The notes under the pieces were generated by a model. It did no database searches and was not told the DNA's origin. It saw nothing but the letters and a program-made list of their open reading frames with translations. A stretch of DNA of 63,715 bases, filler included, from Octopus bimaculoides (lineage: Eukaryota): NCBI RefSeq assembly GCF_001194135.2. It is 5 parts of 4 records of this genome, joined end to end, with 100 filler letters (N's around TTAATTAATTAA, not from the genome) between each part and the next. Parts side by side here need not be neighbours in the genome. Positions count along the whole stretch, not along the records: positions 62,296 to 63,715 come from NC_068990.1; 4 more parts are not named here. The stretch is one strand, 5' to 3'. The translations under genes and the position numbers were made by a program. Shown here piece by piece: positions 1 to 63,715 of the stretch (its first letter is position 1; every line of letters starts with the position of its first letter).

Positions 1-275
1 CTTAAGTACTCTGTCACTTACTCTAACGACCTCGATTACCTTATCCACCCATTTCTCTGCTAGAAGTATTCCTACGCCCCCGACCCCGTCAGTGTTCCCT
101 GCCCAGAAAATCTTGTACCTGTGTTCTTTGCCTGTGAGGAACCTCGCAGAACCTCCTCTCCATCTTACTTCCTGGATGCAGCACATATCTATGCGTCTCC
201 GTTCAAGTATCTCAACAATTTCACCAGATCTACCTTTCAGCGTGCCAATGTTGAGAGTGCCAATCCTAACAATGT
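1..275 (-). mobile_element. RTE LINE 5' part (AP endonuclease N-terminus), continues beyond the window
   Basis: The minus frame reads IRIGTLNIGTLKGRSGEIVEILERRRIDMCCIQEVRWRGG...FWAGNTDGVGGVGILLAEKW, a typical APE domain. Confidence 0.9.
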
Positions 276-1082
276 GGGTGTTGGGGGTGTGGGCCTGTAG
301 CCTGGTATGGGGAAAAGCAGTGTCGTGTACCTGAAAAGAAAACTTGCAATTGGCAGAATTCATAAGCAAAACAGTACCTACAGCCTGCAAACATTACACA
401 AACTTTATGCGCTGATCTATATAATATTGGTTTCAAATTTTGGCACAAGGCCAGCAAGTTCCAAAGAGTGGGTAAGTCAGTTAGATTGACCCAAAGTTCA
501 ACTGGTACTTATTTTATCGACCCTGCTCAGTGAAATTTAAACACAGAACATAAAGCATTTTGTCCAGCATGCTAACAATTCAACCAGCTCACCGCTTTAT
601 TGATTTGTAAAATATTAAAGACTCAGCTGCCTACACAAATCTCCACCCATAAAAGATAAAGGTAAGGAAGAGATATTCAGTGCATACTAGGTGTTTCTAA
701 TTTTGGCACAAGGCTAGTAATTTTGATGAGAGGGTGCTAGTTGATTGCACCAACCCCTGCACTTGACTGCTATTATAATTTTATTGACCCTGAAAGAAAC
801 AGTAGGAGTCATTTTTGTTGACACTCTTATGATTCTGCCAAGCCACTGCTCTTATTCAATGTAAAATAATCAAAGAATTAAACTTATTTTTCTCCAATAT
901 TTATTAAATCTTCACAACACTATATAGTGCAGTTACTGCACCAAAGTACAAAACAGTCTGAATATCTATTTGATTCAGACCAATACTGTTACAGGTCTAT
1001 GTACACAAACAGAGAAATACAAACAAAACATTGACATTACTTTGATAAGTCTATATCTCATCTAGGAGTGGCAAAGTTGTGT

Positions 1083-1088
1083 TTTATT
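1083..1088 (-). promoter_or_regulatory. Candidate AATAAA polyadenylation signal of ATP6V1F
   Basis: AATAAA on the minus strand about 350 nt after the stop. Other AATAAA hexamers lie further on, so this choice is uncertain. Confidence 0.3.
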
Positions 1089-1434
1089 TTCAGGAAAAAA
1101 TAACAAATTATAAAAATACCTCAAAAAGAAAAACAAAAAATGACTCAAAAAAGAAATAACATAAACAAGAAAATATTCAATTTGTGATGAACAATAAACC
1201 AACAATTTGATATTTATCTTTCATCTTGATTAATGTCATAATTATTATTATTCCTTCAACGTATCCAATGGTGACACCAGTAACTAATCTAAGGAATGAA
1301 ATTTCAATATCAAATCTTCATAGCCAATCTTTCAGGAATGTAGAACTTTAAAGGATGCCATAGTGAAGGAAATATAACCCTTTGAATGTAAAGCACCACA
1401 GTAGCTCAAGGTAACAAGATCAAAATTATTGGTA

Positions 1435-1464
1435 TCATCGGAATTCTTCAGCAGAAAACATACC
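1435..1464 (-). CDS. ATP6V1F: V-ATPase subunit F terminal coding exon (GMFSAEEFR*)
   Basis: A long polypyrimidine tract ending ttccag precedes GGT ATG TTT TCT GCT GAA GAA TTC CGA TGA. This resembles the subunit F C-terminus (GMFTAEDLR in vertebrates). Confidence 0.95.
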   Translation of the reverse strand, partial: GMFSAEEFR

Positions 1465-1589
1465 CTGGAAAAAAAAAGAAAAAAAAAAAAGGAAGAAATT
1501 AAATGTAAAATGAAGAAAAGGAATAAGGTATTAGAGCAATATCTTATAATTTACTACTTGTCTGAAATGACAAGACTTCTAAATCCTAG

Positions 1590-1903
1590 TGTGGTGTAGT
1601 GGTTAAGGTATTTGGCTCACAATCATAAGGTCACGAGTTCAATTCCCGGCAACGTGTTGTGTCCTTGAGCAATACACTTTATTTCATGTTGCTCCAATCC
1701 ACTTAGCTGGTAAAGATGAGTAGAACCTATATTTCAAAGGGCCAGCCTTGTCATACACTGTGTCACACTGAATCTCTCTGAGAACTATGATAAGAGTACA
1801 TCTGTCTGTGGAGTGCTCAGCCACTTGCATGTTAATTTCACAAGCAGGCTGCTCTGTTGATCGGATCAACTGGAACCCTCACTGTCGTAAACAATGAAGT
1901 GCC
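1590..1903 (+). mobile_element. tRNA-derived SINE, second family (short form)
   Basis: tRNA-like head plus the shared body GCTCAGCCACTTGCA.GTTAATTTCAC.AGCAGGCTG. Other copies at about 16190-16470, 20405-20705, 22905-23125, 35200-35500, 59515-59810 and 60603-60830. Confidence 0.85.
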
Positions 1904-2931
1904 ATATATATTCTATTATGTTTTAATACAAAGTAGATTATGTATGACAGTGAAAGCAGCAGTTAAACAGGTATGTCTGCTGCCTCTTAGAATCCCTACT
2001 GTCCACTAACCTGGTGTTTATTAGATGAAAGAACAATTTCTCCATAGATAGGCTGCCAGTCTACAGTAGGAAGAATGAAACACAGTATTGTCAAATAATG
2101 AATCTCTTACAAATGCCACTGCATAGCCAGTTTACAGCATTCAATTGCTTTGCAGTATCTTCTTTGAGAGGTAAGCCTCTTTGTCAATGATAATGCAGTA
2201 ATGGAAGAAGATACAATCATCCAAATCCTGTTCTTATCAAAAGATATACAGTCTATCTTGCTAAGAACATAAATACCTACATCAGGGATTGAACTTGTAT
2301 CCATTGTAAAAGTGATCTTGAAGGCTTGCTATGCAGGCAAATTGAATGGCGAAAAAGGAAATTTATAAAGATGTACAGACTGATAAAACTATTTCACTCA
2401 GTTATTCAAGTAATCAGGAATATCCTTATTGATACAGTTTGTCATAAAGATGTTAGCTGAAAAATTGTTTTACAGATTACAAGTGCTGAGATCGTATCTT
2501 CTCATGCACAAAACTTGTTATGGATCAAATACTTTGGCTAAACCCCGGCAGCTACTGATCGATACAGTCTAAATCAGTCACGCACAAACTCCGACCTGTA
2601 AACCGCATATGGGCCATGAGACTGTCTGAATGGCATGCCAACAAAAAATTACATTTTAATTTTTTTTTTTAGCAGTGTGGCTCACCTGATGAGCCATGTT
2701 TCATAGGGTCCAGTTCTCAAGAAAGGTTGTCTATACCTGATCTAAAAACAAAGACACACAAAAATTTTGGAGACAGATCAATTGAAGACTTAAGTCACAT
2801 ATTCTTGACCTTATGCCCTACACCTTTCCCCTTGTTTAAATGTATTAAATTGAAAAAAAGAGAAAAATAATAATATATGTGTCTATGCAATAAAACTATT
2901 GCAGACTTAAAAAAAAAAAACAGGCTCTTAC

Positions 2932-3054
2932 CTTGGCTCTTCTAAGAATAGAATCTTTACTAGGGTCATAGGGGTGATCTTTACTTGGAATTTCTAGGAC
3001 AGCAGGGATTGGTAAAGTGTGCGAATCAATAGCATGACGGATTAATTCAGCAAT
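2932..3054 (-). CDS. ATP6V1F: V-ATPase subunit F exon ([41 protein letters not shown])
   Basis: Contains the hallmark [23 protein letters not shown]. Acceptor gtacag, donor gtaaga; 123 nt, phase 0 to 0. Confidence 0.98.
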
Positions 3055-4487
3055 CTGTACCAAAAAAAAAATAAATAAACACAACTAATTATGCTTTTGC
3101 TTTAGGTAATTAAATGACCAAAAAATGCAACATGTTTTTCCGCATTTTATACTCCAGTTACTTTTTTTCAAGTTGGAAAGGATGGAGAAGTGTATTGAAG
3201 GGGACAAAATTATGTGTACCTACTAAACTTTTCAATGGTAAAAGGAAATCATTTATAGCATCTTGGAGAAAGAAGAGTGAAATTTTAAAAAATTTACCTT
3301 GAGGAATAGCACAAGCCATAGTTCACTAATCCAAAACCGACCGAGTGAAGGTGGTTAGGGTTATCATATTGGTGGAACAAAATGATTTATTTAATCTCTT
3401 TATCTTTAATTTATTTCAGTCATTTTTTGCGGCCATGCTGGGGCAATAACTTGAAGAAATCTAGTCAAATGAATCGACTTCAGAACTTTTTTTTTAAGCC
3501 TGGTACTTACTTTAATGGTCTCTTTTGCAAACCCACTAACTTACTGAGATGTAAACACACTAACACTGCTTGTCAAGAGGTAGTGGGGAGACAAACTCAG
3601 ACATGAAGACATGCACACACACATATATACAACAGGCTTCTTTTCAGTTTCCTTCCACCAAAACCACTGCCATGCAGTAGAACTGAACCCAGAAACATGG
3701 TTGAGAAGCAAACTTTTTTCCCACACAGTCACGCCTGCAGGAAGCAGATATATCCACATAAAATATCATTACTTTTGACTGTAGCAAGTAATAATTTTAT
3801 ATAGCAAGCTTCTTTTGAGGAATGTCGTTTGAAACTATTTTCTGTTGCGATATATCAGGTTTATTGAGACAGCATGACTTGCAGAAAATACCAATTCTAT
3901 TTATTGGTAGATATTTAACATCATTCCTAGAATAACAATGAAATTTAATTTTGCGGTTAATGGCTTTAAGTGCAAATTATGGCTCAGTAACATCATTGTT
4001 TCTTTCATCGTTTGAACTGAAAATTAGAAATATCGGGCTTGCAAAATTACTTGTCCTAATGCTTCCAAATTTACAAAATGCCACTCCAACAACATAATAA
4101 CTGGATGTACAACATTTTGTTAATTGTTTTATCATAAAGTATGCAATTGGAAATGAATCTTGCCCAGAAAACAGCAGAATTTATTTTTTGGAATTGTTAG
4201 AAAATGTTTGCAAATTCATGTTCCACACATGGGATTTCATATAAATATGCAAAAATCCACCAAAAATTAAAATTTATGGCACTTGATTTAAGGGCTATTT
4301 ACGTGTTATTTTTTAGCACATCTCATACCCTCTTTGTTTGTATGTCAGTGTGATGTGTTGATGTTTTTCAATATCTTTCTCCCCATAATGGTCTATTGCT
4401 GGGGTTTAAGGCAAACATTCAGACTGTCCATATTTTAAACTGTGATTTAAAAAAAAATTTCGAAAAATTTTAAAAAATCTTTTTTCC

Positions 4488-5655
4488 TCATCATCGTTAT
4501 TTAACGTCCACTTTCCATGCTGGCATGGGTTGGACGGTTTGATGAGGGCTGGCAAGCCAGAAGGCTGTACCAGGCTCCAATCCAATCTGGCAAAGTTTCT
4601 ACAGCTGGATACCCTTCCTAACGCCAACCACTCAGAGAGTGTGGTGGGTGCTTTTTACATGCCACCGGCACGAGCGTCAGTCAGGCGGTACTGGCATCGA
4701 CCACGTTTGGATGGTGCTTTGTATGTGCCACCAATATGGGAGCCAGTCAGGAAATGATCATGCTTGAATAGTGCTTTTGACGTGCAACTGGTACGGGTGC
4801 TAATCAGGCGGTACTGTCATCGGCCACGACAACAATTTCACTTGCCTCAACAGGTCTTCACAAGCACAGTTTATTGCTGCACTGGCATAGGCCACAGTTA
4901 AGGTCACACTTGGTTTGCCGGGTCTTCTCAAGCACAGTATATCTTGTCAATTCCTCGGTGAGGACCAATATTCAAAGGTCGTGCATCACCACCTCATCCT
5001 AGATCTTCCTGGGTGTACCTCTTCCACAGGTTCGCTCTACTGCTAGAGTGCGACACTTCTTAAGTCCAACTTTTTTCTCAGGGCGCTTACATGTCCTTAG
5101 CAGTCACGGCCCATGTTTCACTGCCATGTAACATAGCTGTTCGTACACATGCGTCATACAGTCTACCTTTTACTCTGAGCGAGAGGCCCTTTGTCCCCAG
5201 CAGAGGTAGGAGCTCTCTAAACTTTGCCCAGGCTATTCTTATTCTAGCAGCTACACTTTCAGAGCATCCACCCCCGCTACTGACTTGGTCTGCTAGGTAA
5301 CAGAAGCTATCAACTACTTGTAGTTTGTCTACCTGGAATGTAACAGAAGCTGTTTTCTGCACATTTTCAGTGTTTATAGCACCTGAGCATTTGCCACATT
5401 CAAAAACTATCTTCCCAGTTAGCCTTCCTTTGATATTGCTGCACCTCTTATGTGTCCATAGCTTACACTGGGTACATCTTATGGAGTTTCTACCTATGCC
5501 TTTTCTACAGATCGAGTAGGGCCATCTACCTGAAGGGATTTGTGGTTTGTCTGCCTTCCTACCTATTAGGACTTTGGTTTTAGCTAGGTTGACTCTAAAG
5601 ACCCCTTCAATTCTAATCCTTGCTTCCACACTTGAAACCAGAGGTTGCAATGTGT
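4488..5655 (-). mobile_element. 5'-truncated RTE LINE (RT C-terminus with PHD-like finger, 3'UTR, (GAT)n tail) in an ATP6V1F intron
   Basis: ORF 5087-5650 ends in YDACVRTAMLHGSETWAVT. The 3' end is the shared ...CATGGAAAGTGGACGTTAAAT...GATGATGA. Confidence 0.92.
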
Positions 5656-6753
5656 TGGTGTACTCTTACACGGCGGTGCATCAGCATGGCCGCAGCTCTA
5701 AGCTGAAACTATAAACAAACAATTATTAAGGTGGCAAAGTGGCAGAATTGTTAGCACACCAGACAAAATGCTTAGTGGCATTTCATCAGTCATTACACTC
5801 TGAGTTCAAATTCTACCAAAGTTGACTTTGCTTTTCATCCTTTTGGGGTTGATAAAGTAAGTACCAGTTGAGTAGTGGGGAAGAGATGGGAGAAGAGAAG
5901 TGTCAATGTAAACGGCTTCCCCTCCCCTCCCTTCAAAACTGCAGGGCCTGTGCCAAACTTTGAAATTCTTATTATTAAGGTGACAAGCTGGAAGAATCGA
6001 TTGAGCATCAGATGAAATGCTTAGTGGTAGTCCTAACTTTACAGTCTGAGTTCAAATTCCATTGGAGTCAACCTCTTGCCTTCCATCCCTCCAGGGTCAA
6101 TAAAACAAAGTACCTGTCAAATACTGGTCAATGGTATCAACTAATTTCATCACGTCAAAATTGCTAGTTTTGTGATATTATTATTATTATTATTGAGAGG
6201 GCAATGCATGCCATCATGACTATCTGTTTGATAAGGGTACACCAGGCACATGCATCACAACCATATGTGTGCAACACGGTGACCTCATATCAAAATAAAC
6301 AGTGCATGACCTTCAGGTGGTGTCCAGTTAGAATATTCTTCAGGTCAAGTAGCCCATCCTGGTCAAAAGGTTCCTGAATAAGGGTCTTTAAGGATGATGA
6401 ATGAAACATGTTTCCAGCATCAGAATATATATATGTGGATGACTGTGTAGCTTCTTGACTGATGAAGTTAATCCCTTACCTCATTTACCACTACCACTTA
6501 ATTCATGGGTCCCTTTAGCAGTGTTCACACTATTGCAAATATTTGGGCAAGGCCCCTGGTCTTAGGATAACTTTCTCATTTCCTTCTAGGAGTGTTAAAA
6601 AGGCTATAAATACAAACCTTCTTTCAACTAATCCATTAAAAATAAAATTCATTTGAAATATCAGATTTCCTTTGTTGAGAATAAAGTAATCCGTATGTTA
6701 GACAGTTTTATCAAGCATAAGAGGTAAAGAAAGAAAGGTAAGAATCCACTTAC

Positions 6754-6836
6754 ATTTTGGTTTATCAGAATAATTGCTATGTCTGCACGCAATAATAATG
6801 CACGGAAAAACTCTTCTATTTCACTGATACTGGTGT
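6754..6836 (-). CDS. ATP6V1F: V-ATPase subunit F exon ((N)TSISEIEEFFRALLLRADIAIILINQN)
   Basis: Matches T.I.EIE..F...L.R.DI.IILINQ of subunit F. Acceptor ttttttatag, donor gtaagt; 83 nt, phase 1 to 0, in frame with both neighbours. Confidence 0.97.
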
Positions 6837-7962
6837 CTATAAAAAAGAAAAAAATGAAATGGTAATTTTATAAGACATTTCAAAATAGTTCCGAAATTAC
6901 AACTCTAAGAATGTTTTATTTGCCACAGGGACATACAAAAACAAACATTACAAGACTTAATTGAAAATTGGTTTCTTTACAAAGCACAAAGTTTATTTTC
7001 TGTTTTTTTAGTAAATGAGAAATGTGACATTAAAGGTTCTCTCAAATGAGAGAAGCGGTTACATCAAGGACTGAAACTGTGTGAGTCTCAACTTGTTATT
7101 AGCTAATCTATTGTTCTATGACACTCATTATACAACTACATAAAATATTGGTTTCAAATTTTGGCACAAGGCCTGCAATTTCAGGGAAGGGGCTAAGTTA
7201 ATTACATTGACTCCAGTGCTTGACTGGTACTTGTTTTATTGATCCTGAAAGGATGAAAGGCAGATTCAATCCCAGCGACATTTGAACTAAGATGTGAATA
7301 CTGACAAAATGCTGCTAAGCATTTTGCCTGGCATGCTGATGATTCTGCCAGCTCACCAACTTAAAAACAACATAAGATATTACATAGAAAAATGTTTCAT
7401 GGTTGAAATTGATAAAATATGTAACAGACACTGGGTGCTTAACCAATATAGAATTGATATGACTTGATGGCAATTACATTTGGAATGGCAAGAAACAATA
7501 GTAGTTACACATTATATAGAATTAGAATATCATCAGCTTATGTTGAAAATTTGGGAAATGACATACCATGAAAAGTAAGATTTATTAGCTTATACCTTTT
7601 TAATAAATGGTTTATGTATATTTTCACCTGTATTTCATTTTTTTTAATACTTTAGTATTGGTTTTTAGGTGGTTATCTTTTTAAAAAATTGTTATGCTGT
7701 TAGACATGCTTGCTGAGACCGTCATAAAGTTGAATAAAATCAATTGAAGCTGAGGTTTAGTTTCCTCTATTCATTTCTTTAAAATGATATAACACTGAAA
7801 AAGATGTTAATTGAATAATCTAAGTTGAAGTACGCCTGTATACTGTGCAGCTCAGAGAGAAATTATTAATCATCATAGTCATAAGGAATCACTAACCAGA
7901 TAATTAACAGTAATTATATTATTTTGGTCTTGAAATTGAAATGTAAAAAACATAGTAGTTAC

Positions 7963-8044
7963 TTTTATTAACAACCAGAAAGTTCTGTTGTCTATTCTTG
8001 TTGAGTTCACCAATTCCACCAAGGAGGAAGCCAACACAGGTATC
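7963..8044 (-). CDS. ATP6V1F: V-type proton ATPase subunit F, internal coding exon ([27 protein letters not shown])
   Basis: The translation matches the conserved V-ATPase F N-terminal motif DT.GFLLGG.GE.NKNR..NF.VV. Acceptor ttgacag, donor gtaac; 82 nt, phase 0 to 1. Confidence 0.97.
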
Positions 8045-8204
8045 CTGTCAAAGTGTAAATTTTTGAAATATTAAAATTGATTAATTTCAAAATATAGAAT
8101 AGGGATCAAATGATATAATGAAATAATACTCCTTTAATTCATATAAGTTTTTCCTACCAGTTTGTAAAGAATTATTTCCAAAATATAACATTCCTAAAGT
8201 ATTA

Positions 8205-8397
8205 TGAAGGGGTACTGAAAAGTTCCTGGCTTTGGGTCAAAGAAAATACATACTCAACATATTCCTCTTTCAGATTCACACACCTGTAGCAGTGGCCCTT
8301 CAGTTTTCCGAAGTCCTGTAAAAGAACTTGCAAGGTTGGGTATCCAACCAAGCCTTTCACGATACTCTTAAAGCCAAGAACTTTTCAGCACCCTTTG
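8205..8397. mobile_element. Mariner-derived MITE
   Basis: TIRs TGAAGGGGTACTGAAAAGTTCCTGGCTTT / AAAGCCAAGAACTTTTCAGCACCCTTTG, flanked by TA. Confidence 0.8.
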
Positions 8398-8515
8398 TAA
8401 GTATTAAGCACATCTTCAGTTTTTGAAGGCCCTTCAAGATAGAGATAGGTATAACTGAGCATAACTGAAAGGATTGATGGTGATAGAAGCAATACAAAGT
8501 TAAGGAAGAATTTCT

Positions 8516-9596
8516 AGAGATGAGGTTAACTAGCAAGTTAGTTTTTGTTTGTGGCAGATGTTCAGGTGCAATAAAGACTGCAAACAAACAGGAAACAACT
8601 TCTATCTCATTCCAGGGTGAAAAACTAGAGGTAGTCGATAGCTTCCGCTATCTGGGCGACCAAGTTAGTAGTGGGGGTGGGTGCGCTGAAAGTGTAGCTG
8701 CTAGAATAAGAATAGCCTGGGCAAAGTTTAGAGAGCTCTTACCCCTGCTGGCGACAAAGGGACTCTCACTCAGAGTAAAAGGCAGACTGTATGACGCATG
8801 CGTACGAACAACCATGCTACATGGCAGTGAAACATGGGCTGTAACTGCTGAGGACATACGTAAGCTCGCAAGNNNNNNNNNNNNNNNNNNNNNNNNNNNN
8901 NNNNNNNNNNNNNNNNNNNNNNNNNNNNNNNNNNNNNNNNNNNNNNNNNNNNNNNNNNNNNNNNNNNNNNNNNNNNNNNNNNNNNNNNNNNNNNNNNNNN
9001 NNNNNNNNNNNNNNNNNNNNNNNNNNNNNNNNNNNNNNNNNNNNNNNNNNNNNNNNNNNNNNNNNNNNNNNNNNNNNNNNNNNNNNNNNNNNNNNNNNNN
9101 NNNNNNNNNNNNNNNNNNNNNNNNNNNNNNNNNNNNNNNNNNNNNNNNNNNNNNNNNNNNNNNNNNNNNNNNNNNNNNNNNNNNNNNNNNNNNNNNNNNN
9201 NNNNNNNNNNNNNNNNNNNNNNNNNNNNCCCTGGACTGGTTCTTGTGCGGGTGGCACATGAGATGCACCAGTTTGAGCGTGGCCGTTGCCAGTACCGCCT
9301 GACTGGCTCCTGTAGGATTTTCGAGCGAGATCGTTGCCAGTGCCCCTGGACTGGCTTGTGCGGGGGGCACATAAAAGACACCATTTCGAGCGTGGCCGTT
9401 TTCGTGCGGGTGACACGTAAAAGCACCCACTACACTCTCTGAGTGGATGGCGTTAGGAAGGGCATCCAGCTGTAGAAACTCTGCCAAATCAGACTGGAGC
9501 CTGGTGTTGCCATCCGGTTTCACCAGTCCTCAGTCAAATCGTCCAACCCATGCTAGCATGGAAAGCGGACGTTAAACGATGATGATGATGATGATG
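8516..9596 (+). mobile_element. 5'-truncated RTE LINE, same family, spans a gap
   Basis: Reads LEVVDSFRYLGDQVSSGGGCAESVAARIRIAWAKFRELLPLL. The 3'UTR and (GAT)n tail end at 9596. Confidence 0.92.
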
Positions 9597-9786
9597 TACT
9601 ATATTAGGAAAGTGAAGACTTGTTTAACACAATTTAGGAAGGTGAGAGAGTGTGAAAGAGAAGTAGCTGCTTCAAAAGAGTTCAAATACAAAAAATGTTG
9701 TAATAATAATGAAAGAGACTGACAAAAATGGGTTGCTATAAATTAATCAAATGGTGGAGTATTTTAAAATTAGGTGTTATCTAGAA

Positions 9787-10085
9787 GAGCAGTCTTCAAT
9801 TTTTTTCTCATCACAGAATAGTTTCATGCAAGAAAATTTTTCCACAGACTGGGAGGTCATGGTCATAAAATACAATAAAGTGCATAATATATAATTTTAT
9901 CATTACATACATAATGCATATATATTACATATTTAATACATATACATAATGCAAAAACACTCTACAGACAGCAGTTGTCAATAAAACGGAAATAAAAGTT
10001 TAAAATTTTATTCTTTCTGTGTGGTTCTGTACCAAACAGTACATGACCCGGTATTGGTACATGAATTGTTGGTTAGGGACCCTTG
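9787..10085. mobile_element. hAT-Charlie-like MITE
   Basis: Degenerate CAGCGGTCCCCAAC-type ends; NTCTAGAN target duplication (atctagaa / gtctagag). Confidence 0.6.
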
Positions 10086-10469
10086 GTCTAGAGTATACAG
10101 GTATGTGATTAGTGTACCACTGTCTATAATGGGTTAGTAATATATACATGTAGGAGATACTTGTGTTGCATTTGTCAGCAACTTTTAAGGGTTCAAGTGT
10201 TTCTTTAATTGGGAGTGAACTTATCCTTTTCATTAGATAAGGATTTCTATTAGATAATCACAGTATCTATCCACCCTTAGATTTTCTACTATCTTGTTGC
10301 AACAATCAACAACTTTAGTTTAGATAGGTGACATCAAGGTTAATTGTCTGAAAGCAAGTAATAGCATTTACAACTCTCAAGACTCTCTCTCTCTCTCATT
10401 ATATATATATATATATATATATACTCGCTCTCTCTCATTATATATATATATATATACTCGCTCTCTCTC

Positions 10470-10503
<34 letters not shown>

Positions 10504-12277
10504 NNNNNNNNNNNNNNNNNNNNNNNNNNNNNNNNNNNNNNNNNNNNNNNNNNNNNNNNNNNNNNNNNNNNNNNNNNNNNNNNNNNNNNNNNNNNNNNNN
10601 NNNNNNNNNNNNNNNNNNNNNNNNNNNNNNNNNNNNNNNNNNNNNNNNNNNNNNNNNNNNNNNNNNNNNNNNNNNNNNNNNNNNNNNNNNNNNNNNNNNN
10701 NNNNNNNNNNNNNNNNNNNNNNNNNNNNNNNNNNNNNNNNNNNNNNNNNNNNNNNNNNNNNNNNNNNNNNNNNNNNNNNNNNNNNNNNNNNNNNNNNNNN
10801 NNNNNNNNNNNNNNNNNNNNNNNNNNNNNNNNNNNNNNNNNNNNNNNNNNNNNNNNNNNNNNNNNNNNNNNNNNNNNNNNNNNNNNNNNNNNNNNNNNNN
10901 NNNNNNNNNNNNNNNNNNNNNNNNNNNNNNNNNNNNNNNNNNNNNNNNNNNNNNNNNNNNNNNNNNNNNNNNNNNNNNNNNNNNNNNNNNNNNNNNNNNN
11001 NNNNNNNNNNNNNNNNNNNNNNNNNNNNNNNNNNNNNNNNNNNNNNNNNNNNNNNNNNNNNNNNNNNNNNNNNNNNNNNNNNNNNNNNNNNNNNNNNNNN
11101 NNNNNNNNNNNNNNNNNNNNNNNNNNNNNNNNNNNNNNNNNNNNNNNNNNNNNNNNNNNNNNNNNNNNNNNNNNNNNNNNNNNNNNNNNNNNNNNNNNNN
11201 NNNNNNNNNNNNNNNNNNNNNNNNNNTATATATATATACATATATACGACGGACTTCTTTCAGTTTCCATCTACCAAATCCACTCACAAGGCTTTGGTCA
11301 GCCCGAGGCTATAGTAGAAGACACTTGCCCAAGGTGCCACACAGTGGGACTGAACTTGGATCCATGTGGTTGGTAAGCAAGCTACTTACCACACAGCCAC
11401 TCCTGCGCCTATATATATATATATATATATGATGATGATCATGGTTTATCCCTGTGATACATAAATTGATTTATTATGTGTCCTTTTAATGATAGATATA
11501 CAAGTTTAATTTTAAAATTTTGATATATATAAATTTTAATTTCACATCTTATCTATGGGTCCTTTATATTGGTGTAGTAAGTCTAAATGTACTTTACCAT
11601 ACCATTTTAAATTAATGCCACTTCATTGTTTTTGTATACTGCCTTAATTGATTATTTACATAATTATACACTATTTCATTTTATTTCATTAATTCATAAT
11701 TAGCCTTTATTTATTCACATATTAATTAAACAATATTGGTATCTCAATTATTTCAAACTTAGCATATGTAAAACAATACTGATACATTATTCTGATTAAT
11801 GAAAACTATGAATAACCATTTACTGTATCTGTATACAATACAGCAACTTTATTTTTTATATACTTTTGACCTAGGTGCCTTATGGTAAGACTTCCCCTGT
11901 TCCATTATAAACTGGTCTGCTAGTAGGGACCCCCCCCCCATAGTAGTTTGTCACCAAACCCTAAGAAATTTTTATAATAACTATATCATCCATGCTTACT
12001 GTCTATACTGTTTACCCCTGACTCTAAAAAGAAAATACCAGTGTCCTCTTAGGCTTTGGATCTCTAGGTCTGATAAGATAGTCCATAAATCGGAACCAAA
12101 AAAAAAAAAAAAAAAAAATCAGTGACAGTTAAAAATCTGCTTAGAATTATTTACTAGTCTGTATGGTCTAAGTCAAAGTGGTTTTTGTATTCCTCCTTCC
12201 TACTTGGAGAGTTTAGATTTAATCATAAAAATATGTCCTTCTGTTGAAATGTAATGTCATTAAATTTCTATATCTTT

Positions 12278-12367
12278 GTGCAGCTGAAGATTGCTCTACA
12301 TTTTATATTTGATGTAATGTTCACATTGCTTAATTAAATGGAGTCACATGAAACGACCGTACTGCAT
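12278..12367 (+). ncRNA. Minimal type I hammerhead motif (Penelope-type), stem II decayed
   Basis: GUGCAG CUGAAGA ... GAAA CGACC GUA CUGCAU, with a 5-6 bp stem I and a near-palindromic stem III. Confidence 0.55.
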
Positions 12368-12716
12368 TAACTTTGGATATCCTTGTTGCTTATTTTGATT
12401 TTAATCACCTTATTTTGAAACTGTATGGATAATACCATACTTAATTCTGGTGCCTAAACATTAAGTAGCATATNNNNNNNNNNNNNNNNNNNNNNNNNNN
12501 NNNNNNNNNNNNNNNNNNNNNNNNNNNNNNNNNNNNNNNNNNNNNNNNNNNNNNNNNNNNNNNNNNNNNNNNNNNNNNNNNNNNNNNNNNNNNNNNNNNN
12601 NNNNNNNNNNNNNNNNNNNNNNNNNNNNNNNNNNNNNNNNNNNNNNNNNNNNNNNNNNNNNNNNNNNNNNNNNNNNNNNNNNNNNNNNNNNATATATATA
12701 TATATATATATATATA

Positions 12717-14830
12717 ATCAGGTTGGTGCAAAAGTAATGGTTGATTTTAAGGTCTCTATTAAAAATAAAAAAGCCCATCATTAAGACACTATTTATTCGT
12801 TAATGTAATTTCTGTTGGTTTCTAGAACTTCATTCCATCTGTCAACAAGCTTATAAATGCCATGCTTGTAAAATTGTTTAGGTTTTGATGCGAAATATGA
12901 ATCCGACTTATTTTCAACCTCTTCCCTTGATGTCAACCTAAGCCCATTCAAATGGGTCTATAGTCCCTGAAACAAGTGATAATCAGAAGGAGCAAGGTCA
13001 GGAAAATATGGAGGATGAAGCAATATTTCCCAACCAAGCTCTTCCAAGAGATCTTTGATCAGTTGAACTGTGTGAGGACGAGTGTTATCATGGTGGAAGA
13101 TGACGCTCTTTCTGTTGACAAAGCAGGGCCACTTTCTGTTCAAAGCTGCTTTCAAACAAAGTCGATCACAGTACAGATTAGCAGTAATTCTTTGATTGTT
13201 GTCTAACAGTTCGTAATGGACAATTCCTTCAGTATCCCACCATACACTCAACATGATCTTCCTTGGATGAAGTCCTCCTCTTGGTTGTTGAACAGATCTT
13301 CCTCCTCGACTGATCCGCAAATGGCAGTGTTTAACGTTATAGTAAAGGATCCACTTCTCATCATCATCATCGTTTAACGTCCGCTTTCCATGCTAGCATG
13401 GATTGGACGATTTGACTGAGGACTGGTGCAACCGGATGGCTACACCAGGCTCCAATCTAATTTGGCAGAGTTTCTACAGCTGGATGCCCTTCCTAACGCT
13501 AACCACTCAGAGAGTGTAGTGGGTGCTTTTACGTGTCACCCGCATGAAAATGGCCACGCTCGAAATGGTGTCTTTTATGTGCCACCCGCACAAGAGCCAG
13601 TCCAGGGGCACTGGCAACGATCTCGCTCGAAANNNNNNNNNNNNNNNNNNNNNNNNNNNNNNNNNNNNNNNNNNNNNNNNNNNNNNNNNNNNNNNNNNNN
13701 NNNNNNNNNNNNNNNNNNNNNNNNNNNNNNNNNNNNNNNNNNNNNNNNNNNNNNNNNNNNNNNNNNNNNNNNNNNNNNNNNNNNNNNNNNNNNNNNNNNN
13801 NNNNNNNNNNNNNNNNNNNNNNNNNNNNNNNNNNNNNNNNNNNNNNNNNNNNNNNNNNNNNNNNNNNNNNNNNNNNNNNNNNNNNNNNNNNNNNNNNNNN
13901 NNNNNNNNNNNNNNNNNNNNNNNNNNNNNNNNNNNNNNNNNNNNNNNNNNNNNNNNNNNNNNNNNNNNNNNNNNNNNNNNNNNNNNNNNNNNNNNNCAGG
14001 TCTTCCTGGGCCTACCTCTTACACGGGTTCCCTCAACTGTTAGGGAGTGGCACTTTTTCACGCAGCTATCCTCATTCATTCTCACGACATGTCCAAACCA
14101 GCGCAATCGTCTCTCTTGCACACCACTACTGACGCTTCTTATGTTCAGCTTTTCTCTCAAGATACTTACACTCTGATGGGTATGCACATTTACATTACAC
14201 ATCCAGCGGAGCATACTGGCTTCATTCCTTGCGAGCTTACGCATGTCCTCAGCAGTCACAGCCCATGTTTCACTGCCATGTAGCATGGCTGTTCATCACC
14301 TGTAACAAATCTTCCAAAAATGGTCCCTTAAGGTGTTGTGAAAGGAATGACTGACAACAAACAATACACTGTTGTAGATTCTCTGGGGACAGTTTGTGCA
14401 GGACCCATTTTCGAACCACTGAAACCTTTCCGATCCTTTTCAGTTGGCGTAGAACAGTTGTATGGGCTACGTTAAACTGTCCTGCAAGTTCTCTACAAGT
14501 AGTGGTTGAATTTTCTGTGACAACAGCTTCCAACACTTTGGAATCAAGTTGTTTTGAACGACCTTCTTTTGGCTCGCCTTCCAAACTCAAATCCCCACTT
14601 CTGAAGCCAGAAAACCATCTCCTGCAACGTTTTTCACTCGCTACATCATCCCCATGAACTCTCTGAAGAAACTTGAACTGCAGTGCTTGCATTGACACCT
14701 TTATGAAACTCAGAGAGTAAGACATGTTTAATGTGATCTTTAGATGGGATGAGCATGGGTGTGAGTATAGCAGAAGATTATGACCAATCAGAATCGGAAT
14801 GAAAATTGTATAAATTACACATTGTGACAT
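12717..14830 (-). mobile_element. Decayed mariner transposon (Hsmar1-like TIR, D,D34D transposase) split by an RTE insertion
   Basis: HTH part RRWFSGFRSGDLSLE..., then VTGDE|KW, MLSVWWD, HHDNTRPH and HPPYFPDLAPSDYHLF. TIR CAGGTTGGTGCAAAAGTAAT at about 12719. Confidence 0.92.
13362..14293 (-). mobile_element. RTE LINE 3' fragment nested inside a mariner
   Basis: Reads MLHGSETWAV...RRLRWFGHVVRM...GRPRKT, followed by the 3'UTR and (GAT)n tail. Mariner coding sequence flanks both sides. Confidence 0.9.
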
Positions 14831-14917
14831 TCTTAAAACATTGCGAGAGGTACAATTTTAAAAGATACTGTCTAAAACTGTTTTCTAAAAAATCGACCAT
14901 TACACTTGCTGATAAAT

Positions 14918-15275
14918 AAAGAGAACAGAAAATGGAGAAGTACTGATGAACAACAATTGACTTCCATTAGTTATTATTTATTAATTCAATGCAAATAGAC
15001 TGCATCCCATCTAACAGCTGTTTCTGCTTCCAATGTAGTATGGTATTGCTATTAATAGGCAAAAATATTAATCATATTTGGTAATAAAACTTTATTCTTC
15101 ACTCTGATGAAGCTCCTTGTTTCAGATCTGTTTTATTACCAAATATGATCAATATTTTTGCATATCAATGGCAACACCATACAACATTAGAAGCAGTGTT
15201 TTTGCTTTGAATTAATAAATAATTGATGTAAGTCGACTGTTGTTCATCAATATTTCTCCATTTTCTGTTTTCTTT
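14918..15275. repeat. Long imperfect inverted repeat (about 170-bp arms, 39-bp spacer) carrying hammerhead half-motifs
   Basis: 14918-15090 is the reverse complement of 15130-15275, except for a deletion of about 24 bp in the right arm. Confidence 0.85.
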
Positions 15276-15348
15276 AAATTTTAATTCTTGATAAACCCAT
15301 GTTTATCCTTGTCTTTACCTATAACTTATGAATAGGTTTGCATATGTA

Positions 15349-15637
15349 TCATCATCATCATCATCATCATCGTTTAACGTCCGCTTTCCATGCTAGCATG
15401 GGTTGGACGATTTGACTGAGGACTGGTGAAACCGGATGGCAACACCAGGCTCCAGTCTGATTTGGCAGAGTTTCTACAGCTGGATGCCCTTCCTAACGCC
15501 AACCACTCAGAGAGTGTAGTGGGTGCTTTTACGTGTCACCCGCACGAAAACGGCCACGCTCGAAATGGTGTCTTTTATGTGCCACCCGCACAAGCCAGTC
15601 CAGGGGCACTGGCAACGATCTCGCTCGAAAATCCTAC
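15349..15637 (-). mobile_element. RTE LINE 3'UTR and tail, runs into a gap
   Basis: Near-identical to the 3' ends at 9300-9596 and 13362-13632. Confidence 0.88.
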
Positions 15638-15860
15638 NNNNNNNNNNNNNNNNNNNNNNNNNNNNNNNNNNNNNNNNNNNNTTAATTAATTAANNNNNNN
15701 NNNNNNNNNNNNNNNNNNNNNNNNNNNNNNNNNNNNNAACAACATGTTCAAAAATAACCCCAAAAATTTTTACAGGAAGATAGGGAAAACATCAGTTACA
15801 GTAAAGTCTGTCCTATCAAAAGAAGAAGGCTGGCAAGTTCAGTGGAAGGGATAAATCCCT

Positions 15861-16026
15861 TACCATATTTTAACATGTATAAGGAACCCATTAATTTTTG
15901 GGGCTTAAAATTTGGAAAAAAGGTTTTGTAAGGGATTATAATACTATCCATGTATAAGAAACTCCCATATATTTTTAACCTAATTTTTGACAAAAAAGGG
16001 TTCCTTATATATGTTAAAATATGGTA
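15861..16026. mobile_element. Tc1/pogo-type MITE
   Basis: 28-bp TIR TACCATATTTTAACATGTATAAGGAACC with one mismatch, including the TA ends. Confidence 0.75.
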
Positions 16027-16696
16027 CATCAACCCCATTGTCCAACTGGTGTTTATGTTACTGGCCCCATCTGAAAGGACGAAAGTAAAGTCAACCTTGG
16101 TGGAGTTTGAACTCAGAGCATAAGACGGATGAAATACAGCTAAGCATTTTGTTTAATGTAGTAATGATTCAGCCAGCAGCTGGTATTCCGTTGCCCATGA
16201 CAACAAGTATTTCAGTTGATCCAATCAATGGAACAGCCTGCTCATGAAATTAACATGCAAGTAGCTGAGTACTCCACAGACACTCATGTACCTTTAATGA
16301 AGTTCTGAGGGAGATTCAGAGTTACTCAGAACATGACAAGGCCGATCCTTTGAATTACAGGTACAACTCATTTTCACCAGTTGAGTGGAGTGGAGGAATG
16401 AGAAATAAAGGGTTTTGCTTAAGGACCAATGTGTTGCCTGGAATTGAACTCACAACCTTACAATTGCGAGCTGAATACCGTAACACACACACACATAGAA
16501 ATACATATACACACATACATACACAGAGAAACACATATATGCACACAGAGAAACACACACAGAGAAAGACACACACAGAAACACACACCTACACACACAC
16601 ACACACACATACACACACAGAGAAACACACACACACAGAAACACACACCACACACAGAAACATACACACACAGAAACACACACACACATATACACA

Positions 16697-16925
16697 TGGC
16701 GAGCTGGCAGAAACGTTAGCATGCCGGGCGAAATGCCTAGAGGTATTTCATCTGCCACTATGTTCTGAGTTCAAATTCCGCCGAGGTCAACTTTGCTTTC
16801 ATCCTTTCGGGGTCGATTAAATAAGTACCCGTTAAGCACTGGGGTCGATATAATCGCCTTAATCCGTTTGTCTGTCTTTGTTTGTCCCCTCTATGTTTAG
16901 CCTCTTGTGGGCAATAAAGAAATAA
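16697..16925 (+). mobile_element. tRNA-derived SINE, third family, with a CCTTTCATCCTTTCGGGGTCGATAAA central domain
   Basis: B-box GAGTTCAAATTCC. Copies at about 435-595, 700-800, 5725-5875, 5975-6130, 7150-7355, 16040-16180, 37240-37380 and 41880-42090. The central domain recalls the MetaSINE type (from memory, unverified). Confidence 0.8.
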
Positions 16926-17092
16926 GAAACACACACACACACACACACACACAGAAACACACATACACACAGAGAAACACATACACACGCACACATGGAA
17001 ATACACACACACACACACACACACTGAAAAACATACTCAAACATACACACATATATACACATGTACACACAGATACAGACACAGACACACAC

Positions 17093-17129
<37 letters not shown>

Positions 17130-18131
17130 TCTGTCCACGAAGCGATTTATTTTTCAACAGCTTTAATATAACTGAATCCAAAGTTAAGTTTATTGCTTAT
17201 TGATCCCAAGTGATTATTAGAAAAGTACATTTATCATTTTTATCCTAATCAAATTAGANNNNNNNNNNNNNNNNNNNNNNNNNNNNNNNNNNNNNNNNNN
17301 NNNNNNNNNNNNNNNNNNNNNNNNNNNNNNNNNNNNNNNNNNNNNNNNNNNNNNNNNNNNNNNNNNNNNNNNNNNNNNNNNNNNNNNNNNNNNNNNNNNN
17401 NNNNNNNNNNNNNNNNNNNNNNNNNNNNNNNNNNNNNNNNNNNNNNNNNNNNNNNNNNNNNNNNNNNNNNNNNNNNNNNNNNNNNNNNNNNNNNNNNNNN
17501 NNNNNNNNNNNNNNNNNNNNNNNNNNNNNNNNNNNNNNNNNNNNNNNNNNNNNNNNNNNNNNNNNNNNNNNNNNNNNNNNNNNNNNNNNNNNNNNNNNNN
17601 NNNNNNNNNNNNNNNNNNNNNNNNNNNNNNNNNNNNNNNNNNNNNNNNNNNNNNNNNNNNNNNNNNNNNNNNNNNNNNNNNNNNNNNNNNNNNNNNNNNN
17701 NNNNNNNNNNNNNNNNNNNNNNNNNNNNNNNNNNNNNNNNNNNNNNNNNNNNNNNNNNNNNNNNNNNNNNNNNNNNNNNNNNNNNNNNNNNNNNNNNNNN
17801 NNNNNNNNNNNNNNNNNNNNNNNNNNNNNNNNNNNNNNNNNNNNNNNNNNNNNNNNNNNNNNNNNNNNNNNNNNNNNNNNNNNNNNNNNNNNNNNNNNNN
17901 NNNNNNNNNNNNNNNNNNNNNNNNNNNNNNNNNNNNNNNNNNNNNNNNNNNNNNNNNNNNNNNNNNNNNNNNNNNNNNNNNNNNNNNNNNNNNNNNNNNN
18001 NNNNNNNNNNNNNNNNNNNNNNNNNNNNNNNNNNNNNNNNNNNNNNNNNNNNNNNNNNNNNNNNNNNNNNNNNNNNNNNNNNNNNNNNNNNNNNNNNNNN
18101 NNNNNNNNNNNNNNNNNNNNNNNNNNNNNNN

Positions 18132-18192
<61 letters not shown>

Positions 18193-19552
18193 TATATATA
18201 TGATATGCATGTAGAGATATATGTGTGTGTGTGTGTATGTGTGTGTATATATATAGATAGATAAATAGATAGAGAGATAGATATAGAGAGAGGGGGGAAG
18301 AGAGAGGGAGAAAGATTAGTTACAACAAGCCATAAGATGTCTTTTATGAGATTTTGTGATACACATTAGTTTCTTTTTGTTAGTTCTAATTAGATTTTTG
18401 CTGCCACCCACCTACCCTTACCCCAATTCTGTGAAAATATATTGGTAATAATCAACACATACGTCTGTACAAATTGCCGCCAGAAATTTCTGGCGAAAAT
18501 AATTGGAGCAAAGATATATGATCGTATAGAACTGTTGTTTCTTTTCTTTTTTTTTCTTCTTTTTTTCCTTCTTCCTTTTAAACGAAGCTCAATTAGATAA
18601 TAAACCATCTAAGATATGAGACTTAGAAAGAGTTAGGGCATTACACTGATCTTGACAGCTGAAATTCACAATATTTTATGAGAGAGAATGTTGTGTTATA
18701 ACTAATAAAAAACATATGTACGAATAAATATGATGAAAAGTGGTGTGAGTTAAAAACAGGTAAAATAAATCTTCTCTGTCATATATATGTATTTCCTTGG
18801 GAATTGGACAATCGAGTGAGGATTGTTATTTTCGACAAATATTTTATAGTGATCCATCATTTTAAAGAAATGAATATCTTATGCAAATATTTACATACAT
18901 CTAAATACATTCGGTGTATAAATGCACACATACAAACAGGCACACATGCGCATGCTCAAATGCTCACCCACACACCGATGCAGATGTGCACGCTCTCATA
19001 CACACGCATACATATTCGGAGGAAATTGAATGTTTAAGAACCATAAAATCTTTCATGTTCAGCTTCAATTTTTAATTATTTCCCTTCTCTTCAATGTGAC
19101 ATACAATCTAAATAAACATGCTGTACCTAATGGACACACACACACACAAAACCACATACATATACATTTCTCTGTACATTCACACACACACATTCTCAAA
19201 CATACACACACACACACAACCATATACACACACATATCTAATGTACATACACACACAAACACTCACACATACACACACACACCTATGTACATATACATGC
19301 ACACTTACATACATATTTATGTATATATACACATACATACACATATGTATATGTATGTAGATGCAGTGGCACACAGTTAAGTGGTAAGGGTATGGCTCGC
19401 ACAAGTGTAAGATTGTAGTTTCAATTCCCACACCTGGCGATGGGTTGTGTTCTTGAGCAAAACACTTCATTTCACATTTCTCCACTTCAACTGGCAAATG
19501 TGAGTAATCCTACAGTGAACTGGGATCACATCCAGTGGTGTGGCGAGATATA

Positions 19553-19880
19553 TCATCATCATCATCATCGTTGTTTAACATCCGCTTTCCATGCTAGCAT
19601 GGGTTGGACGATTTGACTGAGGACTGGTGAAACCAGATGGCTACACCAGGCTCCAATCTGATTTGGCAGAGTTTCTACAGCTGGATGCTCTTCCTAACGT
19701 CAACCACTCTGAGAGTGTAGTGGGTGCTTTTACGTGCCACCGGCACAAAGGCCAGTCAGGCGGTACTGGCAATGGCCATGCTCGAAATGGTGTATTTTAT
19801 ATGCCACCTGCACAGGAGCCAGTCCAGCGGCACTGGCAACGATCTCGCTTGAATGTCTTTTCATGTGCCACTGGCACAAG
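19553..19880 (-). mobile_element. RTE LINE 3'UTR and tail
   Basis: Same 3' terminal sequence and (GAT)n tail as the other RTE copies. Confidence 0.85.
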
Positions 19881-21366
19881 TGCCAGGAAGGCGACGTTAG
19901 TTATATATGCCATGGAATTTAGGAAACTGGAGCTTATGAGCCTATGGCTTGGAAAGGATCTCTGATCCATTTTCTGTTATGTACATAGCTAATTTTTGAG
20001 GATTAATTTAGGATTGAGCAAGGAATAGGTAATAATTAAAAAAAAATGAATAAAGATACCTTGTGAGTGGATTTGGTAGATGGAAACTGAAAAAAACCCA
20101 TCATATATATATATTAGAAATCCTCTTAGCCCCTTGTGGAGCATAGGGCTGGTTTCCATGGTGTATGCGTTCCCCCCTAGCTGGATGGGATGCCAGTCCA
20201 TCGCAGCTTTTTACTCAAGAAACAGGAAGAAAGAGTGAGAGAATGTTGGGGCCTGGTGCAACCTCCTGGCTTACCAGTCCTCGGTCAAACCGTCCAACCC
20301 ATGCCAGCATGGAAAACGGACGTCAAACGATGCTGATGATGAGAGGGAGCAGCTGAAAACAAGATGATGTTGATAGCAAGGTGTCAGAGCAATATTAAAG
20401 ATGTGTGGCTTAGTTGTTAGGGTGTTCGGCTCCTGATCATAAAGTCATGAGTTCGATTCCTGGCTGTGCGTTGTGTCCTAGAGCAAGACACTTCATTTTG
20501 CCCTGCTCCAATCCATTCAGCAGGAAACAATGAGTTGTGCCCATAATTCAAAGGACCAGCCTTGTCACATTCTGTGTCACACTGAATCTCCCCAAGAACT
20601 ACTTTCAGATCATGTGTGTCTGTGAAGTACTCAGCCACTTGCATGTTAATTTCACGAGCGGGTTGTTCCATTGGCTGGATTAACTGTAACCCTCATTGTC
20701 ATAATTGACAAAATGCCAGAAATGGTAAAAGATGGTGAGAATAAGAGAGAATATGGACCGAGGTTTGGGAAGGTTAGGTGGGTAAGTTTATAGGAGTGTG
20801 AGAGAAAAAGTATCGGGTGGTTTGAGATGGAGGTAAGGGTGAAGTAGGGAATGATGCATTGGAATGGAGGTATGGTTGCTGGTAAATATCAGTATAGAGG
20901 AAGAAAAAAAAAAATGGTCAAAGAGAAGGAAGGGATAAGTGACAGTACAAGAAAGGTGGAGAGCAGCTGTATTAAATACCTGTAGGTTGATCAGAAAATT
21001 GCGAGATACAGTGTATGGAGTGGGAGAGTGGGGAAAGAAAGAGAGAGATGTACAGTGATAGAGATGGAGGTCAGAGGTACAAAGTGGTGGCTGTACTGAA
21101 TGTAGAACAAAGGAGGGGAGGCGTCGATGGCAGATATGTGAGGGAGTTGAAAGTGACAGCAGATATGAGAGGCTGTTAAAAATGAGGAGTGGCAATCCTA
21201 AGATGTAGTTCAAAGGGGAGGTTGGGATGCTTGGAAGCCCAGAAAGGGGGTGGGTGGGGTGGATCAGTGGAAAATGAAATGGGAAGGGATGATATTGAAA
21301 ACGAGGAATGAATGTTAAGGAAAGTGGTTCCAGGTAGACTATATGTATATGTGTGTACATAAAATA

Positions 21367-21409
<43 letters not shown>

Positions 21410-21617
21410 GTGTAAGTTTCAGTGTGGACATGAAGAGTGCAAGTGTAATAGATAAAATTATTGCATCAATGTGTTCTCGTTGGTCAACCATGCGTTTACT
21501 GCAAGAAGCTATAACAACACATTGCTATATAAAACACGAAACAAGACTAGACAGAAAAAAAAAGACCCCCCATTAGGTGATAACTAAGTTAGTTGATACA
21601 AATTGCATGCCCTGCAG

Positions 21618-21658
<41 letters not shown>

Positions 21659-22369
21659 TGCACACATCATGCATATGAATATATATATATATGTATGTAT
21701 ATAAATTTCATTGTAAACATGTAAGTTCTAAGTGTCGTAGCTCAAACTGTTACATTGGACACATAATTACAACACTTTCTTGTTGGTCGACCATGCATTT
21801 ACAGCATGAAGCTATATAACAGCGTCATATTATAACATAGAACATGAAACCAGATAGGATCGAAAACATATTAGCAGATAACACTTCCATCATGGAAGTC
21901 AGCAAAAAAAACCAAAAAAAAAGAACAAAAAAAAAAGACAAAACAAAGAAAAAAAACAACAACTAGAAAATTAGCTGTCAAAGCAAAATACATATCAAAA
22001 ACAGCACACGGATCTGCTTACATAACCCATGGAATAAACTATAAAAAGAACCTTGTGCTAAAAGTTAATTTGAAATCGAAAGAGGATTATTTTCTATCAG
22101 TTATAATATCATTTTCCTGATCCCTTGTTAAATCCTTCAGCATTCGGATTGCTTCGTCAAATGTAATTCTTATTTATTCACATTGTTTTGAATTAATCAG
22201 GTGTTATCTTGCAGCTTCAAGATTTTGATGATGTGATTAATTTAATATTGATGTTGTAGGATATGTGTGAAAGGCTAGATCTGGACAGAGTGAACGTAAA
22301 AACAGAGAATATTTAGATCCAATATGGTTGGTTTAGATTAGTCTGCCAAACATAATGCTTATTTACTCA

Positions 22370-22797
22370 CATTGGCACCGAGGCAATGACTAGTGACCGA
22401 GACCTTTGGAAATATGCTGTGCGTGAGAAGACCCGGCAAGACAAGTGAGACCATAACCCGTGGCCTTTACCAGGGGTGTAGCCAGCCCACTTATGCGTAC
22501 CTTTCCTTCTTTGGACACAAAACCCTGCTTGCGAAGATCTGTTGAGGCAAGTGAAATCGAAATCGAACCAAATTCGTTGACTGGCACCCATGCCAACCTT
22601 CCCTCATTGGACGCTAAACTCTGCTTGCGAAGACCTGTTGGGGCAAGTGGAATCGAAACTGAACCAAATTCGATGACTGGTACCTGTGCCAGTGGAGCGC
22701 TAACAGGACCATCTGAGCGGGTCACTGCCAGAGCTTCCGTGCTGGTTGCACGTAAAAAGCACCATTTGAGCGTGATCATTACCAGCGTCGCCTTGGG
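22370..22797 (+). mobile_element. RTE LINE 3'UTR fragment with an internal duplicated module
   Basis: Shares GTGAGAAGACCCGGCAA and CTTGCGAAGA.CTGTTG.GGCAAGTG with the reverse complement of 4830-4990. The module is present twice. Confidence 0.75.
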
Positions 22798-23390
22798 CCT
22801 CCAACCAAACCTTTTGCAATACCCTTAAAGCCAGGAACTTTCCAGCACCCCCTTGTACATACAAACATACATAAACATACATATAAGGTGTATTCTGTGA
22901 AGGCATATGGCTTAGTGGTTACAGTATTTGGTTCATGATTGCAAGGCAGTGAGTCTGATTCCTGGTGATGCTTGTGTCCTTGAGCAAGACACTTTATTTC
23001 ACGTTGCTCCAGTCCATTCAGCTGGGAAGAATGAGTTGTATCTGTAATTCAAAGGAACAGCCTTGTCACACTCTGTGTCACGCTGAATCTCCATGAGAAC
23101 TACATTATGGGTATGCATGTCTGTCTCCATGTGGTCGGCTTGAAAAATTAAGACACCTGGTTATTTTCCTACTTTTCTTAATATGAAACCAATGGCAGCC
23201 TTAATTCACAAATAAAGAAATCATGTCCATCAATGCAGTGTTGAGCACTCATTTCTATCGTTCGTCATTTATGTTTCAAAGCTACCTCCGTCAACAAACA
23301 CCGGTTAAGCACTAAAAATGAATAAAGAATCAAAACAAACCACGGAAAACATGAAATAATGACACCACTGAAAAATATTCCTATTCCACC

Positions 23391-23466
23391 ATAGCCATGA
23401 TAAAACTTCGAGTTTCGGATGTCGGGGCGGAAACCCACACCGTCATCTCTTCAGTTATCTGGCCAT
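23391..23466 (-). ncRNA. Type I hammerhead ribozyme motif
   Basis: Core CUGAAGA...GAAA...GUU. Stem I AUGGCCA-GAUAA pairs with UUAUC-(A)-UGGCUAU. Stem II is about 11 bp with two mismatches; stem III is A-U, C-G, U-A. Confidence 0.8.
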
Positions 23467-23898
23467 CGAAAAACGCTATGAAAATGACCGCAGAAGAATT
23501 CAATATGGACGCCTACTACATTGATTAGGTCATTTTCATAGCATTTTTTCGATGGCCAGATAACTGANNNNNNNNNNNNNNNNNNNNNNNNNNNNNNNNN
23601 NNNNNNNNNNNNNNNNNNNNNNNNNNNNNNNNNNNNNNNNNNNNNNNNNNNNNNNNNNNNNNNNNNNNNNNNNNNNNNNNNNNNNNNNNNNNNNNNNNNN
23701 NNNNNNNNNNNNNNNNNNNNNNNNNNNNNNNNNNNNNNNNNNNNNNNNNNNNNNNNNNNNNNNNNNNNNNNNNNNNNNNNNNNNNNNNNNNNNNNNNNNN
23801 NNNNNNNNNNNNNNNNNNNNNNNNNNNNNNNNNNNNNNNNNNNNNNNNNNNNNNNNNNNNNNNNNNNNNNNNNNNNNNNNNNNNNNNTATATATATCA

Positions 23899-23930
<32 letters not shown>

Positions 23931-24638
23931 GTGTCTTTATGCTTGGTTTGTCTCCCACCAGCACTCAACTGGTGTTAGTGTGTTTATGTCCCTGTAACTT
24001 AGCAAAAGAGACCAATAAAATAAATACATGGCTTCAAAAAAAAAAAATTATAATAATAATAAGTACTGAGGTCAGTTTGGTCATCAAAAATTCTTCAAGG
24101 TGGTGCCCTGGTCCTGCATGAAATTAGGCTGTGGTGCCAAAAAGTGTTGGAGACCTTTTTGGTGCAGAATACTTTCCATTTGTGGAATTGTAGCTTGTTT
24201 TAATGTGAATTGTGACATTCATTGCTGTTTGTTGAATGTCACGAATGAAATTAATAATAATGATAAATATTTCGCTCTATTATCCGTGGAAATGTTCCAT
24301 TTTTAATTAACATTACCTTATTCTTGCTTTTTTATGTAAAGAATTTCGAACCTATCAATGTTTGATTCGTATATGCAATATAGATTTATATCTATCACTC
24401 TCAAACGCAAGAAAAGGCCTTAATGTGCTATGAAAGCTTTGAAAAAATGCATTCAATGAAACTAAGGAAGTTGAAGCAATATTTGCAAGATCTTGACCCT
24501 TGGCATAGGGACAAAAACAAAAGGCATTTTTTTAATGCCATGATTGTTCTCAAAAAGATGAAGCTGCATTCAACAAAGATATTCCAAGATATGAACGAAA
24601 AGGCTAGTGACGCTTTGTATACCAATAGAAATGATAAA

Positions 24639-24672
<34 letters not shown>

Positions 24673-25058
24673 NNNNNNNNNNNNNNNNNNNNNNNNNNNN
24701 NNNNNNNNNNNNNNNNNNNNNNNNNNNNNNNNNNNNNNNNNNNNNNNNNNNNNNNNNNNNNNNNNNNNNNNNNNNNNNNNNNNNNNNNNNNNNNNNNNNN
24801 NNNNNNNNNNNNNNNNNNNNNNNNNNNNNNNNNNNNNNNNNNNNNNNNNNNNNNACGGGGACGTAAACACACCAGCATCGGTTGTCAAGCGATGTTGGGG
24901 GGACCAAACACAGACACACAAACATACACACACACACACATATATACGACAGGCTTCTTTCAGTTTCCGTCTACCAAATCCACTCACAAGGCTTTGGTTG
25001 GCCCGAGGCTATAGTAGAAGTCCCACGATATATATATATATATATATATAGGTATATG

Positions 25059-25094
<36 letters not shown>

Positions 25095-25599
25095 TATAAT
25101 TTCAGTATTTTTGAGCTCGTTTTCCTTTCTATAATAATGTTTTCCTGGATTTCGTATGGAGAGTTGACTGAGGTATACGGCTGGATTTCCTTAATCTCCA
25201 ACATTTTCTATTACACACACACACACACACACATTATTAAACGCGTACACAAACACATGTACACACACCCGCGCATCTTCGCCGGCTGTCAAACATTGAA
25301 CGTAACGTAACTATTGATTACCCTAGAGAAAGCAGCCAACTCAACGATCTCCCACTTGCTGACTGAATATACCCAACATATATTTTATTACGGCAGTGGG
25401 ATGGAATTTGAGGTAGATTCAGCTGCTATTTCTTGCCAAGTTGATCAACCTGGTAGAAACTCTTTCGCTAGTTTCACCTTTCACTTATTTGATCTATGTT
25501 CGCTGACAGTAACACAGATAGAAATGTCAGTGGTTCCACCGATGTTGGTGCTACTTTAGCGTCCGGTCTACCGCGGTATCCTATTTTAGCGTTTGTGTT

Positions 25600-26170
25600 A
25601 CAAACGGGACTAGTATGCTTATATTCTTATATCTCAATAAAATCCAGATTTTAAAGAAGAATAACAGCAGCTATGTCGTTTGGGAGTTAGATCCTGCTAT
25701 ATGGAGCGGAAATGCGGCCGACAAAACCAGCTATCATCTAGAGATAAACAGATCTCTTAAAAAAGAAAAACGAAAATACTGCAAAATTTGCTCTTCAGAT
25801 ATTATCAGCAATCCCAACAACCATTGGCTGAGTAAAATAACAACTTCCTGCTGGAGAGGAAATCAAAGAAAGAAGATTGACAAGTATTGGACATACCCAA
25901 AGAAAATCTGCCACGATGCTACCAGACGAACGACAGAACTTCATGTGTTGGTACCTTCAGGGCAAAGGGAGAAGAGGAAAGTAGTAAAAGCATCTGGTTA
26001 CGTGCGTGACTTTGAAACAAATAAATAACAGGGCGGATTGATAACTTTGGTACTGAGAGTCAAGAGAGGATGACCCCGAAATCGAAAATTGTAACGTACA
26101 GCTGAGGATAATAAGCATTACATTAGCTACGGGGTGATAAACATGATGATGATGATGACGACGATGATGA
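25600..26170 (+). mobile_element. Decayed RTE-like LINE 3' end
   Basis: ILLYGAE motif at about 25690, followed by decayed C-terminal sequence and a (GAT)n tail. Confidence 0.6.
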
Positions 26171-26522
26171 TGTTATTGATCTTAAATAGGAATGAATGTG
26201 TGTGTGTGCGTATGTATTGTAGACATAATATGAAACATGCGTATATACTATAGCGATATGAAAAAGAGAGGGAAAAACAAAGAGAGAGAGAGAGAGAGGT
26301 AGGAAGAGAGAAATATAAAGGAAGAAAGAGAAAGAGAGAGATGTTTATGAGTGTGTTTATATATGTGTGTACATAGACTTTGGTTCAGATAACGTAAAAG
26401 ATGACCCAATATCGAAAGATATAGCGTGTGTGAATGCGTGCGCGCGTGCGCGAGTGAATGTGTTATACATACAGACATACTGACACACGCGTACGCGCAC
26501 ATATTCATATTATGAATGTGTG

Positions 26523-26554
<32 letters not shown>

Positions 26555-27070
26555 TACGTACATATATATATAGGCGCAGGCGTGGCATATAGGCGCAGAT
26601 GTGGCTGTGTGGTAAGAAGCTTTCCAACGACATGGTTCCAGGTTCAGTTCCACTGCATGCCACCTTGGACATGTGGCTTTTACTATAGCCTCGGGCTGAC
26701 CAAAGCCTTGTGAGCGGATTTGGTAGACGGAAATTGAAAGAAGCCCATTGTATATATATATATATATATATATNNNNNNNNNNNNNNNNNNNNNNNNNNN
26801 NNNNNNNNNNNNNNNNNNNNNNNNNNNNNNNNNNNNNNNNNNNNNNNNNNNNNNNNNNNNNNNNNNNNNNNNNNNNNNNNNNNNNNNNNNNNNNNNNNNN
26901 NNNNNNNNNNNNNNNNNNNNNNNNNNNNNNNNNNNNNNNNNNNNNNNNNNNNNNNNNNNNNNNNNNNNNNNNNNNNNNNNNNNNNNNNNNNNNNNNNNNN
27001 NNNNNNNNNNNNNNNNNNNNNNNNNNNNNNNNNNNNNNNNNNNNTGTGTGTGTGTGTGTGTGTATATCTA

Positions 27071-27527
27071 CAGAGTGCGTAAGGTATTTGAGGACATACC
27101 TTTTTGGGGTCATGGCAGCAGTTTTTGCTAACTCTGCATTATCTTTTGTTTCAGAAAGTAAAAATGGCCGGCCCTCAGCTTACTCAAGAAGTGAAGAGGC
27201 ATGCTGTTATTGTGATTATAAAGGCTGAGCATAGCGATTTAGAAATATCTTGATTTTTAAAAGTTGCCAGTTCTTTCTTCTACAAACTTTGTAAGGAGTC
27301 AGAGACTGAAGATGGAAACGTATCACCAGTAACAAAGCATAAAAAAAGCATTCTAAACGCTCTGAAATCACCAGAACACCCGAATTTATCCAGCAATTTA
27401 TAACAGACCATTGATTGCAATCCCAGAAAGTCATGAGGTCAATTGCAAAATATCTCCATGTGTCAGAAGGAACGGTTAGAAATGTTCTCCACGAAGACAT
27501 CAGATGTAAGTCTTATATGATGAGCCT
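27071..27527 (+). mobile_element. Tc1/mariner (maT-like) 5' half: TIR and decayed HTH region
   Basis: TA|CAGAGTG end; ATG at 27164 (MAGPQLTQEVKRHAVIV...), then SIAKYLHVSEGTVRNVLHEDI. Confidence 0.75.
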
Positions 27528-28113
27528 TTTGTGAATGCGGTCTTGGGAAACTGTGTGTGTTGCAGCTGTACACTCCCGGCTGTGAGTACAAAACTCCATC
27601 GTGGGTCGTACCCAGTGTCAGATTAACCATTAAGCAAAACCAGCACGTGCTTTGGGCACTAAAGAAAGAGGCGGGGTGAAAGTGGGAGGGGGCACTACAG
27701 AAATGGTGAATGGTTTACGGCCAAAAGAAAATAACTTTAAAATGGCGAAAATAATATTCGAGATGCCTCATCTCTGTTAAGTATCGAAGCAAATATGTTA
27801 CGTAAGGTTGATTTTGAGGATCTTATCAAGTACTTTGCAATTAAAAGAAAATTTGGAGAAGACATTTTAAATATAAAGTGGAAGTATACAAATATAAACA
27901 TTATCTTAATGTTTACAGCTTTGTTTCATTTTGAAAAATAAAAATTTATTTTATGGTATATTATTGTTTATATTTGGGATCACATACCAATATCTTTTAA
28001 GTGCTTAGGGTTTCAATGGCGGTACTCGAGCTTTGTAGAGTGTCAATAATAATTTTCTAAATCATTCAACACGAGCTGGAATCGTTCTGTTTATTTTTGG
28101 GAGTTGTTTCACA

Positions 28114-28281
28114 GGCGCAGGAGTGGCTGTGTGGTAAGTAGCTTGCTTACCAACCACATGGTCCCGGGTTCAGTCCCACTGCATGGCACCTTGGGCAAGT
28201 GTCTTCTACTATAGCCTCGGGCCGACCAAAGCCTTGTGAGTGGATTTGGTAGACGGAAACTGGAAGAAGCCCGTCGTATAT

Positions 28282-28319
<38 letters not shown>

Positions 28320-28521
28320 TTGTGCGTTTGTTTGTCCCCCCAGCATCGCTTGACAACCGATGCTGGTGTGTTTACATCCCCGTAACATGGTGGTTCGGCA
28401 AAAGAGACTGATAGAATAAGTACTAGGCTTACAAAGAATAAGCTCTGGGGTCGATTTGCTCGACTATAAAAGCGGTGCTCCAGCATGGCCACAGTCAAAT
28501 GACTGAAACAAGTAAAAGAGT
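28114..28521 (+). mobile_element. Full-length tRNA-derived SINE with an internal (TA)n/(TG)n microsatellite
   Basis: A-box TGGCTGTGTGG, B-box GGTTCAGTCCC and a GAGTAAAA tail. Partial copies at about 3400-3745, 11243-11410, 24856-25020, 26572-26750, 30640-30990, 49360-49600 and 58610-58740. Confidence 0.88.
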
Positions 28522-28831
28522 TGCAGGGAATTGGTTATACACCATTAGGTGTATACCCGATTCCGTACATTAAATTCAAAAGAAACAACGAAACGCAGAA
28601 CTCCGAACTATCAACACAACAATATTTATTTATGGAGGAAAATAGGCAGCTTTAATCTTGGTTGCTGAGACGCCGAAATGTTGTTGTGAGCTGTCCTCAG
28701 AGTTGGAATGTTGGAGAGACAGCTTGACATGACCACGCTCATGGCCGGCCGGCCGGGAAAAGAGAAAGAATCAGGGCGCCAAACTTGGATATTGATGACT
28801 ACGCATGCGCACAAGACAAGGCGTTACTACA
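28522..28831 (-). mobile_element. Solo LTR related to the 62-63 kb element
   Basis: TGTAG...CTGCA termini and a 4-bp TSD GAGT. The central region aligns by eye to 63230-63450. Confidence 0.88.
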
Positions 28832-28953
28832 GAGTAAAAGAGAGTAATAATGCTAAATGAAATAGTTTTCTATATTTGATGAAGGGCCCTGCCTGAATAA
28901 TCATATCTTTCCTCTTCCCCAGCAAAGAAATATCTAAAAAAAGCCTTCGCATT

Positions 28954-29260
28954 TCACTTCATGGTCTCACCAGACAAACTAGAAAAGGCGTTGCCCTGGA
29001 AGATGGTGATGGAGATTTCCTGAAACAGCCAGTCTGACTTACGGAAAGCCAACTCGGCCCCGATAGCAGTGAGCATGGATGTAACCTGTAGGCCAAGAAC
29101 GTTCGAGGTCTCCACAGCTACAGGCCCGACCACAAACCTATAAAATAACGGCCGATATTTTGACAGTTTGCCCTTCTCAGTCTGATGAACAGCGGAGCCT
29201 GGGCTGGTAGCTTGTTGAGTATCTTCTGGTTCTGAAGCAAACGGCCAGTTGTTGTGATGC
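28954..29260 (-). mobile_element. CRE-clade non-LTR retrotransposon C-terminal (restriction-like endonuclease region) fragment
   Basis: SPGSAVHQTEKGKLSKY...PVAVETSNVLG...WLFQEISITIFQGNA resembles the recalled CRE C-terminal consensus AA..AE..K..KY...P.AVETLG.WG...QRISIAIQRGNA. Confidence 0.72.
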
Positions 29261-29433
29261 GATTCTAACGATGCTAAGAATATGCTTTCGATAGCAGACA
29301 TCCTCGGTTATTCTTTTACTTATTTCAGTCATTTGACTGCGGCCATGCTGCAGCACCACCTTAATATATTGACTTCCAGCATTTGGAACAATTGTGAGGG
29401 CTATAGCTGAGTGCTGATCCTTACTAAAGGGAG

Positions 29434-29840
29434 TGTGGGGCAGTAACTTGCGAGGTGTGTGTGTGTGTGTTTGCGCGCGCGCATGAGACGATGGGGCAAG
29501 CCACTCTGGGTGACGTTTTTACGGGGGTTCCACTTTTGGGTCAGATGTATAAGTTTAGGGGCCCGGTGCGAGGAACAACAAACTGAAAGGCTGCCCCGGA
29601 CGCGAATTTTTTTTACCACGAGAGTTCCTGACCCTAGTAATGAACTCATTTGCCCACAGCCAATCAGAGCTCACTTCAACCTTGTTGTCAATTTAATAAA
29701 CATCTCTACCAAGTAAACTCAAGACGAAGAACGGTGTTGTAAGTCGACCGATCGCCAAGTTATTTCTGATTTTAGAAGGAGACAAGTAATTAGATAAATT
29801 TGTTTCTATACCTGTTATCGGATTTTGTTAGGGCCCCATA
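29434..29840 (+). mobile_element. LTR of a second family, preceded by a PPT-like tract
   Basis: Termini TGTGGGGC...GCCCCATA; AAAGGGAG at 29426-29433; internal AATAAA. Confidence 0.65.
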
Positions 29841-30038
29841 TGGTAAAGATGTGGATGGAAAAAATGTGGGTAGAAGGTGATGTCCTAGCAACCTTACTGT
29901 TTTACAAAGTAAACAACACAAATAACTACGCAGAGGCAACCATGGTTGAAACAAGAACAAGAACAACAAGCATTATTAAAAGAGAAAAGAAGCATGGTCA
30001 TTCCTTATCCAACTGACCTTATCTTATCGCCCATCACT

Positions 30039-30631
30039 TGTTATGCGCTCATAAATTATAGTTTGATAGTTGAGCTCTGATTGTCTGTATGCAAATGAGT
30101 TCCTAACTGGGGTCCGGAACTCTCGTAGGAGAAAAATTCGCGTCCCGGACGACTCGAGAGACTTCGTGGTTAGGCTGGACTGTTGAACTCGTAGACATAG
30201 TTGACGTAATGTTTGGTGGTGTGTAGAGGCAGCCCTTGATCTGTTGGTCGTGTTGTGTTCATACAGCAACAATGTAGGCAGGCGTCTGGTGGAGGTGAAA
30301 GTGGTGACTGGCTGATGTCAGATACATCGTTGTCAGAGATGAGTTGCGTGTGCCAAAGACCGAGAGCGGTCGAGAACCGTCGTTCTTTTAGAGATCAGTA
30401 GGCTTCTAGAACCGGTGATTAATTTCCCGCGTAAGTAAAAACGAACTGCTGCGCCAACACGATTGGACGGCTGGAAACCGACCAATACAAACAACAAGTT
30501 CGGCTAATCACAAGGTCATGTGACCTGTTGGAACGGAAAGGCCTCTGGAGCCGATATCCAGGTATTTAAGCCTAAACAACCGCGACGAAAACATCTCACA
30601 CATAATGACTGTATAAATCACTTCTGCTACA
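30039..30631 (-). mobile_element. LTR-like sequence related to 29434-29840
   Basis: TGTAGCAG...ATAACA termini; shares an approximately 80-bp block with 29595-29672. No TSD was seen. Confidence 0.5.
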
Positions 30632-31558
30632 CCTTTTATCTTTTATTTGAGTCAGTCATTAGACTGCGGCCATGCTGGGACATTGCCTTGAAGAATTTTA
30701 AAGCGAATGAATCGACCCCAATAGTTTCTTTCAAAGTCTGATACATATTCTGTCGGTCTCCTTTGCCGAACCGTTAAATTGTGGGGACGTAAAAACACCA
30801 ACAGCAGTTGTCACGCGGCGGTGGGGGACAAACATAGACAGAACCCCGCCGCTACGCACACAAATATACAACGGGTTTCCGTTAGTTTCCGGCTACCAAA
30901 TCCACTCTCAAGGTTTTGATCAGCCCGAGGCTATAGTAGAAGACTTTCGCCCAAGGTGCTATGCAGTGGAACTGAACCCTGAACCATGTCACTTATAAGT
31001 TTGCTTGATCTGAGCCGGCCTTGGGTTAAGTATTATCGACAACACCAGCAACCTTCTGCATAACGCTTCCATTTACCATCTCTTACATTGGCCAAATTTC
31101 TCTGCAGATCACATCTTATAGTCTTTAAAGAAATTGAATGAGATATTGATAAGACGGTTCTGATATACTACAATAATATAAAAAAAATAAGAAGAAAGAA
31201 AAACAAAAAATTACGACAGGATGTTCACTTCTTCGGAATGCCTTTGATCACACGTGATCGTAGATCTGTTCAATCAGGGCTGAGTTCGTCCTTCACACAT
31301 CTACTCTCCCTCTGCCTTTACCTCCTACTTCACCGTCTGCAAAGCTCCTCCACCTACTCTCAGTGAAGCTCTTCCACCTATCATACCTTCTCAGAAGTTC
31401 CGCAACTTAACTGCTTTACCCTCTATAAAGCTCCTCCTAGTACTCCCACTTTGCATCTCGTGTACCTCCAGCTCAATATCCTCCTACTATCTCCTCCTCC
31501 TCCTGCGCCTGTTACTATCCCTTCGCTATATAACTGCTCCTCTACCTAGTCCTTGATC

Positions 31559-31601
<43 letters not shown>

Positions 31602-32271
31602 CATCTATCTATCTGCATACCGCTCTTCCACCTCCTACATCACTCTCAACATATCCTCTCCTCTTCACCTAAAGCTTAATTCACTGCATGTCACCTCCAC
31701 CCACGTAGTCTCTATTTGTTTCACCTCCACCTAATACTCCTACGTTATTTGCTCCTCACACCTTCACTCCGAATATTTCCTCAGCTTAACTTTGTCTCCC
31801 ATTCAAGAGAAACTCCTTTTCACACCTATTTCATTTAATGTAGGAAACCGCCTACAGACTTCTTGCATTTTCTTTATGCTCATTTCCACTGCTCATCCAA
31901 TATGTGTGTTGCATGTGTGTTTATCTGCGTTGGATATGCACTTAAACGGTTTGTGTACGCGCATGCATATGTATGCGCATACTCACGTATGTGATGCGCG
32001 CGCGTATATGAAGCACACACGTACATATACACATACACATATGTATGTGTGTGTATGTATGTGTGATGCTTATATGTGTATATATCTATATTAATATAAA
32101 CATACCTATACATACATATGCACATACATATGTATATATACATGAATATATCTATATATATAGATGTATTATGTATGAGCATGCGTGTGTGCGTGTATTG
32201 AATGTACGCTAGTCGTGTATTGTGTATTCTGTCTTCAACAATGGATACTTCTGTTACCATCAACAGAATTT

Positions 32272-32307
<36 letters not shown>

Positions 32308-32849
32308 NNNNNNNNNNNNNNNNNNNNNNNNNNNNNNNNNNNNNNNNNNNNNNNNNNNNNNNNNNNNNNNNNNNNNNNNNNNNNNNNNNNNNNNNNNNNN
32401 NNNNNNNNNNNNNNNNNNNNNNNNNNNNNNNNNNNNNNNNNNNNNNNNNNNNNNNNNNNNNNNNNNNNNNNNNNNNNNNNNNNNNNNNNNNNNNNNNNNN
32501 NNNNNNNNNNNNNNNNNNNNNNNNNNNNNNNNNNNNNNNNNNNNNNNNNNNNNNNNNNNNNNNNNNNNNNNNNNNNNNNNNNNNNNNNNNNNNNNNNNNN
32601 NNNNNNNNNNNNNNNNNNNNNNNNNNNNNNNNNNNNNNNNNNNNNNNNNNNNNNNNNNNNNNNNNNNNNNNNNNNNNNNNNNNNNNNNNNNNNNNNNNNN
32701 NNNNNNNNNNNNNNNNNNNNNNNNNNNNNNNNNNNNNNNNNNNNNNNNNNNNNNNNNNNNNNNNNNNNNNNNNNNNNNNNNNNNNNNNNNNNNNNNNNNN
32801 NNNNNNNNNNNNNNNNATATATATATATATACATACATACATATGGTAC

Positions 32850-34068
32850 CCCCCCACCCCAATGTATACGAATTTTGTAATTCACCCAAACGTTTTTAAC
32901 GTGCATTTGATTTGAATTAAAGGCACAAGCTTCGTAAAAGATGGAAATTTATTTTGGAGTTCTGACGGAATTGCAAGAACGTAGTTGAAGTGCAAAGATG
33001 GTTTACAAGGGAGTTTCAAACAAATCCACCAAGGCGATTCACCATTCTTCATATCAGAGATAATTTTCAAACAAAGGGACTGCTCAACACCTCCATAAAG
33101 AGTGATCTAGAAAGATCATATTCGTTCATCACTCCTACACGAGAAGTAGGACTGTTGGAAAGTCGCCATCGATCTTCAAGAAAATCTGTTTGGCGAACAA
33201 CTCGTGAGACAGAAAACCTCAAACGAGGGTTCATCGTGTCTTGAAGCGCGTTCATTAGAAAAGCTTTATTCCAGCATTAATCCAGTCCCGACGATGAGTC
33301 CGACCGGAAGAGTCGAATTTTGAAGTTGTATTTTGTGAGTAGCACCGCGCAAAATGTGCAGAGGGCGCACGGTTTTCAAACAAGATTATCTGGAGTGATG
33401 AAGTCACAGTTAAGTTTTTAAAAAAGCACAATTAATCGCCACCGTTGCACTTACTGAGCATCTCGGAACCCGCATATTAGGGCTGAAACCCAGATAAACA
33501 TACTTAGCAAGGGTTACACTCTGGTGTAATCAGCGTTATCAGCATTGGGCATAGCTGGACCATTCCTTTTTCGAAAACACAACAACTGGTTCCATTCATC
33601 TCAACTTGTTACGCATTCAAGAACAATTTGAAGTTTTATTTCCGGCATGATGGGGTACCTCCCCACTTCCAAAATAATTTGAGGGCTAATTTTTATGAAG
33701 ATTTACTTAATAAATGGAACGGGCGAAGAGATAGTACTAAATTTCTCCCACGTTCACTAGACCTCATAGTTCTTGACTTTTTCTATGTAGATACGTCGAA
33801 GATAAGAGTTTAGCACAAAACCTGCAACAGTCAATGAGTTGAGGGCAGTGACTGAAAAAGAATGCATGCAAATACCAAATGAAATGATTCGCAATGTTTG
33901 TAATTCCATCCGTCTACTTCATCAGCAATGCCAGAATTAGAATAGCTATCATTAAAAGCAATAGTAATAATTCAAAAGATTCTGCCCTTGGATATTGACA
34001 TAGCTTAATAAAAATGTATTTACAATCATTCAAAGTGTGTGTATACTTTTTTAGGTCACCCTCTGTGT
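32850..34068 (+). mobile_element. Decayed Tc1/mariner transposon, rosa (DD41D)-like
   Basis: KIIWSDE, INRHRC, FRHDGVPPH and PRSLDL..LDFF motifs in broken frames. Right TIR ...GGTCACCCTCTGTGTA. Confidence 0.8.
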
Positions 34069-34629
34069 AATGTGTGTGTGTGTGTGTGTGTGCTCGCGCG
34101 TAGCTGGGTTGGGTGGGGGCGATACGAGCGGCACTTTTTGGTCTGTTGTAGGCAATATGTGTTTTCTGTGGGGTCCGGGGGCGGCAAACGGAAGGGTCGC
34201 CGCGGGCGGTACACACTCTAGCTACGCTAGTGTATGTTCCTGACAATCTTGTAACGCAAAATCCCGAAATGACGCGAAATTAATTTTTTCTCATTGATTT
34301 TCATGTTATAAAGTGAAAATCTGTTCCGTTGGGGTTTTTTTTTTGTTCGAAAAACAACTGTAACAAAACAACAATCAAACAACAACACGACCACTCTCAT
34401 GAATAAGAATAACAATTTCTAAACATACAAAATACAATTTGTATGTATATAATAAACATTTAAAGAGAAATACGTCAGGGAATAAATAAGAATCGTAATA
34501 TCGTAATAGAGCACGTTCTTACTACCAAAGATATTGACTTCTGTGTGAAGGATGGTAGCGGTGGTTGAAATACTCGGAGAACGAGTAATCTATCTTAGAG
34601 CTCCAGCTTGAGCGACGAAGGACTCATCA

Positions 34630-36300
34630 AAAACTGTTTGATGGTTATGTCTAATCATCTATTTGTACAGCTCAATTTAGGAACTGCTCATTGTAAACAA
34701 GGTTCGGCTTGTTATCAGCAAGAGCTTGCAGACGTTCTTAAAAAAATACCAACCCTTTACAAAATTATTTGCTGTCTATTTATGTGGAGTTGGTAGAATT
34801 CCTGTATTCTCATCTGTATTCACAACTCGCTTTTGTTGTATCAACATCAGCTCCTCGTTTGATAAATTCGGCTACATCATCCTCTATGACTTCTTCAAAT
34901 CTTACATCATTTGCAAGTGTCACGATATGTTTTCGAATTTGATGTAGACTTTCTGCTCGTGGAAAGCTTGTAAAGATTCGGATACAGTCTGATCACATAT
35001 TTTTTCTAGCACCAGTCAGAGTGGAAGGTGTCACATCATCTCATGACTCAGCAATGTTATCCACAGCATCCATTATGTTGAACTTCTTCCAGAAGTCTTT
35101 AACTGTAGGTTTACTCTGACTATCAACTGTTTTCATAAGTTGTTTGAGGGATCTTCTAGGAGCAAAGGATTTGCATTTTGGGGAATATAAATAAAACTGA
35201 CTCTCCGTCGGTTGCGACGACGAGCGTTCTAGTTGATCCGATCAACGGAACAATCTGCTCGTGAAATTAACGTACAAGTGGCTGAGCACTCCACTGATAT
35301 GTGTACCCTTAACGTAGTTCTCAGGGAGATTTAGTGTGACGCAGAATGGGACAAGACTGGCCCTTCGAATTACAGGTACTACTCATTTTTGCCATTTGAG
35401 TGAACTGGAGCAACGTGAAATAAAACATCCTGTTCAAGAACAAAACGCGCCGCCAGGAATCGAACTTACGAACTTACGGTCGTGAGCCGAATACACTAAG
35501 CCACGTGCATATTCTAATACTCATACAAGTTTGCTTGATGCGTTGTCTAAAAGGAGCCACACATTGTTCAAAATATTATCTGGCTCTGTTCCTTCTAACA
35601 GCAGGATCAAAAAGAATTTGTAAACCACTCTTCGAAAAAGCTCTTAGTCATCCATGCCTTTTTATTTCAGCACCAGGTAGATTAAACACTGCGTAACTCT
35701 TGAATGTCCTTACATTTTTGGATTGATACCTGTAGGGGTCTGATTTCATATCACCAGTGGCATTTTCTCCGAGAAGAATCGCCAGATGATTGATGGAAGC
35801 TTTAAATCTTGTGTCGATTTTTCTTCTTGAGAAATAAAAGCTGTAGCAAGCATGCACTTCCAGAAACGTGCAGTTTCATCAATATTGTATAGCTCGCAGA
35901 GTTCCCTCCAGCAACCGTTTTTATTATTTTCTTTATTTCAGCTGCTGAGGATGTTTAATAGTAATTTCTGTACCAGCACTGGCAGCTTCAGTCACTTTAT
36001 GCTGTGTAAATTCAAGAATCTCTTAAATAATTAAAACCATACTTAACTAGTCAGAAAAAAGCTTTTAATTATAAATTTCAACGTTCTTTTTCTGCAAATC
36101 TCCTTTTGGCATTTAAAAAAAAAATACCATCTACTTATCAACACACATTTTCCTTTACAACCAAGATCTCAACTGCTCCTCGTTAACGTTTTGCTTGGGT
36201 AAGAAAATGGGAACGGGAAGGGAAGTGCTGAACTCCAGTAGATTTGCTGGAAAATGAGTGTGAGCACAACCCCAAGTGAAAGAGCCCACTCTCAGCATGC
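34630..36300 (-). mobile_element. Decayed pogo/Tigger transposase, interrupted by a SINE at about 35200-35500
   Basis: FKAS..HLAILLGENATGDMK and TVKDFWKKFNIMDAV match Tigger DDE_1 motifs. Confidence 0.82.
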
Positions 36301-36552
36301 GCTTCTAAGATAGAGGACAAAGCTGGGCAGACGTTTTTGCTCTTGATAGTAAGAAGCAATCTAGGGTTTGTGGGGTTTCTAGTTAGCTGTTTTCCTACTT
36401 TATGTATCATTTCTTTTTCGTTTATATTGGTGGTTCTCAACCGAGGTCCATATAACCTTTTGAGGGCCACATAAGATTTTGTTGTTAAAGTTTACATACA
36501 ATAAATTGGTTATACTTCTACAATACACACAGCATTTTAACAATTTGTTTTA

Positions 36553-36749
36553 TGAGGGGGTGCCGAAAAGTTCCTGGATTTAAGGCAATCGCAAAATTCC
36601 TGGTCAGAGGCTCAACTTACCGAGTTCTTTTGCAGGGTTTAGAAAAACCGAAGGGCCGATGCAATAAGTGTGTGTCGAGTAAAATCATAATTAACTGATC
36701 CTCCTGAATTTTTTTAACCCAAATCCAGGAGTTATTCAGCACCCCTTCG
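36553..36749. mobile_element. Mariner-derived MITE, same family as 8205-8397
   Basis: Same TIRs and TA flanks. A lone right end of this family is at about 22827-22855. Confidence 0.8.
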
Positions 36750-37499
36750 TATATACAACTCCTAATAATATTTAATTATAAAAATAGAATAGGATTCTTT
36801 TTAAATATAGGCTTCAGTAAAGTAAAACAGAAATCAAAAGGGGTCCATCTTAATATAAATATGAGTGATGTTTCTCTATCCGTTACGTTTTTATGTTCGT
36901 TAACTTCCCCTAGACTGCTGGTGCAAGGACAATGAAACTCAAACCACAGCAACTCCCCTAATCCCAGGGAATGTCGTAAGGAGGTCTACTTTTTTTACGG
37001 GGCCGCCTAATTGGAGCCGCACTGACTCGCCTATTCTTACTGCATTTTAAACTAAATACATGGCATTGGCGAACAAATCGGAGCAATGACAATGAATTTC
37101 ATACCATGAACTCCCAGGGAATATCGTAAGGGGGTTCAATTTCTGAAGGGCCGCTTAAATGAGACCCCCACTGACTCCCTTATTTTTAGTGCATTTACCT
37201 CGCTCCTATGCTTCTTGATTGAACTATGATCAGCATCAGTATGTAACATATTTAGATATTTAGTTGCCATTTTTTACTGTCAGAGTTCAAGTCACTTTCG
37301 AAGTAGACTATAATTTTCATCCGTCCGGTGGTCGATAGAATAAATATCACCCAAGCACTGGAATCGATATAACTAACTGAATCCCCACGCAAACACGCAC
37401 AAAAAAACAAACAAAAAAACACACCCCCTAAAACCCCCAGAAAAAAAACAAAACAAAAAGGAATTTGTGCCAATATAAGAAATCACCACCACCACCACC

Positions 37500-37552
<53 letters not shown>

Positions 37553-37756
37553 TACACAAAATTGGTTGTTTTCATGGAAAAACCTGGTTATATTATTATA
37601 GAGCCCCTTAGTAAGCATATCTTTCTTAAGATATCTTTGCGCGCGCGCGCGTCTATGTATACATATATATATATACACACACACACACGATTTATATATG
37701 TATACACAATATATAGTGTGCTTGTGTGGATCTATCTATCTATCTATCTATCTATC

Positions 37757-37798
<42 letters not shown>

Positions 37799-52390: not shown

Positions 52391-52624
52391 ATGATAATAA
52401 TAACCCTTTCTACTATAGGCACAAGGCCAGAAATATTGCAGTGGGACACTAGTCCATTATATCGACCCCAATGTGCAATGGCTACTGGGTACTTATTGAC
52501 ACAGGACGATGAATAGGGAAGTCAACATCGGCAGAATATGATCACGGAATTTAAATACGGACGCTAAGCATTGATCTCGCTTGCTCTCTCTCTTTCTCTC
52601 TCTCCCACTCCCCCCTCTCTCTCT

Positions 52625-52790
52625 CTGGGATACGAAATGAACTCCTCTGTAATGTTTAGACCTAAATACTCCTTCATGAACAGCTGTTATTGTTGCCCCT
52701 TTCAGTAAAGATGGGAATACGTCGGTCTCCCACGACTTCTTGAATACCATCTTAAATGACTCCACTCCACTTGGATGTATTTACATGCTT
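52625..52790 (-). mobile_element. CR1/Jockey-group RT fragment
   Basis: KSWETDVFPSLLKGATITAVHEG...HYR resembles the conserved SL.TG.FP..LK.A.ITP.HK...NYRPIS block. Confidence 0.65.
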
Positions 52791-52994
52791 TTTTAACAGT
52801 ACGGCTGGGAGACGATCCTATTCTGGCGCTGTAATTGCACTCTCTTCGAAGTCTTTAATTTCTAGACGTATCTCCACAGTTAGATTATGGAGGTTAAACA
52901 ATTCGCTTGGATTATGTACTATTTACTTATTAGTTTGGGAGAATACACTGTTATATTGTTGTCTCAAGAATTCGCATATATGGGATGGATACTG

Positions 52995-53066
<72 letters not shown>

Positions 53067-56000
53067 TGGAGGCATGTGGTGAGGTTGAGTGTCGTTGTAT
53101 CCGCCATTTATTCGTGACCCCTTTGCACCACTCAGTCTGAAATCCTACAACACATGGGCCTGCTTGGGTAATCGTTACTGGTAAGGGTTTTACGAGCTGG
53201 GAGTGCAACTCCTACCTCAAGCTCTTTTACACGATAGTTCACTCCGAGGACACGCCGGATCTGTTTTTTTTTGTTTTTTTTTTGCCTCTTACATACTGGT
53301 CACCATACGCTATTAAAGTAATATAAAATGAACGGAACATGACGCTGGAAATCGAACCCACGATCTTAAGATTGTGAGTACATCACTGAAACCACTAGAC
53401 CATGATCTTTACATGTGTTGGATAGTTAGTATATGATCCGTTTTGGTTCTCTAGACGGTCAATCTGGTTATGAGTTCTGGATTTTGTTAAGCAACATGGA
53501 AGAAAAGCTCATGATTAAACCTTATTTTTTCCATTGCTTACTATTCTTTTAGCAAGCTTTGCTTTTCGTAGGTATTTTACGATCCGTTCAATGTTTCTTA
53601 TAATGTTGATATTTCTTTCAGTGTTTGTATTTTAGAAATCTTGTTTTATTTTTAGCTGCTCCATAAGTTTAGTTCTGTTACACATTGGGATCCATCAGTG
53701 CATGAAATCAAATCCCTTAGAAAATAGGCACGTTTAGATGGGGAATACTTTTCATAGCTCCTGATTGCCCCCGCATAAAGAATCGCCTTTCTTGTATTAA
53801 TACTGAGATAGTCAATATACTTAGGCCAATTTGATGTGAGGACCTCACTTTTGATTCTTTTCCAGTTGGTCTTCTGAAATTCAAGTTCACGAGAAGTGTG
53901 TCATGTTTGCTGCTATTTTTATTTTTGTATGTTACCTTCTGGAACTATATACAGATAGCTGTATCATGCTTTGATCGGGGGTGGCTGTTGGAATAAAGTG
54001 AACATTCTGAATAAAATCTGTACTATTAGTAAAGATTAAATCATGTAAATTGTCTCCCTTGGTTGGACAGGTAATGATGGTCTAAACGACGAGGCTGCAA
54101 TGGTGACAAGGAGAACTTCAAAATCTAGTTTAATTGTATAGTTCCTGGTTGGACATAATCATCAGGTCACCTCAAGTTAGGACAACTGAAATCTTGGGAT
54201 AAAAGTTCGTTGCCCGGTAGGTTAGCATCATGTACACTTAGACTTACGCTTGAAAAAAATCATGAACGTACATACATTTCATACATCGATGCATAGACAT
54301 ACTTATATATACAGGAAAACACGCACACACACATACACACACACATTCAGAAACACACACACGCACACACACACATATGCGTATACACATAAGCCACATA
54401 CAATTATATATAGATACGGGTGCGTGTGTGTGCTTGTGTGTTTGTATGTAGTAAAATATAAAACACAGGTAGATAAACGTGCATACAGATTGTCCAGACT
54501 AATTTCGACTGCCTGCGCAAAAATAAAAGAAAATACAACATTACATAGAAAAGATAAAAGTATTTTTAAAAAATAAAAAAAAGATAACAACATTATGGCT
54601 GGGAGAGAAGAGTTTACTCAACGTAGCGACCATCAGGTTCCACCACGGCTTTAAGATAGCTAGGGAATCTGGCGCATAGATTCCTAACTGTGTCCATGGG
54701 AAGATCTTCAGTCTTACAGACTTCACCACGTTCACAGAGCATTGCGCGGCATTCATGACGTCGGCCTTTTTTTATACCCTTCGCTAATCATCATGATGCA
54801 GGTAACACTTTAACCAATATGCAGATGACTTCTAGCACTCTATCGCAGCTAACATTTAGTCAACGGCAATATTTATGCTCTCCAACGCCGTTGACTGTTC
54901 ATCAATACATCAGACACTCCCTGGAAAATAAAAAGGACTGGTCAAGTTTAGCCCGAACAGCCTGTTTATACACAAATATACTTGCATGGAGACTATACGT
55001 ACAGCCCTAGGTTCTACATGTATACAGACATGTTTACTTCTATATATATACACAAACACGTATATGTTTGAATATATAATACACTCACATGCATTAATTT
55101 CAACCTACACGCCTGTCTTTGTCTTTTTTTCTGTAAATACACATACACACACACATATAAGTGAAATCTCCCTATAAAAAAATATATATATANNNNNNNN
55201 NNNNNNNNNNNNNNNNNNNNNNNNNNNNNNNNNNNNNNNNNNNNNNNNNNNNNNNNNNNNNNNNNNNNNNNNNNNNNNNNNNNNNNNNNNNNNNNNNNNN
55301 NNNNNNNNNNNNNNNNNNNNNNNNNNNNNNNNNNNNNNNNNNNNNNNNNNNNNNNNNNNNNNNNNNNNNNNNNNNNNNNNNNNNNNNNNNNNNNNNNNNN
55401 NNNNNNNNNNNNNNNNNNNNNNNNNNNNNNNNNNNNNNNNNNNNNNNNNNNNNNNNNNNNNNNNNNNNNNNNNNNNNNNNNNNNNNNNNNNNNNNNNNNN
55501 NNNNNNNNNNNNNNNNNNNNNNNNNNNNNNNNNNNNNNNNNNNNNNNNNNNNNNNNNNNNNNNNNNNNNNNNNNNNNNNNNNNNNNNNNNNNNNNNNNNN
55601 NNNNNNNNNNNNNNNNNNNNNNNNNNNNNNNNNNNNNNNNNNNNNNNNNNNNNNNNNNNNNNNNNNNNNNNNNNNNNNNNNNNNNNNNNNNNNNNNNNNN
55701 NNNNNNNNNNNNNNNNNNNNNNNNNNNNNNNNNNNNNNNNNNNNNNNNNNNNNNNNNNNNNNNNNNNNNNNNNNNNNNNNNNNNNNNNNNNNNNNNNNNN
55801 NNNNNNNNNNNNNNNNNNNNNNNNNNNNNNNNNNNNNNNNNNNNNNNNNNNNNNNNNNNNNNNNNNNNNNNNNNNNNNNNNNNNNNNNNNNNNNNNNNNN
55901 NNNNNNNNNNNNNNNNNNNNNNNNNNNNNNNNNNNNNNNNNNNNNNNNNNNNNNNNNNNNNNNNNNNNNNNNNNNNNNNNNNNNNNNNNNNNNNNNNNNN

Positions 56001-56655
56001 NNNNNNNNNNNNNNNNNNNNNNNNNNNNNNNNNNNNNNNNNNNNNNNNNNNNNNNNNNNNNATACCAGATGAGAATTTGTGGAAATCTATTGGAATTAGT
56101 GTTAATTTACTCAGGTGGAATGATTGATCTTTCGTCGGTTTTACTTCTACTGCCTGGCCTTTGGTGATACTTAAAGTATTATGCTATGCTATTTTACAGG
56201 AATATAGTCCGGATCTTCAGACTGCAGTAAATGTATGCATACCATTGAGAGCAACGGACACACTTGTTCACTAGGTAATATAATGTATCTACGAAGAAAA
56301 TGGAACCGGAATTAATGGCGTAATTTCATCTAGAGGATCATATTTGGAGATTAAGTATTAAAAAATGTCTATGAAATATATTTGAATAGTAACTATTATT
56401 GTACTAAGTACTTGGGTTTGAAATACTGTCCTCAAATGAAAGCATTCGGTCGATTGCATCAAAAATGCGTTTCGTTAACAGCAGCTGCAATTATGTATAT
56501 ATTTTGGCTTATATTCATATCTTCTATCTTCTTTCCGTTAATTACTCGAGTCTTTAGACTACTGTCATGCTGAGGCACCGCCTTGAAGGATTTTAGTCAA
56601 ACTAATCGACACTGGCACTTATCTTGCTTTTTAGCATGCACCTATTCTGTCGGTT

Positions 56656-56995
56656 GGTGGAGTCGTAATGGCCCTGTGGTTAAGGCAGCGGACTCACGGT
56701 CATAGGATCGCGGTTTCGATTCCCAGACCGGGCGTTGTGAGTGTTTATTGAGTGAAAGCACCTAAAGCTCCACGAGGCTCCGGCAGGGGATGGTGGCGAA
56801 CCCTACTGTACTCTTCCACCGTAACTTTCTCTCACTCTTACTTCCTGTTTCTGTTGTGCCTGCAATTCAAAGTGTCAGCCTTGTCAAACTGTGTCACGCT
56901 GAATATCCCTGAGAACTACGTTAAGGGTACACTTGTCTGTGGAGTGCTCAGCCACTTGCACGTTAATTTCACGAGCAGGCTGTTCCGTTGCTCGG
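56656..56995 (+). mobile_element. Second-family SINE, long form with an extra internal block
   Basis: tRNA-like head followed by an insert (CCTAAAGCTCCACGAGGCTCCGGCAGGGGATGG...) and the shared body. An inverted sister copy is at 59872-60232. Confidence 0.85.
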
Positions 56996-57670
56996 AGTGC
57001 CAACAACAACAATTATGTCGGTTGCTTTTTCNNNNNNNNNNNNNNNNNNNNNNNNNNNNNNNNNNNNNNNNNNNNNNNNNNNNNNNNNNNNNNNNNNNNN
57101 NNNNNNNNNNNNNNNNNNNNNNNNNNNNNNNNNNNNNNNNNNNNNNNNNNNNNNNNNNNNNNNNNNNNNNNNNNNNNNNNNNNNNNNNNNNNNNNNNNNN
57201 NNNNNNNNNNNNNNNNNNNNNNNNNNNNNNNNNNNNNNNNNNNNNNNNNNNNNNNNNNNNNNNNNNNNNNNNNNNNNNNNNNNNNNNNNNNNNNNNNNNN
57301 NNNNNNNNNNNNNNNNNNNNNNNNNNNNNNNNNNNNNNNNNNNNNNNNNNNNNNNNNNNNNNNNNNNNNNNNNNNNNNNNNNNNNNNNNNNNNNNNNNNN
57401 NNNNNNNNNNNNNNNNNNNNNNNNNNNNNNNNNNNNNNNNNNNNNNNNNNNNNNNNNNNNNNNNNNNNNNNNNNNNNNNNNNNNNNNNNNNNNNNNNNNN
57501 NNNNNNNNNNNNNNNNNNNNNNNNNNNNNNNNNNNNNNNNNNNNNNNNNNNNNNNNNNNNNNNNNNNNNNNNNNNNNNNNNNNNNNNNNNNNNNNNNNNN
57601 NNNNNNNNNNNNNNNNNNNNNNNNNNNNNNNNNNNNNNNNNNNNNNNNNNNNNNNNNNNNNNNNNNNNNN

Positions 57671-57716
<46 letters not shown>

Positions 57717-58089
57717 CTATGTATGTTGTTATATTTCATGATGGCAGTTTTTGGGAGGGTGGGGATTGACAAATAAACACACCCACTATATACTCGTCCT
57801 TCTCTTCAGCTTTATAATTGATCTTATTTTAGTGTCATTAATCTGAAATCTTTTGTTACACACCCTGTGCCCTTTTCAGCGACTCTCCATTCCACATATC
57901 TCCTCCTGTGATGTTCAGTCCATTCTCTTTGATAAAGACAATGATAGTAAAAACAATAATACTAAAATCAAATAACCACCTCGATAGATATAACAAAATT
58001 TGTTTCAACTCACGATTTCCCATCAGAAATATTGCAAAGCAAATACATAAACGCAATATGTATGTATGATACTCTTCTTATCTGTTGCA

Positions 58090-58146
<57 letters not shown>

Positions 58147-58508
58147 TCTCTCCCTCTCCCTCTCTCTCTCTCTCCATCTCTCTCCCTCTCCCTCTCTCTC
58201 TCTCACTGTGTCTCTTCTTTGTGTGTGTGACTCACTATTTTCGGTTCATATACCTAGCTTTATGCATAGGTGTATGCGTCCATCGATATTGCACACACAC
58301 ACACACACACANNNNNNNNNNNNNNNNNNNNNNNNNNNNNNNNNNNNNNNNNNNNTTAATTAATTAANNNNNNNNNNNNNNNNNNNNNNNNNNNNNNNNN
58401 NNNNNNNNNNNATAACAGAAGAAAGAACTAAAAATGTAAATAAAATGTAAATAAAAAAACATATATATAATCATCCAACATTCTGACTATCTTATTATTC
58501 TAAATATA

Positions 58509-58543
<35 letters not shown>

Positions 58544-58799
58544 CATAAATAGTATATAAATATATGCATATATCCATACATATATGTACATACCTACACA
58601 CACACACACATGATGGGCTTCTTTCATTTTCCATCTACCAAATTCACTCACAAGGCTTTGGTTGGCCCAAGGCTATAGGAGAAGACACTTGCCCAAGGTG
58701 CACATAGTAAGACTGAACCCATAACAAAGTGGTTGGGAAACCAATGTCCAGGTGACTGATCTGCTGGATTCTGAGATCATTCAAGACATGAAGAAAGGA

Positions 58800-59170
58800 A
58801 AGCACGTTGCTCCTATGGAGAACATTTGTGCTTAGTCGCTTAAATTGCTGTTCCTAGTTATGGTCATCATAAAGCATCAAATTAACGACAAAACTGGAGA
58901 CAATCTGATGCCACTATACCAAGAAGATTGCCTCAGTACAACAGATGGATTGTTGGGAGAGGTTAAAAGAGCCAAGGTACAGTACTGGAGGAGTATTTTT
59001 TTGTCATGGACAAGTGAATTTTGGAACAGGAGCCTTGCAAGTCTACCAGATAGATGGAAGAGCATTGTAGAAAATGAAGGAGAGTATATTTTAAATTAAA
59101 AAAGAACTTTATCTTAATTCTGAAAAATAAAAGAAGTATAAAAACACCACATAGAAGTATAAAAACACCT
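58800..59170 (+). mobile_element. Mariner 3' remnant
   Basis: FWNRSLASLPDRWKSIVENEGEYIL is a mariner C-terminus. Confidence 0.7.
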
Positions 59171-59204
59171 TGGAGAGAAGACACAAAATGTATGCAATAA
59201 TATT

Positions 59205-59425
59205 TACATGAAAGATCCTGGAAGGTTTAGCACCCAACATTGAGATTGAAAGCTATACCAATCATGGACTGGATATTATTGCATAGTACCAAAGATCTCT
59301 CCATCTTCATCAGTAGCAAGAACCCAATGGTTTAACAGCTTAGTGTTCAAAGGCCCACAGCTTCTCAATACATTACCCAAAGGCCTCAGAGATCTACAAA
59401 GATTTAAAAACATTCCCAAAGACAC
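59205..59425 (+). mobile_element. CR1-group LINE C-terminal fragment
   Basis: KILEGLAPN...FKGPQLLNTLPKGLRDL resembles CR1-group ORF2 ends. Confidence 0.6.
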
Positions 59426-59871
59426 AAAGTTGAATAAAGATTATAAACCTCTAAGAGGCTATGCTTGCATACTTTTGCTAAAACTCTTGGTGTTTGTGGT
59501 TATGGTTTGACTGGCACTCCATCAGTTATGATGATGAGGGTTCCAATTGATCTGATCAACAGAACAGCCTGCTCATGAAATTAATGTGCAAGTGACTGGG
59601 AAACTCCACAGACACATGTATCCTTGACATAGTTCTCAGGGAGATTCAGTGTGACAAGGCTTGCCCTCTGAAATAAAGGTATCACTCAATTTTTCCAGCT
59701 AAGTGGACTGGAGCAACATGTCTTGCTGAAGGACACAACACACGGCTGGGAATTGAACTCATGACCTAACAATTGTGAGCCAAATACCCTAACCACTAAG
59801 CCATGCACATTCATAGCCATGGTTTACAAAGGAGAAAAATACAAGAACTAATATAGTGGCCCCTTTCAAAG

Positions 59872-60232
59872 TTGTTGGCACTCCGTCGCTTACGACGTCG
59901 AGGGTTCCAGTTGATCCAATCAACGGAACAGCCTGCTCATGAAATTGACGTGCAAGTGGCTGAGCACTCCACAGACACGTGTACCCTTAACGTAGTTCTC
60001 GAGGACATTCAGCGTGACACAGTGTGACAAGGCTGATCTTTTGAATTACAGGTACAACAGAAACAGGAAGTAAGAGTGAGAGAAAGTTGTGGTAAAAGAG
60101 TACAGCAGGGTTCGCCACCATCCCCTGCCGGAGCCTCGTGGAGCTTTAGGTGTTTTCGCTCAATAAACACTCACAACGCCCGGTCTGGGAATCAAAACCG
60201 CTGCCATAACCACTGGGCCATTGCGCCTCCAC
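59872..60232 (-). mobile_element. Second-family SINE, long form
   Basis: Reverse complement of 56656-56995, with a short deletion in the tRNA-like head. Confidence 0.85.
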
Positions 60233-60294
60233 CCCTTTCAAAGTAATTATATATTAAAAGTTTTCAGCTACATACGAAATTAAAATGAATGACT

Positions 60295-60513
60295 CTTCAT
60301 CATCTAAACCAGCCATATACAGCCCAAATATTTTAACTATTCTATATTCAAACCTGCCAGATCTGGCCTCTCACACCTACCCTACAATGTCATTCTAAAA
60401 ATAAATGATAACATTGAAATTTCGAAGCTACAAGATAATGCATGTTTAATTCAAAACAATGTGAATAAATGAACATTACATTTGACAGAGTAATCTGAAC
60501 GCTAAAAGGTTAA
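60295..60513. mobile_element. piggyBac-like MITE (second copy inverted at about 22130-22340)
   Basis: Ends GCTAAAAGGTTAA. The body is the reverse complement of 22130-22340. Confidence 0.55.
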
Positions 60514-61049
60514 AATTTAATAATTAACTTCTTAGATCAATGTCAGATGTGAGACAGTTAACTGAATCAAGCACAGTATATTACTAGTACTTATTTTGTT
60601 AATGCAGAACAGCCTGCTCGTGAAATTAATGTGCAAGTGACTGAGTACTCCACAGACACATGTATCCTTGACATAGTTCTCAGAGAGATTCAGTGTGACA
60701 GGGCTTGCCCTTTGAAATACAAGTACCACTCAATTTTTTCCAGCTGAGTGGACTGGAGCAACATATCTTGCTGAAGGACACAATGCACGGCTGGGAATTG
60801 AACTCATGACCTAACAATTGTGAGCCCTGACATAATTACATATGACCTTTAGCCCAATGTTGCGCCACTTGTCAACTCACTGCTCCTTACTAACGAGGGA
60901 ATTTATAGTCACTTAACCTACTAATAGCAGCTGTTTAAATGCCCTTCAAATCACACCCTATATTCTTAGGAGGTGGAGTGAGAAAGTGGGTAATGTAATC
61001 CTAGATTTTCGAAATGACAGGATGGTCACATCTAGAACATTTTGTAGAT

Positions 61050-61345
61050 CAGGGGTTTTCAAACTTTTTGACTTGCGGACCCCTTTATATTTCAGGCTTT
61101 ACCTTAGGGACCCCCTTATAAACGCTTATGAAATTTATACATAAATATTTGCTTAAAATAACATATATTTTTGCATTTATTTATTTAACAGCATTTAACA
61201 AATAGGTTTATTGTCAATTAAAAGATTTCGATTAAAAAACATATATAAAATCAAATTGCCCATAAAAAGTATTTGCTGTCCACGGACCCCCTGTCTTGTC
61301 CTTGCGGACCCCCTGTGGTCCGCGACCACAGTTTGAAAACCCCTG
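61050..61345. mobile_element. Intact hAT MITE
   Basis: Perfect 15-bp TIR CAGGGGTTTTCAAAC and perfect 8-bp TSD TTGTAGAT. Confidence 0.92.
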
Positions 61346-61850
61346 TTGTAGATCATCTCAATCAATCCTTACCTGGGGCTAAATAACAACACACTGCCCT
61401 TCTCTGAATATAAATCTTACAACTCATTATAATACTATAAGTAAAAGATTTTCACAAATTTAGACATTTTAATAGTTGTTTTTACATCACGGTTTATATC
61501 TTCCTTGTGAATCTAGAATTACACTATCGAATGTCTTTCCTTTGTTTAAAGATGACGGTGTGATCTGAAGATCTGGCTGCTATTTCTAGCAGTTGTGTGA
61601 TGATATAGAACCCTTGCTGGTTCGAAACAAAATGTTGATCTTTAATAAAGATATCAAAAATAGACTGGTCCTGTTAAGAACAGTTCTTTCTTTTTTACGT
61701 AAGCACAATGCCTCAGATTTATGGTTGTATGACATTCCAAACTTTCTTAGCAACATGCGCTCGAGAACTTTGCACCGCAGACTCATCTCAACTGAAATGG
61801 TTAATATATAGATCTGCACCCGGTGGAAAAATTGAAAAAAAAAATAGTGT

Positions 61851-62156
61851 AGTATATTGAACAAATATGAAGGAAAAAATGCGCGCTGCGAAAGGGGGTG
61901 AGGTGGGGAGAGGGCTCAGAAAATTCACACAACCCGAACACTAAATCTCAACGTCCGGTCACAGAAGTGAAACAAAAATCATGTAATACTTCTAATGCAA
62001 TGTATATTGAACAAATATGAAGAAAAATATGCGCGCTGGCAAACGGTAGGTGGGGAGAAAGCTCGGAAAATTCACACGGTCAGCCCTACACAACCCGAGC
62101 GCTGAATCTCAATGTCCGGTCACAGGAGTGAAACAAAAATCATGTAATACTTCTAA
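61851..62156 (+). repeat. Tandem duplication of an approximately 150-bp unit
   Basis: Two diverged copies of TATATTGAACAAATATGAAG...CAAAAATCATGTAATACTTCTAA. Confidence 0.8.
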
Positions 62157-62295
62157 ATTTGGAAGTTGCGATTGATAAGTATTCTGTTCCAATCANNNNN
62201 NNNNNNNNNNNNNNNNNNNNNNNNNNNNNNNNNNNNNNNTTAATTAATTAANNNNNNNNNNNNNNNNNNNNNNNNNNNNNNNNNNNNNNNNNNNN

Positions 62296-63459
62296 GCGTG
62301 GAATTCAACATCTAAACGTTCCCGCTCTTTTCATTCTCTTTTCCCGGCCGGGCGGCCATGAGCATGGTCATGTCAAGCTGTCTCTCCAGCTTTCCAACTC
62401 TGGGGACGGCTCACAAACAACATTCCGGCGTCTCAGCAACCATGCCTATTTTCCTCCATAAATAAATATTGTTGTGTTGATAGTTCAGAGTTCTGCGTTA
62501 CGTTGTTTATTCCGAAAATAATATAGGAAAGCAGGTGTACACCTAATTGTGTATATACCACTTTCCTATAATTGGTGACCCCGACGTGATTCGTTCATAC
62601 AGTCCTTCTGATCTGTACAGCCAACGTGATCCTGTTTACACAGTTTTTCTTACAAACTGGTGACCCGAATCTTCTCTACATTTGACTTATTGTGTTTTAG
62701 TGGACAATTTCAGTGTTTTTTTTTATTGAACATTTTTCTTCCTTTCAGAGAAAAGAAAAAGAAAACAAACAATCAGACTTTTCAGACTTTTACATTCCGT
62801 GATTTCAGTTCCTGGACAGTGGTCATCACGGTTGTTTTATCATTGTCTCATTTGTTTTTCACTAGGTGGCATTTACTGCCCATTTTACTTGCATGTTTTC
62901 TTTCATCAATTCTTTTGTACATTGCATGCGTGTATCTAACCATTGTCCATCATTTCCTTGAGTTTTTCTTTATATATATTTGTGCCACATTTTCTGCGTT
63001 GGTTTCAGTGGCCATCTTGCCTCAGACGTCCCTCCAAAATTTCTATTTTCGTGCTTCCACACTCAAGGGGGAGCCATTGTAGCGACGTTATTTGGCGCCA
63101 AAATACAGTCGCCATTACTGCGTTTTCATCTACGCATGCGCAGGGAATAGTTCCGGAAGGAACACAGGAAGAGTCCCATGCACATGCGTGGATTTCAACA
63201 TCTAAACGTTCCCGCTCTTTTCATTCTCTTTTCCCGGCCGGGCGGCCATGAGCATGGTCATGTCAAGCTGTCTCTCCAGCTTTCCAACTCTGGGGACGGC
63301 TCACAAACAACATTCCGGCGTCTCAGCAACCATGCCTATTTTCCTCCATAAATAAATATTGTTGTGTTGATAGTTCAGAGTTCTGCGTTACGTTGTTTAT
63401 TCCGAAAATAATATAGGAAAGCAGGTGTACACCTAATTGTGTATAACCACTTTCCTATA
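62296..63459 (+). mobile_element. Miniature non-coding LTR retrotransposon (TRIM-like): 5'LTR, PBS, about 490-bp internal region, PPT, 3'LTR
   Basis: 62296-62570 matches about 63187-63459 with roughly 2 differences. PBS at 62573-62590, PPT AAGGGGGAG at 63065-63073, 3'LTR 63078-63459 (TGTAG...CTATA). Confidence 0.9.
62573..62590 (+). other. Primer-binding site complementary to the tRNA-Trp 3' end
   Basis: TGGTGACCCCGACGTGAT is the reverse complement of the metazoan tRNA-Trp(CCA) 3' end ATCACGTCGGGGTCACCA, and lies 2 nt after the LTR. Confidence 0.88.
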
Positions 63460-63715
63460 GCCTCATTTACAAAAAAGGGGGACATTACAAGGACAGACAA
63501 CACAAAACGTGGGGTACATAGATCGAATTATGAGATGAAATGAGTAAATTTCAATATGATGATGGAATGGCTTACGAGTCCCCCAAAGCTCGCAGTTTCA
63601 TTTCACAGTTTTCTTATACAGTTCTTATTCTTTCATTATTATGTATTGTTTCAGTTCCTCCGCCGTTACGACGCTTGGCAAAGTGTTGTAGCCCACATAT
63701 AACCCACTTAGTTGG

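What the first reader, a model, noticed from the sequence alone, without database searches (positions are those of the whole stretch)
62296..63459. Young TRIM-like LTR retroelement primed by tRNA-Trp
Seen: two almost identical LTRs (3' copy 382 bp), an 18-nt tRNA-Trp PBS, a second PBS-like remnant (TGGTGACCCGA at about 62658) and a PPT. They enclose only about 490 bp of T-rich sequence with no gag/pol similarity. Known: TRIMs are described in plants and a few animals. Inference: a recently mobilised non-autonomous element of about 1.25 kb that uses Gypsy-like machinery in trans. It could instead be a one-off internal deletion.
Basis: partly seen in the sequence, partly recalled or inferred. 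Interest (0 to 1): 0.72.

Follow-up and report, generated by a model that had tools for sequence, protein, structure and literature searches.

The report
Small non-coding LTR retroelement, octopus-like genome
The piece holds one copy of a small LTR retrotransposon (about 1.27 kb if complete) with no genes of its own, probably from an octopus-like genome and primed by tRNA-Trp; this is an ordinary kind of genomic parasite, with one unusual detail: its primer site goes on to match the whole 3' half of the tRNA.

Summary
Two direct repeats differ by one substitution and one 1-bp indel over 275 bp. The left repeat is followed, after an AT spacer, by a perfect 18-nt tRNA-Trp primer binding site. 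The right repeat is preceded by the polypurine tract AAGGGGGAG and an AT spacer. The 507 bp between them are 40% T and show no gag/pol similarity in any frame.

Three limits apply.
- The 5' LTR is cut by the piece edge, so the 382-bp LTR length and the ~1.27 kb total are inferred, and no target-site duplication can be read.
- Copy number and the autonomous partner could not be tested, because no eukaryotic genome collection was available. Family versus one-off deletion therefore stays open.
- At 382/1271 bp the element exceeds the published TRIM size limits.

The only relative found is an Octopus bimaculoides gene model. It matches the 81 bp that end in the PPT and the first bases of the LTR (26/27 aa), which places the host among cephalopods.

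New here: the PBS continues into a 43-nt block complementary to tRNA-Trp positions 76-35 (36/42 matches), including a perfect in-register 12-mer. A stable U5 hairpin abuts the PBS.

Verdict: a new member of a known kind, of modest interest.

The parts
62296..62570 (+). 5' LTR, cut at its 5' side by the edge of the piece (275 of an inferred 382 bp)
   Evidence: Direct repeat of 63186-63459 with 1 substitution and 1 indel
62461..62466 (+). AATAAA inside an ATAAATAAATA run, followed by a GT-rich stretch. Candidate poly(A) signal and/or TATA-like box of the LTR (second copy at 63351-63356). Inferred only.
   Evidence: Motif positions. No functional test was done.
62522..62570 (+). Hairpin at the 3' end of the LTR (presumed U5), ending 2 nt before the PBS. 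The same hairpin is at 63412-63459.
   Evidence: RNA fold dG -20.1 and -20.7 kcal/mol, z = -5.0 and -5.7, 0 of 200 shuffles as stable; inverted repeats I2/I3
62571..62572 (+). AT dinucleotide between the LTR end and the PBS. It is absent after the 3' LTR, as expected if integrase trims 2 nt from each end.
   Evidence: 5' copy ...CCTATA-AT-TGG, 3' copy ...CCTATA-GC (flank)
62573..62590 (+). Primer binding site, perfect complement of the 3' 18 nt of tRNA-Trp(CCA). The match continues to 62591.
   Evidence: Rfam RSV_PBS sub-threshold alignment. The tRNA sequence was recalled from memory, checked as Trp(CCA) by ARAGORN and against the tRF table of PMC7330628.
62573..62615 (+). 43-nt block complementary to tRNA-Trp positions 76-35 (36/42 matches plus a 1-nt insertion). 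It contains a perfect 12-mer, CCTTCTGATCTG (62604-62615), which pairs with positions 35-46.
   Evidence: In-register alignment; 0 of 2000 shuffles reach the score of the part beyond the PBS; register table; no significant similarity beyond position 35
62655..62669 (+). Second, degenerate PBS-like motif AACTGGTGACCCGAA, 85 nt downstream of the first
   Evidence: Repeat family D3; AAYTGGTGACCC found twice against 0.00 expected; 2 mismatches to the PBS 12-mer
62616..63061 (+). T-rich (42% T) non-coding internal domain
   Evidence: Composition; no Pfam family at its cut-off in six frames. The 140-aa ORF is F/L-rich low complexity and its single database relative matches only its C-terminal part (94-140), mostly the last 27 aa.
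62999..63079 (+). PPT-proximal segment conserved in an Octopus bimaculoides gene model (26/27 aa, same stop codon at the LTR start)
   Evidence: P0001 = UniRef A0A0L8GQD0_OCTBM
63065..63073 (+). Polypurine tract AAGGGGGAG
   Evidence: Read directly; followed by CC, AT, then TG of the LTR
63078..63459 (+). 3' LTR, 382 bp, TGTAG...CTATA. The 5' boundary is inferred.
   Evidence: 63186-63459 repeats the 5' copy. The start is inferred from the PPT, the TG and the terminal inverted repeat ATTGTAG / ATTATAG.
63460..63715 (.). 3' flanking DNA, not part of the element. Its first bases (GCCT...) would be the right-hand copy of a TSD.
   Evidence: No significant similarity to the element on either strand

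Best explanation
This is one integrated copy of a small, non-autonomous LTR retrotransposon in a cephalopod (octopus-like) genome. It most likely reached this site by reverse transcription, using proteins supplied in trans by an autonomous LTR retrotransposon that primes with tRNA-Trp.

Shown:
- Near-identical LTRs.
- A perfect 18-nt tRNA-Trp PBS two bases after the 5' LTR.
- A PPT just before the 3' LTR.
- Symmetric AT dinucleotides at both inner LTR borders. The AT is missing at the outer 3' border, which fits integrase trimming.
- A stable hairpin at the end of the LTR, next to the PBS.
- No coding capacity.

Inferred mechanism. Transcription starts in the 5' LTR and ends after the AATAAA in the 3' LTR. 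The RNA is packaged by a partner's Gag. tRNA-Trp anneals to the PBS and possibly also to the downstream 12-nt box. Minus-strand DNA is made and transfers via R. The PPT primes the plus strand. The partner's integrase removes the terminal AT and inserts the DNA.

The 43-nt block complementary to tRNA positions 76-35 has two possible origins. It may be a decayed record of the plus strand once having copied the primer past the usual m1A58 stop. Or it may be an extended primer-template duplex kept by selection.
For: - LTR pair 273/275 identical.
- PBS 18/18 and adjacent to the LTR.
- PPT and AT spacers.
- LTR-end hairpin, z about -5.
- No gag/pol in six frames. Nothing at E <= 0.01 in a six-frame search of 5.8 billion proteins, but that run also failed to return P0001, so it is weak evidence.
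- A relative of the PPT-proximal 81 bp, the PPT and the LTR start exists in O. bimaculoides, so the LTR/PPT junction is not private to this locus.
- The extension of tRNA complementarity is in register and non-random (0/2000).
- Recently active Ty3-like families exist in Octopus vulgaris (PMC13282606), and Gypsy elements that use tRNA-Trp are known in animals (PMC10886601).
- The complete absence of coding remnants in 507 bp weakly favours a lineage selected as non-autonomous over a random deletion.
Against: - No second copy with the same interior was found.
- No TSD can be read because the 5' end is outside the piece.
- No partner element was identified.
- The O. bimaculoides relative diverges from this interior about 130 bp upstream of the LTR. 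That fits a heterogeneous set of deletion derivatives as well as it fits a family.
- Near-identical LTRs are equally expected if a young full-length insertion lost its interior after integration.
- The sense strand is T-rich, which is atypical for LTR retroelements.
Confidence: 0.5

Rival explanations
1. One-off internal deletion. A young autonomous tRNA-Trp-primed LTR retrotransposon lost its whole coding region at this locus. This happened either after integration, or in the single reverse-transcription event that made this copy, by template switching between leader and 3' UTR. It is not a propagating family.
For: - The only relative found shares just the last ~130 bp before the LTR and has a different sequence upstream.
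- No other protein-space trace of the interior was found.
- The 507-bp interior is about the size of a leader plus a 3' UTR.
- LTR identity is equally compatible with this reading.
Against: - Both breakpoints would have to fall outside all coding sequence, since no gag/pol remnant remains in any frame.
- Failure to find other copies means little here, because no cephalopod genome could be searched.
Confidence: 0.33
2. Assembly artefact. The short interior results from a mis-join or collapse in T-rich low-complexity sequence of a longer element, or the two LTRs are one LTR assembled twice.
For: - The piece starts inside a repeat.
- The two differences between the LTR copies are of kinds that sequencing or assembly noise can produce. 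One lies 8 nt from the piece edge and the other is a 1-bp indel in a TATATA run.
Against: - The PBS sits exactly at the inner border of one copy and the PPT exactly at the inner border of the other.
- The AT spacers match, and the outer border has lost its AT. A simple duplication of one LTR would not produce these features.
- A mis-join inside the interior cannot be excluded from the sequence alone.
Confidence: 0.1
3. A small-RNA-derived TRIM (Helenus/Cassandra type, 'TRIMp3'). In these, a tRNA-like sequence supplies an RNA polymerase III promoter.
For: The element does contain tRNA-Trp-related sequence beyond the PBS.
Against: - The tRNA-related block is antisense, lies in the internal domain and is contiguous with the PBS. 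It is not in the LTR in sense orientation.
- ARAGORN finds no tRNA on either strand.
- Rfam gives no tRNA or 5S match even at E <= 10.
Confidence: 0.02

Closest known systems
[quoted passage not shown]
   Same: Two direct terminal repeats. The internal domain begins with a PBS and ends with a PPT. No protein-coding capacity. Presumed mobilisation in trans.
   Different: - Published limits are under 1000 bp overall and 100-250 bp repeats (PMC6934838, PMC10886601). Here the values are about 1271 bp and 382 bp.
- The primer is tRNA-Trp, not the tRNA-iMet of plant TRIMs (plant primer from my own knowledge). biv-TRIM has no canonical PBS at all.
- Copy number and TSD are unknown here.
- None of the papers read describes a cephalopod TRIM.
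LARDs and other non-autonomous deletion derivatives of Ty3/Gypsy elements
   Same: LTR-PBS-non-coding interior-PPT-LTR, dependent on a partner's Gag/Pol.
   Different: LARDs are several kb long (my own knowledge). This element is at the small end. No partner has been identified.
PBS region of avian alpharetroviruses (Rfam RF00467, RSV_PBS)
   Same: Same primer tRNA (Trp), identical 18-nt PBS, and a hairpin in U5 directly upstream of the PBS.
   Different: The score is 19 bits against a gathering score of 47, and almost all of it comes from the PBS itself. There are no viral genes. The host evidence points to a cephalopod. Not a member.
Extended primer-template contacts: Ty1 boxes downstream of the PBS, and lentiviral complementarity up to tRNA position 55
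   Same: Complementarity to the primer tRNA outside the canonical PBS, located 3' of it (Ty1: PMC3592414), or contiguous with it beyond m1A58 (PMC8599865).
   Different: The extra box here is 12 nt, perfect, and pairs with anticodon-stem and variable-loop positions 35-46. The whole block covers the 3' 42 nt of the tRNA. No functional or comparative evidence exists for it.
Helenus / Cassandra / Ajax (TRIMp3)
   Same: Small non-autonomous LTR elements that carry small-RNA-derived sequence. Helenus occurs in molluscs (bivalves).
   Different: In those elements the tRNA or 5S unit is in the LTR in sense orientation and serves as a Pol III promoter. Here it is antisense, internal and contiguous with the PBS.

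Membership tests
LTR retrotransposon (structural definition) | Two long direct terminal repeats | tested here: met
   62296-62570 against 63186-63459, 273/275 identical. The 5' copy is truncated by the piece edge.
LTR retrotransposon (structural definition) | tRNA-complementary PBS directly 3' of the 5' LTR | tested here: met
   18/18 to the tRNA-Trp 3' end, 2 nt after the LTR
LTR retrotransposon (structural definition) | Polypurine tract directly 5' of the 3' LTR | tested here: met
   AAGGGGGAG at 63065-63073, 4 nt before TG at 63078
LTR retrotransposon (structural definition) | Target-site duplication of 4-6 bp flanking the element | not testable with these tools
   The 5' end of the 5' LTR and the upstream flank are outside the piece.
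LTR retrotransposon (structural definition) | Short inverted repeats at the LTR termini (TG...CA type) | tested here: inconclusive
   TGTAG...CTATA. With the AT extensions, ATTGTAG against ATTATAG is 6/7. The 3' terminus is TA, not CA, and the 5' terminus is inferred.
TRIM | No coding capacity for Gag/Pol | tested here: met
   Six-frame Pfam scans negative. Protein searches gave only one non-TE hit; the six-frame search also found nothing but is of uncertain sensitivity.
TRIM | Total length under 1000 bp and terminal repeats of 100-250 bp (PMC6934838, PMC10886601) | tested here: not met
   Inferred length 382 + 507 + 382 = 1271 bp; LTR 382 bp
TRIM | Multiple genomic copies with the same structure and different flanks | not testable with these tools
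   No eukaryotic genome collection was available. DNA scans of the viral, metagenome and prokaryote collections gave 0 hits or a single chance 21-mer.
Helenus/Cassandra (TRIMp3) | tRNA- or 5S-like unit with a Pol III promoter inside the LTR | tested here: not met
   ARAGORN found 0 genes. No tRNA or 5S match in Rfam at E <= 10.
Rfam RF00467 RSV_PBS | Score at or above the gathering threshold (47 bits) | tested here: not met
   19 bits, E = 1.2, model positions 17-65 only

The most novel reading that the evidence does not exclude
The 43-nt block (62573-62615) is a functional extended primer site. It pairs with the whole 3' half of tRNA-Trp (positions 35-76), so this lineage would be primed by a 3' tRNA half, or would stabilise its primer through anticodon-arm contacts. 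The element would also represent the first TRIM-like non-autonomous LTR family described in cephalopods, recently active alongside Ty3-like partners.
Probability: 0.15. Interest if true: 0.55.

Novelty: new member of a known kind. Interest (0 to 1): 0.27.

Why it matters
If the element proves to be multi-copy, it would add cephalopods to the short list of animal groups with TRIM-like elements (ants, cestodes, bivalves, and the Helenus hosts). It would also mark recent LTR-retrotransposon activity in an octopus genome. That is useful for repeat annotation, and for separating TE-derived gene models such as A0A0L8GQD0 from real genes.

The extended tRNA-Trp complementarity is a small but concrete handle on how primer use evolves. 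It is either a fixed trace of read-through past the m1A58 stop or a selected contact outside the PBS. Neither outcome would change how LTR retroelements are understood.

Tried and rejected
1. Exact look-up of the 140-aa and 102-aa window ORFs and of P0001 in the contig collection: not on record. The longer source contig could not be recovered.

2. DNA pattern scans.
- LTR end + PBS: 0 hits in viral and metagenome contigs.
- PPT/LTR junction 21-mer: 0 in viral and prokaryotic genomes. One metagenome contig (L001) matched, but only over the 21-mer itself, so it is a chance hit.
- LTR 24-mer: 0 in prokaryotic genomes and in viral contigs.
- PBS + 12-mer box: 0 in viral contigs.

3. A six-frame concatenated protein query (2333 aa, stops written as X): nothing at E <= 0.01. 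It did not even return P0001, so its sensitivity is doubtful and it counts as weak negative evidence only.

4. P0001 used as a query: it hits only itself. A full HMMER scan of 1.84 billion representatives with the 140-aa ORF returned only P0001.

5. The 3' flank as a related element: no significant similarity to the element on either strand.

6. A decayed tandem duplication after the two PBS-like motifs: only the 12-mer aligns.

7. A full-length antisense tRNA copy: similarity beyond anticodon position 35 is not significant (744/3000 shuffles). A model in which the whole tRNA was copied and a second PBS follows it is therefore not supported.

8. A tRNA-like or 5S-like unit, ribozyme or any other Rfam family: none.

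9. Supplementary tables of PMC13524379, for mollusc PBS types: not held.

Full report
**What is in the piece**

Only 62296-63715 is real sequence. Two direct repeats, 62296-62570 and 63186-63459, differ by one substitution (62303 A / 63193 T) and one 1-bp indel (62556, in a TATATA run) over 275 aligned bases.

The left repeat starts at the first base of the piece, so it is cut by the edge. In the right copy the repeat can be followed further left, to a TG at 63078. This TG sits four bases after the polypurine tract AAGGGGGAG (63065-63073).

This left boundary is inferred, not observed as the end of a repeat. Three things support it:
- the PPT;
- the terminal inverted repeat (ATTGTAG at the start, ATTATAG as the reverse complement of the end, 6/7);
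- a symmetric pair of AT dinucleotides, one between PPT and LTR (63076-63077) and one between LTR and PBS (62571-62572).

The AT is missing after the outer end of the 3' LTR, where the flank begins GC. This is what integrase trimming of two terminal bases produces (established retroelement biology; inference here).

**Primer binding site and its surroundings**

TGGTGACCCCGACGTGAT (62573-62590) is a perfect complement of the 3' 18 nt of eukaryotic tRNA-Trp(CCA). I recalled the tRNA sequence from memory and checked it in two ways. ARAGORN folds it as tRNA-Trp(cca). A published tRNA-fragment table lists both ATCACGTCGGGGTCACCA and ACTCCAGATCAGAAGGCTGCGTG (PMC7330628).

Rfam's RSV_PBS model aligns to 62537-62591, but far below its threshold (19 against 47 bits, E 1.2). 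This reflects the shared primer, not membership.

Directly upstream, the last 49 bases of the LTR (62522-62570, and 63412-63459 in the other copy) fold into a hairpin. Its energy is -20 to -21 kcal/mol, z = -5.0 and -5.7, and none of 200 shuffles is as stable. The single indel between the LTR copies lies in its internal bulge.

The plus strand continues to match the reverse complement of tRNA-Trp beyond the PBS, in register:
- 19 contiguous matches (tRNA positions 76-58);
- then 11 positions with 5 matches and one inserted base (positions 57-47);
- then a perfect 12-mer, CCTTCTGATCTG (62604-62615), which pairs with positions 46-35. That is the variable loop, the 3' strand of the anticodon stem and two anticodon bases.

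None of 2000 shuffles of the sequence downstream of the PBS reaches the observed score. The 12-mer occurs only once in the piece. Beyond position 35 the similarity is no better than chance (744 of 3000 shuffles). The block is therefore 43 nt long, 36/42 complementary to the 3' 42 nt of the tRNA.

Three of the six mismatches are transitions, and two of these turn a CpG into TpA. Given 17/23 matches beyond position 58, a run of 12 is expected about 10% of the time. Uniform decay of an old copy and selective conservation of a box therefore cannot be told apart.

Both mechanisms have precedents. Plus-strand synthesis normally stops at m1A58, and lentiviral genomes stay complementary to their primer up to position 55 as a second stop (PMC8599865). 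Ty1 RNA pairs with its primer at boxes downstream of the PBS (PMC3592414).

**The second PBS-like motif**

AACTGGTGACCCGAA (62655-62669) lies 85 nt after the first. AAYTGGTGACCC occurs twice, against 0.00 expected. Nothing else aligns between the sequences that follow the two motifs. The sequence just before the second motif does not resemble the 5' part of the tRNA. Its origin is unresolved. An old duplication of the LTR-end/PBS junction is the simplest reading.

**The interior**

The interior (62571-63077, 507 bp) is 40% T on the sense strand, and 42% without the tRNA block. AT skew reaches -0.46.

The longest ORF is 140 aa (62660-63082), F/L-rich and of low complexity. No Pfam family reaches its cut-off for any ORF or for any of the six full frames, and nothing retroviral appears.

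**Relatives elsewhere**

A word-indexed search of 5.8 billion proteins and a full HMMER scan of 1.84 billion representatives returned one hit each, and it was the same protein: Octopus bimaculoides A0A0L8GQD0, 85 aa, uncharacterised.

Its last 27 residues match the translation of 62999-63079 at 26/27 and end at the same stop codon, which is the TAG of the LTR start. The match fades over the 16 residues before that. The first 42 residues match nothing in the piece in any frame.

This shows that the PPT-proximal segment, the PPT and the LTR start exist at another locus in an octopus genome. It is the only evidence for the host.

It also shows that at least one relative has a different interior. 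One caveat applies: the gene model could be spliced.

The protein hits only itself and is not in the contig collection. All DNA scans of the available viral, metagenome and prokaryote collections were empty, apart from one chance 21-mer. No eukaryotic genome could be searched, so copy number, TSDs and the autonomous partner remain untested.

**Interpretation**

The anatomy is that of a bona fide LTR retroelement without genes. An assembly duplication of one LTR would not place a PBS at one inner border and a PPT at the other with matching spacers. A mis-join inside the T-rich interior cannot be excluded from the sequence alone.

Two real-element readings remain: a lineage that propagates in this short form, and a single deletion derivative. 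The evidence between them is thin.
- The absence of any coding remnant slightly favours the short-form lineage.
- The divergent interior of the octopus relative slightly favours the deletion derivative.

I put the lineage reading at about 0.5, the one-off deletion at about 0.33 and an artefact at about 0.1.

Trans-mobilisation by a Ty3/Gypsy-type partner is inference. It rests on three points: animal TRIM-like elements resemble Gypsy at the PBS, at least one animal Gypsy family uses tRNA-Trp (PMC10886601), and O. vulgaris has nine recently active Ty3-like families (PMC13282606).

**Comparison with what is known**

Functionally the element works like a TRIM. As a member it fails the published size criteria of under 1000 bp overall and repeats of 100-250 bp. 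'Small non-autonomous LTR retrotransposon' is the accurate label.

It is not a Helenus/Cassandra-type element. No sense-strand tRNA or 5S unit is present in the LTR, and the tRNA-related block is antisense, internal and contiguous with the PBS.

TRIM-like elements are already documented in ants, cestodes, bivalves and, as Helenus, in six animal phyla. One more in a cephalopod is a new member of a known kind.

The O. vulgaris repeat census already lists six small 'other LTR' families with single recent insertions. I give 0.27, and most of that is for the extended tRNA-Trp complementarity.

Noticed in passing
window 63471-63490: Twelve bases after the 3' LTR, the flank has a purine run AAAAAAGGGGGA followed by CATTACAAGG. 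This resembles the element's own PPT and LTR start (AAGGGGGAGCCATTGTAG). The element may sit beside the PPT/LTR junction of another, related LTR element (nested insertion), or this may be chance.
   Followed up: partly
window 62303 and 62556: The only substitution between the LTR copies lies 8 nt from the piece edge and creates a GAATTC site. The only indel is in a TATATA run. Both could be sequencing or assembly noise, in which case the LTRs are identical.
   Followed up: no
window 62616-63061: The sense strand of the interior is 42% T. In my experience LTR retroelement sense strands are usually A-rich (own knowledge, not tested here), so this interior may derive from foreign or antisense sequence. 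Its origin is unknown.
   Followed up: partly
window 62461-62466 and 63351-63356: AATAAA lies inside an ATAAATAAATA run and is followed by TGTTGTGTTG. It could serve as the poly(A) signal and/or a TATA-like box. That would imply a very short R region and a U5 of about 80 nt that is mostly the hairpin.
   Followed up: no
P0001 (UniRef A0A0L8GQD0_OCTBM): This annotated Octopus bimaculoides 'uncharacterized protein' ends in sequence that is the PPT-proximal end of an LTR element, and it stops at the LTR's first bases. It is probably a TE-derived spurious gene model.
   Followed up: partly
L001:2793-2813: Metagenome contig Ga0209018_1003166 contains the 21-mer CTCAAGGGGGAGCCATTGTAG but shares no other similarity with the piece. 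It is a chance match.
   Followed up: yes
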